Origin: Thermoplasmatales archaeon SW_10_69_26
Lineage (GTDB): Archaea; Thermoplasmatota; SW-10-69-26
NCBI GenBank assembly: GCA_003009755.1
Contig: PXUB01000043.1
Span: 1-64,000 of the forward strand
Length of the DNA stretch: 64,000 nucleotides
Direction: 5' to 3'
The notes beneath the pieces were generated by a model, which ran no database searches, was not told where the DNA came from, and worked only from the letters and a program-made list of their open reading frames with translations. Positions 1-64,000 of this stretch are shown here, in pieces. Every line of letters starts with the position of its first letter. The first letter of the stretch is position 1. Made by a program: the position numbers and the translations under genes.

Positions 1-2
1 TC

Positions 3-164
3 TGCCAAGGGACGGTCTGGGCCGCGCAGAACACCACCGACGGCTGGCGCTCGGACGTCGTGTTGGAGACCGACCACCGGATCCCGTCGTTCGGCGTGGA
101 CGAGGCCGGCGAGGTGTCGATCGTCACGCACGATGGGACCGTGCAGCGGATCGTCGAGGGGTGA
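3..164 (+). CDS. 3' end of a PQQ-dependent glucose/sorbosone dehydrogenase-like protein (partial)
   Basis: Frame 3 reads CQGTVWAA...IPSFGVDEAGEVSIVTHDGTVQRI*, matching the typical C-terminus of this beta-propeller family (D-CSGxIW...SFGxDxxGE). Confidence 0.65.
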   Translation, partial: CQGTVWAAQNTTDGWRSDVVLETDHRIPSFGVDEAGEVSIVTHDGTVQRIVEG

Positions 165-229
165 TAGTCCAGACTGGACTAATACTGGCCCCCTCAGGGG
201 ATCTTTCTCTCCTCGCCCCCGTGTCTGAG

Positions 230-1345
230 CTAATCTTGCCCCAGCTCACCCAGCTTTTGTTGGATCCCTTTAGGTCCATCTCCGCCGGGGACAGCGTCTT
301 CACCCACTCCCAGATGTTCCCGGCAGTAGAAATCAGCGAGGGCTCGACCGCACTCCTTCTGTACTTTCAGTTCATCCTTCCCTTTTTGATGATGTTGACG
401 GTGGCCGTAGAGCTGGGTTAGATAACGATACTCGACAACATAATCACTGCCGTCCTCCCGAGCTAGCCCGGCCGCTGACAGGAATTCTAACGCACTCCTC
501 ACCCAGGAAACACGCACTGCGTCCCCTTCGAGATACCAGTCATTTAGTCTGTCAGCCAGATCCTCTGGTGTTACGTCAACCTCCATGGTCTTCTGGGGGT
601 TTTGGAGGCGCCAAGTTTCGCGCTGTTCTTCGGTCAAAAGATCGTAGAAGATCCGCGTCCAAAGATGAACGGCCATATAGAGAGGGGGCGGCTCATCATT
701 ACAAAGAACCTCCTTGGCCTTCGTTTCAACGAAGTGCTTTGGATAGACCTCAATGGCTTCACGATCATTGACCAGGATTTTTTCTAAGCTCTTCTCCCTT
801 GGTAGAGTTTCATCTTGGAAGGAGGCATCCTGTCCTGGGACGATCCGGAAAACATAACGTGATTTGACTGAGGAGCTATCGTACGAGGCGTCCACTACAT
901 TTAGGGCTCCATCTAGGTCCACCCCGTTCTCCTCTACATATGAGACAATACGGTCCGTGATTTGGTAAGCTGCTCCTGGGTCGAAGAGGAGCAGAAGCAT
1001 GTCTTGACTCTCGGGGGTACCGAACTGGGTTTCAGACTGACGGAGAGACAGGGTTTGGTCATATTTAACCAGCTGCTCTATCTCCGTCTCTAGGCCCTTC
1101 TTGCTCTGTGGAAAGGTCCGTTTAATCTCCCCTATAATTCCATAACTGCCAAAGTTAATCGTGAAGTCAGGCGTTAGTCCAGTGTCTGGGTCCTCCGGGT
1201 AACGATCAAAATAGGCATCGTCTCCAAAGCTATAATTTATGAAGGATTGCCAGCAAGAGACTATATCGACCGTTTGATCATATTCACGAAAGGCCTTCCG
1301 GAGTTCGTCAACGCATGAATGGAAGGCCTCCGCTTCCTCCGGCAT
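230..1345 (-). CDS. Hypothetical protein with an N-terminal PD-(D/E)xK nuclease-like motif
   Basis: 371-aa ORF; TPDFTINFGSYGIIGEIKR fits PD...ExK; visibly lower GC than the flanks; 5 nt downstream of its partner gene. Confidence 0.6.
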   Translation of the reverse strand: MPEEAEAFHSCVDELRKAFREYDQTVDIVSCWQSFINYSFGDDAYFDRYPEDPDTGLTPDFTINFGSYGIIGEIKRTFPQSKKGLETEIEQLVKYDQTLSLRQSETQFGTPESQDMLLLLFDPGAAYQITDRIVSYVEENGVDLDGALNVVDASYDSSSVKSRYVFRIVPGQDASFQDETLPREKSLEKILVNDREAIEVYPKHFVETKAKEVLCNDEPPPLYMAVHLWTRIFYDLLTEEQRETWRLQNPQKTMEVDVTPEDLADRLNDWYLEGDAVRVSWVRSALEFLSAAGLAREDGSDYVVEYRYLTQLYGHRQHHQKGKDELKVQKECGRALADFYCREHLGVGEDAVPGGDGPKGIQQKLGELGQD

Positions 1346-1350
1346 GGTAA

Positions 1351-2463
1351 TCAGGCCGTGGAAAGGAAATCTTCCATTTCGTAATCTGAATGGTCTGGTT
1401 CTTCAACCGAGCCTTCTTGGAATTCCTTGAAGATCCCCTCCAGAAGTCTTGAGAAGGAGTAGAGGGACCCCTTGAAATTGGGGAGGATTGAAAGGCGGTC
1501 GCGGTCTGTCACAAAGACTTCGAATGATGACCCATCATTTAGATCCAGAAACGAAGCATGGAGATAGGGGTTCTCGTGGAAGACGGCAAGGGATCCGCGT
1601 GAAAGGGAAGAGAGGGCCTCTATGAGGCGCTGGTTGTCCCCCTCTTCTTCGAGCGCTGGTTGCTCAAATACAACCTCTATGGGCCGCGCTTCTTCTGAGG
1701 ATGCACTCCTTGCGCGGTTGCGAAGAAGGTCCGCCTTCTCCTGTGAGGCTGCCGCCAGTCGAGGGAGGAAAAGAGACTGTAGTAATGAGGCGTTCCCTCC
1801 GTAGAAATACGACGTGCCGTCCCGGGAAAGGAAGGCATGAAGGCTGTCCGGTCCCTCCAGGGTAAATTCGACCTTATCAACATACATCCGTTGCGCTTGA
1901 GCTGTGTTAAAGAGGTCTCTGAAGGGTCTCTTCTTGAAGGTAATCTCGCCTTCTTCGTCATGGGAATAGAGTACTGCTTTCTGGACCGTTAATTGCCCGT
2001 CTGCTTGATTCTCCAGTTCAGCGAGTAGCTCTCGGAGTTCCTCAGATGTAGAGTATGCTGGGGTCGCGTGGGGTCGATACTGGTCAAGGAAACGAATCAG
2101 ACCCTTTTCGAAGAAATCGCGGTCCTCGCTGGTAAATGCGGTCCAGATGTTGTCTTCTTGGTTTTTGAAGAATCCAAAATGTCCCTGGACGTACCGCTCT
2201 CCCCGGCGGAGATCCTCTCGCTTGATTGTGCGGATGAGTTCCACAGTATAAAGCCCTTCATGACTTTTGGTTGAGAGTTCGAAGCCTTTCGGTGTCCAAG
2301 ACTCTACCAGGTCGTCAAAAGGCCGGTCACAAGTGAAGGTTCGAAACCAAGACTTGTAATTTTTTTCTCTTTTGGCTAGCGCGGTAAACGCTCTCCATAT
2401 ATTCGCTTGATTGAGATCCTCAAGCTCCGGATTCAAATGCTGGAGGACCTCAAGCTCCCGCAT
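1351..2463 (-). CDS. Hypothetical protein, first gene of a low-GC two-gene cassette
   Basis: 370-aa ORF with ATG start and globular composition; operon-like spacing with 230..1345. Confidence 0.7.
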   Translation of the reverse strand: MRELEVLQHLNPELEDLNQANIWRAFTALAKREKNYKSWFRTFTCDRPFDDLVESWTPKGFELSTKSHEGLYTVELIRTIKREDLRRGERYVQGHFGFFKNQEDNIWTAFTSEDRDFFEKGLIRFLDQYRPHATPAYSTSEELRELLAELENQADGQLTVQKAVLYSHDEEGEITFKKRPFRDLFNTAQAQRMYVDKVEFTLEGPDSLHAFLSRDGTSYFYGGNASLLQSLFLPRLAAASQEKADLLRNRARSASSEEARPIEVVFEQPALEEEGDNQRLIEALSSLSRGSLAVFHENPYLHASFLDLNDGSSFEVFVTDRDRLSILPNFKGSLYSFSRLLEGIFKEFQEGSVEEPDHSDYEMEDFLSTA

Positions 2464-2538
2464 CTACGGGCCCTTTACTCGGTTATTCGGTATCATTCTA
2501 TGGGTGGACCGTGTGAACGTAGGTCGGCCACCTTTCGT

Positions 2539-4485
2539 TCAGGCGTGCTCGAGCCGTGGGACGGCGTTGGCCTGTGCCCGTCGGTTCTCGACCTCGTCGG
2601 CGAGCATCTCGGCGAAATCGGCGATGTCGACATCGTCCAGGGTGCGTTCCTCGTGGTCGCGCAGGCTGACCGTGCCGGCCTCGGCCTCGTCGTCGCCCAC
2701 GATCATCATGTAGGGCACGTTGTCGTCGTGGCCGCGGCGGATCTTGTTGCCGATCGTCTCCGAGCGGTCGGCCACCTCGACCCGGAACTCGCCCAGCTCG
2801 TCGGCGACCTCGTGGGCGTAGTCGACGTGGTCGTCGCTGATCGGCAGCACGCGGGCCTGCTCGGGGGCCAGCCAGGGCGGGAAGTTGCCGCCGAAGTGCT
2901 CGATGACGACGGCCATGAACCGCTCGAAGCTGCCCAGGAAGGCGCGGTGGATCATGATCGGGCGGTGGAACTCGTCGTCCTCGCCGCGATAGGTGAGATC
3001 CAGTCGCTCGGGCAGGTTGTAGTCGAGCTGGATCGTGGGGCCATCCCACTCGCGGCCGAGGGCGTCGACCATCTTCATGTCGATCTTGGGGCCGTAGAAG
3101 GCCGCGTCCTCGGGCTCGAGCTCCCAGTCGAGGTCGCTGTCCTCGAGCACCTGCCGCAGCGTGGCCTCGCTGTCCTCCCAGATCTCGTCGCTGCCGATGG
3201 ACTTGTCCGGGTTCTTCGTGGCCAGCGCGACGCGCGCCTCCATGTCGAACACGTCGAGGATGTGGATCGCGGTCTCCAGCAGCTGGGTGACCTCGTCCTC
3301 GATCTGGTCGGGCCGGCAGAAGACGTGCCCGTCGTCCTGCGTGAAGCCCCACACGCGCAACAGGCCGGACAGCTCGCCGTGCTGTTCCTTGCGGTAGACG
3401 GTCCCGTGCTCGCAGTAGCGGATCGGCAGGTCGCGGTAGCTGCGGGTCTCGCGGTCGTAGATGAGGGAGTGCGCCGGGCAGTTCATCGGCTTGAGCGCGA
3501 ACTCGCGCTCGCCCTGCTCCCAGTGGAACATGTCGTCGATGTAGTTCTCGTAGTGCCCGGTCTTCTGCCACAGCTCGGTCCGGTAGAGGTGGGGGCTGCG
3601 GACGTACTCGTGGCCGATCTCGGCGTTGATCTCCTCGGCGAAGCTCTCCAGCTCCCGGTAGATCGCGGTGCCCTCGGGCCCGAACAGCGGAAGGCCGGGG
3701 CCGACGAGCTCCTCGGTCTGGAAGATCCCCATCTCTTGGCCGATCTTGCGGTGGTCGCGCTCCTTGGCCTTGCGGCGCTTCTCGAGGAAGTCCTCCAGCT
3801 CGTCCTCGGTCGGGAACGCCGTCCCGTACACGCGGGTCAGGGTTTCCCGGTCCTCGTCACCGCGCCAGTAGGCGCTGGAGACCTGCAGGAGCTTGAAGGC
3901 GCCGATCTCGCCGGTCGAGGCGACGTGGGGTCCCTTGCACAGATCCTCGAACTCGGCCTGCTGGTAGAAGCTGACCTCCTCCTCGCCGGCCGCCTCGTTC
4001 TCGAGGATCTCCCGCTTGAACGGGTTGTCCTCGTAGTACTCCTCGGCCTCCGTGCGCTTCATGGAGAAGCGCTCGACCGGATGGTCGGCGTCGACGATGT
4101 CCGCCATCTCCTCCTCGATCCGGTCCAGGTCCTCGCGGTCGAGGTCGGCCTCGGCGATGTCGTAGTAGAAGCCCTCGTCGGTCCAGGGCCCGATCGTCAG
4201 CTTGGCCTCGGGGAAGTGCCGGAGAAGAGCTTGCGCGAAAGCGTGCGCGCACGTGTGGCGTAGCGCATCGAGGTACTCGTCGTCGCTTTCGGTGACGATC
4301 CGCAGCCGGCTCTCGTCCTGGACAGGCTCCTCCTTGGCGACGAGTTCACCGTCGAGCTCGCCGGCCACCGTGTCCCGGCCCAGGCCCTCGCCGATCTCGT
4401 AGGCGACGTCCTCGACCGTGGAACCCTCGGGGACCTCGAGCGTCGAATCGTCGGGTAGGCGGATCGTGATTGCCAAGGCGATCAC
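2539..4485 (-). CDS. thrS: Threonine--tRNA ligase (bacterial-type, with TGS and editing domains)
   Basis: [63 protein letters not shown]; start could be TTG at 4476. Confidence 0.97.
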
Positions 4486-4951
4486 CGCACCCCGCGTCGG
4501 GGCAGCCTCCCAGCACGCGGTCCGGGAAATAAACCATCGGGTCGGGGCCGGAGTCCGCTGGCGGGGCAGCCGGCAGCTCCTTGCCCGAACAGCCCGCTCG
4601 GCCGGCGATGAATCGCGTCCTGCTGGATGCCGAGTCCGACCCCTCCTGCGAGGTCCGCGATGGATGGATCCAGCCTCAGCGTGTCCCGGGTCGACGACGG
4701 GGGGCTGACCCCCTTCGAAGCCGGCGAGGTCCCCCGGCGCTGGGCCTGCTCGTGGGGGCTCGCGGGGCCGGGGATCCCCCGGCGGGCAGCTAAAAGCTGG
4801 CCGCGCGCTGCCTGTCCGAGGACCCCTGCCAGGTGCACGCCCACGGCGAGGCCCACGGAGGCTCGTTCCCAGTGGCTAGGCCCGCGGCTGGGACCGTCTT
4901 CCGGTGAAAGGGTCTTAAGCACCCAGGGTTTTGCCGTGGTCAAGAGCCACG

Positions 4952-5851
4952 ATGTCCGACTACCAAGTGTTCCTCAACGGCGAGTTCGTCCCCGAGGACG
5001 AGGCCAAGATCAGCGTCTTCGACCACGGCTTCCTGTACGGGGACGGATGCTTCGAGGGGATCCGCGCCTACGAGGGGAACGTGTTCAAGCTCGACGAGCA
5101 CTTGGATCGGTTCTACACCTCGGCCAAGGCGCTCGACCTCACGCCGCCCTACGAGCAGGCTGAGATGAAGGACCTCGTCCTCGAGGCCTGCCGGGTCAAC
5201 GAGCTCGAGGACGCCTACATCCGGCCGATCTACTCCCGCGGCGTCGGCGACCTCGGCCTCGACCCCCGCAAGTGCGACGAGGTCACGACGGTCATCATCG
5301 CCCGCGAGTTCCCCCGTCTGTACGGCCCCGAGCTCTACGAGGAGGGCCTCTCGATCGCGACCGTCTCCACGCGTCGCAACCCGCCCGAGTGCCTGTCGCC
5401 GAACATCAAGTCGATGAACTACCTCAACAACATCCTCGGCAAGATCGAGGCCAACCAGCTCGGCGTCGACGAGGGCCTCATGCTCGACACAAAGGGCTTC
5501 GTGAGCGAGGCCACCGCGGACAACTTCTTCATCGTGGACGACGGCGAGGTCGTCACGCCGCCCTACCACAACAGCCTGCGTGGCATCACCCGCCAGTCCG
5601 CCATGGACGTCGCCGAGCGCGAGGGCCTGCCGGTCACCGAGAAGCCGATCACGCAGTTCGACGTCTACGCCGCCGACGAGGCCTTCATGACGGGCACGGC
5701 GGCCGAGATCGCGCCGATCGTCGAGGTCGACGGCCGCGAGATCGGCGACGGCAACCCCGGCGAGATCACCAAGCAGCTCATGGACGCCTTCGAGAAGGTC
5801 ACCCGGACCGAGGGCACCCCGATCTACCCGAAGGAAACCGTCGAGGCCTAG
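4952..5851 (+). CDS. ilvE: Branched-chain amino acid aminotransferase
   Basis: [45 protein letters not shown]; TATA-like CTTAAG at about 4914. Confidence 0.95.
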
Positions 5852-6006
5852 CCGGTTCGCCGCCTTCGGGTAGCCAGCCCCCTCAGCCCAGGTCGCCTCA
5901 GCCACCGGCTCGCGGCGACCGAGCAGCATGGTCCCACGGCTGGGAGGTCCAGAGATGAGGAGAAGAGAGGCGAGGCCCGCGAGGGCCTCAATGGAGATCT
6001 CTCGGC

Positions 6007-6429
6007 CTACTGGCAGTGGCCGACGGTGACGCGGACCGAGGTCTCGCCGGCCTCGACCGTCTCGTCGACGAAGCACGGCGGCGGGATCGGCGAGCCCGTC
6101 GTCGCGAGCGTCACGTCGCAGTCGTCGGCGCCGGGAACCTCGCCGAAGCTGCAGGCAACCGGACCCACCTCACAGTTGGGCGGGTACTGCAGGTCGCAGA
6201 CCGGACCGGTCTCCGCCTCGCAGTCGTCCGCGGCGGGCGTGTGCCCGAAGTTGCAGTCGACCGGGCCGACGCTACACTGCGGAGGGTCCTGCAGGTCGCA
6301 GACCTCCTTCGCCTCGTCGCTGACGTCGACCGTCGCGTCCGTCGTCGGTTCGTCGACGGCGGCGGAGGCCGGGGTCACCATCAGTCCAAGCGCAACAACG
6401 ACTCCCAGGATCATAGCAGCCTTCTTCAT
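6007..6429 (-). CDS. Secreted Cys-rich protein with two ~34-aa repeats
   Basis: Signal peptide MKKAAMILGVVVALGLMVTPASA; VCDLQxPPxCxVGPVxCxFGxxPxADDC occurs twice. Confidence 0.8.
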   Translation of the reverse strand: MKKAAMILGVVVALGLMVTPASAAVDEPTTDATVDVSDEAKEVCDLQDPPQCSVGPVDCNFGHTPAADDCEAETGPVCDLQYPPNCEVGPVACSFGEVPGADDCDVTLATTGSPIPPPCFVDETVEAGETSVRVTVGHCQ

Positions 6430-6563
6430 CTTCGATCACTGGAGCCCGTCAGGGCCCGGCCGGTGAATCCAGGCCGCCGGGGAAAGGTTTCCGCCTTGCC
6501 GCCACCGCCGGCCCGGTAACCCAAACGGCGAGGTTCTAAACGTGTCTCAGTTGGGGGGGGGGC

Positions 6564-7166
6564 TCAGAAGAACCAGAGGATGCCCTCGGTGCCGAAGGCC
6601 AACGCTGCCACGCGGATCATCGTGCCGCCGACGCTGGCCATGTAGGTGACGGGATCCGGCAGATCGATGAGCTTGCCGATCGCGATCCCGGAGAACGAGC
6701 CGGTCGTCGGGATCGGGATCGTGATGAACAGGGCCAGGCCGGGTCCGCTGGCCACACGCAACCAGGGGAACCGCTTCCAGAGGCTGTGGGCGCGTTCGCG
6801 GGTCTTCTCCACGCGACGTTCGACCCAGCCGAACCGGACCAGGTGGTCGATGTTCCAGACCCAGAACATCGTCAACCAGAGGTCGAAGTAAGTGACGAGG
6901 GCGATCACCCACAGCGGGTCGAGGCCGAGCAGCGAGACGCCGGCCAGCGGGCCCGCGTCGATCCCGCCCGGCACGAGGTAGATCGCGATGAAGGTGAACA
7001 CGTTGCGCCGCAGCTCGGGTTCCAGCGCCAGCAACAGCACCGCCACGCCCGCGAGCACGCCGGCGACGGGGAGCCCGATCTTGGACAGCGCCCGCCACCC
7101 GGTCGGCGGTTCGATCGGTTCCAAGCGGCCAAGCCGGCCGCGTTCGTCACCGTCGGTGGCGGACAC
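6564..7166 (-). CDS. Small multidrug export-like membrane protein
   Basis: Several TM helices; GLALFITIPIPTTGSFSG resembles the GLxxFVxIPLPxTGxWTG family motif. Confidence 0.7.
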   Translation of the reverse strand: MSATDGDERGRLGRLEPIEPPTGWRALSKIGLPVAGVLAGVAVLLLALEPELRRNVFTFIAIYLVPGGIDAGPLAGVSLLGLDPLWVIALVTYFDLWLTMFWVWNIDHLVRFGWVERRVEKTRERAHSLWKRFPWLRVASGPGLALFITIPIPTTGSFSGIAIGKLIDLPDPVTYMASVGGTMIRVAALAFGTEGILWFF

Positions 7167-7619
7167 GTGCGCTCACGTCCGGCAACGGCCCGATCCCTAA
7201 GGGCTTTCAGGCTGACGGTGGGCGTGGAGCCCAACAGGCCCCCCTGCGGTTTGGAGTGGGCCTGGGCGGGGGCGCGTCCGTCCCCACGTCCTTCCTCCCC
7301 CCCCCAACACACCTGCGCCCCCGCCCACCTCCCTTCGTTCGACTCTTGTACGGAACCGTACACGTCCGCTGGGGCAAACTTGAAGACGAACCGTGAGAAA
7401 GTAACGGTGCTGTCCGGCCCCGGTTGGCCGGCTTCCCACCACGTAGGCGGCCCGGGAGCCCTCTCGCCTCCCAAGCCTCCCAACAGCCTCCCAAGCCTCC
7501 TGACATGGCCCCTGGGCCGCCTCGACCCTTCCTTCTCACATCGACTCCCTCAGGGCTCCCATCGCGAGAACCTCGCCAGCGCGCGCTGGCGGTGTCGCGC
7601 TGCGTCGGAAGCCCGCAGG

Positions 7620-7965
7620 GGGATTCCTTCCTCGCGCTCCTTGCCAGCAGTGAAGATGGGCGGCGTCGATCTTGCGTGCCCGGCCTCGTCCAGTCGTTCG
7701 GGCGGGCCTCCTTCCTCGTCTGCTGGTCCCCGACGCCTCAGACTTGGTGCGGTGGACCCGCAACCTGGCTCGGTCCGCCCCCTCGGTCGTCGATGTTCGG
7801 CGGCCTCGCGACAGCCTCTCGATCGGGTATCCCTGCGGGCGCGATCGGTGCGCAGCCTGGCTCGGGGTTCGACCGTCCTGCATCAGCGGGCGGGGCCGGA
7901 AGGTATTTGTAGGGCGTATCGGCCGCTGTCTCGTAGACGATGATTGCTGCGGGGAGACCCGCGGT
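7620..7965 (+). repeat. Dispersed intergenic repeat family A, copy 1
   Basis: 7769-7799 is identical to 33112-33142 (31 nt); 7923-7965 is identical to 33319-33361 (43 nt). Confidence 0.85.
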
Positions 7966-8047
7966 AGCCTCCTCTGCATCCCCGACACCCGCAGCCCAGT
8001 CTCTCGCTCGACAGCGTGGACTGGACTGTGGCCAGCCGATCCGGCGG

Positions 8048-8884
8048 TCAGGGTCCGTCCTCGCCGTCGTCGACGCGGGTCTGGGGCTCCTCGTTGGCGA
8101 GGAAGCGCGTGGTGGCCTCGACGAGCGGGTGCTGGCCCTGATCGAGAATCTCGACGTCGCTGAGCGAGGACAGGCCGGCGGCGCGGGCGTTGCGCTCGAG
8201 GCCGAGCTCGATGTCGCGGTCGAGCTGGAGCACGTAGGCGTCGAGGTTGCGTTTGTCCATGCGCAGGGCTGCGATCACGCGGTGGTGGCCGTCGACGAGG
8301 ATCGGCTGGGGTTCCTTGTCGATCACGAGGATCGGCTCGGCCAGGCCTCGCAGCAGCTCCAGCCGGCGGCCCTCGAGCTCGTCGCCGTAGATCCGCTTCT
8401 GCGTCGGCAACAGTCCCCGCACGGAGACGGGGCGCTCGACGACGTCGATGTCGACGTCGTAGAGGTTCTGGAGCGTGGTCCGCAGCTTCTCCATCTTGGA
8501 GGGCGTGACGCGCTCGATCTGACCGCGGATGACGTCCGTCGTCGAGATGACGCCGACCATCAGGCCTTGGTCGTCGACGACCGGTAGCTCCTTGACGCCC
8601 ATGCGGAAGAGGATCCGGGCGGCGTCGTCGAGGGACATCTCGGGGTGGGCGACGACCGTTCCCTTGGCGATCACGGAGCGCAGCGGCTTTTGCCGGTCCT
8701 CGAGGTGCCGCAACAGCTCCTTGGGGGTCACGAACCCGACGAGCCGACGGCCTTGGGCCACGGGGAGCCCGACGTGGCCCTCCCTCGTGATCCGCTCGAT
8801 GGCCTCGTCGACCGTCAGATCCGGGGACAGCGACACGACGTGCTCGGTCATGTAGTCCCGGACGCGCTCCTTCTCGGAGGCCAC
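8048..8884 (-). CDS. CBS-pair + ParB-like domain protein
   Basis: VRDYMTEHVV...GLPV, LPVVDDQGLMVGVISTTD (CBS); LLPTQ...EPILV...LVDGHHR (ParB/Srx); GTG start inferred. Confidence 0.85.
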   Translation of the reverse strand: MASEKERVRDYMTEHVVSLSPDLTVDEAIERITREGHVGLPVAQGRRLVGFVTPKELLRHLEDRQKPLRSVIAKGTVVAHPEMSLDDAARILFRMGVKELPVVDDQGLMVGVISTTDVIRGQIERVTPSKMEKLRTTLQNLYDVDIDVVERPVSVRGLLPTQKRIYGDELEGRRLELLRGLAEPILVIDKEPQPILVDGHHRVIAALRMDKRNLDAYVLQLDRDIELGLERNARAAGLSSLSDVEILDQGQHPLVEATTRFLANEEPQTRVDDGEDGP

Positions 8885-9014
8885 ACGAAGCCCAGCGGGC
8901 GTGCCCGGCAAGTGGCTTTCGCCTGCCGATGCCCGAGCGAAGAGGGGACGTTCCCCGGAGGACCACCCTTGGCGTAAACTATATACACGATAGAGTACAA
9001 GTTCTGGGCAGCGG

Positions 9015-9031
9015 TGTAAAGGATGTTTACA
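9015..9031. promoter_or_regulatory. Palindromic operator candidate TGTAAA-N5-TTTACA overlapping the HTH gene start
   Basis: Perfect 6-bp inverted repeat spanning the ATG at 9023, in an AT-rich divergent promoter region. Confidence 0.45.
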
Positions 9032-9373
9032 GAGTGGTTCGGCGGCGCGCCTCACGCCCGGGTCTTCGACTTCCTGGCAGAGGAGCCCCAGGTCGATTGC
9101 ACGATCACCGACATCAGCCGCGGCGCCGACGTGGCCCGCCCGACCGTGTACAAGGTCATCGACGACTTCCAGGAGCAGGATCTCGTCGTCGAGACCCGTC
9201 AGGTCGGCAACTCCCGGCTGTTCCAGCTCGATCTGGAGAACCGCACCGTGCACGACCTGCTCTGGGTGCTCGAGCCCGAGATCGAGGAGCCAGCCTTCAC
9301 CGACGTCGACCTGGCCGGCCCAGAGGCCGAGGAGGCCCCGCGCGCATCCGGCCGAACGAAGAGGAAGCGGTAG
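9023..9373 (+). CDS. Winged helix-turn-helix transcriptional regulator
   Basis: TITDISRGADVARPTVYKVIDDFQEQDLVVETRQVGNSRLFQL is a wHTH pattern. Confidence 0.85.
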   Translation: MFTEWFGGAPHARVFDFLAEEPQVDCTITDISRGADVARPTVYKVIDDFQEQDLVVETRQVGNSRLFQLDLENRTVHDLLWVLEPEIEEPAFTDVDLAGPEAEEAPRASGRTKRKR

Positions 9374-9391
9374 CGAGGACGAGGTGAGCCC

Positions 9392-10672
9392 ATGGACGAC
9401 ATGATCCAAGGCACCGAGCACGAGTACACGTTGTACTCGGACAAGCTCAACCCGCGCGGGGTCGACCCCCACCGCCTAGCCTTGGATGTCCTCTGGCGCT
9501 CGAACCTGGGCGCCGAGGGCGAGTTCCTCCGCAACGGCTCGCGGGCCTACTTCGACGTGGGCCACCTCGAGATCGCGACCTCCGAGGCGCTGTCCCCCCA
9601 AGAGCTGGTGGCCTACGAGAAGGCCGGCGACCGCATGGTCGACACCGTCCGGCTCAAGCTCGAGGAGGCCCACGGGGTCAAGATCGACGCCTACAAGAAC
9701 AACACCGACCCCGACGGCGTCTCCTACGGCAGCCACGAGAACTACTGCGTCCCCCGCGACGTCGACTTCCCCGACGAGTACCTGCACAAGCTGGCGCCCC
9801 ACCTCGTCTCGCGTATGATCTACACCGGCGCCGGCGACTTCATCGACCACCAGTACGTGCTCTCGCCCTGCGCCTACCTGACCAGCCAGCTCGTGTCCGG
9901 CGGCAACCTCTCGAACACGGGCGTGCTCCACACGCGCGACGAGCCGCACGCCGATCCCGAGCGCTTCCGACGGCTGCACGTCATCATCGGCGACGCCCTC
10001 ATGGCCGAGCCGGCGATCCTGCTGCGCCACTTCACGACGCAGGGCATCCTGCAGGCGATCCACGCGGGCCTGATCGAGGACCCGCCCGAGCTCGCCAGTC
10101 CCCTGGAGGACATGTGGCACAACGTCGAGCATTACGAGCCCGACCAATGGAGCTTCGCCACCAAGGGCGGCGACGAGATCACACCGATGCAGATCCAGCG
10201 GTACTACCTCGAGAAGGTCGAACAGCTCGTCGAGACGCCCGAGGAGCAGGACGCCTTCGACCGCTGGGAGGCCGTGCTCGACGAGTTCGAGGGCGACGTC
10301 GACACCGACGAGCTCGGCAAGAGCGTCGAATGGGTGGCCCGCCTCAACGAGATCGAGCGGCAAAAGGACCGCAAGGGCCACGAGGAGTTCGTCGAGATGG
10401 CGGCTGCCAAGCAGTACTCCGAGCTCCACACCAACCGCGGCCTCTACTGGCGCCGCGAGCGCGAGGGGCTCACCGAGCGCGTCGTCACCGACAGCCAGGT
10501 CAAGAAGGCGATGGAGAAACCCCCGCACACCCGTGCGACGGCCAGAACCGAACTGCTTACCACTTACGAAGTGACGACAGCCGACTGGAGCGAGGTCCGC
10601 GTGCTGACCGAAGACGGCGGAACAGAGCGTCTCCGCCTGATGGACCCGTACGATCCCGAATTGGAGGTGTGA
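9392..10672 (+). CDS. pafA: Pup--protein ligase (PafA/Dop family, PafA-like)
   Basis: GTEHEY, FLRNGSRAYFDVGHLEIATSE, YKNNTD...SYGSHENY, TRDEPHAD.ERFRRLHVIIGD, PP.TRA..R, DW; RBS GAGGTGA. Confidence 0.92.
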   Translation: MDDMIQGTEHEYTLYSDKLNPRGVDPHRLALDVLWRSNLGAEGEFLRNGSRAYFDVGHLEIATSEALSPQELVAYEKAGDRMVDTVRLKLEEAHGVKIDAYKNNTDPDGVSYGSHENYCVPRDVDFPDEYLHKLAPHLVSRMIYTGAGDFIDHQYVLSPCAYLTSQLVSGGNLSNTGVLHTRDEPHADPERFRRLHVIIGDALMAEPAILLRHFTTQGILQAIHAGLIEDPPELASPLEDMWHNVEHYEPDQWSFATKGGDEITPMQIQRYYLEKVEQLVETPEEQDAFDRWEAVLDEFEGDVDTDELGKSVEWVARLNEIERQKDRKGHEEFVEMAAAKQYSELHTNRGLYWRREREGLTERVVTDSQVKKAMEKPPHTRATARTELLTTYEVTTADWSEVRVLTEDGGTERLRLMDPYDPELEV

Positions 10673-10674
10673 AC

Positions 10675-10854
10675 ATGAGCAAGAAACTGAAGAAGAAGGA
10701 CAAGCAAGACGACGAAGACTCGGTCGACCTGGACGTCGGAGACTCCTTCGACGTCTCCGAGGCCAAGGACGAGGACTTCGACCTCGACCTCGACAGCGCC
10801 CGGTTCCAGGGCAAGAAGGGTCAGGCCGGGACTCGCACGCGCTCGGGCAGCTAG
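10675..10854 (+). CDS. Small acidic Pup/UBact-like peptide (59 aa), putative modifier precursor
   Basis: ATG 2 nt after the pafA stop, RBS GGAGGTG; MSKKLKKKDKQDDEDSVDLDVGDSFDVSEAKDEDFDLDLDSARFQGKKGQAGTRTRSGS. Confidence 0.72.
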   Translation: MSKKLKKKDKQDDEDSVDLDVGDSFDVSEAKDEDFDLDLDSARFQGKKGQAGTRTRSGS

Positions 10855-11392
10855 CTCGCTGATGCGAGCAGCTTCCCGCCCAGCGAGCCGGGAGGGCCCC
10901 CGCACAGTTGCGTCGCTCTCACAGGGGCGGTCTTCCCGGGTTGCAGGGTGGGAAAAGCGATCGATGCCCGGGAAGATCTCCAAGCCGACAACCCGCCCCT
11001 CGTGAGCACCGGCCGACCGAGGGCTGGCCCGCTCTTCCTCGAACATTCTCGGCCCAGCAGGCCGGATCGGTCACGATGCCGCAGGAGGCCTGCTGGAATC
11101 ACCTCCGAGAACAAAGCTGGGGAAGCCAACGCTGCCCCGCCCTCCAATCTCAATATCAAAAGGTTCCGAGACATCACCCGGCGAGTCGTAATCTACGGCC
11201 TAAATCGAACACCGTGGTCCGAGCAGAGGGATGCTTTGGCTGAAGATGTCGCCGAGGACGCGGGCCCCTCGCCTCCGCGCTTCGATGGGGGCGTGCTCGG
11301 TCCTCGGACCCTCCAGTCACCGTCGCCGGGTAGAGCCTCCACAATGAAAAGAAAGAAAGGACAGGCCCAGGGCCTGTCTGAAGGTGGAAGCA

Positions 11393-12358
11393 TCATGTGA
11401 CGGCCGGGACGAGGTGGCGGTACGTCGAGTAACTTCCCGTCAGCCGATCACCAGATCCATCGAAGCAGGGACCCTCGAAGACGTAGACAGGGAAGACGTC
11501 ATCTTGTCCGGTGTCCAGAGGAGGGAAATAATACTCGATGTTGGCCTTCTTAACGTGGGCGTCCGCGCAGGCTCCAGGGCGGTAGATCTTCCCCTGTCCC
11601 TCGTGAGCGCGGTCCTCGGCCGCCTCGACCGAGATCGTCTCCCTCTCGCCGACCTGTGCGAGGTCGGGCCAGATCTTGAGGACGTGCGAGACCTCGCCAC
11701 CGTCGGCGAACTCGACACCCAGCTTGGCTCCCGGACCGATCCCCTCGTAGCTGTCGACGGTCCGTGAGAAGCGAACCTGGATGGCCGTCCGGTAGATCTC
11801 CTCGTCCACGGTCGAGTTGGGCTCGCCGGAGGTCTCCGCGACGCGTGCCTCGGTCCACGTCACCGCCGAATCCTCGAGGCTGACGTCAGACGCCGGGGGC
11901 ATGAGATCGCTGTCCTCCAGGGTCTCCTGCGCCATCCGGACCGCCTGGTTCTCAGGCGGAAGATCGGGATCCTGGCCGTTGGCGATCTTCTCCATTGCTC
12001 GGTCGTCATAGCCGTCGTGGGAGAAGGAGATCTTGTCCGCGCTTGCCTGGGAGATCACACGGGCTTGGGACGCCTCATCCGCCACGATGAACGCGTCCAT
12101 CGTCACATCGTACTCGACGTTGGTGTCTGCGAGGCCGAGGGACGTGGCAAGCGACACCGCCGCCGCTGCATCGTTGTTCGATGACTCGTAGGTATACACA
12201 GCAAGGGAACGCTGGGCGGATGCCCCCGATGTTTCCCACGTCCCCGCGGGCTCTTCCACCGACCGAGACGCTGGGAAGCCCGTGTCGACGTCGGATTCCT
12301 CTACAGGCACCGTCGACGAGCTCGCGAGCGCAATGCCTCCGACACCCAGAATCGCCAA
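11393..12358 (-). CDS. Secreted or membrane-anchored hypothetical protein
   Basis: The frame extends upstream into a signal peptide (LKKRIVTAVVLAILGVGGIALA) after a GGAGG RBS, so the true start is near 12387-12393; ends PVYVFEG. Confidence 0.7.
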   Translation of the reverse strand: MAILGVGGIALASSSTVPVEESDVDTGFPASRSVEEPAGTWETSGASAQRSLAVYTYESSNNDAAAAVSLATSLGLADTNVEYDVTMDAFIVADEASQARVISQASADKISFSHDGYDDRAMEKIANGQDPDLPPENQAVRMAQETLEDSDLMPPASDVSLEDSAVTWTEARVAETSGEPNSTVDEEIYRTAIQVRFSRTVDSYEGIGPGAKLGVEFADGGEVSHVLKIWPDLAQVGERETISVEAAEDRAHEGQGKIYRPGACADAHVKKANIEYYFPPLDTGQDDVFPVYVFEGPCFDGSGDRLTGSYSTYRHLVPAVT

Positions 12359-12403
12359 AACAACCGCCGTAACGATTCTCTTCTTCAGTTGTATCGCCTC
12401 CTT

Positions 12404-12680
12404 CTACCTGCAGTCGTGGTAGATCACGGACGGATTACCGTCATGCAGGGTGTCGGAGTCGGGGCCCCCTCCCACCGTGCATGTAGTCGTTCTTGTATCT
12501 TTCGTCCTCTGCGATGATCGTCTGTGTCGTTCCTGACGGCTGTGAGTAAACGCCCCCTCCATGGCTTTCCGTCCAGGCGTCCCAACTTTGTCTCCCCCCT
12601 CCGCCGAAGGACGTTCCGGTAGTCCGGGGTCGCCGCGTTCGTCTCCCAGACCGGTGAGCTGACGTGGCGTGAGAACCATC
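12404..12680 (-). pseudogene. Frameshifted C-terminal gene remnant (possibly DUF6345-like)
   Basis: QSWDAW...QPSG...YKNDYMHG in one frame continues as GGGPDSD...YHDCR* in another; no 5' part. Confidence 0.35.
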
Positions 12681-13520
12681 AGGAAAGAAGTGATCGACGC
12701 ACAGCAGGGACCTCGATCCCGGGTAGAGGGGGGACAGCTGGGGCCGGCGATCTCCAGCGTGTCGGGGTTCCTTTTCTTGCTTGGAGTCTATGTTTACGCT
12801 TCTTCGATGGGCCTTGGCCCCATCGTGGAGCAGCATCTCCTTCCTGCGCTGATCCCATCGGCGATCGGCATCGTGAGCCTTTTCGTGTTGCGTTCCTCCC
12901 GCAGCCTTGGAGGGGATCTGGGAGTCTCCACTCTCGTCGTGGTTCTACTCCTTATCGTAGACTCGCTGCACAGTTCCCCGTTCTCGCCTGCCCTCCTGGC
13001 CTACGCCCTGGCCGCCACGGGGGCTCTCCCGGTTCTAGGGGTCGCCGTCCGACGCTTCGCGCGCCCATCGCGAGCTCGCCGACGCCTAAGTCTAGCCTCC
13101 GTCTTCGTCTTCTCTTGCCTCTTCTGGGGGCTGTTGGCCGTGGGTCTCCGAGTAGGTCTTGCCACTGCTGTCGGTCTCTGTCTTTTCCTCATTGGCGGTA
13201 TTCTTGGCATATACTCGAGGAAATTCAAGACGGCCGGCGAGGGAGAGCGTCTCCTTGCAGGCCTCATCGCGTCGGTTTCCGGTCTGTCCCTTATCTGGGT
13301 CCTGGCTTTTCGGTGGTGTTTCGCATGGCCCCTACGTCTCTCGGTCTTGCCGCCGGTGTTCGCCGGCCTCCTGGCGGTAGGGTTGCAGCGACGAAGCGGC
13401 CCTGGCGGTGGCGAACGGGCGGCGGATGGCTTCTTCGTCTTCGTCAAGACCTCCTTTCTCTTTCTGCTGCTCCTCTTCGTCTATCCGCTGTTGGCCCCGC
13501 TCTCGCTCCTCTGTCTGTAG
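12669..13520 (+). CDS. Polytopic membrane protein, unknown function
   Basis: 283 aa with about 8-9 hydrophobic segments; atypical codon usage. Confidence 0.6.
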   Translation: MRTIRKEVIDAQQGPRSRVEGGQLGPAISSVSGFLFLLGVYVYASSMGLGPIVEQHLLPALIPSAIGIVSLFVLRSSRSLGGDLGVSTLVVVLLLIVDSLHSSPFSPALLAYALAATGALPVLGVAVRRFARPSRARRRLSLASVFVFSCLFWGLLAVGLRVGLATAVGLCLFLIGGILGIYSRKFKTAGEGERLLAGLIASVSGLSLIWVLAFRWCFAWPLRLSVLPPVFAGLLAVGLQRRSGPGGGERAADGFFVFVKTSFLFLLLLFVYPLLAPLSLLCL

Positions 13521-13922
13521 GCCGTTCTCTGGCCTCGCCTCGAAGCTAGCGTGACGTGACGACCTGTCCCAAGAACCAACATCCGGATGTTGTGCGCTAC
13601 CTGCTTGCCCACGATCTCGTTTCCTCAAGCGGTCGGATCCCGACAATGCAGCCGATCCCCGAACGTGGCCTTGGTCGGGGCACGTTCGGGATGGCGAAGT
13701 CGCCTGCTTCACGTGGAGGTAGGCTTCCGGGTCGGCGAAGGTTGCTCCCGGGAATTGGATGACCAGCTCGGCGATGGGAGGTGTGCTTGGTGCGAGGCCG
13801 TCCGCGGTGCTCCGCGGACCGGCCCGCCGGCCCGACTCGCCCCAGCTTGACCGCTGGCGTGCAACCCGCCGATCGGGCCGACGTCCCCTTCTTTTTTAAG
13901 ATAGCTCACTTACCCCCCTCGA

Positions 13923-14609
13923 GTGCGAGTGGCGCTCCTCTCGGACGTGCACTCGAACGTGCACGCCCTACGGGCGGTCCTCGACGACATCGACCGCGTG
14001 GCCCCGGACGAGATCGCGTTCTTGGGCGACGCCGTCGGTTACAATGCCCACCCTGGGGAGTGCCTCGAACTGCTCCGCGAACGATGCGGTGCGATGGTCC
14101 TCGGCAACCACGACGAAGCCGTCGTCGAGGGCGGCGAGGAGCTGTTCACCGCCGCCGCGCGCGCCGGGGTCGAGCACAGCCGCGACCGGCTGGACGCCGA
14201 AGCGATGGCGTTCCTCCGCGAGGTCCCCCGCCAGACCGAGATCGACGGCATCCACCTCGTCCACGGCAGTCCCCGGGGACCCACGACGGAGTACGTGTTC
14301 CCCGACACGCACCCCGAGTCGCTGCAGCAGATCGTGGATCACCCCAGCGTCGGGGATGCTGCTCTCGTCGCGATGGGGCACACCCACGTGCCGTTCGTCC
14401 GCGACATCGACGGCCTGACCGTGCTCAACGTCGGCAGCGTCGGCCAGCCCCGCGACGGCGATCCGCGGCCCTGCTGGGCCCTCGTGGACACCGACGGGCC
14501 CGAGGTCGAGATCCGCCGCGTCGAGTACGACATCGAGGCTGCCGTCGCCGACGTGCGCAAGGCCGACCTCCCCGCTCGGACCGCGACACGCCTCTACGAG
14601 GGGCGGTGA
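13923..14609 (+). CDS. Calcineurin-like metallophosphoesterase
   Basis: SDVHSN, LGDAVGY, GNHD, HGSP, GHTH, NVGSVGQPRDGDPR. Confidence 0.93.
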   Translation: MRVALLSDVHSNVHALRAVLDDIDRVAPDEIAFLGDAVGYNAHPGECLELLRERCGAMVLGNHDEAVVEGGEELFTAAARAGVEHSRDRLDAEAMAFLREVPRQTEIDGIHLVHGSPRGPTTEYVFPDTHPESLQQIVDHPSVGDAALVAMGHTHVPFVRDIDGLTVLNVGSVGQPRDGDPRPCWALVDTDGPEVEIRRVEYDIEAAVADVRKADLPARTATRLYEGR

Positions 14610-14673
14610 GAGGCTCTGCGAGCCCGCGTCCTCTGCGGTGATCCTCTGTTGCAAGCCTCAGCCACGTCGAGCC

Positions 14674-15957
14674 TCACGCGACCGGGACGATCTCCCCGTC
14701 CAGCTCGTCGACCTCGTCCTCGACCTTGCTGACCTGGGCGCTCGACAGCGCCACGCGCGCGGTCACGGTCGAGGTCTCCTCGACGCCCTCGAGTTCGCCC
14801 ATGTGATCGAGCTTGTCGATGAGGGCGTAGGCGTCCCCGCTGTAGGGCAGATCGATGTCGACGACCTGGCGGTCGGGGATGGCCCCGCGGATGGCCGTCA
14901 ACAGCTCGTCGACCCCGTCGCCGGTGCGCGCCGACACGGTGCGGAACCGATCGCCCAGGCCGTGTGCTTGAGCCACGGTGGCCCAATCGCGGTCGGGGGC
15001 CTGGTCGGTCTTGTTGATCACGAGGAAGATGTTCTCGGCCAGGTCCAGCCGGCCGCGGTCCGCCAGGAACCCGCGCAGGATGTCGAGGCTGGACGACAGC
15101 TTGCGTTCGACGTCCTCCATCGGGTCGGACCCGTCGACGACGAGCAGGACCAGATCGGAGAAGGCGACCTCCTCCAACGTCGCGTGGAAGGCCTCGACGA
15201 GCCAGGGTGGCAAATCCTCGATGAACCCGACCGTGTCCGTCATCAGGATCCGGCTGTTCGAGGCTCCGTCGGCGACGACGCGTCGCGTGCGGGTCTCCAG
15301 CGTCGAGAACAGGCGGTTCTCGGTCGTGACGTGAGCCTCCGTCAGGGCATTGAGCAGCGTGGACTTGCCCGCGTTCGTGTACCCGGCCAGCGAGATCTGC
15401 CAGAAACCGCCGTGCCGGCGATGCTTGCGGCGGACCTGGCGGTCCTGCTTGAGGCTGTCGAGCTCGCTCTCGATCTGCTTCATCCGCCCCTCGAGGTGGC
15501 GGACCTGGGTCTCGTAGGCGGTGGCACCCCCGGCCTGGTACCCGGCACGCTCGCCGTGCTTGAGCTGGCGCAGCTCTTCTCGGACGAGCGGCAGCTCGTA
15601 CTCGAGGCGAGCGAGCTCGACCTGCAGCTTGGCCTCCTCGTTGTCGGCCCGGTCCGCGAAGATCTCCAAAATCAGGCGGACCCGATCGAGCACGGTCACG
15701 TCGAGCTCGTTCTCCAAGCGAAGGACCTGGTCGGGATCGAGGTCGCCGGCGACCACCGCGACGTCCGCCTCGACCGCCCCCTCCGCGATGTCCCGCGAGA
15801 GCTGCTCGATCCGGCCGCGTCCCAGGAACGTCTGGGGGTCGGGATGGGCGCGGTTCTGGACTTGCACCGAGGTCACGATGTAGCCCAGGGAGGAGATCAG
15901 GGCGCGCATCTCGGAGAGGTCCTCCGAGAGGGCCAGGATGACCGCCTTGCGTCGCAT
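14674..15957 (-). CDS. hflX: GTPase HflX
   Basis: LILEIFADRA, KLQVELARLEY, GYTNAGKSTL, LFSTL, DTVGFI, AFHATLEE, NKTD. Confidence 0.95.
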   Translation of the reverse strand: MRRKAVILALSEDLSEMRALISSLGYIVTSVQVQNRAHPDPQTFLGRGRIEQLSRDIAEGAVEADVAVVAGDLDPDQVLRLENELDVTVLDRVRLILEIFADRADNEEAKLQVELARLEYELPLVREELRQLKHGERAGYQAGGATAYETQVRHLEGRMKQIESELDSLKQDRQVRRKHRRHGGFWQISLAGYTNAGKSTLLNALTEAHVTTENRLFSTLETRTRRVVADGASNSRILMTDTVGFIEDLPPWLVEAFHATLEEVAFSDLVLLVVDGSDPMEDVERKLSSSLDILRGFLADRGRLDLAENIFLVINKTDQAPDRDWATVAQAHGLGDRFRTVSARTGDGVDELLTAIRGAIPDRQVVDIDLPYSGDAYALIDKLDHMGELEGVEETSTVTARVALSSAQVSKVEDEVDELDGEIVPVA

Positions 15958-16209
15958 CGGAGTCGTGTTGGAATGGGTCCGTTCAAGGTATAAAGTCCCT
16001 CCTGGGGGGCCTATCTCGGATCATCGTCTCGCTGTGCTGACTTCGGTTCCTCGGGACAGTCTCTGGACCTTTCTGCAAATAGAATCCGGAACGTGAGCAA
16101 GGTCTCGGTCTCCCTCTTGCGCGATTCCTTCGCGTGCAACAACTCTACTTGGCGAACATATCGACCTTCTTTAAGTGAGACATAAACCACCCCTATCTGC
16201 CGGGCGGTG

Positions 16210-16230
16210 GTTCCACTCGAAATGGTGGGG
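16210..16230 (+). promoter_or_regulatory. Origin recognition box (ORB)-like site upstream of cdc6
   Basis: GTTCCACTCGAAATGGTGGGG matches the archaeal ORB pattern TTCCAxTxGAAA followed by a G-string. Confidence 0.7.
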
Positions 16231-16382
16231 CCACCGACTCTTGGAACTTTCCGAACCAGGGTGCGGGAAAACCTTTAGTCAACCGCGGCAGTTGGCGGCC
16301 CACGCGCCGAGCCCGCTGAGTTTGCCCGTCGCTGATCGCGAGGGGGAGGGCCGTTTGGGGAGCCTAAGCGCGGAAAGGAGGA

Positions 16383-17645
16383 GTGGACACTCTGTCAAAT
16401 GACCAGCTGTTCGACCCGTTCCTGGACACCGAGCCGATCTTCAAGGACCGAGAGGTTCTGCGACCGTCCTACACACCGGAGGAGCTGCCGCATCGAGACG
16501 AGCAGATCGATCAACTCGCCTCGGTGCTGGTGGCGGCCGTCCGGGGCGAGACTCCGAGCAACGTCTTCATCTACGGCAAGACCGGCACCGGCAAGACGGC
16601 ATCGACGAAGTACGTGGGGGAGGAGCTCGTCGATGCCGGTCAGGACCGCGACGTGCCGATCAACTTCATCTACGTCAACTGCGAAGTCGTGGACACGCAG
16701 TACCGGGCGCTCACCCACATCACGAACCATCTCGTGAACGACTGGGACGAGCGGGTCCCCTTCACCGGATGGCCGACCGACGAGGTGTACGCCAAGCTCC
16801 GCGAGCGCCTGGAGGCTTCCGAGGGGGTCACGATCATCGTCCTCGACGAGGTCGACAACCTCGTCTTCAAGGACGGCGACGGTCTCCTGTACAACCTCTG
16901 CCGCGTGAACGAGGACATGGAGGAAGCCAAGGTCAGCCTCATCGGCATCTCCAACGACCTCCGGTTCACCGACTTCCTGGACCCCCGCGTGCGGTCCTCC
17001 TTGGGGGAAGAGGAGATCGTCTTCCCGCCCTACAACGCCGACCAGCTGCGCGACATCCTGCAACAGCGCGCCGACATCGGCTTCCACGATGCCAAGCTCG
17101 ACGACGACGTCATCCCGCTGTGCGCCGCCTTCGCCGCCCAAGAGCACGGGGACGCCCGCCGCGCGCTCGACCTGCTGCGCGTGGCCGGCGAGCTCACCGA
17201 ACGCGAGGACTCCGAGCGCACGACCCAGGACCACGTCCGCAAGGCCCAGAACAAGATCGAGCTCGACCGCATCACGGAGGTCGTCCGCACCCTTCCGATG
17301 CAGAGCAAGGTCCTGTTGCTGGCGATCCTCCTCGGCGAGGAGAACAACTCCAGCGAGACCGACCGCCAGGCGCTCATCACCGGCGAGGTCTACGACATCT
17401 ACGAGGAGCTGTGCCAGGCGGCCGACATCGACGTCCTCACCCAGCGCCGCATCACCGACCTGATCAGCGAGCTGGACATGCTGGGCCTGATCAACGCCCA
17501 GGTCAAATCCAAGGGACGCTACGGACGCACCAAGGAGATCCAGATGAGCGTCCCGCTCGACGGCACCAAGTCCGTGCTCCGCGAGGACCCCACCATCGAC
17601 GAGATCGCGGACTACAACCCGAACCGCCAGGCCCGCCTGATCTGA
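16383..17645 (+). CDS. cdc6: Orc1/Cdc6 replication initiator
   Basis: YTPEELPHR, GKTGTGKT, IIVLDEVD, LDPRVRSSLGEEEIVFPPY, HGDARRALDLLR, KGRYGRT. Confidence 0.97.
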   Translation: MDTLSNDQLFDPFLDTEPIFKDREVLRPSYTPEELPHRDEQIDQLASVLVAAVRGETPSNVFIYGKTGTGKTASTKYVGEELVDAGQDRDVPINFIYVNCEVVDTQYRALTHITNHLVNDWDERVPFTGWPTDEVYAKLRERLEASEGVTIIVLDEVDNLVFKDGDGLLYNLCRVNEDMEEAKVSLIGISNDLRFTDFLDPRVRSSLGEEEIVFPPYNADQLRDILQQRADIGFHDAKLDDDVIPLCAAFAAQEHGDARRALDLLRVAGELTEREDSERTTQDHVRKAQNKIELDRITEVVRTLPMQSKVLLLAILLGEENNSSETDRQALITGEVYDIYEELCQAADIDVLTQRRITDLISELDMLGLINAQVKSKGRYGRTKEIQMSVPLDGTKSVLREDPTIDEIADYNPNRQARLI

Positions 17646-17733
17646 ACCGTGGGCACCGAGGCCCGCCCGCCGGGGCCACCCCCCGGTGGGTCACGGCCGC
17701 GGGTTTCTTAAGCCGTCACGACAACCGTCCCGC

Positions 17734-18741
17734 GTGGGCGGTCTCCGCGACTACGTCTACATCGCGCTCGCCGTCGTCGCCGTCTTCGGCGTGCTGTTCG
17801 CCGTCACCGGCAGCTGGCCCCCGGTCCTGACGGTGCAGTCGAACTCGATGATGCACGTCAACGAGACCGAATACCGCGCCGGCCAGGGGCACGCCCGGGC
17901 CGAGGACGTCGGCTTCGGTCGCACCGGGACGATCGACCCCGGAGACCTCGTGCTCGTCGAAAGCGTCGACGACCCCGAGGACATCGAGACCTTCGCCGGC
18001 AGCGACGACACCCGCTATGGCGACGACGGCGACGCGCTCGTCTTCCAGCGCACCGGCTCCGGCACCGACCTCACCATCGTGCACCGAGCGATGACCTACG
18101 TCGAGGCCGAAGGCGAGGGCGACAACCGGACCTACACCGTCGAATGGACCGAGGAATGGCTGCTCCCGCCCGAGGAGCTGGCCACGTGCAGCCGCGAGCC
18201 GTCCTTCAGGTGCACGTTCGACGAACGCGGTGTGTTCATCCCCGAGATCGGCGTGTTCGAGTGCCCGCAAAGCGGCCCGCCGTCGCGGGGCGGCCTCGGC
18301 GAGTCACGGTGCGAGAACCCCACGCCCAAGCCGTTCCTGGGCTCGGGGTTCCTGACGAAAGGTGACAACGAGGCCACGAACCCCGGCGCCGATCAGGCGC
18401 CCACCCGTCGGGGCGAGACGGCCCTGAACCCCCAACCGGTCGTCATGGAGCAGATCCGAGGCGTGGCGCGCGGCGAGCTGCCGGCGCTCGGTGTCTGGAA
18501 GGTCGCCTTCTCCGGCACCCAGATCCACAACGCCGAGGTCCAGAACCACGACTACTTCCTGCGCATCGGCAACATGGTCGCCCCCGCCGACGTCTGGGCC
18601 CTGGCCTTCGGCGAGCTCGTTGCGATCAGCGCCTCACCGATCGCGACCACGATCGGCCGCCAGCTGTGGGAGGGTCGAGACGAGGAGCGGGTCCCGGAGC
18701 TGTCCGTGCTCCGCCGCGCCGCCGAGGGCAAGGAAACGTAG
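17734..18741 (+). CDS. Signal peptidase I (S26/Sec11-type), paralog 1
   Basis: WPPVLTVQSNSMMH, IDPGDLV, IVHRA, FLTKGDN; GTG start inferred from TATA CTTAAG at 17707. Confidence 0.88.
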   Translation: MGGLRDYVYIALAVVAVFGVLFAVTGSWPPVLTVQSNSMMHVNETEYRAGQGHARAEDVGFGRTGTIDPGDLVLVESVDDPEDIETFAGSDDTRYGDDGDALVFQRTGSGTDLTIVHRAMTYVEAEGEGDNRTYTVEWTEEWLLPPEELATCSREPSFRCTFDERGVFIPEIGVFECPQSGPPSRGGLGESRCENPTPKPFLGSGFLTKGDNEATNPGADQAPTRRGETALNPQPVVMEQIRGVARGELPALGVWKVAFSGTQIHNAEVQNHDYFLRIGNMVAPADVWALAFGELVAISASPIATTIGRQLWEGRDEERVPELSVLRRAAEGKET

Positions 18742-19010
18742 ACCGCCGTCGGGGGATCTTGGGCAGCTTGGAACGTTCCCACGCCAGCGGCTTACCAATG
18801 CGTTATCGCGTCTGGAAGTTCCGTGGGCCCGGGGCTTCTTGATGTCGCGTCATCGGCTTGTGGAACGTCATCGCGTTCGGGGGGCTTCGCGGATACCGCG
18901 GCCCCCTTTTTGATGGAACGTTCCTGCTTGACTGCGTCTGCACGGATACCGCGGGACGGAAAGTTTCGAGGGCAACCGTTTTCAGTCTGGTCAGCCTCGC
19001 CTGGGCTACG

Positions 19011-20033
19011 ATGAGCGACGGGGACAGCCTGGCCCGCGACTTGCTCGTAGCGGCGGCGGTCGTGGGCGGCATCATCCTGGCCCTCGTCCTCTACACGGGC
19101 AACTGGCCACCGCCGGTCGTCGTCGAGTCCAACTCGATGATGCACGTCGACGAGGCCGAGTACGAGGGCAACGTCGGCGACACTCGCGCCGAGGACGTCC
19201 CCTTCGGCCGAGCCGGTACCATCGATCCCGGCGACCTCGTCCTCGTCAAGCAGTTCGACACGGTCGAGTCGATCTCCACCTACGCCGACGAGGAGGAGTC
19301 ACGCTACGGGAGCGTAGGCGAGGTCGTCGTCTACTTCCCCGGTGGCGACCAGCGACGGACGCCGATCATCCACCGGGCCATGACCTACGTGCAGGTCGAC
19401 GACACCTCGGAGGGCCCGCGGACCTACGAGGTCCGCTGGCACAGCGACTGGGACCGCAACGTCGGGTGCGACAGCCCCGACGACAACGAGTGCGTCCAAC
19501 CGGGCGAGTGCTCGGAGAACGGCCGCGGGCGCCTCACCTGCACGTTCGAGCACGGGTTCCGCCTGCCGGCGTTGCTTCGCAAAGGCGGCTCGCACGTCTA
19601 CCAGCCGAGCAACTCCGGATTCATCACGCAGGGCGACAACGTCGCGGGCAACCAAGCCCCCGACCAGGCCACGCCGGCCTTCGACCGCGGCCCGGTCGAG
19701 GGCGAGTGGATCAAGGGCGTGGCGCGCGGCGAGCTGCCATGGTTCGGCCTGATCAAGCTCGCCGTCACCGGCGAGCCGGGGAACACGGTCGGCGTCCGCG
19801 ACCATCCGTACTATGCCACGATCGGCTTCATGACGGCGGCCCAGGACCTGTGGGTCATGCTCGTCGTGGGGCTCGGCGTCGTCGCCTTCGCCCCCGTCGG
19901 CGTCGACTACGGGATCCACCTCGTCCGCCGGCGGCTGTCCACCGACCGTCGACCACCACCGGGAACCCGGGAGACGACGGCTCCCCCCGAGGAAGAGGCC
20001 GCTGGCGACGAGGTCCGCATCGACCTCGAGTAG
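19011..20033 (+). CDS. Signal peptidase I (S26/Sec11-type), paralog 2
   Basis: WPPPVVVESNSMMH, IDPGDLV, PIIHRA, GFITQGDN, ARGELPWFGLIKL. Confidence 0.9.
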   Translation: MSDGDSLARDLLVAAAVVGGIILALVLYTGNWPPPVVVESNSMMHVDEAEYEGNVGDTRAEDVPFGRAGTIDPGDLVLVKQFDTVESISTYADEEESRYGSVGEVVVYFPGGDQRRTPIIHRAMTYVQVDDTSEGPRTYEVRWHSDWDRNVGCDSPDDNECVQPGECSENGRGRLTCTFEHGFRLPALLRKGGSHVYQPSNSGFITQGDNVAGNQAPDQATPAFDRGPVEGEWIKGVARGELPWFGLIKLAVTGEPGNTVGVRDHPYYATIGFMTAAQDLWVMLVVGLGVVAFAPVGVDYGIHLVRRRLSTDRRPPPGTRETTAPPEEEAAGDEVRIDLE

Positions 20034-20162
20034 CCCGCGTTCACTGGGGTGGGGGCGCAGGCTTTTTCCTCCCGAGCCGCATCCCGCCTCGCGGGCCCGA
20101 CCTCGACGTCACCGGCCACCGCTGGCGGCCGGGTCGCCCCCACGGGGCAAGAGGGGAGTGGG

Positions 20163-22001
20163 ATGGACCAGGAAACGATCGTCAAGTTCCTATCGGAGCG
20201 CGGAACCCTCGTCCAGCCCGAGGCTCTCGACTACCTCTCGCAGCTGTCGGAACCGATGGACCGGCTCGAGGAGGGCCTGGGCCGCGGCCACGAGGTCCCC
20301 TTCGTCCTCACCGTCGACCACGTCCGCCGGATGCTCGACGGGGCCGACGAGGAACCGGCCGAACCCGACCGCCTACCCGAACCCGACGTCCGGGAGGCCC
20401 AACCCCCCCAAAGCGAGACCGAGAGCCCGCCCTCGCCCTCGACGGGGGAGCCCGAGGACGACGCCGGGCCCGTCCGCGGGGACCCGCTCGGCCGCTCGCC
20501 CGAGCCCGACACCGGGACGCAGCCGGACCCACCCAGCGGTGGCCCTCCCCGCCCGGACCCGCCGGACGAGCAACCCAGCCAGGCCGAGACGCGGACGAAC
20601 GGCGGCACCGCGAGCCCGCAGGTCCCCGAGAACCCGCCGAGGGCGGACCCCGCCACCAGCGACTCCTCGGCCCAGACCGAACGCCAGGTCGCCCAGGCCG
20701 CCGCCGAGCAGGTCAAAGTCGAGCTCGACATCACCGGCGAGAGCACCTGCGAGGGCACGATCGACGACTTCACGAAGCTCTTCCGCGACCGCTACAACAA
20801 GATGCGCAGCCTGCTGCGCAAGCGCCGCGACGTGCGCAGCGCCGTGCGCATCGGCGACCTCGACAAGGGCGGCCAGGAGAAAGCCGTCATCGGGCTCGTC
20901 GACGACGTGAAGACGACGAAGAACGGCCACCGCATCCTCACGCTCGAGGACGACACCGGCCAACTCGTCGCCCTCGCCCAGAAGGACGAGCAACGCCTGC
21001 TCGAGCTCTCCGACCGCCTGCTGCTCGACGAGGTCGTCGGCGTCACCGGCGAGCTCGTCCGCGGCCGCCGAGGCGACGACCTGTTCATCGTCGAGGAGAT
21101 CGTCCGCCCCGACGTTCGCATGGACCGCGATCCCAGCGGCGGCGGCCCCGGCTCGGTCGTGTTCGCCTCCGACGTCCACCTGGGCGCGGACACGTTCATG
21201 CGCGACGGCTGGGACACCTTCATCGACTGGCTGGCCGACCGCGTCGCCACCCGGCCCGGCGAGGACGGCGTCCGCTACCTCGTCGTGCCTGGCGACCTCG
21301 TCGAAGGTGTCGGTGTCTACCCCGGGCAAGAGGAGATCCTGCGCATCGAAGACATCTACGACCAGTACGCCGCGGCCGCCAAGACGCTCGAGCGGTTGCC
21401 CGACGATCTGCACATCATCGTGCAGCCGGGCAACCACGACGCCGTCCGCCCGGCCGAACCCCAGCCCGCGCTACCCGAGCAGATCCAGGACCTGTTCGGC
21501 CCGAACGTCGACTTCGTCGCCAACCCCTGCCGGCTGTCGATCACCGGCGTCGAGACGCTGCTGTACCACGGCGTCTCCCTGTTCGACTACTTCGAGGCCC
21601 TGTCCAACTGCGATCTCACGAAACCGGTGGAAACGATGGAGGAGATGCTGCGCCGCCGCCACCTGTGCCCGCCCTTCGGCGGTGAGACCCCGCTGGCCCC
21701 CGAACACGAGGACCACCTCGTCATCGACCCCGTGCCCGACATCTTCGTCACCGGGCACGTGCACGCCGCCCGCACCGGCGAGTACCGGGGCTCGCGACTC
21801 GTCAACGCCGCCACCTGGCAAGCCCAGACCGACTTCCAACGCATGCGCGGCTTCGATCCCGACCCCTGCCGCGCCTTCGAGGTCGACCTCGAGACGCTCG
21901 GCGTCACCACCTGGAAGTTCGACCACGCCGAGGGTACCGGCGAGGCCAAGCCCGTGACCGAGGACGTCTCCCGCGAGAAGCTCGGGGCGGTGAACGGATG
22001 A
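20163..22001 (+). CDS. polB: DNA polymerase D small subunit DP1, with a long Pro/acidic linker
   Basis: FRDRY, TKNGH..LTLEDDTG, SDVHLG, GDLVEGVGVYPGQ, PGNHD, YHG, RRHL.P, GHVH, WQAQTDFQ. Confidence 0.95.
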   Translation: MDQETIVKFLSERGTLVQPEALDYLSQLSEPMDRLEEGLGRGHEVPFVLTVDHVRRMLDGADEEPAEPDRLPEPDVREAQPPQSETESPPSPSTGEPEDDAGPVRGDPLGRSPEPDTGTQPDPPSGGPPRPDPPDEQPSQAETRTNGGTASPQVPENPPRADPATSDSSAQTERQVAQAAAEQVKVELDITGESTCEGTIDDFTKLFRDRYNKMRSLLRKRRDVRSAVRIGDLDKGGQEKAVIGLVDDVKTTKNGHRILTLEDDTGQLVALAQKDEQRLLELSDRLLLDEVVGVTGELVRGRRGDDLFIVEEIVRPDVRMDRDPSGGGPGSVVFASDVHLGADTFMRDGWDTFIDWLADRVATRPGEDGVRYLVVPGDLVEGVGVYPGQEEILRIEDIYDQYAAAAKTLERLPDDLHIIVQPGNHDAVRPAEPQPALPEQIQDLFGPNVDFVANPCRLSITGVETLLYHGVSLFDYFEALSNCDLTKPVETMEEMLRRRHLCPPFGGETPLAPEHEDHLVIDPVPDIFVTGHVHAARTGEYRGSRLVNAATWQAQTDFQRMRGFDPDPCRAFEVDLETLGVTTWKFDHAEGTGEAKPVTEDVSREKLGAVNG

Positions 22002-25000
22002 CCTCCGGCTACTTCGACTCCCAGACCACCACGCCCTCGATCGATCCCGAGGATCTCGACGAGCACCGCATCGAGACCGACGGGGTGGACGTCCACGCCG
22101 AGAACCTCGGCGCCCAGCGCGCCTACTTCGAGCGCATCACCGAGGAGGCCCATCGCTCCTTCGACATCGCCAAGCAAGCCCGCCGGCGCGGGTTCGATCC
22201 CGAGCTCGAACCCGAGATCCCTTTCGCCGAGGACCTGGCCTCCCGCGTGGAGGCCCTCGTCGGCCCCGAGGGCGTCGCCGAGCGGATTCGCGAGCTCGCC
22301 GACGAGTACGACCGCGAGAACCTCGCCCTCACGATCAGCAAGGAGATCGCCGAGGAGCGCTTCGGCGAGCACGAGGGTCCCGAAAGCGCCCTCGACCAAG
22401 CCATCCGCACCGGGCTGGCGATCCTCACCGAGGGCATCCTCGTCGCCCCGCTGGAGGGCGTCGCCGAGGTCAGGGTCCGCGAGAACAACGACGGCACCCA
22501 GTACGCGGACGTCTACTTCGCCGGCCCGATCCGCGCCGCCGGCGGAACCGGGCAAGCCCTCAGCGTGCTCATCGCCGACGTCGTCCGCCGCGAGCTCGGG
22601 CTCGGCGCCTGGCAGGCCACCGAGGCCGAGGTCGAGCGGATGAAAGAGGAGGTCCCCGCCTACAAGCGGGCCCAGGGCCTCCAGTACACGCCTCCGCCCG
22701 AGGAGATCGAGGCCATCATCGCCAACCTCCCCGTCGGCGTCAACGGCGAGGGCACCGAATCCGAGGAGGTCTCCGGCTACCGCGATCTGCCCCGGGTCGA
22801 GACCAACCAGCTGCGCGGGGGCGCCTGCCTCGTCGTGGCCGAAGGCCTGACCCTCAAAGCCCCGAAGATCCTCAAGCACGTGGACCACCTCGGCCTCGAG
22901 GGCTGGGGCTTCCTCGACCAGCTCGTCGGCGGGGGCGACGACGAGGGCGACGCGGGCGAGGACGACACGACCGAGATCAAGCCCGTCGAGACGTTCATCA
23001 AGGAGCTCACCGCCGGCCGCCCGGTGTTCAGCCACCCGATGGCGACCGGCGGCTTCCGCCTGCGCTACGGCCGCGTGCGCAACGCCGGTCTCGCCGCGAC
23101 CGCCGTCCACCCCGCCCTCACCGTGCTCGTGGACGATTTCCTCGCCGTCGGCACCCAGCTCAAGGTCGAACGCCCCGGCAAGGGCACGATCGTGACGCCC
23201 TGCGACGAGGTCGAACCCCCGATCGTGCGCCTCACCGACGGCACCGTCCGGGAGGTCGACAGCGTCGAGGAGGCCCGCGAGCTCGGCATCACGGTCGACA
23301 AGATCCTCGACCTGGGCGAGATGCTGGTGCCCTACGGCGAGTTCCTCGAGAACAACAAGCCGCTGCCCCGGAGCGCCTGGTGCTCGGAGTGGTGGACCAA
23401 GCTCCTCGAGGACCAGGGCGAGGACGTGCCCGAGATCCGCGACGCCCAGCCCGCGCTGGCCTTCGCCGTCGCCGAAGACACCGGCACCCCGCTGCATCCG
23501 CGCTTCACGCTGATGTGGCACGACGTCGACCGCGAGGCGATCGTCACCCTCGTCGACGCCATGGACGAGGCCCGCCTCGAGGCCGGCCGCCTCGTGCTGC
23601 CCCGCGAGGAGGACGTCAAGCACACCCTTGAGGCCTTGGGCGCCACGCACGAGGTCACCGGGGACGACGAGCTCCGCCTGGACCCCCGCTGCTCGGTGCC
23701 CGTCCTCCGCGGCGCCGGCTACCGCGTCGACGAGGACCAGCTCGTCCGCGCCGAGGAACCGCCCGCCGACCTCGAGGACCCCCAGGCGTTGGCCGAGCAC
23801 CTCTCCGGCGTCCCCCTGGAACGCAAGGCGCCCTGCCGCATCGGCGCCCGCATGGGCCGACCCGAGAAGGCCGCCGAGCGCGAGATGAGCCCGCTCGTCC
23901 ACGGCCTGTTCCCGATCGGCAACGCCGGCGGCCTGCAACGCAAGATCGGCGACGCTGCCAACAAGGGCACGATCGGGTCCACCGGCGACGAAGCCTTCGA
24001 CACGATCGACGTCGGCCAACGCGAGTGCTCGAACTGCGAGATCGAGACGCTCAAGCTCGACTGCCCCGAGTGCGGCGGCCGCACCCGCCCCACCGACGCC
24101 GAGTGGCCCGAGCCCGCCGAGATCGAGCTCGGCGACCTCGTGGACGAGGCCCTCGACCGGCTGGAGCTCAACCGGCTGCCGGACCCGGTCAAGGGCGTGC
24201 AGGGCCTCACCAGCCAGAGGAAGCTGCCCGAACCGATCGAGAAGGCCATCTTGCGCGCCGAGCACGACGTCAGCGCGTTCAAGGACGGCACCTGCCGCCA
24301 CGACATGACCGACCTGCCCCTCACCGAGTTCCGCCCCGCCGAGATCGGCACCCCTGTCGAGAAGCTGCACGAGCTCGGCTACACCCACGACGTCCGCGGC
24401 GACGAGCTCACCGACCCCGACCAGCTCGTCGATCTGCACGTTCAGGACGTCGTCGTCAACGAGGGCGCGCTGGAGTACATGGCGCGCGTTGCCGACTTCG
24501 TCGACGACCTGTTGACCCGCCTCTACGGGATCGAGGCCTTCTACGACCTCGACGACCCCGAGGACCTGGTCGGGCACCTCGCCGTCGGCCTCGCCCCGCA
24601 CACCAGCGGCGGCGTCCTGTGCCGCATCATCGGCACCACGAAGGCCGCTGGCCACTTCGGCCACCCCTTCTTCCACGCCGCCAAGCGGCGGAACTGCTTC
24701 ACAGGTGACACCGAACTCCTCGTCTACGACGACGGCGAGGCTCGCAAAACCCGCCTCGACGAGCTCGTGGACCCCGCCGTCGAGGACAGGGGCCGTCCGA
24801 TCGACGCCCACGGCACCGAGGCCGCCGAGCCCGACGACGAGCTCGCGGTCCTCTCGCTGGACCCCGACACCGGCCAACCCACCCGCCACCCGGTGACCAA
24901 GCTCATCCGCGGCCGCACCCAGGAGTGGGTCGAGATCGAGACCACCACCCACCGCTCGATCACCGTCACTCCCGACCACGAGATCCTCGTCGAGCGCGAG

Positions 25001-26968
25001 GGCCAGCTCACCCACGTCCCCGCCAGCGAGGTCGAGGAGGGCGATCAGGTCCCCGTGGGCACCAGCCTCCCCCGCGACCCGGACCGGCCCGCGTTCAACC
25101 TCGCCCGCCGACTGCACGCAGCCGCACCCGACGAGGCCCTCCGACTGCGCGGGGCCGACGACTGGCTTCGCGGCAAGCTCGAGTCGTTGGGCCTCGACGA
25201 GGCCCAACGCCTCACCGACGCCGAGGACAGCCTCCGCAACTCTCCCGCCCGGTGGGCCCGATCGCTGCCGCTGGAACACTACGCCCACCTCGTCGAGGCC
25301 GGCCACGCCCGGTGGGACGAGATCCCCGACAGCGCCGAGGTCGGCATCGAGCGCGACCACGCCCGTCTGCCCGCCTACCTGCAGGCCGACGACGAGCTCG
25401 CCCGGCTGCTCGGCCTGTACCTCTCCGAGGGCCACGCCCGATCCACCGACTCGGCCCACCAACTGAGCTGGCGGGCCAACGAGCCCGAGCTGGGGGGCAA
25501 GGTCGAGAGCCTCGTCCGCCGCGTCTTCGGGATCGAGCCGACCGTCGAGGAGGACGGCACGACGGTCATGCTTTGTTCCAAGCTCGCCTACCTCCTCCTC
25601 GTCGAGATCTGGGAGACCGGCGAGGACGCCGAGGACAAGCGCGTCCCGGGCTGGTGCTTCGGACTCCCCGAGTCCGGGATCCAAGCGCTGCTCGGCGGGT
25701 TCTTCGACGGCGACGGCAGCCTCAACCACGACCCGCCTCGCCTGCGCTTCGCCAGCAAGAACCGACGACTCCTCGAGGACGTCGCCACGCTGTTGCAGGC
25801 CGTGGGCGTGTTCTCCCGCTTTAACCCCGGCTCGCCCCGCGAGCCCGGCACCTCCCTCGAACAGCGCTCCGAGGAGACCGACGCCGAAGCTCCCGACCCA
25901 CTCGATCCGGTCCACCAGCTCGTGCTGACGGGCCGCGACATCAAGCTGTTCGCCTCGCTCGTCCACACCGACCACCCCACCAAGCGCGACCGCCTGGCGG
26001 CCCTCTCCGTCGAGCAGGACACCGGCCGATGGATCCAAGGCGGCGGCGTCACGGAGCAAGCCGACGAGCGCGCCCACCACCTCCTCGACCGCGTGGACAG
26101 CGTCGAGACCCGCGAGGCCGGCGACGAGCCCACCTACTGCCTCGACATCGACACCGGCAGCGCGGACCTCGCCACCAAGAACGTGCTCCTCGGCAACGGT
26201 CTCTACCAGATCCGCTGCGACGGCGACGAGGACTGCCTGATGTTGCTGATGGACGGCCTGCTGAACTTCTCGCGGGCCTACCTGCCCAGCAACCGCGGCG
26301 GCCAGATGGACGCCCCGCTCACGCTGTCGATCCGCGTCGACCCCGAGGAGATCGACGGCGAGGCGCACAACGTCGAGACCGTCGAGGAGTACCCGCTGGC
26401 GTTCTTCGAAGCGACCCGCGAACACCCCGGCCCCAAGGAGGTCGCCGAGCACGTCGAGATCGTCGAGGACCGGCTGGGCACCCCCGAGCAGTACGACCGC
26501 CTGGCCGCCACCCACGACACCGCCAGTTTCGACGAAGGCCCCCGCCTATCCGCCTACAAGACGATCGACTCGATGGAGGAGAAGATGGAGGGCCAGCTCG
26601 GGCTCGCCGAGCGCCTACGCGCCGTCGACGCCGGCGACGTCGCCTCCCGCGTGATCTGCGACCACTTCATGCCGGACATCATCGGGAACCTCAAGGCCTT
26701 CTCCCGGCAGACCGTCCGCTGCGCCAAGTGCAACTCCAAGTACCGGCGCGTGCCGCTGTCCGGCCGCTGCCGCAAGTGCAAGAACAAGCTGACGATGACC
26801 GTGCACGAGGCCAGCGTCAAGAAGTACATCGACGTCGCGCGCGAGGTCGCGCGCAACTACGCCGTCGACGACTACACCCAGCAGCGGCTCGAGCTCGTCG
26901 AGGACTCGATCGAGAGCCTCTTCGAGAACGACAAGGTCGAGAAGGCGCAGCTCACCGACTTCATGTAG
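21998..26968 (+). CDS. polC: DNA polymerase D large subunit DP2, intein-containing
   Basis: FAGPIRAAGGT, GFRLRYGR, IGARMGRPEKA, GLAPHTSGG, HAAKRRN/CDGDED, C-terminal Zn finger. Confidence 0.98.
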   Translation: MTSGYFDSQTTTPSIDPEDLDEHRIETDGVDVHAENLGAQRAYFERITEEAHRSFDIAKQARRRGFDPELEPEIPFAEDLASRVEALVGPEGVAERIRELADEYDRENLALTISKEIAEERFGEHEGPESALDQAIRTGLAILTEGILVAPLEGVAEVRVRENNDGTQYADVYFAGPIRAAGGTGQALSVLIADVVRRELGLGAWQATEAEVERMKEEVPAYKRAQGLQYTPPPEEIEAIIANLPVGVNGEGTESEEVSGYRDLPRVETNQLRGGACLVVAEGLTLKAPKILKHVDHLGLEGWGFLDQLVGGGDDEGDAGEDDTTEIKPVETFIKELTAGRPVFSHPMATGGFRLRYGRVRNAGLAATAVHPALTVLVDDFLAVGTQLKVERPGKGTIVTPCDEVEPPIVRLTDGTVREVDSVEEARELGITVDKILDLGEMLVPYGEFLENNKPLPRSAWCSEWWTKLLEDQGEDVPEIRDAQPALAFAVAEDTGTPLHPRFTLMWHDVDREAIVTLVDAMDEARLEAGRLVLPREEDVKHTLEALGATHEVTGDDELRLDPRCSVPVLRGAGYRVDEDQLVRAEEPPADLEDPQALAEHLSGVPLERKAPCRIGARMGRPEKAAEREMSPLVHGLFPIGNAGGLQRKIGDAANKGTIGSTGDEAFDTIDVGQRECSNCEIETLKLDCPECGGRTRPTDAEWPEPAEIELGDLVDEALDRLELNRLPDPVKGVQGLTSQRKLPEPIEKAILRAEHDVSAFKDGTCRHDMTDLPLTEFRPAEIGTPVEKLHELGYTHDVRGDELTDPDQLVDLHVQDVVVNEGALEYMARVADFVDDLLTRLYGIEAFYDLDDPEDLVGHLAVGLAPHTSGGVLCRIIGTTKAAGHFGHPFFHAAKRRNCFTGDTELLVYDDGEARKTRLDELVDPAVEDRGRPIDAHGTEAAEPDDELAVLSLDPDTGQPTRHPVTKLIRGRTQEWVEIETTTHRSITVTPDHEILVEREGQLTHVPASEVEEGDQVPVGTSLPRDPDRPAFNLARRLHAAAPDEALRLRGADDWLRGKLESLGLDEAQRLTDAEDSLRNSPARWARSLPLEHYAHLVEAGHARWDEIPDSAEVGIERDHARLPAYLQADDELARLLGLYLSEGHARSTDSAHQLSWRANEPELGGKVESLVRRVFGIEPTVEEDGTTVMLCSKLAYLLLVEIWETGEDAEDKRVPGWCFGLPESGIQALLGGFFDGDGSLNHDPPRLRFASKNRRLLEDVATLLQAVGVFSRFNPGSPREPGTSLEQRSEETDAEAPDPLDPVHQLVLTGRDIKLFASLVHTDHPTKRDRLAALSVEQDTGRWIQGGGVTEQADERAHHLLDRVDSVETREAGDEPTYCLDIDTGSADLATKNVLLGNGLYQIRCDGDEDCLMLLMDGLLNFSRAYLPSNRGGQMDAPLTLSIRVDPEEIDGEAHNVETVEEYPLAFFEATREHPGPKEVAEHVEIVEDRLGTPEQYDRLAATHDTASFDEGPRLSAYKTIDSMEEKMEGQLGLAERLRAVDAGDVASRVICDHFMPDIIGNLKAFSRQTVRCAKCNSKYRRVPLSGRCRKCKNKLTMTVHEASVKKYIDVAREVARNYAVDDYTQQRLELVEDSIESLFENDKVEKAQLTDFM
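24695..26215 (+). mobile_element. Intein with LAGLIDADG homing endonuclease in DP2 (507 aa)
   Basis: Inserted in KRRN|CDGDED; starts CFTGDT; block B TPDH; LLGLYLSEG and LLGGFFDGDGS motifs; ends NGLYQIR. Confidence 0.93.
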
Positions 26969-26990
26969 CTCGGGGAGGTCGGCTGCCTCG

Positions 26991-27237
26991 GAAAATTTCC
27001 GCTTCTGCGGTGTCCGCGTCATGTGGTGGGCGAGGAAATTTTCATCAAAACGGGGGGCAGCGGTATACCCGTAGCCCCCCGGACGAACGCCGTTACCGTG
27101 AGCCGATGACACAGAAAATTTCCGCTTCTACGGTGTCCGCGTCACGCGGTGGGCCAGGAATTCCTCGTCAAAACGGGGGGCAGCGGTATACCCGTAGCCC
27201 CCCGGACGAACTCCGCTACCGTCGGCCGATGGCCCAG
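26991..27237 (+). repeat. Two tandem 123-bp units (repeat family B)
   Basis: Units start GAAAATTTCCGCTTCT at 26991 and 27114 and share AAAACGGGGGGCAGCGGTATACCCGTAGCCCCCCGGACGAAC. Confidence 0.9.
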
Positions 27238-27425
27238 ACCCTTGCTGTATCCCTCTCCATCTCCCCGTCTCTGTGCCTCCGTGATAGGCGTACCCACCGC
27301 GACCGTGTTGTTCGTCAACCGGACGCCGCCTCCCGTCGGCCGGGGCGCGGAGCCGTCCCAGGAATGAACCGTCCGCAGGGAACGTACCGCGTAACAGCCT
27401 TAAGAGGAGCCGGGATAAGGCCGAC

Positions 27426-28883
27426 GTGATGACCTGGGACGGCCCCCTCGATCGCGTCGACGAGTACACGTACGAGATCCCCGCCTCGTACAAGAAGGAG
27501 ATGCGCGTCCCCGGGCGGGTGTACGCCAGCGAGGGGATGCTCGACCAGATCCTCGAGGACAACGCGATGGAGCAGGTCGCCAACGTCGCGACGCTGCCCG
27601 GCATCGTGGACGCCTCGATGGCGATGCCCGACATCCACTGGGGCTACGGCTTCCCCATCGGCGGGGTCGCTGCCTTCGACGTCGAGGAGGGCATCATCAG
27701 CCCCGGCGGCGTCGGCTACGACATCAACTGCGGCGTCCGCCTCGTCCGCACCGGCCTCACCGCCGACGAGGTCGAACCCAAGATCGACGAGCTCATCGAC
27801 ACGCTGTTCGCGTACTGCCCCTCCGGCGTCGGCGAGGACTCCCAGGTCTCGTTCTCCAAGAGCGAACTCGAGGACATCCTCACCCACGGCGTCCCCCACC
27901 TCGTCGAGCAAGGCTACGGCTGGGAGGACGACCCGGCGCACATCGAGCACGACGGCGCCCACCCCGACGCTGCGCACGAGTACGCCTCCAAGAAGGCCAA
28001 GGAGCGCGGCCGCACCCAGATCGGCACGCTGGGCGCCGGCAACCACTTCCTCGAGATCCAGCAGGTCGGCGACATCGTCCGCTCCGAGGAAGCCGAGGCC
28101 TTCGGCTTCACCGAGCCCGGCCAGATCGTGTTGATGATCCACTCCGGCTCGCGCGGCTTCGGCCACCAGGTCTGCACCGACTACCTCAAGCGCATGGAGC
28201 GCTCGCGCGAGGGCATGGCAGACGAGCTCGTCGACAAGCAGCTCGCCTGCGCCCCCTTCACCAGCGACGTCGGCCAACACTACTACGGCGCGATGTGCGC
28301 GGCGATCAACTACGCGTTCGCCAACCGCCAGATGCTGACCCACCAGGCCCGGCAAGCCTTCGGCGACGTCTTCGGCGAAGGCCCCGACCGGCTCGGCATG
28401 GACATCGTCTACGACGTCGCCCACAACATCGCCAAGCGCGAAACCCACCAGGTCGACGGCGGAGAGCGCGACGTGCTCGTCCACCGCAAGGGCGCCACGC
28501 GCGCGTACCCGTCCGGCCACGTCGACGTCTCCGGGGACTACCGCGACGTCGGCCAGCCGGTGATCATCCCCGGCTCGATGGGCACCTGCTCGTGGGTGCT
28601 CGCCGGCGAGCACGGCTCGATGAAGCGCTCGTTCGGCTCCACCTGCCACGGCGCCGGCCGCAAGATGTCCCGCACCGAGGCCAAGAACACCTGGCGAGGC
28701 CGGACCCTCGTCGAGGACCTCGGCGACCGCGGCATCAAGGTCAAGCCTGCCAGCATGCGCGTCGCCGCCGAGGAGGCCCCCGGCGCCTACAAGGACGTCT
28801 CCGGCGTCGTCGACACCTGCGAGGGCCTGGGCATCTCGAAGAAGGTCACCAAGCTCGACCCCGTCGGCGTCATCAAGGGCTGA
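27426..28883 (+). CDS. rtcB: RNA-splicing ligase RtcB
   Basis: MPDIHWGYGFPIGGV, VGYDINCGVR, GTLGAGNHFLE, HSGSRG, HNIAK, HRKGATRA, HGAGR, EEAPGAYKDV. Confidence 0.98.
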   Translation: MMTWDGPLDRVDEYTYEIPASYKKEMRVPGRVYASEGMLDQILEDNAMEQVANVATLPGIVDASMAMPDIHWGYGFPIGGVAAFDVEEGIISPGGVGYDINCGVRLVRTGLTADEVEPKIDELIDTLFAYCPSGVGEDSQVSFSKSELEDILTHGVPHLVEQGYGWEDDPAHIEHDGAHPDAAHEYASKKAKERGRTQIGTLGAGNHFLEIQQVGDIVRSEEAEAFGFTEPGQIVLMIHSGSRGFGHQVCTDYLKRMERSREGMADELVDKQLACAPFTSDVGQHYYGAMCAAINYAFANRQMLTHQARQAFGDVFGEGPDRLGMDIVYDVAHNIAKRETHQVDGGERDVLVHRKGATRAYPSGHVDVSGDYRDVGQPVIIPGSMGTCSWVLAGEHGSMKRSFGSTCHGAGRKMSRTEAKNTWRGRTLVEDLGDRGIKVKPASMRVAAEEAPGAYKDVSGVVDTCEGLGISKKVTKLDPVGVIKG

Positions 28884-28939
28884 AGATTTTCTTTTTCTAG
28901 GGGCCTTGGCGCCTCTCGACCGGGGAAAAGAAGATCTTC
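28882..28939 (+). repeat. Palindromic element directly after rtcB (family C, copy 1)
   Basis: GAAGATTTTCTTTTTC...GGGGCCTTGGCGCCTCTCGA...GAAAAGAAGATCTTC; similar to 42126-42183. Confidence 0.7.
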
Positions 28940-29232
28940 GCCGTAAAGGAAAACCCCGGTCGAGAGCGATGCAGGCCCCATCGGCGTTGGTCTTTGACGC
29001 GGTTGGATCTTCGCGCAGGACTATCGTCACCTGACGGGCTGACCGTGCTCGAAGGTCTCGACGCCTGACCATCTCTCGGGAAAAGAGGCGTTCCGGCATG
29101 GCCGAGCAACGGGCCCGCCGATCCGTCGTCGGGCCAACGATGCTCGCGATCGCCGCGCGCCGTGTGAGGCCATACCTCGGACGTGGCAGAAGAACGAAAA
29201 GAGTGCAAGGGCGGACCACGGTGGGGCATACC

Positions 29233-29934
29233 ATGAGAGATGCGCTGATCGTCGTCTCGGAAGAGGGGTACTGGGGCGAAGAGCTGCTGGAGACGCTCGA
29301 AGGTCTCGACGACGCGGGCTTCGACGTCGAGATCGCCACGCCCAGCGGTCGCTACCCGCTGGTCGACCCCCGCAGCGCCGACCCGAACGAGGTCGGGGCC
29401 CTGATGGCCGAGCGCGTCGAGGAGCTGGAGGACGACCCCCGGCTCGAGGATCCCACACCGCTGCACGAGACCAGCGCCGACGACGTCGACGCCGTCGTCT
29501 TCCCCGGCGGTCACGGCACCGTCTGGGACGTCAACTAGGACGCCGACGCCCGCCGCCTGCTACGCGAGGCCGTCGAAGGGCCCGCCCGGGCGCTCGTCGT
29601 CTGCCACGCCGTCGGCCTCGTCGCCTTCACCCGGATGAGGGACGGGTCCCTGCTAGCCGAGGGTCGCGAGGTCACCGGCTTCCCGAACGCCTGGGAGGAC
29701 GAGATCGTCGACGAGAACGAGTGCATGCCCGACGGCACCAAGCTGCCCTACCGCATCGAGGACGAGATCAAGGCCGCCGACGGCAAGTGGGACGCCCAGA
29801 TCAGCGAGGACACGAGCGTCAAGGTCGACGGCGACCTCGTCACCTCCCGCGGCCCGGCCAGCAGCGAGGAGGCGATCAACACGCTGCTCGACGAGATGGG
29901 TATCGAACGCGGAAGCGGCGAGGACCACGAGTGA
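29233..29934 (+). pseudogene. DJ-1/PfpI-family protein interrupted by an in-frame TAG
   Basis: SEEGYWGEE, VFPGGHG, then TAG at 29536-29538; the frame continues with VCHA, VTGFPN, DGDLVTSRGP. Confidence 0.85.
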
Positions 29935-30011
29935 CCTCGTCGGAACCCGTCCGGTGACGATCGTCCTGTGCGGAGGCGGCGGATCCGCGGGGCCGGGAGC
30001 GATCGACGACG

Positions 30012-30440
30012 CTATCGTTCCGCCGGGTCGTCGAGGTCCAAGCCCTCCTCCCGCAACAGCTCGCGGACCCGCAGCCCCAGGTCGTCGCGGGCCCGGCGGA
30101 ACGCCGCCAACTGCCCGCCCTCTGGATTGTCGATCTCCCACTGCTCCGGCGAGAGACCCTCGAAGATCGGATCGTCGACGAGACCGGGTCCGATGGCCAC
30201 GACGGCGTCGGCGGCCTCCAGCTGGGCCCGCTGCACGGGGGCGGGCGCGATCCCGGTTGTGTCGATCCCGACCTCCCGAAGCGCCGTCAACGCACCCGGC
30301 AGGATCCGCCCATCGGGGTTGGTGCCCGCGCTGGCAGCCGCGACCTCGGGCGAGACCCCCTCCGCGATCGCCGCCGCCATCGGGCTCAACGCGTTGCACC
30401 GCTGGCACACGAACGCCAGCTCGACCCCCGACTCCGGCAT
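30012..30440 (-). CDS. LMW-PTP/ArsC-fold protein with a degenerate active site
   Basis: LAFVCQRCNALSPMA, ASAGT, LREVGID, WEIDNPEG, FRRARD; the catalytic Arg of CX5R is absent. Confidence 0.75.
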   Translation of the reverse strand: MPESGVELAFVCQRCNALSPMAAAIAEGVSPEVAAASAGTNPDGRILPGALTALREVGIDTTGIAPAPVQRAQLEAADAVVAIGPGLVDDPIFEGLSPEQWEIDNPEGGQLAAFRRARDDLGLRVRELLREEGLDLDDPAER

Positions 30441-30534
30441 GAGACCATCAACGACCGCCGACGGCAAGAGCGTTCCGAACCCCTCGGCGCGAGATGGCAG
30501 GCTTTTTCAGTCCTGTCGTCGCTCCACTTTCCGC

Positions 30535-30816
30535 ATGGGGGAGCAGGTTTCTTTCGCCTCGACGGGGGTCCTCGCCCTCGTCGCCGCGGTCGTTCTCGTC
30601 CCGATCGCCATCGTGCAGGTCCTCGGAGCTGGGCTCACGGAAGGCCTGCTCGTCGCGCTCGTCGTGGTCCCCATCCTCCTGGCGGCCCTCTGGGTGTACG
30701 TCGACGCTCGTCGGCGAGCCGACGACCACGCCTGGCTGTGGACGATTGTCACGCTGGCGTTGCCGCTCGTCGGCCTGATCGTCTACCTGGGCGTCCGGGC
30801 GATCGACACCCGCTAG
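30535..30816 (+). CDS. Small membrane protein
   Basis: Hydrophobic; LWVYVDARRR...WLW...LPLVGLIVYL pattern. Confidence 0.7.
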   Translation: MGEQVSFASTGVLALVAAVVLVPIAIVQVLGAGLTEGLLVALVVVPILLAALWVYVDARRRADDHAWLWTIVTLALPLVGLIVYLGVRAIDTR

Positions 30817-30852
30817 ACTATCGGTTTTGTTTTGCTTACGCCCCCGCGCCGG

Positions 30853-31072
30853 TCTCGGGAGACCGGGTACGGTCTCCCGAGAGGACGAGCTCGGAGGGCT
30901 CGTGCGAGGGAGAGTGGCAAGGTCGCGGAGCCCGAGGACGGGAACCCTCGAGGGTTGTCGACGGACACTGCCCGAAACAGCGATCCGGGCGAATCCAGCG
31001 ATCGGTCACCGGCCGATCGGTGGAGAATACGGATCTCCGATTCGTGTGAACCGTCGTCTCGGCTTCGCGTTT
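30853..31072 (+). ncRNA. Candidate structured RNA, about 200 nt, family unknown
   Basis: 13-bp perfect hairpin with GGTA loop at 30853-30882, several further hairpins, 30877-30887 can pair with 31052-31062, T-run at the 3' end. Confidence 0.4.
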
Positions 31073-31183
31073 TCACCGCCTGAGGCCGAGCGAGAGCTTA
31101 CCCCAAGCACAGCCGGCAGTCTAGTCCTCGGCCGGCTCGGCCACGCCAAGGGGCTCAAGTAGGGGCGGACGGCTGGCTACCTC

Positions 31184-31828
31184 GTGTCCGCCCGGAAGCC
31201 TCCCTCCTCGCTCGGCGACCTCGCCATCTCGATCGAGCAGCGCGAAGACGGACTCCGCATCCTCGAGGACGAGGTCTCGATCGCCGTCGACTTCGACGGT
31301 GTCCTCTTCGAGCAATCTCGCCACGTGCGCGATCTCTTCCAGGAGGTCCACGGGATCGATCCCGGCCCGGTCGACGAGTGGCCCTGCGAGCTCACCGAGC
31401 ACCCGCCGATCAAGGACGAGGGCCTGACCAAGGAGGACACCTGGGAGGTCTTCCACGCCGTCCACAACGATATCGAGCGGCACCGCGACGACCCGCTCGA
31501 CCCCGACACGACGACGGTGCTGGCCGAGCTCCGAGCTGCGGGTCACGAGGTCGAGATCGTCACCGCTCGCGATCCAGTCAGCCGCGAGCCGACCCGCTTC
31601 TTCCTCGAACGCAACGAGATCCCCCACGACCGACTCGTCATGGGGGACAACGCGAAGACCGGCTGGGACGTGCTCGTCGACGACCTCCCCCCGCACGTCG
31701 AGCGCGTCGCCGCCGACGGCTCGCTGGGCCTCCTGCACGACCAACCGTACAACCGGGCCTACGAGACCGACGGCAACCCTCGCCGGGTCGCCTCCTTCGA
31801 GGAGCTTGGGGCCCTGTTCGGCCACTGA
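31184..31828 (+). CDS. HAD-superfamily 5'(3')-nucleotidase-like protein
   Basis: IAVDFDGV, IVTAR, K...DVLVDDLP, DQPYN. Confidence 0.8.
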   Translation: MSARKPPSSLGDLAISIEQREDGLRILEDEVSIAVDFDGVLFEQSRHVRDLFQEVHGIDPGPVDEWPCELTEHPPIKDEGLTKEDTWEVFHAVHNDIERHRDDPLDPDTTTVLAELRAAGHEVEIVTARDPVSREPTRFFLERNEIPHDRLVMGDNAKTGWDVLVDDLPPHVERVAADGSLGLLHDQPYNRAYETDGNPRRVASFEELGALFGH

Positions 31829-31962
31829 TCCTCCCGGCTGTGGCCACCGCTTCCCGGCCCGCTCCACCGGAACCGCACGACGTAAGTGCCTACCGGGTCG
31901 GGGCTCGCCACGGGTAAGGGCACCGACGGAAGTGACTTATGCGAGTAGGCTCCATATATGGT

Positions 31963-32692
31963 TGTCCGCGTCGTGTAGGACGCGTGGACGGTCCGACCTC
32001 TCGCGTTGGTTGGTCCCCGCGGCGGGTTCGCCCGCCGGAGAGCGCGCTCGCGAGGGTGCGCGATGGGGCCAGGCGGGATCGGCTCACAGCCGATACCGTC
32101 GGACGGTGGAGCCCCGGTTCGCCGGGCGTGCCGCTGGCCACCCGGACACATCCGTGTCCGCGGGCTACCCGTCAGGGTCCGGGCGTCGCAGGCGCCCTCA
32201 AGCCCGCACGCGAAGAACGGCGTGTCGATCGAGGCGTGCGCTCCCGCGCGCGTCGAGAGAGCACGTGCGGAGGGCCGTGAAGCAAGGCCCCGGTTCGCCG
32301 GGGCAAGGAGGTGTGCCGAAACGGCGAACCTCTCGAGCTGACCGGCCGGTCTTCGGCGTGCGAACCGGGAAGGGCTCGCGCCCGTTCCGGGTGCCCGCCT
32401 CTTGGGTGGGCGAGGCGTGGTGAGCTTCGCGCTGGCCACGCAACAAGGGCCGCAAGGCCCGCGGGCCGACCGGAGATCGGTCGTTCCGTGGCACGCACCC
32501 GCATCTGCCTGACACCGAGCGATCGGTGCTCCTGCGGGTCGACCGTGCAGCCGCCCGGGTCTGTCCCGCTTCGCGGGAAGGGGCCCGAAGGCAGCGGTCC
32601 CGTGGCCGCCTTCGATGGTCGCGGAGACGTTCGGAGAGGAGTCCGAGCGGGTCAAGCCCGCTCCCGCCACGCGTCCGCGCGGTGCGGCTTTT
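31963..32692 (+). ncRNA. Candidate large structured non-coding RNA, about 730 nt, family unknown
   Basis: 5' end 31966-31991 pairs with 3' end 32664-32687; many hairpins with UUCG/GNRA loops; upstream TATA-like ACTTATG; CTTTTCC after the stem; no credible ORF. Confidence 0.75.
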
Positions 32693-33029
32693 CCTCCCCA
32701 CCTCTGCTCCCTCAGGGACTCCCGCCGCGAGGGCCTTCGGCTCGCCCGGTGGGAGGCCCTCGCTCGGTCCGTCCCTTCGGTCGCAGAGGTTCGTCGGCCT
32801 CGGCGAAGGGGGATGGGGGGTGTCGGTCTGCATCGAGGTACCGCAAGGGCGGGGTTCTGTAGCTGTCTCAGCCAGACGGAGTCTATTTGATCTTCAAGGC
32901 CTCTACGGCTATATCCGGCCCCTTCATCGCTTCAGCCGTCACGATCGCTTCGAGCGACAAAAGTCCGTGGTGGAGGGCCTTGTTGTCGCTAGTTCCTCTC
33001 CCAACTGAGACACGTTTAGAACCTCGCCC

Positions 33030-33361
33030 CAGGGGTACCTCTGCTTCGAGCTCCTTGCCAGCGGCGAACCTGACGCCGGGCCCTTCGGCCGGCGCCTGAA
33101 GGGGCGCTTGCCTCGGTCCGCCCCCTCGGTCGTCGATGTTCGTCGCAGCGCTATCTCGCCTGACGGGTTCCGGCGTGGCGTCGCTCTCGACGATCGAGGA
33201 CCCTTAGCCGTAGTGGGTCCCGGCCGGCAGGGTCACCTGGACCGAGTTCGCGGTGTCTTGACGGTTGCTCGTCTCCGATGCGACCTGATGCCCGAAACGT
33301 ATTTGTATCACATATCGACCGCTGTCTCGTAGACGATGATTGCTGCGGGGAGACCCGCGGT
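33030..33361 (+). repeat. Dispersed intergenic repeat family A, copy 2
   Basis: Identical 31-nt and 43-nt blocks shared with 7620-7965, plus a shared GCTCCTTGCCAGC. Confidence 0.85.
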
Positions 33362-33444
33362 GATCTTCTTTCGCCGACCGTCATCAACCAGCTCAGATCA
33401 TCGCTCGCGCGAGCGTTAGCCTGATCTTCCTGCGCCCCGAGGCC

Positions 33445-34740
33445 CTAGCGGCCGGCGACGCGCGGACCCTCGGCTTGCGCGTCGTCGAGCACCTCGGCGA
33501 TCTCGGCCTCGGCGTGGGCCGGCGTTCCCCCAGTCACGCGAGCCTCGACGCGGGTCCCGATGGGGAGCTGTTCGGGCAACACCACCGGATCGTAGGCGCC
33601 GGTCCGGGCCTGCGAGGTCCCCTCGACCACGTGCTCGACGACGGTGGCCTCCACCGTCTGACCCGCCAGGCGGCTGCGGTGGGCCCTCTGCAGGCGGTCG
33701 CGGACCTCGCTCAGTTCGCGCGATCGATCCTTCACGAGCCCGCCGTCCAGCTGGTCGAGCTCGGCGGCCGGCGTGCCGGGCCGCGGGCTGAACCTCGTGA
33801 CGTTCACGTGACCGGGCCAGGTCCCTTCGAGCAGATCCACGGTGGCTCGATGGTCGGCCTCGGTCTCGGTCGGGTACCCCACGATCACGTCGGTCGCGAT
33901 CGTGACCTCGCCGAGCACCTCGCGCGCCCGCTCGCACACGTGCTCGAAGTCCTCGACCGAGTGCTCGCGGTCCATCGCGTCCAGCACGTCGTCCGAGCCG
34001 GACTGCACCGGGACGTGCAGGAAGTTGTACACGTTGGGGTGGTCCATCGCCTCGAGCAGGTCGTCGAGGAACGGGATGCCGAGGAACGGATTCAGCATGC
34101 CGATCCGGATGCGGGCCCGGTCGGGCACCTCGCGCACGGCCTCGACGAGATCGGCCAGGTTGTGGCCGCGGTCCTGCCCGTAGGCGCCGGTGTCCATGCT
34201 CGTCAGCCGGATCTCGGTGGCGCCCCGGTCGACGGCGTCCTGGACCGCGTCCTGGATCGACTCGATCGGGTAGGAGCGCAGGCCGGGCCGGGCGAGCTTC
34301 GTGATGCAGAACGTGCAGTTGCCCAGACATCCGTCGTTGATGACGATCGTGGCGATGCCGTCCTCCAGCGTGCGCGGCAGGCCCGCCTTGTCGACGGGCG
34401 CGGGCGTGAACCGCCCCTCCTCGAGCAGCGGAACGAGCTGGTCGAGGTTCGAGGGCGGCAGCACGAGCGCGTGCGGGGCGATCTCGTGCACCTTGCCGGG
34501 TTGGGCGCTGGCCATGCAGCCGGACACGACGAGCGTGTCCACCTGCTCGTCCAAGGCTTGGATGCGTTCGACCATGCGGCGCTGGGTCTTGTCCACGACG
34601 GTGCAGGTGACGAGCACGGCTGCGTCGGCCCGAGCCGGCTCCTCGACGAGCTCGTGACCGGCCCGACGGGCCAGAGCCTCCATCGTGGAGCCCTCGGCCT
34701 GCGTCGTCGCGCAGCCGTACACCTCGACGTGGACGCGCAC
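33445..34740 (-). CDS. tRNA methylthiotransferase (MtaB/CDKAL1-like radical SAM protein with TRAM domain)
   Basis: VEVYGC, TCTV, VSGCM, GCLGNCTFC, DTGAYGQD, LHVPVQSGS, TDVIVGYPTETE, FSPRPGTPAA. Confidence 0.92.
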   Translation of the reverse strand: MRVHVEVYGCATTQAEGSTMEALARRAGHELVEEPARADAAVLVTCTVVDKTQRRMVERIQALDEQVDTLVVSGCMASAQPGKVHEIAPHALVLPPSNLDQLVPLLEEGRFTPAPVDKAGLPRTLEDGIATIVINDGCLGNCTFCITKLARPGLRSYPIESIQDAVQDAVDRGATEIRLTSMDTGAYGQDRGHNLADLVEAVREVPDRARIRIGMLNPFLGIPFLDDLLEAMDHPNVYNFLHVPVQSGSDDVLDAMDREHSVEDFEHVCERAREVLGEVTIATDVIVGYPTETEADHRATVDLLEGTWPGHVNVTRFSPRPGTPAAELDQLDGGLVKDRSRELSEVRDRLQRAHRSRLAGQTVEATVVEHVVEGTSQARTGAYDPVVLPEQLPIGTRVEARVTGGTPAHAEAEIAEVLDDAQAEGPRVAGR

Positions 34741-34924
34741 GCCTCCTCCAGCCCGGTCGCCGGCTTGAACCCTTGGCCTTGCAACGTCGGTTGGGCGAAC
34801 CGTTTAACCGTCCTCCAGCGTATCCCGCGAGTGGGAGGACCACCGTGGGAGGAAACCTGCCCCGACCCGAGGCCGCCCGACGATCGATGCAGCAAGCCAT
34901 CCACCGCCCGCCGGAGGTTCGGCG

Positions 34925-37186
34925 ATGAAGACCCGCAGCCTCGTCGTCGGGTTGGCCCTCGTGACGGCCGGGTTCACGCTGGCCGCCAACGGTGTGCAGG
35001 CCGCCGATGGCACCGGCTGCCTGACCCCGCTCGACATCAGCTTCGTGCTCGACCGGTCCGGCAGCATGTCCGGCGACCCGATCGAGACGGCCCGCGATGG
35101 CGCAAGCGAGCTCGCTCGCAGCCTGTCCGACGTCGAGCAGTCCGGGCTCGTCTCCTACTCGTCCTCCGCCACGCTCGACCAACCGCTGGGCTTCGACCAC
35201 GAGGCCACCGCGACGGCGATCGAGAGCCTCACCGCCGGCGGCGGCACGGCCACGGGCGACGCCATCGACCTCGCCCACGACGACATCCAGACCAACGCCC
35301 GCGCTGGCGTCGACGACGTGATGATCCTCCTGACGGACGGCATCACGAACGAGGGCAGCGACCCGGTCGTCCAAGCCCAGGCGGCCAAGGACGACGGCGT
35401 CGAGATCTACGCCATCGGGCTCGGCTCGGGCATCAACACCCAGGACCTGCAGCAGATCGCCTCCGACCCGACCGAGGAGCACTTCTTCCACCCCACGTCC
35501 ACGGAGGAGCTGTTGGAGGTCTTCCAGACGTTGACCCAACGCCTGGGCCAAGCTGCGACGGGCGAGGCTCACGCCCTCCGCGGCCAGGGCTCGGCTGACA
35601 GCGGCGACCGCGTCATCGTGGACCCGGTCTCCCAGGCGAAAAGCCCGCCCGACGAGACGCGCTCGAGGGCCCAGACCGTCGTCCCCGCTGGCCCCTACAC
35701 CGTCGAGATGAACCTCGTCGAGGACGCCAGCCAGGCCGATACGAGCAACGAGCGGACCAGCGCGACCTCGACGGCGCGCATCTCGTCCCTCGAGATCCGC
35801 AACGAGACGACCACGCTCGTCGCCGCCGACACGCTGCAAGCCCGTGCCCACAGCCAAGCGACGCCGGCCGGCGCCCAGACCAGCGACGACGGCACACGGC
35901 TGGCCGGGCTCGAGATTCTCGGCGAGACCGTCGAGGCGACCGTCCCCCCGAACACCGTCGTCCCCATCAGCGAGGACACCCAGATCGTCCTCAACGAGCA
36001 GATCACCGACGAGGCCGAGGACTACGCCTCCCTGCGCGTCAACCTCGTCCACCTCACCACCGAGCTGCCGGACGGCGGCTCGCTGGAGCTGGTCGTCTCC
36101 TCGGCCTACGCGGCCGCCGAGTGCGATTCGCCCCGCGCGGTCACCAGCCTCGCCGATGCCGCGGACCCGCCGATCCGCTACGAGGGCCCCGACGAGGAGA
36201 CCACCTACGAGGAGGCCACCGTCAACCGCGGCGGGTGCGCCAGCAACACCGTCGCCGTCAGCGGCAGCGGCTGCGCCGCCGGCGCGGCCGCCCTCTCGGC
36301 CTTCGGCCCCGCCGACTCCCCGCTGGGCGTGGCCGTCAGCGGCACGGACGAGAGCCAGGCCAACACGGGCGCCGCCGTCTCCGGCTTCGGTCCCTCGAAC
36401 GCCGGCGTCGGCGTCGCGATCAGCGGCACCGACTCGGCCACGGCGCCGGTCGGGGCTGCCGTCTCGGGCACCGGGCCTGCCGAGGGAGCCGCCGCCGCGT
36501 CCGGCACCGGTGACGCCGTCGGCGTGGCTGCCGTGTCCGGCACCGGCGACACGACCGGGCTCGTCCTGTTCAGCCTCACCGGCGAGTGCAACGAGATGGC
36601 CTGCTACGACGTGCAGCCGACCAACGACGCCCACGCCTGGACGCTGGCCCTCGCGGGCGACGGTTCCGCGCGGACCCACGTCGGCGCCTCCGTCGCCGGC
36701 ACCGGCACCGCCTCCAACGAGATCGCGGGCGCGGCCGTCTCCGGCACCGGGCCCGCCACGTCTCCGATCGGGGCCGCCGTCTCCGGGACGGGACCGGCCG
36801 AGGCCGGGCTCGGGGCTGCCGCCAGCGGGACGAACGACGCCTCCGGCGTCGCCGCCGTCTCCGGCACCGGGGACACCGAGGGCCTGGTCCTGTTCAGCGC
36901 CACCGGCGACTGCAGCGACCGGGACTGCTACGAGATCAACCCGACCGGCGAGGCCGACGCCTGGACGATGGCCGTCTCCGCCACCGACCCCTCGACGGCC
37001 GCCGTCGGCGTCGCCGTGACCGGCACCGACGACGCCCGTACCGACACCGGGGTCGCCGCCTCCGGCACCGATAGCGCCTACGCCGGCACCGGCGTCGGTG
37101 TCAGCGGCTGCACCGGCGTCCAGTTCGACCTGATCTTGATCGGCGGATCCCAGCCCTCGCCGGTGCCCGTGTGCGCCATCCCGTGA
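34925..37186 (+). CDS. Secreted VWA-domain protein with Gly/Ala/Ser/Thr-rich AVSGTG repeats
   Basis: Signal peptide; MIDAS motif DRSGSM, GGTATG, LLTDG; central IVLNEQ domain; many xAVSGTG repeats. Confidence 0.88.
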   Translation: MKTRSLVVGLALVTAGFTLAANGVQAADGTGCLTPLDISFVLDRSGSMSGDPIETARDGASELARSLSDVEQSGLVSYSSSATLDQPLGFDHEATATAIESLTAGGGTATGDAIDLAHDDIQTNARAGVDDVMILLTDGITNEGSDPVVQAQAAKDDGVEIYAIGLGSGINTQDLQQIASDPTEEHFFHPTSTEELLEVFQTLTQRLGQAATGEAHALRGQGSADSGDRVIVDPVSQAKSPPDETRSRAQTVVPAGPYTVEMNLVEDASQADTSNERTSATSTARISSLEIRNETTTLVAADTLQARAHSQATPAGAQTSDDGTRLAGLEILGETVEATVPPNTVVPISEDTQIVLNEQITDEAEDYASLRVNLVHLTTELPDGGSLELVVSSAYAAAECDSPRAVTSLADAADPPIRYEGPDEETTYEEATVNRGGCASNTVAVSGSGCAAGAAALSAFGPADSPLGVAVSGTDESQANTGAAVSGFGPSNAGVGVAISGTDSATAPVGAAVSGTGPAEGAAAASGTGDAVGVAAVSGTGDTTGLVLFSLTGECNEMACYDVQPTNDAHAWTLALAGDGSARTHVGASVAGTGTASNEIAGAAVSGTGPATSPIGAAVSGTGPAEAGLGAAASGTNDASGVAAVSGTGDTEGLVLFSATGDCSDRDCYEINPTGEADAWTMAVSATDPSTAAVGVAVTGTDDARTDTGVAASGTDSAYAGTGVGVSGCTGVQFDLILIGGSQPSPVPVCAIP

Positions 37187-37233
37187 TGTCGGACCCGCAA
37201 CCTTGATGCCGGCGGGCCCGCCAACGGCCTCCC

Positions 37234-38280
37234 GTGGACGCCCAGGCCTGGCTCGAGGACAACGCCCGGTTCCCCGTCCCCGACGGCGAGTTCGCCTGCC
37301 GGGAAGGCTGCGGCTTCTGCTGCACCTACCCGCCCAAGGTCGACGACGATCGCCTGGCCGCGATCGAGGCGGCCCGCGGCGACACGCCGACCGGGACCGA
37401 CGCCCACGGCAACACGCGCCTCGCACTGCAAGGCGGATGCGGGGGCTGCGTCCTCCTCCAGGATCGCCGATGCCAAGCCCACGAGAACCGCCCCGACCAC
37501 TGCCGGTTCTTCCCCTTCCACATCTACTTCGGTCGCGAGGTGGTCGTCGTCGCCGACCGCGTGTGCCCGGGCATCGCTCCCGACGACGCCGACCGAGGCC
37601 CCCACGAGCCCGCCTCGCGGTACCCCGCCTGGGAGCAACCGCGCGAGATCGAGGCCGCCGGCAGGGACGTGCTCACCGCCGCCGACCCCGAGGAGCTCGA
37701 GGGCCGAGCCCGCCAGGCTCGCGAAGCCCACGAGGCCGTCGAGGCGCAGGCCCGCTGGGCCGACGACTGGCGCGAGCCGGCCCACGCGGTCGAGGACCAC
37801 CTCGAGACCGCCGAGGCCACCCCCCGCGCCTGGCAGCTGGCGACCGAGGCCTTCCAGGCCCGCGAGCTGGCTCACCTGCCCACGACCGTGATCCCGGGCA
37901 AGCAGGGCTTCGAGTGGCGGGCTTGGCGCATCGCCGAGGAGCGGCTGCACCGCCTACGTTTCGACGAGGCCGGTCGCACGAAGCTCGTCGGCACCGCGCC
38001 TGTGCCCGAGGCGCCCGAGGACGACCTCGCGCCGGTCGTGGCCGAGACGCTGGCGGCGCTGGCCGAGCTGGAACCGTTCGTCGGCGCCTGCATGCACCAC
38101 GTCGAGCAGGGCCGCTCGATGGACGAGGCGGTCCAACGGCGACTGGCCGACGTCGCCGCCGGGCTCAGCCTGCACGCCGACCTGCTCCGGGCCGAAGATC
38201 TGCCCGTCACGACGGCCTGGCTGCGCTCCGTCTACGAGCCGGAGTTCTTCACGCTCGAGACCCTGGGCGAGTGGCTCTAG
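37234..38280 (+). CDS. YkgJ-type cysteine-cluster (Zn/Fe-chelating) protein
   Basis: FACREGCGFCC, CVLLQDRRCQAHENRPDHCRFFPF. Confidence 0.85.
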   Translation: MDAQAWLEDNARFPVPDGEFACREGCGFCCTYPPKVDDDRLAAIEAARGDTPTGTDAHGNTRLALQGGCGGCVLLQDRRCQAHENRPDHCRFFPFHIYFGREVVVVADRVCPGIAPDDADRGPHEPASRYPAWEQPREIEAAGRDVLTAADPEELEGRARQAREAHEAVEAQARWADDWREPAHAVEDHLETAEATPRAWQLATEAFQARELAHLPTTVIPGKQGFEWRAWRIAEERLHRLRFDEAGRTKLVGTAPVPEAPEDDLAPVVAETLAALAELEPFVGACMHHVEQGRSMDEAVQRRLADVAAGLSLHADLLRAEDLPVTTAWLRSVYEPEFFTLETLGEWL

Positions 38281-38711
38281 GCTCGGGCGGCCTGCAGCTC
38301 GGCGCGCACGGACTGCGCGAGGCCCGCCTCGTCGACCTCGACCTCGCCTTGCGCTTGGAACAGCGCGTGGATCGGACCGTGGCGGTCGCTGTCCCATCGT
38401 GGCACGATGTGCAGGTGGGCGTGGGGAACCTCCTGGCCGGCGGCCGAGCCCTCGTTCCACGCCATCGTGGCCCCGTCGGCGCCCACCGCCTCCTGCACGG
38501 CGCCGGCGATCTCGGGCACCGGCCGGAAGTAGCGGCCCGCCAGATCGGGGTCCAGATCCGAGACGCGCTCGACGTGCTCGCGCGGGACGACGAGCGTGTG
38601 GCCCTCCGCGAGCGGGTTCGCGTCGAGGAAGGCGACCACGTCCTCGTCCTCGTAGACCCGCTCGGCCGGGATCTCGCCCTCGATGATCTTGCAGAAGATG
38701 CACTCCGACAT
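38277..38711 (-). CDS. HIT-family nucleotide hydrolase
   Basis: CIFCKII, AFLDANP, GHTLVVP, AGQEVPHAHLHIVPR. Confidence 0.95.
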   Translation of the reverse strand: MSECIFCKIIEGEIPAERVYEDEDVVAFLDANPLAEGHTLVVPREHVERVSDLDPDLAGRYFRPVPEIAGAVQEAVGADGATMAWNEGSAAGQEVPHAHLHIVPRWDSDRHGPIHALFQAQGEVEVDEAGLAQSVRAELQAARA

Positions 38712-38770
38712 GGTCGCGTGGCCAACAACTGCCCCCCAACCTATAAGCCGTCGGTGGACCACCGTCGACC

Positions 38771-39652
38771 GTGGCCCGAGGCTGGCTTCCCGCGGCCTCC
38801 ACCCTGGCGGTGCGAGGTCTGCTCGTCCTGGCCGGCGCCCTCGTCGTCGCCACCGGCGCCTACGCCGTCTTCCACCTGGCGCCCGCCAGCCTCGACCCCG
38901 AACCGGGCCAGACGCAGGCGGTCACCGAACGCGTCGCGTACTGGACCCCCGAGGACGGCCACCAGCAGATCCTGCGCCCCCGCACCGATCACGTCCGCCA
39001 GGACGCGGATGGGCTCGAGCTCGTCCGTCGGTTGCAGGGGACCCATTCCCCACGCGGCGGCCAGTTCCAGGTCGATCTCGGCGACCGCTGGCGGCTGGCC
39101 GAGGAACCGGCCGCTTACGCCGCGTTCCCGCCCACACCGGTCTGGGAGGAACCGCCGGAGACCGTGCACGTCGGCGTCCCCTGGCAGACCGAGGACGGCA
39201 AGCGGATCGGCGGCTTCGACGACTTCCAGCGGCTGCACGAGACCGAACGCGACGGGCTCGCCCTCGTCAAGTACGAGGCTCGCGAACCCAGCCAGTTCCT
39301 CGTCGACGGCGACCAGGTCTGGTTCCGCACCGCCGTGCGGACGGCCCTCGTCGAGCCCGTCACCGGGACCGTCGTCGACTACCACGACGAGGAGACCCTG
39401 TGGACGGCGCCGCTCGAGGGGCCCGACATCGTGCACGAGATCCAGCCTCCGCGCGAGAACCGTGAGAAGGTCTGGGAGGCGACCGTGGAGCCGACGCCCG
39501 CCTCCCAGCAGCAGCGCGTCGAGCAGGCCGAGCAAACGCGCGAGGACCACCTCGAGCACGTGCTCGCGCTCGCGGTGCCCGCGCTCCTGGCAGGCGAGCT
39601 GTTGATGGGTGCAGGCATCACCGGCCGGCCCAAGCGTTGGCTGAGCCGGTGA
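38771..39652 (+). CDS. Membrane-anchored protein, DUF3068/PorA-like
   Basis: TM helices at both termini; RTALVEPVTGTVVD motif. Confidence 0.55.
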   Translation: MARGWLPAASTLAVRGLLVLAGALVVATGAYAVFHLAPASLDPEPGQTQAVTERVAYWTPEDGHQQILRPRTDHVRQDADGLELVRRLQGTHSPRGGQFQVDLGDRWRLAEEPAAYAAFPPTPVWEEPPETVHVGVPWQTEDGKRIGGFDDFQRLHETERDGLALVKYEAREPSQFLVDGDQVWFRTAVRTALVEPVTGTVVDYHDEETLWTAPLEGPDIVHEIQPPRENREKVWEATVEPTPASQQQRVEQAEQTREDHLEHVLALAVPALLAGELLMGAGITGRPKRWLSR

Positions 39653-39789
39653 GGACACCGACGATCGTCCCCCGCCACCAGGTCGGCCCTTGGCCGAGAT
39701 AGGCTCTATGACGGAGAGGAAGCCTTGCACCGAGTTGTCCCTCATCCGCTTTCTATGGGGGCCGGTGAGCCAGGGTTCGGGGAGAAACC

Positions 39790-40923
39790 ATGCGCGATGG
39801 AACAACCACGGCAACGAAGATGCAAGCCCTGGTGGTCGGGCTGATCACAATGTTCGGGCTGGCCCCGATCGCCAGTGCGGGCGCGAGCACCGCCGACGAC
39901 GCCGCCGTCTCGCAGGGCGCGGACGAACCGGCCGAGGTAGGCGCCCAGCCGATGGACGGCGACGGCGAGGAACGCGAGAACGTGACGATCCGCGTGATGA
40001 AGCACGTCTGCACGCCGTCCGTGCAGAACATCGACGACTTCGAGAGCGTCGACCCGAACGGCGACGGTCAGACGACGTTCGCCGACAAGGTCCTGGCCTG
40101 TCCGACCGTCGTGCAGCCGGGCGACGAGTACGTCGACGGCGCCGTCTCGTTCGACGACAAGCACGAGATGCAGTTCGAGATCGAGGACGAGAACGGTGAC
40201 GTGCACACGATCGAGGACGCGACCTTCCAGCAGCAGCAGGTCTGTGAGAGCGAGGACGCCAGCGAGGACGAGGACGCCGCCACCGCCGCCCTCGGCGCCG
40301 ACGTGAGCGGTGACGGCGACCAAGACGACTGCCTGGACACCTCGCTGTACGTCTACGAAGGCGTCGCCGACGGGGAGGTCACCGTGACCGAGACCCAGAC
40401 CCCCGGCCTGACCGAGCCGGGCGCCCTGGAGTTCACGCCCCAGGCGCTGAACCCGAACAACGACGCCGACACGCTGCTCGAGGAGGAGAACGAGGTCTTC
40501 GCCGACGACAACATGGTCGAGCTGCGGACGACGGAGGACGACAACGGGGCCATCACCCTGCACCTCTACAACTTCGCCGTCTGCCCGACCGTGACCGCCA
40601 CCGCCAACGATGGCCCGACCAACCGCCTGTCGTGGAGCGCCGTCGACGAGGCGGACAGCTACCACGTCTATCGGGCCACCGCGGACGGTGAGATGGAGCA
40701 GATCGCCACCGTCGACGGTAACACCACGACCTTCGACGACGGCGACGTCGAGGAGGACGTGACGTACCGCTACCAGGTCACCGCGATGGTGGACGGCGAG
40801 GAGACCGAGGCCTGCAACACGGCCGAGGTCACCGCGATCCCGGTGTTCTCCAGCGGCGCCGCCGTCGCGTCCGCTGCCGTGCTCGGGATCGGCGTCTACG
40901 CGGCCACGCGCCGCACGAGCTGA
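39790..40923 (+). CDS. Secreted acidic protein with an FN3-like domain and a C-terminal sorting signal
   Basis: Signal peptide; LSWSAV...YHVYR...YRYQVTA; ends IPVF + TM helix + RR. Confidence 0.8.
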   Translation: MRDGTTTATKMQALVVGLITMFGLAPIASAGASTADDAAVSQGADEPAEVGAQPMDGDGEERENVTIRVMKHVCTPSVQNIDDFESVDPNGDGQTTFADKVLACPTVVQPGDEYVDGAVSFDDKHEMQFEIEDENGDVHTIEDATFQQQQVCESEDASEDEDAATAALGADVSGDGDQDDCLDTSLYVYEGVADGEVTVTETQTPGLTEPGALEFTPQALNPNNDADTLLEEENEVFADDNMVELRTTEDDNGAITLHLYNFAVCPTVTATANDGPTNRLSWSAVDEADSYHVYRATADGEMEQIATVDGNTTTFDDGDVEEDVTYRYQVTAMVDGEETEACNTAEVTAIPVFSSGAAVASAAVLGIGVYAATRRTS

Positions 40924-41012
40924 CCGGCGCCGCTCGGCCCGCCTAGGGGCCTCCGCACCGCTGCGGGGGCCTCCTTGCTTCTTCCTTTCTCCAGCCTCCC
41001 ACGGCTGTCTCG

Positions 41013-41312
41013 CTATCGCAGCTGGAACCCCTCGTCACGCAAGATGTCCGGGACCCGGTCCGTGTGATCGCCCTGGAGCTCGATCGTGCCGTCCTCGACC
41101 GTGCCTCCGGTCGCCAGTTGCTTCTTCAACCGCGAGGCGAGATCGTCGAGATCGATCACGTCTGTCGAGAAACCGTCCACGATCGTGACGGCTTTCCCGT
41201 ACCGGCGGGACTCGGTCCGGACGTTCAACTGCTGAGCTTCCTTGTCGAGCTCCTCGTCGATGCCGAGCTCTTCGGGAAGGCCTGCGATGCTGGCAAGGTC
41301 GTCGTCTGCCAC
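41013..41312 (-). CDS. sui1: Translation initiation factor aIF1/SUI1
   Basis: GLPEEL, RRYGKAVTIVDG, LKKQLATGGTV, IELQGDH. Confidence 0.93.
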   Translation of the reverse strand: MADDDLASIAGLPEELGIDEELDKEAQQLNVRTESRRYGKAVTIVDGFSTDVIDLDDLASRLKKQLATGGTVEDGTIELQGDHTDRVPDILRDEGFQLR

Positions 41313-41705
41313 GTGAGGTTGTGGCGTACCCCTCACACATGTAGCTTTCGCCGGGCCCCCGAGCCGGACCTCACGACCCGGCGACGACCTGGACCCCGAT
41401 CCCGTTGCCGGAACGCCAGGTGGTAGAGCCCGATCGTCGGCCGGGGGCGCTCGGGAGCCTGCGGGGCGTGCTCAAGCACCAGCTCGAAACCGCCGCCAGC
41501 TGGCGCGAGCACGAGCTCGTCGCGTCCCGCGACCGGCTGCAGACCGAACACGTCCTCGCGGAAGCCCCGCTGGGCGGCCCGATCGGCGACCCGATAGCGG
41601 ACGGCGCGCAGCGGCGATCGCTCGGCCACGCAGCGTGAAGGCCCTGGGCCGGGTTCAGCCCTCGCCCGAGCAAGGCCTTTTGCCGGCGGCCGCGTTGCCC
41701 GGCTC

Positions 41706-42125
41706 GTGAGCTCCTTCCGCATCGTCGAACACACCGCCGACGTCGGCCTCGAGGCCGAAGCCGACACGCTCGAGGGGGCTGTCGTCGCGCTCGTCGAGGG
41801 CTTCGGCGAGCTCGTCTGTCCCGAGGGTGAGGTCCAGGCGAGGGAGGAGCGGACCGTGTCGGTCGAGGCGCCCGACCTCGACGACCTCGTCGTCGACTTG
41901 CTCGACGAGCTCAACTACGTCCACCAGGTCGACCGCTTCGTGCCCGCCGGCGGGACGGCGAGGATCGAGAAGACGGCCGAGGGCTACCGCGTCCGGCTGC
42001 AGGCGACCGGCGAGGGCTACGACCGCGAGGCCCACGGCCACCTCATGGAGATCAAGGCGACCACCTACCACGGCCTCGAGGTCGAGGACGAGCCCGGGCG
42101 GATCGCTGTGCTGTTCGACGTGTAG
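41706..42125 (+). CDS. Archease (RtcB cofactor)
   Basis: EHTADVG, EIKATTYHGL, VLFDV. Confidence 0.95.
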   Translation: MSSFRIVEHTADVGLEAEADTLEGAVVALVEGFGELVCPEGEVQAREERTVSVEAPDLDDLVVDLLDELNYVHQVDRFVPAGGTARIEKTAEGYRVRLQATGEGYDREAHGHLMEIKATTYHGLEVEDEPGRIAVLFDV

Positions 42126-42183
42126 AGCATTTTTCTTTCAACGGGGGCTTGGCGCCTCCCGAGGGGGGACAAAGAAAAATCCT
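42126..42183 (+). repeat. Palindromic element directly after archease (family C, copy 2)
   Basis: ATTTTTCTTT...GGGGGCTTGGCGCCTCCCGAGGGGGG..AAAGAAAAAT. Confidence 0.7.
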
Positions 42184-42504
42184 CGGCAACGATCTGGCCG
42201 AAGCGGCGCTTCGGCCGCTCCGGAGACCGTGACATCAACGTCGGTCGCCGGAAGAAACCCACTCAGGAGCGATGCAGCCCCCAACGGCATTGATCTTGGG
42301 CGCTGTTGGACCTTCGCGCAGGGTCATCGCTGCCTGACCCGTCCCTGTGCGGTCACGATGGTGCCCCGCCGCTGGTCGTCCTCCCTGGGCTCCTCTTCGT
42401 TCCCGCTCTTCGGTGTGTTCCTTCCCCACCGCGTCCGTGGAGCTGATCGGCCGTCACGCAATACCTTGGGCTGCGAGGTCGAGGGTGCGAAGAAAGTGAG
42501 CGGG

Positions 42505-42572
42505 ACGTCCACGCCGGGTCGCCCGTAGCAATCACACTCTACGAGACAGCGGCCGGTAGGTCATACAAAAGA
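42505..42572 (-). repeat. Repeat family A core, diverged inverted copy 3
   Basis: Reverse complement reads TTTTGTATGACCTACCGGCCGCTGTCTCGTAGAGTGTGATTGCTACGGGCGACCCG. Confidence 0.75.
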
Positions 42573-42642
42573 GTAACGGGTAGGGGGGGCGAGGTGAGCG
42601 CCGGCCCGCCCGCGCGTCGGTACCCACCGACCTAACCTTGCC

Positions 42643-43083
42643 TCAAGACAGGGGCTCGCTTTGCAGCGTAGCCTCGACCTCGATCTCGAGCTCGTCGAGC
42701 GCTCCGGACACCGGGCACTGATCCTCGGCGTCCTCGGCGAAGGTTCGGAACTCGTCGGCGTCGATGCCGGGCACGCTGCCCCTCGTCGACAGGACCACAC
42801 GCGTGATCTCGGGGCCCTCGTCCATGTCCAACTCGACCGTTGCGTCCGTCTCGATCGAGTTCGGCTGGTGGCCCTCCCTCGTCAATAGCTGGGTGAGAGC
42901 CATCGAGTAGCAGGCGGCGTGGGCGGCGCCGATCAGCTCCTCCGGGTTCGTGTTGTTCCCCGTCTCGAACCGGCTGGCCGTGTCGTAGGGCGCATCGAGC
43001 ACGCCGGACTCCGTGGACACGTTGCCTCCCCCAGTCTCGAGATCGCCCGTCCATCGAGCCGTACCACGTCGCTTGATCGTCAT
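42643..43083 (-). CDS. osmC: OsmC-family peroxiredoxin
   Basis: W.GDL..G.G, SRFE, TNPEELIGAAHAACYSMAL, CPVS. Confidence 0.93.
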   Translation of the reverse strand: MTIKRRGTARWTGDLETGGGNVSTESGVLDAPYDTASRFETGNNTNPEELIGAAHAACYSMALTQLLTREGHQPNSIETDATVELDMDEGPEITRVVLSTRGSVPGIDADEFRTFAEDAEDQCPVSGALDELEIEVEATLQSEPLS

Positions 43084-43189
43084 GGCGAGACGACGAGACC
43101 GTTTCGCGATGGATGAATCCTCTACGAGGGATGTTTCGCCGGCCAAACGATCGCTGAGCCGGGACGGTGGACGTTGGGCTTGGCACGTC

Positions 43190-43624
43190 TCAGCCGGGGG
43201 TCGGCGTCTGCAGGAACGCCTCGACCTCGATCGCTGGGGACAGGATGCCGGACACCAAGCTCTCCTCGCTCGCCCGGTGGGCGAGCCTCACGAAGCTCTC
43301 CTCGTCGATCGCGTCGGCTCGGCCCTACGTGACGAGCCGGACCGACGTAATCTCGCCTCCGTCGGCGTCGAGCTCGACGTCGGCCTCGGTCCGCACGTTG
43401 TCCGGCTCGTAGCCCTCTCGCTGGAGCACATCGGTCAACGCCATCGAGCAGCAGACGGTGTGGGCGGCCGCGATCAGCTCCTCGGGGTTCCTGTGCTCCC
43501 CGTCGGCGAACCGGCTGGCCGCGTCGAAGGCTGCCTGGAGGACGCCGCTGTCCGTCGACAGGGTGCCCTCGCCGGTGTCGAGGTCGCCTTGCCACCGGGC
43601 CGTCCCGCGCCGTTTGCGTGTCAC
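43190..43624 (-). pseudogene. Second OsmC paralog with an in-frame TAG
   Basis: NPEELIAAAHTVCCSMAL; TAG at 43325-43327; the frame continues GRADAIDEESF...IEVEAFL to TGA at 43190; CPVS is replaced by SLVS. Confidence 0.8.
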
Positions 43625-43732
43625 GGCGACGGCAGAGCTGGCCGCCTCGAGAGTCCTGCACGGTCGGCGCTTGGCGTGGCCAAGCGGTCGCTTGCAACGC
43701 CCGGTGAAGCTAGCCGACCGGCGACCGGGGGC

Positions 43733-44905
43733 TCACCTGTCCAGCGCTTCGCCGCCGATGAGGACCTTGTGGATCTCGTTGGTGCCCTCGTAGATGCCGC
43801 AGATCTTGGCGTCGCGGAAGTACCGCTCGACCGGGTACTCGCTGGAGTAGCCGTTGCCACCGTGGACCTGCACGGCGCGCTCGGTCACGTCCATGACGGC
43901 TTCGGCGGCGTGCAACTTGGCCGTCGACACGGCCTGGGCGTTGTCCTGGCCCTGGTCGGCCATCCAGGCGGCCTTCCAGACGAGCAGGCGGCTGGTCTCG
44001 ATCTGCTGGTGCATGTAGGCCAGGTGCTCGCGCACGAGCTGGAAGTCGCCGATGCGGCGGCCGAAGGCCTCGCGGTCCTCGGCGTAGTCGAGGCTGGCCT
44101 CGTAGGCGGCGCGCGCGATCCCGACAGCGCCGGCGGCCACCGACAGCCGGCCCTTCTGCAGGATCGCGTTCGCGATGTCCCAGCCGTCGCCGATCTCGCC
44201 GAGCATGTTCTCCTCGGGCACCCAGCAGTCGTTCGTGATGAGCTCGGCGGTGTGGCTGGCGCGAAGCCCGAGCTTGTCGTTGCCCATCACGGTGCCGGTC
44301 GAGAAGCCCTCGCGCTCGGTCTCGACGACGAACGCGGCCAGCTGGGACTCCTTGTCGGAGGGATCGTAGCTGGAGCCCTCCTCGCCCACGCGGGCGAACA
44401 CGACCACGTAGTCGGCGCGGTCGCCGTCGGAGATCCACATCTTCTTGCCGTTCAGGCGGTAGCCGTCCTCGTCCGGCGTGGCGGTCGTCTCCATCGCCTT
44501 GGCGTCCGAGCCGGACTCGTGCTCGGTGAGCGCCCAGGCGCCCCGCATCTCGCCGGTGCAGATCTCCGGCAGGTAGCGTTGCTTTTGCTCCTCGTCACCG
44601 AACATCTCCACCGTGTTCCCGAACAGGGAGGTGTTCACGCTGAACGTGGTCCGCAGCGACGAGCACCCGGCGCCCAACTCCTCGGTCAGCAGCGCGTACG
44701 TCAGGTCGTCGACGCCGGCGCCGCCGTAGTCCTCGCCGATCGGCGCGCCCAGCAGGCCCAGCTTGCCCGCCTCGCGGACGACCTCGTCGGGGATCTCACC
44801 CTGCTCCTCCCACTCCTCGACGTTCGGCGCGACGTGCTTGTCGACGAAGTCGCGCGCCGTCTTGCGGATCATCTCCTGTTCCTGGGTCAGCTCGAAGTCG
44901 ACCAT
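43733..44905 (-). CDS. Acyl-CoA dehydrogenase
   Basis: ALTEHESGSD, LNGKKMWIS, KLGLRAS, AVQVHGGNGY, IYEGTNEI. Confidence 0.96.
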   Translation of the reverse strand: MVDFELTQEQEMIRKTARDFVDKHVAPNVEEWEEQGEIPDEVVREAGKLGLLGAPIGEDYGGAGVDDLTYALLTEELGAGCSSLRTTFSVNTSLFGNTVEMFGDEEQKQRYLPEICTGEMRGAWALTEHESGSDAKAMETTATPDEDGYRLNGKKMWISDGDRADYVVVFARVGEEGSSYDPSDKESQLAAFVVETEREGFSTGTVMGNDKLGLRASHTAELITNDCWVPEENMLGEIGDGWDIANAILQKGRLSVAAGAVGIARAAYEASLDYAEDREAFGRRIGDFQLVREHLAYMHQQIETSRLLVWKAAWMADQGQDNAQAVSTAKLHAAEAVMDVTERAVQVHGGNGYSSEYPVERYFRDAKICGIYEGTNEIHKVLIGGEALDR

Positions 44906-45068
44906 GGGCGCACCTACGGCTCGACCAGACGGGGCTCTCTACTTGAAGGGCCGGTGGCGGAGCCCCTGCGAAGACACGCTTGGGCCCCCGGACGGGCGGC
45001 CTGCCCCGTCCCAACCCCGAGTTGGGCAAAACCTTTCTTCCACTGCTGCGTCGAGCCAAGCGGTCGGG

Positions 45069-47114
45069 GTGCTGCCGGAGGAGGCGCTGATCAAGGCCGC
45101 CGCAAGCCTGCTCAGCGGAGCCATCGGCATCTTCGTGCTCGCCAGCTCGAGCCGGCGAGCCGCCAACGTGTTCCTCGCGGCCTTCGTGTTCCTGCTCGCC
45201 GGGAACCAATTCGCCGAGACGATGCGGGTCTTGGGGCTCCCCGGCACGCTGGCGAACAGCTCCTGGTTCCGCATCGCCTCGGTCTTCGCCTTCCTCGATC
45301 CGCTGGCCCTGTACGCCTTCGGGTCGGTGTTCCCGGAACGCAACCGCCTCAACGACCCCAGGCTCCTGGCTCTCGTCGCCTCGTTCTGCTCGGGGTTGGC
45401 GCTTTGCGCGGGCTTCCTCGGTCCCGACGTGTGGCTGGGGACGGCTGGCGACCGGCTGCTGACGGTGTGGGCCTTCGGGACCCTCGCGATCTACGGCGCC
45501 GTGCTCTTCGAAGCCCTTCGCCAGATCCGCGCCAAGCCCGTCGACTCGGCCTACGCCAAGCTCGCCCCCGCCCTGTGCGTGATCACGATCCCGGCGGTCG
45601 CCCGCCTGGGGCGTCCCGTCTGGGGCGCCGTGGGCTGGACGGGCATCCTGCCGCCCAGCTTGCACTTCCTCGCGTTCGGTCTGCTCACCATCGGGATCGC
45701 GGCCTGGGTCGTCGGGACCGCGATCTCGCTCCCGGACGAGGCACGGATCCCCCGCCGGCTGTTGATCGGCGGAGCCGTCGGTGGCCTCCTGTTCGCCGTG
45801 GTCTCCAAACCCTACATCGCGTTCGAGCCGCTCCGGCAGCTCGGCTACAGCCCGGGCGGATGGTTCCCGGACTACGTGAACGGCGGCGGGGACGCGTTGA
45901 AGCTTTTGACCTTCGGCGTGCTCGCGTCCGCGGCCGTGCTGCGGAACCAGATGCTCGACCTCAGCTTGAGCAGCCGACGGTGGGCGGCCCGCGTCCTGTC
46001 GGCCGTGCTCGTCCTCGGCGGCATCGGGATCGTCGCCGTCGCGACCTCGGAGATCCTGGGCGAGGGCGGCCCGCTGGCTCAGCCGGCCATCCTCGCCCTG
46101 TTCGTCGTCGTGCTAGTCTCGACGGAAGGGTTCCGCCGGCTCGTGGACACCATCGGGGAGAAGGCCTACGGCGTCCCACGAGGCTCCCAGCGGGAGGACC
46201 GCATCGACGCCTACCGTGCCGCCGTCGAGCAAGCCGTCGAGGAGGACCGCGTGCTCGGCTCCGACCCGCGATTGCGGCGGCTTCGGGAGGAGCTCGAGAT
46301 CGACGATCGCACCGCCCACGTCCTCGAGCGCATGGCCGGGTCCACCGCCAGCGGCGGTCCGCTGCAACCCGGCGAGACGATCGACGGTCGCTACAGCATC
46401 GATTCCTTCGTCAGCCGCGGCTCGGCCGGCCGGATCTTCCGCGCCCACGACGAGCTGCTCGATCGCGACGTGGCGATCAAGGAGCTGTTGCACGGCGGCC
46501 CTCACGAGAGCGCTCGCGCCCTCGAGGAGGCACGGCTGGCGGGCCGCCTGGAGCACCCGAACATCGTCACCCTCCACGACATCGTCACGTCTCCCGGCGC
46601 CTCCCTGCTCGTCACCGAGTTCGTCCCCGGTCCCACGCTGGCCGATCGTCTGGAGGACCGGGGCCCCTTCGGGCTCGACGAGCTGTTGGACGTCGTCGAC
46701 GGGATCTTGTCCGGCCTGGAAGCCGTGCACGATCAGGACGTCGTCCACGGCGACCTGAAGCCCGCCAACGTCCTCTTGGCCGAGGGCGAGGTCCCCAAGA
46801 TCGCCGACTTCGGCACCTCTCGCGTGGCCGACGGCGGCACCCGACACGCTCTCGGCGACGAGCGCGCCCACGAGGGGACCCCCGCCTACATGGCGCCCGA
46901 GCAAAAGCGGGGCCAGCCGCCGACGGTCGCCTCGGATCTGTACGCCGTGGCCACCTTGACCGACGAGATCGCCGAGCATCCGCTCCCCGAGCCGATCGAG
47001 CGCGTGCTCGGTGTCGCGCGCGCCCGAAACCCCGACGATCGGTACCGCTCGGCGACCGCGATGCGGGAGGCGCTTCGCGAGGCTCAGCGGGCCGACCTCA
47101 CGAGCGGAAGATGA
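45069..47114 (+). CDS. Multi-TM membrane protein with a C-terminal Hanks-type Ser/Thr kinase
   Basis: About 9-10 hydrophobic segments, then RDVAIK, LEHPNIV, HGDLKPANVLL, DFG, GTPAYMAPE, SDLY. Confidence 0.9.
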   Translation: MLPEEALIKAAASLLSGAIGIFVLASSSRRAANVFLAAFVFLLAGNQFAETMRVLGLPGTLANSSWFRIASVFAFLDPLALYAFGSVFPERNRLNDPRLLALVASFCSGLALCAGFLGPDVWLGTAGDRLLTVWAFGTLAIYGAVLFEALRQIRAKPVDSAYAKLAPALCVITIPAVARLGRPVWGAVGWTGILPPSLHFLAFGLLTIGIAAWVVGTAISLPDEARIPRRLLIGGAVGGLLFAVVSKPYIAFEPLRQLGYSPGGWFPDYVNGGGDALKLLTFGVLASAAVLRNQMLDLSLSSRRWAARVLSAVLVLGGIGIVAVATSEILGEGGPLAQPAILALFVVVLVSTEGFRRLVDTIGEKAYGVPRGSQREDRIDAYRAAVEQAVEEDRVLGSDPRLRRLREELEIDDRTAHVLERMAGSTASGGPLQPGETIDGRYSIDSFVSRGSAGRIFRAHDELLDRDVAIKELLHGGPHESARALEEARLAGRLEHPNIVTLHDIVTSPGASLLVTEFVPGPTLADRLEDRGPFGLDELLDVVDGILSGLEAVHDQDVVHGDLKPANVLLAEGEVPKIADFGTSRVADGGTRHALGDERAHEGTPAYMAPEQKRGQPPTVASDLYAVATLTDEIAEHPLPEPIERVLGVARARNPDDRYRSATAMREALREAQRADLTSGR

Positions 47115-47814
47115 GCGTGCTCTTCCCGGCCTGGATGACGTCACCTGGCTCCAGCTCGTGCTCCTCGTCGGCCGACAGCTGGCATCCGTTCACGATGGTC
47201 CCGTTCCGGCTGTCCGGCAGATCGCGGATCCGGTGACCATCGGGACCGGTCTCCACGAGAGCGTTCTCCGCGCTGACGAACGGATCGGAAGGCAAGGACA
47301 CGCTCAGCCCTCGGTTGCGGCCCAGCACCCACCGATCGCGTTCGGCGGGATCCAGGGCGAACACGCGTCCTTCGGGCACGCCCTTGACGAGGACGAGGTG
47401 AGGGCCCTCGGCCTCGATCTCGCCGAGCACGGGGTCGCCCTGCACGGTCCCCTGGCTGGGGTCCTCGGCGGGGGTCAGCCGGGCCAGATCCCGCAGCTCC
47501 TCCGCCATGGCGAACACCCGCTGGTTGTTCAGCATGTACTCAGTCGTCTCCCCGTATTCGCGTTGAGCCTGCCGGGAGACGACCGCGCCCGCGTCCATCA
47601 GCTTGACCAGGTGGCTTTTGACCGTCTGGCGGGCCAGCGGTTTCTGCCGTTCGGCCTCCGGCTTCCGCAGCTCGATCTCCGTCAACGTCTGCGGATCCCG
47701 CAGGAGGGCCAACAGCCGCAACCGGGTCGGGTTGGCCAGCGGATCCAGGTTCTCAGCGAGCCGGACGAGATGCTGATCGTCGGCCGACCTCACGGCATCC
47801 AAGCCCCCGACCAT
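47098..47814 (-). CDS. ArsR-like wHTH + FHA domain regulator
   Basis: LANPTRLRLLALL...RQTVKSHLVKL (HTH); LGR...DPFVS..NA...SRNGTIVN...LEPGDVI (FHA). Confidence 0.88.
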   Translation of the reverse strand: MVGGLDAVRSADDQHLVRLAENLDPLANPTRLRLLALLRDPQTLTEIELRKPEAERQKPLARQTVKSHLVKLMDAGAVVSRQAQREYGETTEYMLNNQRVFAMAEELRDLARLTPAEDPSQGTVQGDPVLGEIEAEGPHLVLVKGVPEGRVFALDPAERDRWVLGRNRGLSVSLPSDPFVSAENALVETGPDGHRIRDLPDSRNGTIVNGCQLSADEEHELEPGDVIQAGKSTLIFRS

Positions 47815-48144
47815 GTCGTGCCTCCCCAAGGCGAACCCATCGACCCCCCATCGGCTTGGGGACCCTTCAGCGTTCGGCTCCCCGCGGGCGCTGCAGACAC
47901 GCCCCGCTGGGAGGCGTCGAGAGCTGAAGGAGAGGGGGATCCACGCCCCGCCTGGGGCGGGCGACGGGGCACCGCGACCGCACGCGAGGCGTGGAGGTGA
48001 TCGAAGGTCGGACCCTGGGGGTCCTCGGACGGAACAGCCCAGGCTCCCTGCGGACCGGGCAGGCCCCAGCCCTACAACCCCATCAACCGGGCGCCCGGCA
48101 CGTCAACCTATGCAGCCACCCGGCTGCCTCCGCGCTCCGCCGGC

Positions 48145-48612
48145 TCAGTCCTCGACCTCGAGGATCGCGCCGATCTCCACCGCCGTGTCCAGCGGAAGCA
48201 CGTTGCACCCGACCGCGAACCGCGAGTGCCGGCCGGCCGGACCGAAGACGTCGCCGAACAGCTCGCTGGCCCCGTTCACGACGCTCGGCTGCTGGGTGAA
48301 ATCGTCCGCCGACGCCACGAAGCCCTCCACGCGCACGACGCGGTTGACCCGCGATAGGTCGCCGACCGCGTCCTTCACGGCGGCGAGGATGTTGACAGCG
48401 CACCGCTGGGCCGCCTCCTTGGCGGCCTCGAGGCTCACGTCGTCCCCGACGCGGCCGGTCGCGAGCAGCTGGCCCTCCTCGTCGGTCGGTAGCTGCCCGC
48501 TCACGTACACCGTGTTCGCCTCGGTCTCGACGGCGGGCACGTAGTCGGCCACCGGGTCGGCCACGTCCGGCAGATCGATGCCCATCTCCTCCAGCTTCGC
48601 CTCGGGGTCCAT
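48145..48612 (-). CDS. RidA/YjgF-family protein
   Basis: PVADYVPAV, VYVSGQLP, VVNGASEL, GRHSRFAVG, LPLDTAVEI. Confidence 0.92.
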   Translation of the reverse strand: MDPEAKLEEMGIDLPDVADPVADYVPAVETEANTVYVSGQLPTDEEGQLLATGRVGDDVSLEAAKEAAQRCAVNILAAVKDAVGDLSRVNRVVRVEGFVASADDFTQQPSVVNGASELFGDVFGPAGRHSRFAVGCNVLPLDTAVEIGAILEVED

Positions 48613-48742
48613 GCGCGGGGGAGTGCCGACCCGCGGCATCAGGCTTGCGGGGCCCGGCGGTGCCAGAAGAGGCTTCGTCCGCGTGGTGGGACCCCGGTTC
48701 CTCTCCGTGGGCTCAAGTAGGCCGACCCGCTCAGCGCCTCCC

Positions 48743-49483
48743 GTGTCCCACCCGCTGCCCGACGGTGTCGACCTCGAAGCGTGCTTGTTCGGCGGCCAGG
48801 CGTTCACCTGGTGGTCCGCCGACGACACGATCGAGGGCCTGACGCGCGGGACTCGCGTCTCGATCGACCCCGTGCGAGGCACCTGGACCTCGACCCCCGA
48901 CCGAGACGAGGGTTTCCTGGCCGCCTACCTCGGCCGCGAGCGGACGCGGCCTCGCGCACTGGCCGAGGACCCCGATCTGGGGGCCCTCGCGCGCCGCATG
49001 CCGGGCCTGCGCCTGCTCGACCAGGATCCCTGGGAGGGCACGCTGGCGTTCATGATCAGCCCCGCCAACAACGTCCCCCGCATCCAGGCCACGATCGCCA
49101 AGCTATGCCGGCGCCTGGGCGACCCGGTCGACGGCACGGCCGCCGTGCCGGGCCCCCAGGCGGTCGCCGACGCCGAGCGCCCGATCGAGGCCGCCCACGA
49201 CCGGCTCGTGGAGCTCGACGGCGTCGGACCCAAGGTCGCCGAATGCATCCTCTGCTACGCGCTCGGGTTCGATCGGGCCTTCCCCGTCGACCGCTGGGTG
49301 GCCCGCGCCGGCGAACATCTGCTCGGCGAGGAGCCCACGACCGAAGCGGCACGCCAGCGATGGGGGGACGATGCGGCGATGGCCCAGCAGGTCGTCTTCC
49401 ACGGCGCCCGCAAGGGCTACGTCGACGGGATCGAGGCCAGCCCCGTGGCCGGCTTCGACGCCTGGCGCAGCGTCGAAGTCTGA
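48743..49483 (+). CDS. 8-oxoguanine DNA glycosylase-like (HhH-GPD), apparently internally shortened
   Basis: GQAF.W, GLRLLDQDPWE, NNVPRI, LDGVGPKVAEC, FPVDRWV, AQQ. Confidence 0.8.
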   Translation: MSHPLPDGVDLEACLFGGQAFTWWSADDTIEGLTRGTRVSIDPVRGTWTSTPDRDEGFLAAYLGRERTRPRALAEDPDLGALARRMPGLRLLDQDPWEGTLAFMISPANNVPRIQATIAKLCRRLGDPVDGTAAVPGPQAVADAERPIEAAHDRLVELDGVGPKVAECILCYALGFDRAFPVDRWVARAGEHLLGEEPTTEAARQRWGDDAAMAQQVVFHGARKGYVDGIEASPVAGFDAWRSVEV

Positions 49484-49661
49484 GGCGCGGTCGGGAGGGA
49501 ACACGCAGGAGAGCCGAGGGCCAGAGGGCAGCAGAGGGGAAGGCGAGGGACAGGCGAGGGCGGGCAGAGGAGTAAAGCAGGCCACGACGGAGGATCGCAG
49601 GGGACGGGCAAGCCGATCGCGTCACCGGCCCAGGCAAGGTCCTCGCGGACGGGATGGCGAA

Positions 49662-49995
49662 CAGCGCCATCGGCTTGCATTGCGTGATGGCGGTTGAGGG
49701 ATGCGGGGCGTGGGTTAGACCTTGCCGGCCTCGATCGGTGCCATCGGCCTGCGTTGCGAGATCGCGGTCGCGAATCTGAAGCCACGGGCGGAGGGGCTGG
49801 GCGACGACCAGCGCCATCGGCCTGCGTCGCGTGATGGCGGTTGAGGGATGCGGGGCGTGGCGTAGACCTTGCCGGCCTCGATCGGTGCCATCGGCCTGCG
49901 TTGCGAGATCGCGGTCGCGAATCTGAAGCCACGAGCGGAGGGGTTGGGCGACGACCAGCGCCATCGGCCTGCGTTGCGTCATCGCGGTTGAGGGG
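49662..49995. repeat. Tandem repeat of 147-bp units (about 2.3 copies)
   Basis: Units start CAGCGCCATCGG at 49662, 49809 and 49956 and are nearly identical. Confidence 0.92.
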
Positions 49996-50083
49996 GATCG
50001 CAGATACCGCTCCCCCTCTTTTTGTTGAAAATTTCCTCGCCAATTGCCCGCACGCGGACACCGCGGGACCGGAAATTTTCTGT
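49992..50083 (-). repeat. Repeat family B, diverged inverted copy
   Basis: Reverse complement ACAGAAAATTTCCG..GCGGTGTCCGCGT..GGCGAGGAAATTTTCAACAAAA..GGGGGAGCGGTAT matches the units at 26991-27237. Confidence 0.8.
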
Positions 50084-50129
50084 CCGAACCTTCTTCCGCG
50101 TGCCTCCGATTGCGGCCTCGAGGGTCAGG

Positions 50130-50597
50130 ATGCACGAAGACGCCGTCGAGGGCCGCACCGTCGGCGAGGTGTACGAGGACGATCTCCGGCGGGGAGCCAT
50201 CGTCAGCGACTCCACGCCCCTCGTGAACCTCGTCGAGACGTTGGACTTCCAGGACCTCGAGGCCCTCTACGTCGTCGACGCCCGCGAGATCTACTACGGC
50301 CTTTTGACCCGCTCGGACCTGCTCGGCTGGCTCGAGCAGGAGCTGGCCGCCCCGCAGACCCGGACCGGCTTCCCCTGGGACCGCGTCGGCGAAGCGATCG
50401 AGGGAGCCCACGCCGGCGACGCCGTCAACCCCGACAGCCGCAACGTGCCCGTCGAACCCCGCGACCCGCTCGACCGGGCCCTGCGCAACATGATGCAGGC
50501 CTCCGTGACCGTCGTCCCCGTGCTCGATCCCGACGGCGGCATCGAGGGCGAGCTGTCGTTGACGCGCGTGCTACGCGAGGTCCACGACAACCGCTGA
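50130..50597 (+). CDS. CBS-domain protein
   Basis: LYVVD..YYGLLTRSDLL; VPVLDPDGGIEGELSLTRVL. Confidence 0.8.
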   Translation: MHEDAVEGRTVGEVYEDDLRRGAIVSDSTPLVNLVETLDFQDLEALYVVDAREIYYGLLTRSDLLGWLEQELAAPQTRTGFPWDRVGEAIEGAHAGDAVNPDSRNVPVEPRDPLDRALRNMMQASVTVVPVLDPDGGIEGELSLTRVLREVHDNR

Positions 50598-50984
50598 CGG
50601 TTGCGAGGGGCACGCGGAGAAGCAGAGGACGGCGGTGCGAAGTGGATCCCGGTGCCCTTGCCGGCCAGCGTGGGCTTTGCCGGCCACGGAGCCGCCGGCG
50701 TCGATCTGCTGCACGAGGGTGCCCACGACGGTCACGAGCGGAGCCATCACGAGCGAGAGCCCGTCCAGGCGGAGCGCTGGCTCGACGCCCGACATCGGCA
50801 CCCAACGGGTCGCCTCGACGAGGGGCCGCCCCGCCGCGACGGTGGGCGTCCCCGCGATGACGACGGCGGCCACCCCGGCGGGGACGGGCGCCGTCAGCCA
50901 GCCCGAGCGATCCCCGACGAGGCGTTGGGCGAGCAAAGCCAGCGGTGCGAGGACGAAGCCCGCGAGCACCGCGATCGTCAACAT
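50571..50984 (-). pseudogene. N-terminal fragment of an Mrp/Mnh antiporter subunit A-like gene
   Basis: MLTIAVLAGFVLAPLA...WVPMSGV..ALRLDGLSLVMAPLVTVVG, after which similarity ends. Confidence 0.5.
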
Positions 50985-51148
50985 CACGATGGGCCCCGCC
51001 GAGCATCCGACGAGCCCCCGCACGGCATCCGGCGAGGTCGGGGTTGCCATCCCCTGTCCAGGTGCTCCAGTCGAAGCAAGCGGCGGCTTGGCTGGGGCCA
51101 CCCAACGGTTATCTGCCCCCATCGGATAGCTGGCGCTGGGTGCTTCCC

Positions 51149-51562
51149 TTGGCCTCCCAGCTTGGACCCGCATCCCACGTGCTCGCCATCGTCGACGGTT
51201 CCGAGGAGAACCGCGAAGCCGCCGTCGCCGGCGCCGACCTGCTCGCCGCCACGCCTGGCCTCCAGTTCACCGTCCTCGCCTCCGCCGACGTCGCCCAACC
51301 GGCCGGTAGCCCCGAAGCCACCGATCTCGCATCGACGAACGGCTCCGGCGCGCTCCTGCAACGCGCGCCACAGACCTCGAAGGTCGTGGAGGCGACGCGA
51401 GCGATCGAGGACCGCGGCCTGACGACGCGGATGCGGACGGTCGAGGGCGACCTCGTCGAGCGCGCGATCGAGGTCGCGGCCGCCCACGATCTCGTCGTCC
51501 TCCCGCCCTCGATGGCCGACCGTGCCGACGAGTTCCCTGTCCCGACGCTCGTCGCCCCCTGA
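51149..51562 (+). CDS. Universal stress protein-like
   Basis: HVLAIVDGSE...A, VEGD, HDLVVL, VPTLV; start uncertain. Confidence 0.65.
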   Translation: MASQLGPASHVLAIVDGSEENREAAVAGADLLAATPGLQFTVLASADVAQPAGSPEATDLASTNGSGALLQRAPQTSKVVEATRAIEDRGLTTRMRTVEGDLVERAIEVAAAHDLVVLPPSMADRADEFPVPTLVAP

Positions 51563-51619
51563 GGTGGCGATCCGGCCCGGCCCGAGGGCTAAGTAGACCG
51601 GTCTCCATCAGCGGCATCC

Positions 51620-52558
51620 ATGTCCACGATCCTCGTCAACGACCCGATCCACGAAGCCGGCATCCAACGCCTCGAGGAGGCCGGTCACGACGTCGTCCAG
51701 GGCCCGCTCGAGGGCAAACGGCGCGAGCAGGTGCTCGGCGAAGCTCGGGCCGCGATCGTGCGCTCGGGCACGACGGTCGACGAGGCGCTCCTCGACGAAG
51801 CTCCCGAGCTCGAGGTCGTGGCTCGGGCTGGCGTCGGCGTGGACAACATCGACCTCGACGCCTGCGAGGCCCGCGACGTGACCGTGTTCAACACGCCGGA
51901 CGCCTCCACGAACGCGGTCGCCGAGCTGACGCTGGCCCACATGCTGTCCGTCGCCCGGCACTTCCCCCGCGCCCAGCGCGCCATGCCGCAAGGCGAGTGG
52001 CCGAAAAGCGACTGCCGGGGCGTCGAGCTGTCCGGCCGCACGCTGGGGCTGGTCGGCATCGGCCGGATCGGGGCCCGCGTCGCCGAGCTCGCCCAAGCCT
52101 TCGGCATGGACGTCCACGCCCACGATCCCTACGTGGACGAGGCCCGGGCCGACGAGCTGGGCATCCAGCTGCACGAGGACCCCGGGGCCATGGCGGCCCA
52201 CCTCGACGTCGTGTCCGTGCACACCCCGCTGACGCCGGAAACCGAGGGCCTCGTCGGCGGGGCCTTCTTCGACGCTGCCGAGGCTCCCCTCGTCGTCGTC
52301 AACTGCGCCCGCGGCGGCGTCGTCGACGAGGACGCGCTGCGGGGGGCCCTCGAGCAGGGCACCGTCGCCGGCGCCGGGCTCGACGTCTACGAGACCGAGC
52401 CCCCCGAGGACCGCGAGCTCCTCCAGCATCCTCGCGTGTCGACGACCCCGCACATCGGTGCGCAGACCGACGAGGCCCAGCGCGCCTGCGCGAGGCTGGC
52501 CGCCGACGGCATCCTGGCGATCTTCGACGGCAGCGAGCCCGACACGCGGATCGTGTAG
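51620..52558 (+). CDS. serA: D-2-hydroxyacid / D-3-phosphoglycerate dehydrogenase (no ACT domain)
   Basis: RAGVGVDNID, AVAELT, GIGRIG, HTPLT, NCARGGVVDE, LDVYETEP, TPHIGAQT. Confidence 0.85.
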   Translation: MSTILVNDPIHEAGIQRLEEAGHDVVQGPLEGKRREQVLGEARAAIVRSGTTVDEALLDEAPELEVVARAGVGVDNIDLDACEARDVTVFNTPDASTNAVAELTLAHMLSVARHFPRAQRAMPQGEWPKSDCRGVELSGRTLGLVGIGRIGARVAELAQAFGMDVHAHDPYVDEARADELGIQLHEDPGAMAAHLDVVSVHTPLTPETEGLVGGAFFDAAEAPLVVVNCARGGVVDEDALRGALEQGTVAGAGLDVYETEPPEDRELLQHPRVSTTPHIGAQTDEAQRACARLAADGILAIFDGSEPDTRIV

Positions 52559-52855
52559 GACGGCCACGCCTGATCGGCTTCGCAACGTCGACCTTGCGCC
52601 TGCGTGACGTTGAAGCGTGTCGCAGGCTTGGATTTCGATGGGCCGACCGGACGGCGGTCCCGGTTCCTCCCAACCACCGGGGCGCCTTCGCCGATGCAAG
52701 GGTCGGCGGAGCTTGCTCCGGGGGGCGGGCCGGGGGGTCCCGGCCCGCCCGCCTCCCTTCGTTCCTCTCATCGACACCGGTCGTGCAACGTTCCCGTTAC
52801 CGCACGGTCAACCTTTTCCCGGTGATGGAGCGTGGTTTCTATCGAGGCGATTCGA

Positions 52856-53437
52856 ATGAACCTTGGACACGTGGCTGCTGGCTTCCTCGCGCTCACGCTC
52901 GTCGTTCCCGCCGGGGCGGCGGCCCCGCTGATCGACCAGATCGACAACGGTGGTTTCGAGGACGACCTCGCCGAGTGGCGGGTCGTCGATGGCGACGTCA
53001 GCGCGGATGGCGTCCCCTTCGAGGGTTCGGGGGCGGCGAAGCTGAACGCCGTCGGCGGGACGACGACCACCACGCTGGCGCAGGAGGTCTCCCTGGACAA
53101 CGACGATGCGCCGATCGTGCCGAACGCCGAGTACGAGATCGCGTTCGCGGCCGTGCTGAACGACGGCTCGGAGAACTCCGCGGCCGCGAGCCCGGACGTC
53201 TTCGGCCAGATCGTCTGGAAGAACGCCCTCGGCGAAACCACCGACGTCGACAGGGTCGAGATCACCGACACCGACGACTACGTCGAGTACAGCCAGACGT
53301 TCGACGCTCCCGAGGACGCGACCGCGGCCGACATCCAGTTCCACGTCGTCCGCGAGAACCTCGAGGACCCCACCGACGCCAACCTGCAGGTCGACGCCGT
53401 CGCGTTCGGCCCCGCCGACCCGACCGGGTCGGTCTAG
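52856..53437 (+). CDS. Secreted protein with a carbohydrate-binding-like jelly-roll domain
   Basis: Signal peptide; NGGFE...W at the start and LQVDAV at the end. Confidence 0.65.
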   Translation: MNLGHVAAGFLALTLVVPAGAAAPLIDQIDNGGFEDDLAEWRVVDGDVSADGVPFEGSGAAKLNAVGGTTTTTLAQEVSLDNDDAPIVPNAEYEIAFAAVLNDGSENSAAASPDVFGQIVWKNALGETTDVDRVEITDTDDYVEYSQTFDAPEDATAADIQFHVVRENLEDPTDANLQVDAVAFGPADPTGSV

Positions 53438-53558
53438 ATTCGGTCCACGGTCTCCGGCCAGGGGAGACACGACGGTGGCACCGCGGGCCGAACGCTCCAA
53501 CCGTCAATTCCCCTGGCCCTAACCGTTTTGCCGGGCCCTATGGTTGGGCCGGGTGGAC

Positions 53559-54326
53559 ATGTCTGGGAACAGCACGGTCCGTACGCTGGCAGCGTCCCTC
53601 GCGGCGCTGCTGCTGATGCTGAGCACGTTCGCCGGTGGCGCCGCGGCCGCGGGCGAAGACAACGGCGACGAGATCTCGGACGTCGCAGAGGAGAAGCTAT
53701 CGACCACCAACTGCCTGCAGGTCTACATCGAGGAGCAGGCGGGCCCGGCGACCGTCACGTACAACTGCGGCGCCGGCGCCGACGTGGACGAGGACTGGCG
53801 TCCGAGCGAGGAGGCCTCGGCCGCCGGTCCGCCGCCCTGTGACGACGACACCCGCGTCGAAGCCGGTCCGTTCACCGTCTACCGCGAGGGCTTCTTCTGC
53901 GAGCCCCGCGTTGATTACGACGAGGACTGGGAGCCCAGCGTGCCGACGAGCACGACCAAGCCCGAGTGCTCGGAGCTCGACGGTGACTCCCAGGTGGGCC
54001 CGGTCACCGTGACCGTCGACGACACCTGCCGAACCTCGGCCACGGTCAACGAATCCTGGTCGCCGGTTTCCGAGACGACGGACGTGGACCCGCCGCAGAC
54101 CTCCCCGCCGAACTGCTTCTACATCTACTACGAGCGGCAGGCCGGCCCGGTGACGGTGGTCATGACGTCCTCGTGCTCCGGGAACGTCGAGGTCGACGAG
54201 GAGTGGCGGCCGAGCCTCTCGTCCACCGACGACGACTCCTCGCCCTCCGACCACCCGGTGAAGTGCACGCTCGACGCCAACGACAACCGCGAGATCTTCT
54301 ACTGCATCTTCGGTAAGCCCTGGTAG
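53559..54326 (+). CDS. Secreted Cys-rich repeat protein
   Basis: Signal peptide; four repeats of C-x(6-8)-(A/V)GP(V/F/A)TV-x(3-7)-C-x(5-8)-(D/N)E(D/E/S)W.P. Confidence 0.8.
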   Translation: MSGNSTVRTLAASLAALLLMLSTFAGGAAAAGEDNGDEISDVAEEKLSTTNCLQVYIEEQAGPATVTYNCGAGADVDEDWRPSEEASAAGPPPCDDDTRVEAGPFTVYREGFFCEPRVDYDEDWEPSVPTSTTKPECSELDGDSQVGPVTVTVDDTCRTSATVNESWSPVSETTDVDPPQTSPPNCFYIYYERQAGPVTVVMTSSCSGNVEVDEEWRPSLSSTDDDSSPSDHPVKCTLDANDNREIFYCIFGKPW

Positions 54327-54519
54327 GCCGACGCCGGGTCGCCGGCTTCTCTCCTCTTTTTCCTCCTTCTCCTCCTCTTGCCTCGGTCAGCCTCGAGGTT
54401 GACCCGGCTGCGATCGATAGAGCCGGCCAGCGGCCGCTACTCGCGGCCCAACAGCCGCGTCTCCCTGGTACGATGACCACCGATACATTCCTATATCACC
54501 GCCCTTTTGCCCGGCCCGA

Positions 54520-54891
54520 ATGGCCGGAATCCCCGAGCCATACCTCCCTGTCGCCATCATGACGGGGATCGGCGTGGCCGTCGTGTTCATCGCCGTCGCT
54601 CTCTCGCGGTTCATCACCCCCAGCCGGCCGAGCCGCGAGAAGCTCACCGCCTACGAGTGCGGTGAGGAACCCGTCGGTTCGGGTCGCGGACCCGTCGACA
54701 TCCAGTTCTACCTGTACGTTCTCGTCTTCCTCATCCTGGATCTTGAGGCGGTCTTCCTCATCCCGTTCGTCGTCGACTTCGCGAACCTCGGTACGAAGGC
54801 CATCGTGACGATGGCTGTGTTCGTCTTCCTGTTGCTCGACGGCTGGATCTACGCGATACAGAAGGGGGCTCTCGAATGGCAAGGATCGTGA
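54520..54891 (+). CDS. nuoA: NADH-quinone oxidoreductase subunit A
   Basis: [21 protein letters not shown]. Confidence 0.95.
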
Positions 54892-55472
54892 AGTCCGGCA
54901 GCCCCGAGGAGGGGGTCTTCCTCACCTCGGTCGACAAGATGCTGAAATGGGGCCGCGCGAACTCGCTGTGGCCGATGCAGTTCGGCCTGGCCTGTTGCGC
55001 CATCGAGATGATGGCCACCATGGGCCCCCACCACGACATCGCCCGCTTCGGCTCCGAGGTCTTCCGCGCGACCCCGCGCCAGGCCGACCTCATGATCGTG
55101 CCGGGCACCGTCTGCAAGAAGATGGCCCCGCGCGTGCGCAAGCTGTACGACCAGATGCCCGAGCCGAAGTACGTCATCGCGATGGGCGCCTGCGCCTCCT
55201 GCGGTGGCCCCTACCAGAACTCGTACAGCGTCGTCCAGGGCGTCGACAAGGTCATCCCCGTCGACGTCTACGTCCCCGGCTGTCCGCCCCGTCCCGAGGC
55301 GCTGCTCGACGGGCTCCAGCGTCTGCAGGAGAAGATCCAGCAGGACCCCGAGCCCGCCATCCGGTTCGCCAAGGACACCGAGGACACCGAAGAGCTGACC
55401 TCCGAACGAGAGGCCAAACAGCGCCGCGACTGGGAGCTTGGCCCCTCCGAGTTGGGAGGGGAACCGGCTTGA
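54876..55472 (+). CDS. nuoB: NADH-quinone oxidoreductase subunit B
   Basis: [28 protein letters not shown]. Confidence 0.97.
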
Positions 55473-56110
55473 GCCTGGCCGACGATGTCATCGACACGGT
55501 CCAGGAGCACGTGATCGAGGAGGATGTCCAGAAGGACAAGCCCCTCCTCGTGACCGATCCCGAGGGCCTTCGCGACGTCATGGCCGAAGCCCAGGACGCG
55601 GGCTTCGACCACCTGTGCTTCGTCACGGCCGTCGACTGGCCGAAGGACGAGATCGAGGACAACGCCGCCTGGCTCGGCTTCACCGAAGAGCGCGAGGTCG
55701 AGGACCCCGACGACGAGGAGGACGAGGACGCCACCGAGACCGTCCCCGTCGAATCGAAGGGCTGGCACCTCGACGACGTCGACGACGGCCTCATGGAGGT
55801 CGTCTACAACCTCTACTCCTACGACGAGGGCGACCATCTGGCCGTCCAGGTCTGGGTGCCGCGCGAGGTCGACCAGTGCTCGGTCCCGACTGTCAGCGAC
55901 CTCTGGGCCGGTGCCAACTGGCACGAGCGAGAGGTCTTCGACCTCTACGGAGTCACCTTCGAGGGTCACCCCGACATGAAACGCATCTTCATGCCCGAGG
56001 ACTGGGAGGGTCACCCCCACAGGAAGGACTACGACCTCGGGGAGCAGCAGTACATCTACCGCGAGGACGGCATCGACAAGGTGACCAAGGACGCCGGGAA
56101 GGGGTGGTAG
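55469..56110 (+). CDS. nuoC: NADH-quinone oxidoreductase subunit C
   Basis: [33 protein letters not shown]; TTG start overlaps the nuoB stop. Confidence 0.93.
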
Positions 56111-56112
56111 CT

Positions 56113-57264
56113 TTGGCCGAACAGCAGACCCCGAGCGAACAGACCCCCAAGCGTCGCCTCATGACGCTCAACGTCGGACCCCAGCACCCCGCCACGCACG
56201 GCGTGCTGCGGATGAAGATGCTGCTCGACGGCGAGCGCATCGTCGACGCCGAACCGATCATCGGGTACCTGCACCGGGGCAGCGAACGCCTCGGCGAGAT
56301 GGGTACCTACCTCCAATTCATCCCGTACACCGACCGCATGGACTACCTGGCGGCCATCCACAACAACATGGCCTTCGTCCATGCCTGCGAGAAGCTCGCG
56401 GACCTCGACGTGCCCCCGCGCGCCAACGTCCTGCGAGTGCTCGCCCAGGAGATCAACCGCGTCGCGAGCCACCTCATCTGGATGGGGACCTTCGGCATCG
56501 ACATCGGCGCGATGACGACCTTCTTCTGGTGCTTCCGCGACCGCGAGCGGGCGCTGCGCCTGCTCGAGCGCATGACCGGGACCCGCCTGACGTACTCCTA
56601 CATGCGCTTCGGCGGCGTCAAGCACGACGTCGACGAGGATTGGATCCAGGACACCCGCGAGTGGGTGGATCAGGTCCGCGAGGGCATCCAGGAGCTCGAC
56701 GACCTGCTCACCGAGAACGATATCTTCGTCGCCCGCACCAAGGGCACCGGCGTCGTCTCGACCGAGCAGGCGATCGACTACGGCATGACCGGCCCCAACC
56801 TGCGGGCCACCGGCAAGGCGTTCGACCTCCGCAAGGAGGAGCCCTACGCCAGCTACGAGACCTACGACTTCGACGTGCCGACCAGCGACGAGGGCGACGT
56901 GTTCGCCCGGTACGCCTGCCGCATGGCGGAGATCGAGGAGTCCCTCGGCATCGTCGAGCAAGCCTGCGACCGCTGGGCCGACGCCGAGGGCAACCACCTC
57001 AGCCGCGAGGTCGGCGAGGGCTCCAGCCAGTTCCGGTGGAGCCCGCCGGAGGGCGAAGCCTACGGCCGCATCGAGTCTCCGCGCGGCGAGCTGGGCTGCC
57101 TGGTCGTCTCCGACGGCAGCAACCAGCCCTACCGCGTGAAGATGCGCGCCCACTCGTTCTCCAACCTGTCCGCGATCTCCGAGCTCGCTCGCGGCGAGCT
57201 CATCCAGGACGCCATCATCACGCTGGGTAGCTTGGACATCGTGCTGGGGGACATCGACCGATGA
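56113..57264 (+). CDS. nuoD: NADH-quinone oxidoreductase subunit D
   Basis: NVGPQHPATHGVLR, GYLHRG, DRMDY, ESPRGE, GDIDR. Confidence 0.96.
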   Translation: MAEQQTPSEQTPKRRLMTLNVGPQHPATHGVLRMKMLLDGERIVDAEPIIGYLHRGSERLGEMGTYLQFIPYTDRMDYLAAIHNNMAFVHACEKLADLDVPPRANVLRVLAQEINRVASHLIWMGTFGIDIGAMTTFFWCFRDRERALRLLERMTGTRLTYSYMRFGGVKHDVDEDWIQDTREWVDQVREGIQELDDLLTENDIFVARTKGTGVVSTEQAIDYGMTGPNLRATGKAFDLRKEEPYASYETYDFDVPTSDEGDVFARYACRMAEIEESLGIVEQACDRWADAEGNHLSREVGEGSSQFRWSPPEGEAYGRIESPRGELGCLVVSDGSNQPYRVKMRAHSFSNLSAISELARGELIQDAIITLGSLDIVLGDIDR

Positions 57265-58277
57265 CCGCCGTCGAGTGGCTCACCGCGCAACTCGCCCCGC
57301 TCGTCGGACAAAGCTGGGCCGTCCTCGTGGTCTACCTCGCCCTGTCCGCGGCCACGATCGGCTTCGTGCTCGCTGCCGCCCCCGGCCTCGTCTGGGGCAT
57401 GCGCAAGGTGATGGGCCACGTCCAGCACCGCACCGGTCCCTACCGCGTGGGCCCCTTCGGCCTGCTGCAACCGGTCGCCGACGGCATCAAGCTCGTCAGC
57501 AAGGAGGACATCGTCCCGGCCGGCGTCGACGAGTTCTCCTGGAAGCTGGCCGTCTACGTGCTCCCGGTCCCGGTCTTCATCGTGTTCCTGTTCATCCCCT
57601 GGCACCCGGGCTTCGTCGTCTCCAACGTCGCGACGGGCATCGTGCTGCTGCTCGCCGTCGCCGCCATCTCACCCGTCGGTGAGGTCCTCGCCGGCTGGGG
57701 ATCCAACAACAAGTACAGCGTGCTCGGCGGCCTGCGCGCGGCCGCGATGGACGTCGCCTACGAGGTCCCGCTCGTGCTCGCCGCCGCCAGCGTCGTCATC
57801 CTCACCGGTTCCATGGAGATGCAGGCCATCGTGGAGGCCCAGCAAGGCGTCTGGTTCTTCCTCGTCCAACCGATCGGCCTGTTCATCTTCCTGATCGCCG
57901 GCCTCGCCAAGATCGGCGTGGCCCCCGTCGACCTCGCCGAGGCCGAGTCCGAGTTCGTGGCCGGGTTCCACACTGAGTACTCCGGCATGCGGTTCGGCCT
58001 GCTGTTCTTGACCCTGTTCGCCAACATCATCCTCATCTCGCTGCTGACCAGCATCCTGTTCCTCGGTGGCTGGCAGGCGCCCTTGGGCCTGTTCGACGGC
58101 GTCTGGTGGTTGCTGGCCAAGACGGTGGTGATCGCCGTGTTCCTGTTGACCACGTGGTTCACGCTGCCGAGGGTCCGGGTCGACCAGTTCATGAACCTCG
58201 GCTGGAAGCTCCTGTTCCCGCTGGCCCTCGTGAACATGGTCATCGCGGGCGTGCTCGCGAAAGGAGGTATCGTCTAA
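57261..58277 (+). CDS. nuoH: NADH-quinone oxidoreductase subunit H
   Basis: GPFGLLQPVADGIKL..KED, SNNKYS.LG, DLAEAESE...G..TEYSG. Confidence 0.96.
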   Translation: MTAVEWLTAQLAPLVGQSWAVLVVYLALSAATIGFVLAAAPGLVWGMRKVMGHVQHRTGPYRVGPFGLLQPVADGIKLVSKEDIVPAGVDEFSWKLAVYVLPVPVFIVFLFIPWHPGFVVSNVATGIVLLLAVAAISPVGEVLAGWGSNNKYSVLGGLRAAAMDVAYEVPLVLAAASVVILTGSMEMQAIVEAQQGVWFFLVQPIGLFIFLIAGLAKIGVAPVDLAEAESEFVAGFHTEYSGMRFGLLFLTLFANIILISLLTSILFLGGWQAPLGLFDGVWWLLAKTVVIAVFLLTTWFTLPRVRVDQFMNLGWKLLFPLALVNMVIAGVLAKGGIV

Positions 58278-58723
58278 TGTCCGTCTCGCTCGTCGGCATC
58301 CTGAAGAGCTTCAAGCAGACGATCAAGCGCCTCTTCTCGAAGCCGGTCACGGTGCACTACCCCGAGGAGACGGCTCCGATCTCGGAGCGGTTCCGGGGCC
58401 GCATCGTGCTCGACATGGAGGCCTGCATCGGCTGCACCCTGTGCTCGCAGGCGTGCCCGAACGGCACCGACTGCATGCAGGTCATCCCCGGCCGAGAGCA
58501 GGCGAACAACAAGCGCGGTCTCTGGCCGCGCGTCAACGTCGTCCAATGCATGTACTGCGGCCTCTGCGAAGAGGTCTGCCCGACGGACGCGATCTTCCTC
58601 ACGCCCGAGTTCCGAACCTCCCGCACCGACCGCGGCGAGTTCGACTACGACGCCATCCAGCTGTCCAAGACCGAGGCCGAGCTGACGATGGAAGGGCAAA
58701 AGGAGCTCGAGGGAGGGCTCTAG
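58277..58723 (+). CDS. nuoI: NADH-quinone oxidoreductase subunit I
   Basis: YPEE, RFRG, CIGCTLCSQACP, CMYCGLCEEVCP. Confidence 0.95.
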   Translation: MSVSLVGILKSFKQTIKRLFSKPVTVHYPEETAPISERFRGRIVLDMEACIGCTLCSQACPNGTDCMQVIPGREQANNKRGLWPRVNVVQCMYCGLCEEVCPTDAIFLTPEFRTSRTDRGEFDYDAIQLSKTEAELTMEGQKELEGGL

Positions 58724-58751
58724 GCCCATGCAAGAAGGGAGGGGGGGCTAA

Positions 58752-59231
58752 GTGCTCGACGAGATCGTCTTCCTCGTCCTCGCCGCGATCACCGTCTTCG
58801 GGGCGCTCAAGGTCGTCTCCGAGGACGAGCCCGTGCACGCCGCGATCTTCTTGGGGCTCGTGCTGCTCGGTGTCGCCGGCATCTACCTGACGCTCAGCGC
58901 CGAGTTCCTGGCCGCCATCCAGATCCTCATCTACGTCGGCGCTGTCACGACGCTGATCCTGTTCGCCGTGATGCTCACCACGCACGCCTCGCCGATGGAG
59001 GGCTTCGCCGAGGACCGGACCCCTCTGGCCGCGCTCGGCGTCGACGCCCCCAAGGGCATGGACGTCGAGGAGGTCGAAGAGGTGCCTGAGGGCGTCGAGA
59101 CCGTCGAAGAGGCCGAACGCGAGGCCGACCGCGAAGGCAGCGGCCACACGATCAAGAAGGAGGGCGCCGAGCCCGAGGCCGACGACGAGGCCGACACCGA
59201 CGAGGACGACGAGACCGGAGGACGAGCCTGA
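58752..59231 (+). CDS. nuoJ: NADH-quinone oxidoreductase subunit J, N-terminal part
   Basis: AEFLAAIQILIYVGAV; acidic C-terminal tail. Confidence 0.9.
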   Translation: MLDEIVFLVLAAITVFGALKVVSEDEPVHAAIFLGLVLLGVAGIYLTLSAEFLAAIQILIYVGAVTTLILFAVMLTTHASPMEGFAEDRTPLAALGVDAPKGMDVEEVEEVPEGVETVEEAEREADREGSGHTIKKEGAEPEADDEADTDEDDETGGRA

Positions 59232-59503
59232 TGACCACGATCACCCGCGACGACATCCACCTCGTCGTCGCCATCTTCCTCGGTTCGCTGATCGCCGTCC
59301 AAGCCTGGGACGTCAGCGACGTCGAACCGATGCAGCAGGTCTGGGGCGCCGAACCGACCGGGATCGAATCCGTGACCGGCATCGCCGAGAACCTCTACAC
59401 GACGTGGGCGATGCCCTTCGAGGTTCTGAGCGTGCTCCTGCTCGTCGCCCTCGTCGGCGGGCTGGCGCTCGCGCTGCGTGAAGAGGAAGGAGGCATCGTC
59501 TGA
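59231..59503 (+). CDS. nuoJ: NADH-quinone oxidoreductase subunit J, C-terminal part (split NuoJ)
   Basis: PFEVLSVLLLVALVGG. Confidence 0.85.
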   Translation: MTTITRDDIHLVVAIFLGSLIAVQAWDVSDVEPMQQVWGAEPTGIESVTGIAENLYTTWAMPFEVLSVLLLVALVGGLALALREEEGGIV

Positions 59504-59814
59504 TGGCCGTCGAGCTCGCCACCTGGTGGTACGTGGCCCTGTCCGGTACCCTGTTCGCCATCGGTACCTGGGGCCTGATGAACCGGGACAACGCGATCAT
59601 GATCCTGATGAGCATCGAGCTGTTGCTCAACGCAGCCAACATCAACTTCGCCGCCTTCTCGGCGGCCCACGGCGCCCAAGACGGGTTCACCTTCGCGCTG
59701 TTCAGCATCGCGATCGCCGCCGGCGAAGCCGCCGTCGGGCTCGCGATCTTCGTCAACCTGTTCCGGCTGCAGGACTCCGTGGACGTCTCGAAGGCCACGC
59801 TGTTGAGGGGGTGA
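59503..59814 (+). CDS. nuoK: NADH-quinone oxidoreductase subunit K
   Basis: MSIELLLNAANIN, AAGEAAVGLAI. Confidence 0.95.
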   Translation: MAVELATWWYVALSGTLFAIGTWGLMNRDNAIMILMSIELLLNAANINFAAFSAAHGAQDGFTFALFSIAIAAGEAAVGLAIFVNLFRLQDSVDVSKATLLRG

Positions 59815-59820
59815 GAAGAC

Positions 59821-61854
59821 ATGGTGATGGAGTACGCTTGGCTGATCCCTGCGCTACCGCTGGCCGCTTTCGTCCTCGTCACCCTGTTCGGATCGCGGCT
59901 GCCCGAACGCGGCGGCTACATCTCCGCGGGCGCCATCGTCGCGAGCGGCGCCCTGGCCGTCTACACCGCCTGGGAAAGCTGGGGCCGGCTCACCGAGAGC
60001 TTCCGAGGCGAGCACGGTCACTGGGGGGAGGCCTTCACGTGGACCTTCCAGGACGCGCTCGGCACCGCCTGGCTCGAGGCGGGCAACTTCGTCTTCGATC
60101 TGGGCGTCTACCTCGACAGCATCACCGCTTGGCTGCTCGGCGCCGTCGGCATCCTGACCGCCGGCATCGCCCTCTACTCGATCGGGTACATCCGCCCCGA
60201 GAAGGAGGGTTACCACCTCGACGACGGCAGCCCCATCCACGTCGACGGCCGCCAGCGCTACTACGCCGCGCTCGCGCTGTTCGTCGGCTCGATGCTGGGC
60301 TTCGTGCTCGGCTCGAACCTGCTCGAGATGTTCGTCTTCTGGGAGCTGATGGGCCTTTGCTCGTACCTGCTCATCGGCTTCTGGTACGCCAAGCCCTCCG
60401 CGGCTGCGGCGGCCAAGAAGGCCTTCCTCGTCACGCGCGTCGGGGACGTGTTCTTCCTCGGCGGGCTCGTCACCCTCGCCGTCATCTTCGGCGACGCCGT
60501 CGGGAGCGCCGTCGCTTTGGACCTGTCGACCCTGCTCGACACCGCGACGATCGAAGCCGTCGCCGCCGCCCACCCGACCGCGCTGGGCCTGTCGGTGCTC
60601 GGCCTGTTCCTCGGCGCCGTCGGCAAGTCCGCCCAGCTGCCTCTCCACGTCTGGCTGCCTGACGCGATGGAGGGTCCGACGACCGTCTCCGCGCTCATCC
60701 ACGCTGCCACGATGGTCAAGGCCGGCGTCTTCCTCGTCGCCCGGTTCTTCCCGCTGTTCGACGCCGTCCCCTGGGTGCTCTACACCGTCGCCGTCGTCGG
60801 CGCCGTGACCGCGTTCGTCGCCGCCACGATGGCCGTCGTGAACTACGACATCAAGCGCGTGCTGGCGTTCTCGACGATCAGCCAGCTCGGCTACATGTTC
60901 ATGGGCCTGGGCGTCGGCGCCGCCGTCGCCGGCGGGTTCGCCGCCGGCCTGTTCCACCTGCTCAACCACGCCTTCTTCAAGGCGCTGTTGTTCCTGTGCG
61001 CCGGCGCCGTCGGGTTCGCGCTCCACAACTACGACATGCGCGACTTCGGCGGCCTCAAGGAGTACATGCCGATCACGGCGTGGACGATGCTGGCGGCCAC
61101 CTTGGCCATCAGCGGCATCCCGCCGTTCAGCGGCTTCTTCAGCAAGGACGAGCTGCTGGCCGAGGCCTTCCTCGCCGGCAAAGAGCACGCCCTGTTCTAC
61201 GGCGTCTGGGCGCTGGCCCTCGTCACCGCCGGCCTGACGGCCTACTACATGTTCCGCCTGTGGTTCATGACGTTCCTCGGCGACTACCGAGGCGACCACG
61301 AGGAGGAGCTGGCCGACGGGACGTGGCACATGAACCTCGTGCTCGGCGTGTTCGCCGTCTTCACGCTCGTCACCGGCTTCGCCGTGTTCTTCGCCTCCGA
61401 CAACCTGCTGTTCCACCACGCCCTCGAGGTGACGCCTGCCAAGCTGGTCACCAGCTGGAAGACCTACCTCAGCCTGGGCGTGGCAGGCGCCGGCATCGCG
61501 TTGGCCTGGACCCGCTATGGACCGGACAACGTCGAGGATCACCTCACACCGGTCGGCGAAGAGACCGGCGCCGAGGGCGTCATGATCGACCGCTACTACG
61601 TGACCGAGGCCTACTACAAGGCCACCGACGCCATCGTGCTCGGCCTCGCCCGCCTGTTCGACGCCTTCGACACCCACGTCGTCGACTGGTCCGTGGACGC
61701 CATCGGCCGCTTCAACGACTGGATGGGTCGCGTCGGCAGCCGCTGGCAGACCGGCCGCGTCAGCGACTACGCCACCTGGATCCTCTCCGGGCTGCTGGCG
61801 TTCGTCGTGATCGTCGTCTACATCCTCCGCTACACCATCGGGAGGGGTATCTGA
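59821..61854 (+). CDS. nuoL: NADH-quinone oxidoreductase subunit L
   Basis: WELMGLCSYLLIGFW, GKSAQLPLHVWLPDAMEGPT, HAFFKALLF. Confidence 0.96.
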   Translation: MVMEYAWLIPALPLAAFVLVTLFGSRLPERGGYISAGAIVASGALAVYTAWESWGRLTESFRGEHGHWGEAFTWTFQDALGTAWLEAGNFVFDLGVYLDSITAWLLGAVGILTAGIALYSIGYIRPEKEGYHLDDGSPIHVDGRQRYYAALALFVGSMLGFVLGSNLLEMFVFWELMGLCSYLLIGFWYAKPSAAAAAKKAFLVTRVGDVFFLGGLVTLAVIFGDAVGSAVALDLSTLLDTATIEAVAAAHPTALGLSVLGLFLGAVGKSAQLPLHVWLPDAMEGPTTVSALIHAATMVKAGVFLVARFFPLFDAVPWVLYTVAVVGAVTAFVAATMAVVNYDIKRVLAFSTISQLGYMFMGLGVGAAVAGGFAAGLFHLLNHAFFKALLFLCAGAVGFALHNYDMRDFGGLKEYMPITAWTMLAATLAISGIPPFSGFFSKDELLAEAFLAGKEHALFYGVWALALVTAGLTAYYMFRLWFMTFLGDYRGDHEEELADGTWHMNLVLGVFAVFTLVTGFAVFFASDNLLFHHALEVTPAKLVTSWKTYLSLGVAGAGIALAWTRYGPDNVEDHLTPVGEETGAEGVMIDRYYVTEAYYKATDAIVLGLARLFDAFDTHVVDWSVDAIGRFNDWMGRVGSRWQTGRVSDYATWILSGLLAFVVIVVYILRYTIGRGI

Positions 61855-61855
61855 C

Positions 61856-63337
61856 ATGACCGTCCCCTGGCTCTCCATCGCGATCTTCACGCCCCTGGTC
61901 GGCGCCGTGCTCACGATGCTCGCCGGCCGCCGCCAGATCGGCCGTGTCGTCTCGCTGATCGCCAGCGTCGTCCCGCTCGGCATCGGCGCCGGCGTGCTCG
62001 CCCGCACGCCCGGCATCGACGACTTCGTGCTGAAGGAATCGATCGCCTGGGTCAGCACCGACAGCCTCACGATCACGTACACGATGGCGCTGGACGGCCT
62101 CTCGGCGCCGTTGTTCGCGCTGACGGCGCTCCTCGTCGCAGCCGCGATCCTGTTCAGCTGGGAGGAGACCAAGCGTCCGCTCAGCTTCTTCGCGCTGCTG
62201 CTCGTCCTCGAGACGAGCGTGCTGGGCGTGTTCGCCGCGTTGGACCTGTTCGTGTTCTACGTGTTCTGGGAGTTCGTCCTCATCCCGATGTTCTTCCTCA
62301 TCGCGATCTGGGGCGGGGCTCACCGTCGCTACGCAGCGACGAAGTTCTTCGTCTACACGTTCCTCGCCTCGCTCGTGATGCTGCTGGGCTTCATGGGCAT
62401 GTACTTCGGCCTGCCCGATGGGGTCCCGGCGACGTTCAACTTCCTCGAGCTCCAGCAGTACACAGCCGGCTTCAGCGTCGAGCTGCAGATCCTGCTCTTC
62501 GTGGCCCTGCTCGTCGGGTTCGCCGTCAAGATGCCCGTCGTGCCCGTGCACACCTGGCTGCCCTGGGCCCACGTCGAGGCGCCGACCGCCGGCTCGGTCC
62601 TGCTGGCCGGCGTGCTGTTGAAGATGGGCGCCTACGGCCTGATCCGGTTCGCCATCGGCGCCTTCCCGTTCGCTGCCGTCAAGCTCGCGCCGTTGTTGCT
62701 CGTGATCGGCATCGTGTCGATCCTGTACGCGGCGTTGGTCTGCTTGGCGCAGAACGACCTCAAGCGGATGGTCGCCTTCTCCTCGATCTCCCACATGGGC
62801 GTCGCGATGCTGGGCATCGCGACCCTGAACGAGATCGGGTTCATGGGCGCCATCTACATGCTCATCGCGCACGGCCTGCTCAGCCCGCTGGCCTTCATGA
62901 TGTGCGGCTCGATCCAGCACGGCTGGGGCACGCGCGAGATCGACAAGCTCGGCGGCATCATGCAGAAGACGCCCACCATGGGCACCTTCACGATGGCCGC
63001 CTTCATCGGCTCCCTCGGCTTCCCCGGCTTCGCCGGGTTCATCGCCGAGATCGCGGTCCTCGTCGGCACCTACCAGGCGTTCGGCTGGATCGTGATCTTC
63101 CCCCTGCTCGGCGTCGTGTTGACCGCCGGCTACTACATCTGGGCCATCCAGCGCGCCCTCCACGGCGAGCTGACCGCCGAGCACGCCGACAGCGCGCACG
63201 AGATGCCGTTCTACGAGACGGCGGCCGTCGGCGTGCTCACGTTCTTCGCCATCGTCTATGGCGTCTGGCCCGCGCTGCTCACCGAGCACATCAACCCGTT
63301 CGTCGAAGGCCTGCTCTCCACCGTGGGGGTGATCTGA
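61856..63337 (+). CDS. nuoM: NADH-quinone oxidoreductase subunit M
   Basis: FYVFWE..LIPM, HTWLP.AHVEAPT.GS..LAG.LLKMG. Confidence 0.96.
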   Translation: MTVPWLSIAIFTPLVGAVLTMLAGRRQIGRVVSLIASVVPLGIGAGVLARTPGIDDFVLKESIAWVSTDSLTITYTMALDGLSAPLFALTALLVAAAILFSWEETKRPLSFFALLLVLETSVLGVFAALDLFVFYVFWEFVLIPMFFLIAIWGGAHRRYAATKFFVYTFLASLVMLLGFMGMYFGLPDGVPATFNFLELQQYTAGFSVELQILLFVALLVGFAVKMPVVPVHTWLPWAHVEAPTAGSVLLAGVLLKMGAYGLIRFAIGAFPFAAVKLAPLLLVIGIVSILYAALVCLAQNDLKRMVAFSSISHMGVAMLGIATLNEIGFMGAIYMLIAHGLLSPLAFMMCGSIQHGWGTREIDKLGGIMQKTPTMGTFTMAAFIGSLGFPGFAGFIAEIAVLVGTYQAFGWIVIFPLLGVVLTAGYYIWAIQRALHGELTAEHADSAHEMPFYETAAVGVLTFFAIVYGVWPALLTEHINPFVEGLLSTVGVI

Positions 63338-63344
63338 CGTGGTG

Positions 63345-64000
63345 ATGGAGATGATCGGCGGACTGCTGCCGGAGCTCAGCCTCATCGCCGGCTCGTTCGT
63401 CATCCTGTTGGCGATGGCGCGCATCGACGAGGGCCGCTGGCCGGCCACCGTGGCCTTCGTCTCCCTGGCCTTCGCTTCCCTGTTCACGCTCGCGCAGCTC
63501 ACCGAGCTGCCCGGCCTGGGGTTCGTGCCGCAATCCGGCACCGTGCTGGACGTGTACGAGATCTCGGTGTTCGCCGCCCTGCTGAAGCTTTTGTTCCTCG
63601 TCGGGACGGCGATCGTCGTCCTCGCCTCACCGGGCTACATGGACCGCGCCTCGATGCAGGCCGAGTACTACTCCATGCTGCTCCTGGCGACGATCGGCAT
63701 GATGATCGTCGCCTCCAGCCAGGACATGCTGACCCTGTTCCTGGGCGTCGAGGTGACGAGCTTCGCCAGCTACATCCTCGCCGGCTCGTTCAAGTCCGAA
63801 CCGACGAGCGGCGAAGCTGCGACGAAGTACTTCATCACGGGCGCGTTGAGCTCCTCGCTCGTCATCTTCGGCATGTCGCTGTTGTACGGCAGCGCTGGCA
63901 CGCTGACCTTCGCCGGCCTCGCCGAGTTCTGGGCCGGCCAGGTGGAACGCTACGCCAGCCTGGGCCAGCCGGCGCTGTACCTGTTCATGTATGAGCCGAT
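63345..64000 (+). CDS. nuoN: NADH-quinone oxidoreductase subunit N (partial, runs off the window)
   Basis: LLPELSL, EYYSMLL, LFLGVE...SYIL, EAATKYFITGA.SS. Confidence 0.9.
   Translation, partial: MEMIGGLLPELSLIAGSFVILLAMARIDEGRWPATVAFVSLAFASLFTLAQLTELPGLGFVPQSGTVLDVYEISVFAALLKLLFLVGTAIVVLASPGYMDRASMQAEYYSMLLLATIGMMIVASSQDMLTLFLGVEVTSFASYILAGSFKSEPTSGEAATKYFITGALSSSLVIFGMSLLYGSAGTLTFAGLAEFWAGQVERYASLGQPALYLFMYEP

Follow-up and report, generated by a model that had tools for sequence, protein, structure and literature searches.

A large, highly structured non-coding RNA, probably of a new class, in one family of halophilic Thermoplasmata

The window that we analyzed, a stretch of 64,000 nucleotides from the genome of Thermoplasmatales archaeon SW_10_69_26 (hereafter G000), contains a single-copy non-coding gene for a highly structured RNA of ~650–730 nt (positions 31966–32687, + strand). 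We consider it probable (roughly 0.8) that ~31965–32692 of the + strand is an independent gene whose non-coding RNA is stable, abundant and highly structured and belongs to a class not described before, found in one family of halophilic Thermoplasmata. A first-pass annotation had proposed here an independently transcribed large non-coding RNA, possibly a new archaeal class, and this proposal was supported by comparison with Rfam, by homologues in related genomes, by contigs from RNA libraries, and by the location of the RNase P and SRP RNA genes elsewhere in the genome. Descriptively, the locus is a large, ornate structured non-coding RNA: it is longer than 500 nt, has multiple domains, and exhibits compensatory change.

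The + strand of the locus had a minimum free energy (MFE) of −447 kcal/mol, against −399.35 ± 9.16 kcal/mol for 20 dinucleotide shuffles (z = −5.20; none of the 20 was as good), and none of 84 control windows of 730 nt, taken from both strands of the same 64 kb, reached this value (the lowest had −431.3). It lay 59.7 kcal/mol under a regression on GC content (residual standard deviation 16.2) and the − strand ~16 kcal/mol under it; the shuffle z score of the − strand was also weaker (−4.19). These values, the G-U pairs in the outer stem and the conserved helices, and the orientation of a promoter-like motif and a T tract (see below) all fit the assignment of the RNA to the + strand made in the first-pass annotation. 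The terminal stem that it had described (31966–31991 with 32664–32687) was in place, as were its six named hairpins, with UUCG loops at 32027, 32118 and 32294, GCGA loops at 32050 and 32519, and a GCAA loop at 32452. When the conserved helices were imposed as constraints, the fold contained 19 hairpins and had −445.5 kcal/mol vs. −447.0 kcal/mol for the unconstrained one. Fold z scores of two homologues were −13.5 (G001) and −6.8 (G005), to be compared with −5.2 in G000.

Homologues of 611–831 nt were detected in four of the five further species-level genomes from this Thermoplasmata family, the G001 form being the compact one (611 nt). No copy was found in the family genome G002 (89% complete), where the best match to R1, a covariance model of the 3′ domain, reached 20.3 bits in a stretch without any signature motif. 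Applied to 21 genomes of the class and 151 of the phylum, R1 retrieved only the five family loci, and thus no homologue among 15 other class genomes and 145 further phylum genomes; next to the methylthiotransferase orthologue in G002, G007, G010 and G018, the best score with filters off was 13.3 bits. Beyond the phylum, genome, metagenome and viral collections were searched with exact-match patterns. An exact, degenerate 29-nt pattern matched 26 loci in genome contigs, four of them the known Thermoplasmata MAG loci, and 28 loci in metagenome contigs. R1 was then run on the full set of 28 metagenome loci and on 16 of the 22 genome loci from outside the archaea, leaving out six near-duplicates from Pseudomonas/Stutzerimonas (L035, L036, L040, L041, L043 and L044). 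Only three matches of 24.5–26.8 bits appeared; because all of them rested on the pattern itself, we attributed them to chance. A 5′ pattern allowing one mismatch gave, in 401 phylum genomes, five exact matches, all in the family, and nine one-mismatch matches, none of which had the 3′ domain; a reversed control of this pattern gave about as many matches (22 counted). In viral contigs, the 3′ pattern had no match and the 5′ pattern five chance matches, none with the 3′ domain. The RNA is, so far, confined to one family of halophilic Thermoplasmata. This narrow distribution limits its general importance.

Compensatory change in these homologues from related MAGs sustained the idea of a conserved structured RNA. 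Seven selected core helices (41 pairs), picked partly from the same five sequences, were 99.0% paired vs. 87.4 ± 1.7% in shuffles, a control that overstates significance for related sequences and in which none of 500 replicates reached 99.0%. As many as 14 of the 41 pairs were changed on both sides (3 of 500 shuffles reached 14), although the five sequences represent only three lineages (G000; G001 and G004; G005 and G003) and these double changes are therefore few independent events. The covariation score was 0.422 vs. 0.173, and controls in which the partner strand was slid had 25–56% of pairs formed and 0–4 pairs changed on both sides. The count was restricted to the seven helices because MAFFT misaligned others by at least one column in G005 and G003; several peripheral hairpins, the closing-stem segments P1a and P1c, and the terminal hairpin were left out for this reason. 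Independently computed MFE folds of the homologues recovered P1b, P4, P5/P5b and the terminal hairpin.

The locus lacks protein-coding capacity. Indel runs that were not multiples of three numbered 11 of 15, 10 of 12, 13 of 14, and 17 of 22 in four pairwise comparisons, indels broke every reading frame, and mismatches were evenly spread across the three codon positions with no codon periodicity. All seven overlapping ORFs had a pI of 11.5–12.0, compared with 4.05–4.80 for all five Pfam-supported neighbors, in agreement with the early remark that no ORF here had the acidic composition of the host, and no Pfam family was found in the ORFs overlapping the RNA.

The RNA (all coordinates on the + strand) is closed by the long, GC-rich stem P1, which holds its two ends together and the 5′ strand of which comprises P1a (31966–31973), P1b (31978–31987) and P1c (31989–31991) and pairs with 32664–32687 in the MFE structure. 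All ten P1b pairs were formed in the five sequences, three of them changed on both sides, and P1a pairing was kept through G-C, G-U and A-U changes in G000, G001 and G004. A near-invariant joiner, UCCGA (31992–31996), precedes the 5′ strands of P2 (31997–32002) and P3 (32003–32006), and most columns of this stretch (31992–32006) are invariant in the alignment A5, column 31 differing in G001. The five counted P2 pairs (31997–32001 with 32635–32639) were formed in all five sequences and never varied; the sixth (32002 with 32634) was formed in three of five, with G-G in G001 and G004. In P3, one pair had changed on both sides, from G-C to A-U. The short helix P2 encloses a central multi-helix junction; P3 (carrying Domain I), P4 (carrying Domain II), P5, two arms, and the terminal hairpin all extend from it. 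Invariant positions are concentrated in the joiners at this junction, and the peripheral arms vary in length. Domain I (32007–32207), inside P3, contains in the constrained fold a three-way junction (32160–32207) and several hairpins, among them those with loops UUCG at 32027, GCGA at 32050, and UUCG at 32118. In G004, a pair of the hairpin at 32182–32196 has changed on both sides, from G-C to A-U, and the arm lengths of the domain differ among homologues.

The P3 3′ strand (32208–32211) is followed by a conserved purine-rich joiner, GAAGAACG (32212–32219), and by the P4 5′ strand (32220–32226), as supported by the alignment and pair counts. We presumed a resemblance of this joiner to a known rRNA K-turn, a reading that was dropped because the would-be tandem G-A positions were not conserved (GA, GA, AA, GG, and GG). 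According to alignment and folds, Domain II (32227–32489), inside P4, is the most variable domain, with large indels that make it far shorter in G001 and G004 and longer in G005 and G003. The most conserved block (32490–32538), on which the exact search pattern was based, consists of the P4 3′ strand (32490–32496) and the P5 hairpin domain, formed by P5 (32498–32503 with 32533–32538), an invariant CUGCCUG internal loop (32505–32511), P5b (32513–32518 with 32523–32528), and an invariant GCGA loop (32519–32522). Two pairs in P4, four in P5 and four in P5b were changed on both sides, the three helices being 97–100% paired. We also looked by eye for loop-loop or pseudoknot partners of CUGCCUG; complementary stretches existed in some sequences, and the idea was dropped because they sit at non-homologous positions. 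Domain IV (32540–32626 in the folds and the alignment) comprises two hairpin arms present in all homologues and variable in sequence and length. The segment 32633–32663 contains the invariant GGAGAGGAG, with the P2 3′ strand (32634–32639), and the terminal hairpin (32645–32663), found in five of five sequences and shifted by one column in G005 and G003 by the MAFFT alignment. The gene ends with the P1 3′ strand (32664–32687) and a T tract (32689–32692), placed by MFE, pair counts and locus comparison.

Upstream of the RNA, a promoter-like element at 31928–31942 (+ strand) comprises a purine-rich BRE-like stretch followed by a TATA-like box, which we take to be BRE and TATA on the basis of the archaeal promoter layout. 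The motif was kept in all five loci, where it precedes the conserved 5′ outer-stem strand by 23–25 nt, so that the TATA-like box originally noticed ~25 nt upstream is conserved. The pyrimidine tract noticed after the stem is also real, with TTTT at 32689–32692 and T runs of 3–5 in four of five loci, and is likely a terminator. Neighboring genes differ between genera and, downstream, even between two g4 genomes. A HAD-like hydrolase gene lies upstream and co-oriented with the RNA in G000, G001 and G004; the upstream gene of G005 is different and divergent, and G003 and G005 show no relationship in their downstream flanks. Among the neighbors, Pfam families identified a hydrolase, a methylthiotransferase, a VWA protein, and a phosphatase. 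The convergent gene for the radical-SAM methylthiotransferase adjoins the RNA only in G000, G001 and G004 and was rejected as a conserved partner because G003 and G005 have it on other contigs; no conserved neighbor gene hinting at a partner or pathway was found in the five loci. Dispersed repeats, which match the G000 genome at 56 and 19 places, lie on either side of the gene there, and no tRNA gene occurs in the 64 kb. The own conserved promoter-like motif, the T tract, and the changing neighbors point to an independent transcription unit.

Evidence of expression in nature came from three RNA runs of two halite studies, whose contigs cover 31984–32634, as anticipated for a transcribed locus; these are assembled contigs and give neither strand, true ends nor expression level. 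Run X7 contributed a contig of 31984–32634, X5 one of 31997–32595, and X4 five stretches (32013–32233, 32204–32264 with two alleles, 32235–32362, 32389–32633, and 32498–32528). No RNA contig lay over the flanking genes, while the DNA run X1 had depth in each of the 30 bins. A further X7 contig, 157 nt long, overlaps 30946–30976, in the upstream dispersed repeat. Soil metagenome runs (shares 0.06–0.10) were left out. RNA contigs were absent over 31964–31983 and 32635–32692, and none had a circular junction, on which contigs are no evidence either way. Their ends (31984, 31997 and 32013; 32595, 32633 and 32634) fall short of the 3′ strands of P2 and P1, which leaves room for a mature RNA that does not span the whole gene.

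Comparison with the 4227 covariance models of Rfam 15 by cmscan yielded no match at gathering score in the 64-kb window. The region 31400–33400 had four far-sub-threshold matches at E ≤ 10, the best with 17.7 bits against a threshold of 42, in line with the first-pass annotation, which had seen no hallmarks of known RNAs. The four homologue loci had five weak matches (E ≤ 10) with no family common to them; we rejected these and other weak matches (PyrR209, psaA, TLS-PK1, and similar), which are far under threshold and not shared across loci. RNase P RNA is normally encoded by one gene per genome; both it and SRP RNA are on other contigs, the former at G000:C30:9467–9796 (model RF00373, 139.8 bits; nothing in the region even at E ≤ 10) and the latter at G000:C25:144925–145239 (RF01857, 190.2 bits; nothing in the region). 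Group II introns have a catalytic domain V/VI hairpin and often encode a reverse transcriptase; no group II intron model, including circularly permuted forms, matched at E ≤ 10 in the region or the homologue loci, and no ORF within or near the region had a reverse transcriptase family. HEARO and the omega RNAs of IscB and TnpB, which are multi-copy and adjoin the nuclease gene, were also rejected, as the RNA is single copy, with no such nuclease among neighboring ORFs and no Rfam match. A full-text literature search found no earlier report of such an RNA. According to the accessible text of PMC7002113, its pipeline kept only RNAs of 50–500 nt, so this one is unlikely to be listed there.

With 611–831 nt, multiple domains and no coding capacity, the RNA is in the size class of OLE, ROOL and GOLLD, as proposed at the outset, and is a member of none of them. 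OLE genes usually adjoin oapA. From what the accessible parts of two reports describe, OLE RNA (RF01071) is ~600 nt long, occurs in Bacillota extremophiles and anaerobes, and is the core of a ribonucleoprotein (RNP) with OapA, OapB and OapC (PMC9723947, PMC12054373). Our RNA resembles it in size, in its many stems around multi-helix junctions, in having invariant blocks between covarying helices, in its extremophile hosts, and in being free-standing and apparently abundant. However, it has no sequence or structure match to OLE, its host is archaeal, no conserved partner gene adjoins it (as judged from the neighbor ORFs compared), and it occurs in one family instead of phylum-wide. ROOL (RF03087, ~580 nt) and GOLLD (RF01998, ~800 nt) are, as far as the accessible text of PMC12286853 goes, bacterial, often prophage-borne RNAs that form RNA-only cages. 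They share with our RNA, known here from sequence and predicted fold, the size class, the ornate multi-domain fold, and the non-coding nature, but there is no covariance-model match, and our RNA lies outside prophages, lacks tRNA neighbors (0 in 64 kb), and has no homologue in viral contigs. Archaeal RNase P RNA is likewise stable, with its ends joined in a closing stem, a conserved core, variable arms, and its own promoter, but our RNA is about twice as long and does not match RF00373.

Several alternatives have to be weighed against an independent gene for a new RNA. Contig ends raise the question of whether the gene encodes a precursor, P1 being a processing stem cut off as in rRNA- or tRNA-like maturation to leave a mature RNA of ~31997–32634, linear or circularized. 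Indeed, contigs of the two studies end at 32633 and 32634, the latter being the first base of the P2 3′ strand, and one begins at 31997, the first base of the P2 5′ strand. However, at a depth as low as ~11–15, coverage tails off and contigs would be expected to end 20–60 nt inside the transcript, no contig joins the 3′ part to the 5′ part, the RNA runs have no loose ends there, no bulge-helix-bulge motif is visible in P1, and P2, the terminal hairpin and P1 are at least as conserved as the interior. We regard this precursor scenario as unlikely. Even less probable is that the RNA belongs to a mobile or defense element (as a guide or retroelement RNA) loosely tied to the chromosome. The differing neighborhoods between genera, and downstream even between two g4 genomes, and the dispersed repeats around the G000 gene (56 and 19 genome matches) would fit this idea, but the RNA is single copy in G000, the scanned neighbor ORFs include no transposase, reverse transcriptase, integrase or Cas family, G000, G001 and G004 have a common synteny of housekeeping genes, viral contigs gave nothing with the 3′ pattern and five 5′-pattern matches without the 3′ domain, and the 64 kb contain no tRNA gene.

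The RNA might also be a known class in very divergent form that covariance models miss (an RNase P-like paralogue, a group II intron remnant, or a relative of OLE, ROOL or GOLLD). It has a closing stem and a multi-domain junction, as RNase P RNA and group II introns do, and high GC content and lineage divergence can mask homology. We nevertheless find this highly improbable, given that no resembling Rfam match appeared at E ≤ 10 in G000 or the four homologue loci, that bona fide RNase P and SRP RNAs are encoded elsewhere in the genome, and that an intron remnant is opposed by the lack of any domain-V-like match, intron-encoded protein or flanking exons. We give least credence to a cis-acting untranslated region (a leader, or a 3′ UTR that belongs to the HAD-like hydrolase gene upstream) or to GC-rich intergenic DNA that folds by chance. 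The orientation of the RNA is that of the hydrolase gene in G000, G001 and G004, and GC-rich sequence generally folds stably; yet the RNA contigs stop short of the hydrolase gene, the RNA has its own conserved promoter-like motif, the upstream gene of G005 is different and divergent, and the compensatory changes, together with a stability beyond that of 84 control windows, argue against chance folding.

If the locus is, as we favor, an independent gene for a new RNA, its product would, judging by its architecture, most likely serve as an RNP scaffold or a ribozyme core. The closing stem P1 would shield the RNA ends and give the molecule a long life, and the central junction and the P5 loop would form a folded core acting in trans. 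Among more specific roles, an OLE-like docking platform for an RNP is conceivable, with somewhat less than an even chance; a ribozyme active site would be a weaker candidate, and an RNA-only multimer an improbable one. Multi-molar cations favor complex RNA folding. A bolder and rather doubtful possibility is that archaea have in this RNA their first counterpart to the ornate giant RNAs of bacteria, a new RNA machine, ribozyme or self-assembling architecture that might have evolved in a salt-saturated cytoplasm with the CUGCCUG/GCGA hairpin and the invariant junction as its active or assembly site.

To our knowledge, few large RNAs have complex conserved folds, and almost every one that is understood proved to be a ribozyme, an RNP core or, in recent work, an RNA-only cage; we know of no large complex RNA established in archaea beyond the universal rRNA, RNase P and SRP RNAs. 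The RNA described here is probably a new, lineage-restricted large non-coding RNA. Its gene is defined, its core structure is supported, five variants from nature are available, and there is evidence that it is expressed in its habitat, which makes it ready for structure probing, cryo-EM and pull-downs, and it would offer a test case for RNA folding and function at very high salt.

The region between the hydrolase and methylthiotransferase genes contains a non-coding, structurally conserved RNA gene, expressed and apparently free-standing, that has no known relatives. The terminal stem and all the hairpins described in the first-pass annotation were located in the sequence of 31963-32692, a stretch with a GC content of 73%. 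The RNA is single copy in its own genome (G000; 2.8 Mb, 49 contigs, 95% complete), and the suggested search for homologues in related MAGs gave four further full-length loci in the same family: with BLAST among 60 relatives, G001 and G004 matched clearly, G003 and G005 weakly. These homologues measure 611, 623, 831, and 819 nt, compared with 736 nt for the stretch from the window, and pairwise identity ranges from 49 to 82%.

In the five sequences, invariant blocks alternate with segments differing in both length and sequence. The core model, built from the alignment and independent MFE folds, comprises a closing stem in three parts (P1), an invariant helix CCUCU/AGAGG (P2), a helix that encloses Domain I and is followed by a purine-rich joiner (P3), a helix enclosing the variable Domain II (P4), a hairpin domain whose CUGCCUG internal loop and GCGA tetraloop are both invariant (P5), two more arms, and a terminal hairpin. 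Pairs were counted in seven well-aligned helices (41 pairs) of the five-sequence alignment, picked from the same sequences as those counted and leaving out peripheral hairpins, P1a, P1c, and the terminal hairpin (MAFFT misalignment in G005 and G003). The cells were paired at 99.0% vs 87.4 ± 1.7 in shuffles, with 0 of 500 reaching the observed value. The anticipated compensatory changes were found at 14 of the 41 pairs, changed on both sides (equalled in 3 of 500 shuffles), although they represent few independent events because the five sequences correspond to only three lineages. The covariation score was 0.422 vs 0.173 in shuffles, and sliding the partners by 1–3 columns as a control left 25–56% paired and 0–4 double changes. 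P1b, P4, P5, and P5b carry two to four double changes each; for P5b, three of the sequences have CACCGA/UCGGUG, the remaining two CCGUCA/UGACGG or CUGUCA/UGACGG. P1a stays paired via G-C, G-U, and A-U alternatives workable on the + strand only, in agreement with the strand-specific G-U pairing initially noticed. The homologues of G005 (locus L078, ~4395-4456) and G003 (L079) have an extra ~30-nt hairpin between P1a and P1b, which makes their closing stem a three-way junction.

The MFE of the + strand, −447 kcal/mol, compares with −399.35 ± 9.16 over 20 dinucleotide-preserving shuffles (z −5.20, 0/20 as good), and that of the − strand is −403.5 kcal/mol (z −4.19). Since GC-rich DNA generally folds well, 84 controls of 730 nt, taken from both strands of the same 64 kb, were folded as well. 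None of them reached −447 (the lowest was −431.3), and the distance below the regression of MFE on GC was 59.7 kcal/mol for the + strand and ~16 for the − strand (residual sd 16.2). Compared with their own shuffles, the homologues of G001 and G005 had z values of −13.5 and −6.8, respectively. Imposing the consensus helices on the G000 sequence cost 1.5 kcal/mol (−445.5 vs −447.0) and produced a fold of 19 hairpins.

Several long ORFs overlap the RNA region on both strands. The three that were scanned contain no Pfam family, and the claim that none has a host-like acidic composition held for all seven tested, with pI of 11.5–12.0 vs 4.05–4.80 in five Pfam-supported neighbours. Indel runs between homologues were not multiples of three in 11/15, 10/12, 13/14, and 17/22 cases (four pairwise comparisons), and mismatches were evenly distributed over the three codon positions.

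A divergent member of a known RNA class is one rival explanation. The RNA is similar in size and complexity to the bacterial OLE, ROOL, and GOLLD RNAs, but every test of membership in these three classes was negative, as were those for RNase P, SRP, group II intron, and transposon guide RNA identities. RNase P RNA (139.8 bits) and SRP RNA (190.2 bits) sit, as supposed, on other contigs of G000, and they also identify the organism as an archaeon. ARAGORN detected no tRNA in the window, where Rfam 15 had zero matches at gathering score; at E ≤ 10, 31400-33400 yielded four, all far below threshold. As first suspected, the RNA has no significant match to a known family. A full-text literature search did not find a description of such an RNA. 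A small-RNA study of a halite community retained transcripts of 50–500 nt only (PMC7002113), and Thermoplasma and halophiles go unmentioned in the main text of a survey from 2017 that covered 224 candidate RNAs (PMC5737381). The negative membership tests and the lack of a literature description therefore lead us to rate this RNA as a new class, of restricted distribution.

R1, a covariance model covering the 3' third of the RNA, gave 139.8–181.6 bits for the five family loci; no other locus scored in the class (21 genomes) or in a phylum sample of 151 genomes. G002, the remaining genome of the family (89% complete), lacks a copy, the top R1 match there (20.3 bits) being a stretch without any signature motif. 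An exact degenerate pattern of the most conserved block had 26 matches in one-genome-per-species GTDB contigs, only four of them homologue loci, and 28 in metagenome contigs, none a real homologue. R1 scores for 44 of the 50 non-archaeal pattern loci (28 from metagenomes, 16 of 22 from genomes) were ≤26.8 bits, owed to the pattern itself. No further homologue emerged when 401 genomes of the phylum were scanned with a 5' pattern allowing one mismatch, when viral contigs were scanned with two patterns, or when the surroundings of the methylthiotransferase orthologue were inspected by synteny in four additional genomes. Taken together, these searches, which beyond the phylum used exact patterns only, therefore place the RNA in a single family, where five of the six species genomes have it, and in none of the others searched.

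Twenty public runs contain part of the RNA stretch, all those with a large share being labelled halite metagenome; the RNA libraries number eight and come from two studies. We mapped the contigs of three RNA runs (X4, X5, and X7) and one DNA run over 30800-34000. The metatranscriptome coverage proposed as a check is there: X7 has a single 654-nt contig at 31984-32634, X5 contigs cover 31997-32595, and X4 covers 32013-32633 in pieces, with the flanking genes uncovered in all three, whereas the DNA run has depth in 30/30 bins. One 157-nt X7 contig reaches 30946-30976, inside an upstream dispersed repeat. A stable, abundant RNA would give this pattern in small assemblies of 7–10 million letters, from which strand, level, and true ends are not readable. 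Relative to the predicted termini, the contigs fall short by 20–50 nt on the 5' side and by ~55–95 nt on the 3' side. Two contigs, each of another study, stop flush where the P2 3' strand begins (32633/32634). This may reflect falling coverage at depth 11–15 or hint at 3' processing, a processed or circular form of the RNA being a further rival explanation; the mapped contigs showed neither a junction nor a loose end. X4 also has a separate 33-nt contig over the invariant P5 block (32498-32528), with two differing letters and a depth of 300, adjoining contigs having depths of 8–13; the same community may express another, related form of the RNA at higher abundance.

Archaeal transcription units typically have a purine-rich/TATA-like box upstream and a pyrimidine/T tract downstream. 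Both signals, already pointed out for this RNA, were recovered: a purine-rich stretch and then a TATA-like box at 31928-31942, a motif lying 23–25 nt upstream of the P1a 5' strand in 5/5 loci, and pyrimidine-rich tracts 3' of P1a, with T runs of 3–5 in 4/5 loci. Their arrangement fits archaeal transcription as an independent unit. A second TATA-like run, CCATATATGG at 31952-31961, is peculiar to G000, the remaining four loci not conserving it; it directly precedes the closing stem and lies ~27 nt upstream of 31984, the start of the longest RNA contig.

Two other rivals, a UTR and a mobile-element RNA, concern the neighbourhood of the gene. Upstream lies a Pfam-supported HAD/5'-nucleotidase-like hydrolase gene on the same strand (31184-31828, +) and, ~750 nt downstream, a convergent radical-SAM methylthiotransferase gene (33445-34740, −) with UPF0004, Radical_SAM, and TRAM domains. 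This order is common to G000, G001, and G004. The methylthiotransferase of G003 and G005 lies on a contig other than that of the RNA, the flanks downstream of the RNA in these two genomes are unrelated to each other, and a divergent gene for an OMP-decarboxylase/RraA-like fusion precedes the RNA in G005; therefore, no neighbour is conserved in all loci. As for mobile elements, dispersed repeats make up most of the intergenic stretch before the hydrolase gene and of the extra 750 nt ahead of the methylthiotransferase in G000, and there is no transposase, RT, integrase, or Cas protein among the scanned neighbours of the RNA loci.

The upstream repeat (30817-31183; 56 BLAST matches in G000) consists of two modules, ~30822-30991 and 31051-31124, with 74–96% identity. 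It has no Rfam match at E ≤ 1 and lacks clear terminal inverted repeats, and it probably breaks the assembly, since many of its matches are at contig ends; DNA-run depth is ~1060 at 31014-31120 vs ~12 nearby. The 750-nt spacer (32700-33445), missing from G001 and G004, has a DNA depth of ~65 vs ~12 and 19 repeat matches in total, including three further copies of 32839-33037 (93–97% identity) and several of 33292-33361 (76–90%). In G002, the methylthiotransferase orthologue (G002:C28:16808-17797) gave matches for residues 1-139 and 263-420 alone, as two pieces, perhaps through an interruption of the gene or masking of the stretch.

Any function assigned to this new RNA is a guess. Among the guesses, an RNP scaffold comes first, as a tentative preference; a ribozyme, second, appears rather unlikely, and an RNA-only assembly, third, quite improbable. 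The long closing stem would tie up both RNA ends, protecting them from exonucleases. Invariant nucleotides concentrate near the central junction, in its joiners and helices, as well as in the loop of P5, and the peripheral arms vary in length. This pattern resembles that of RNase P, group I/II introns, and OLE, in which the folded core is the functional site, and by analogy we infer that the folded core may likewise be the functional site of this RNA.
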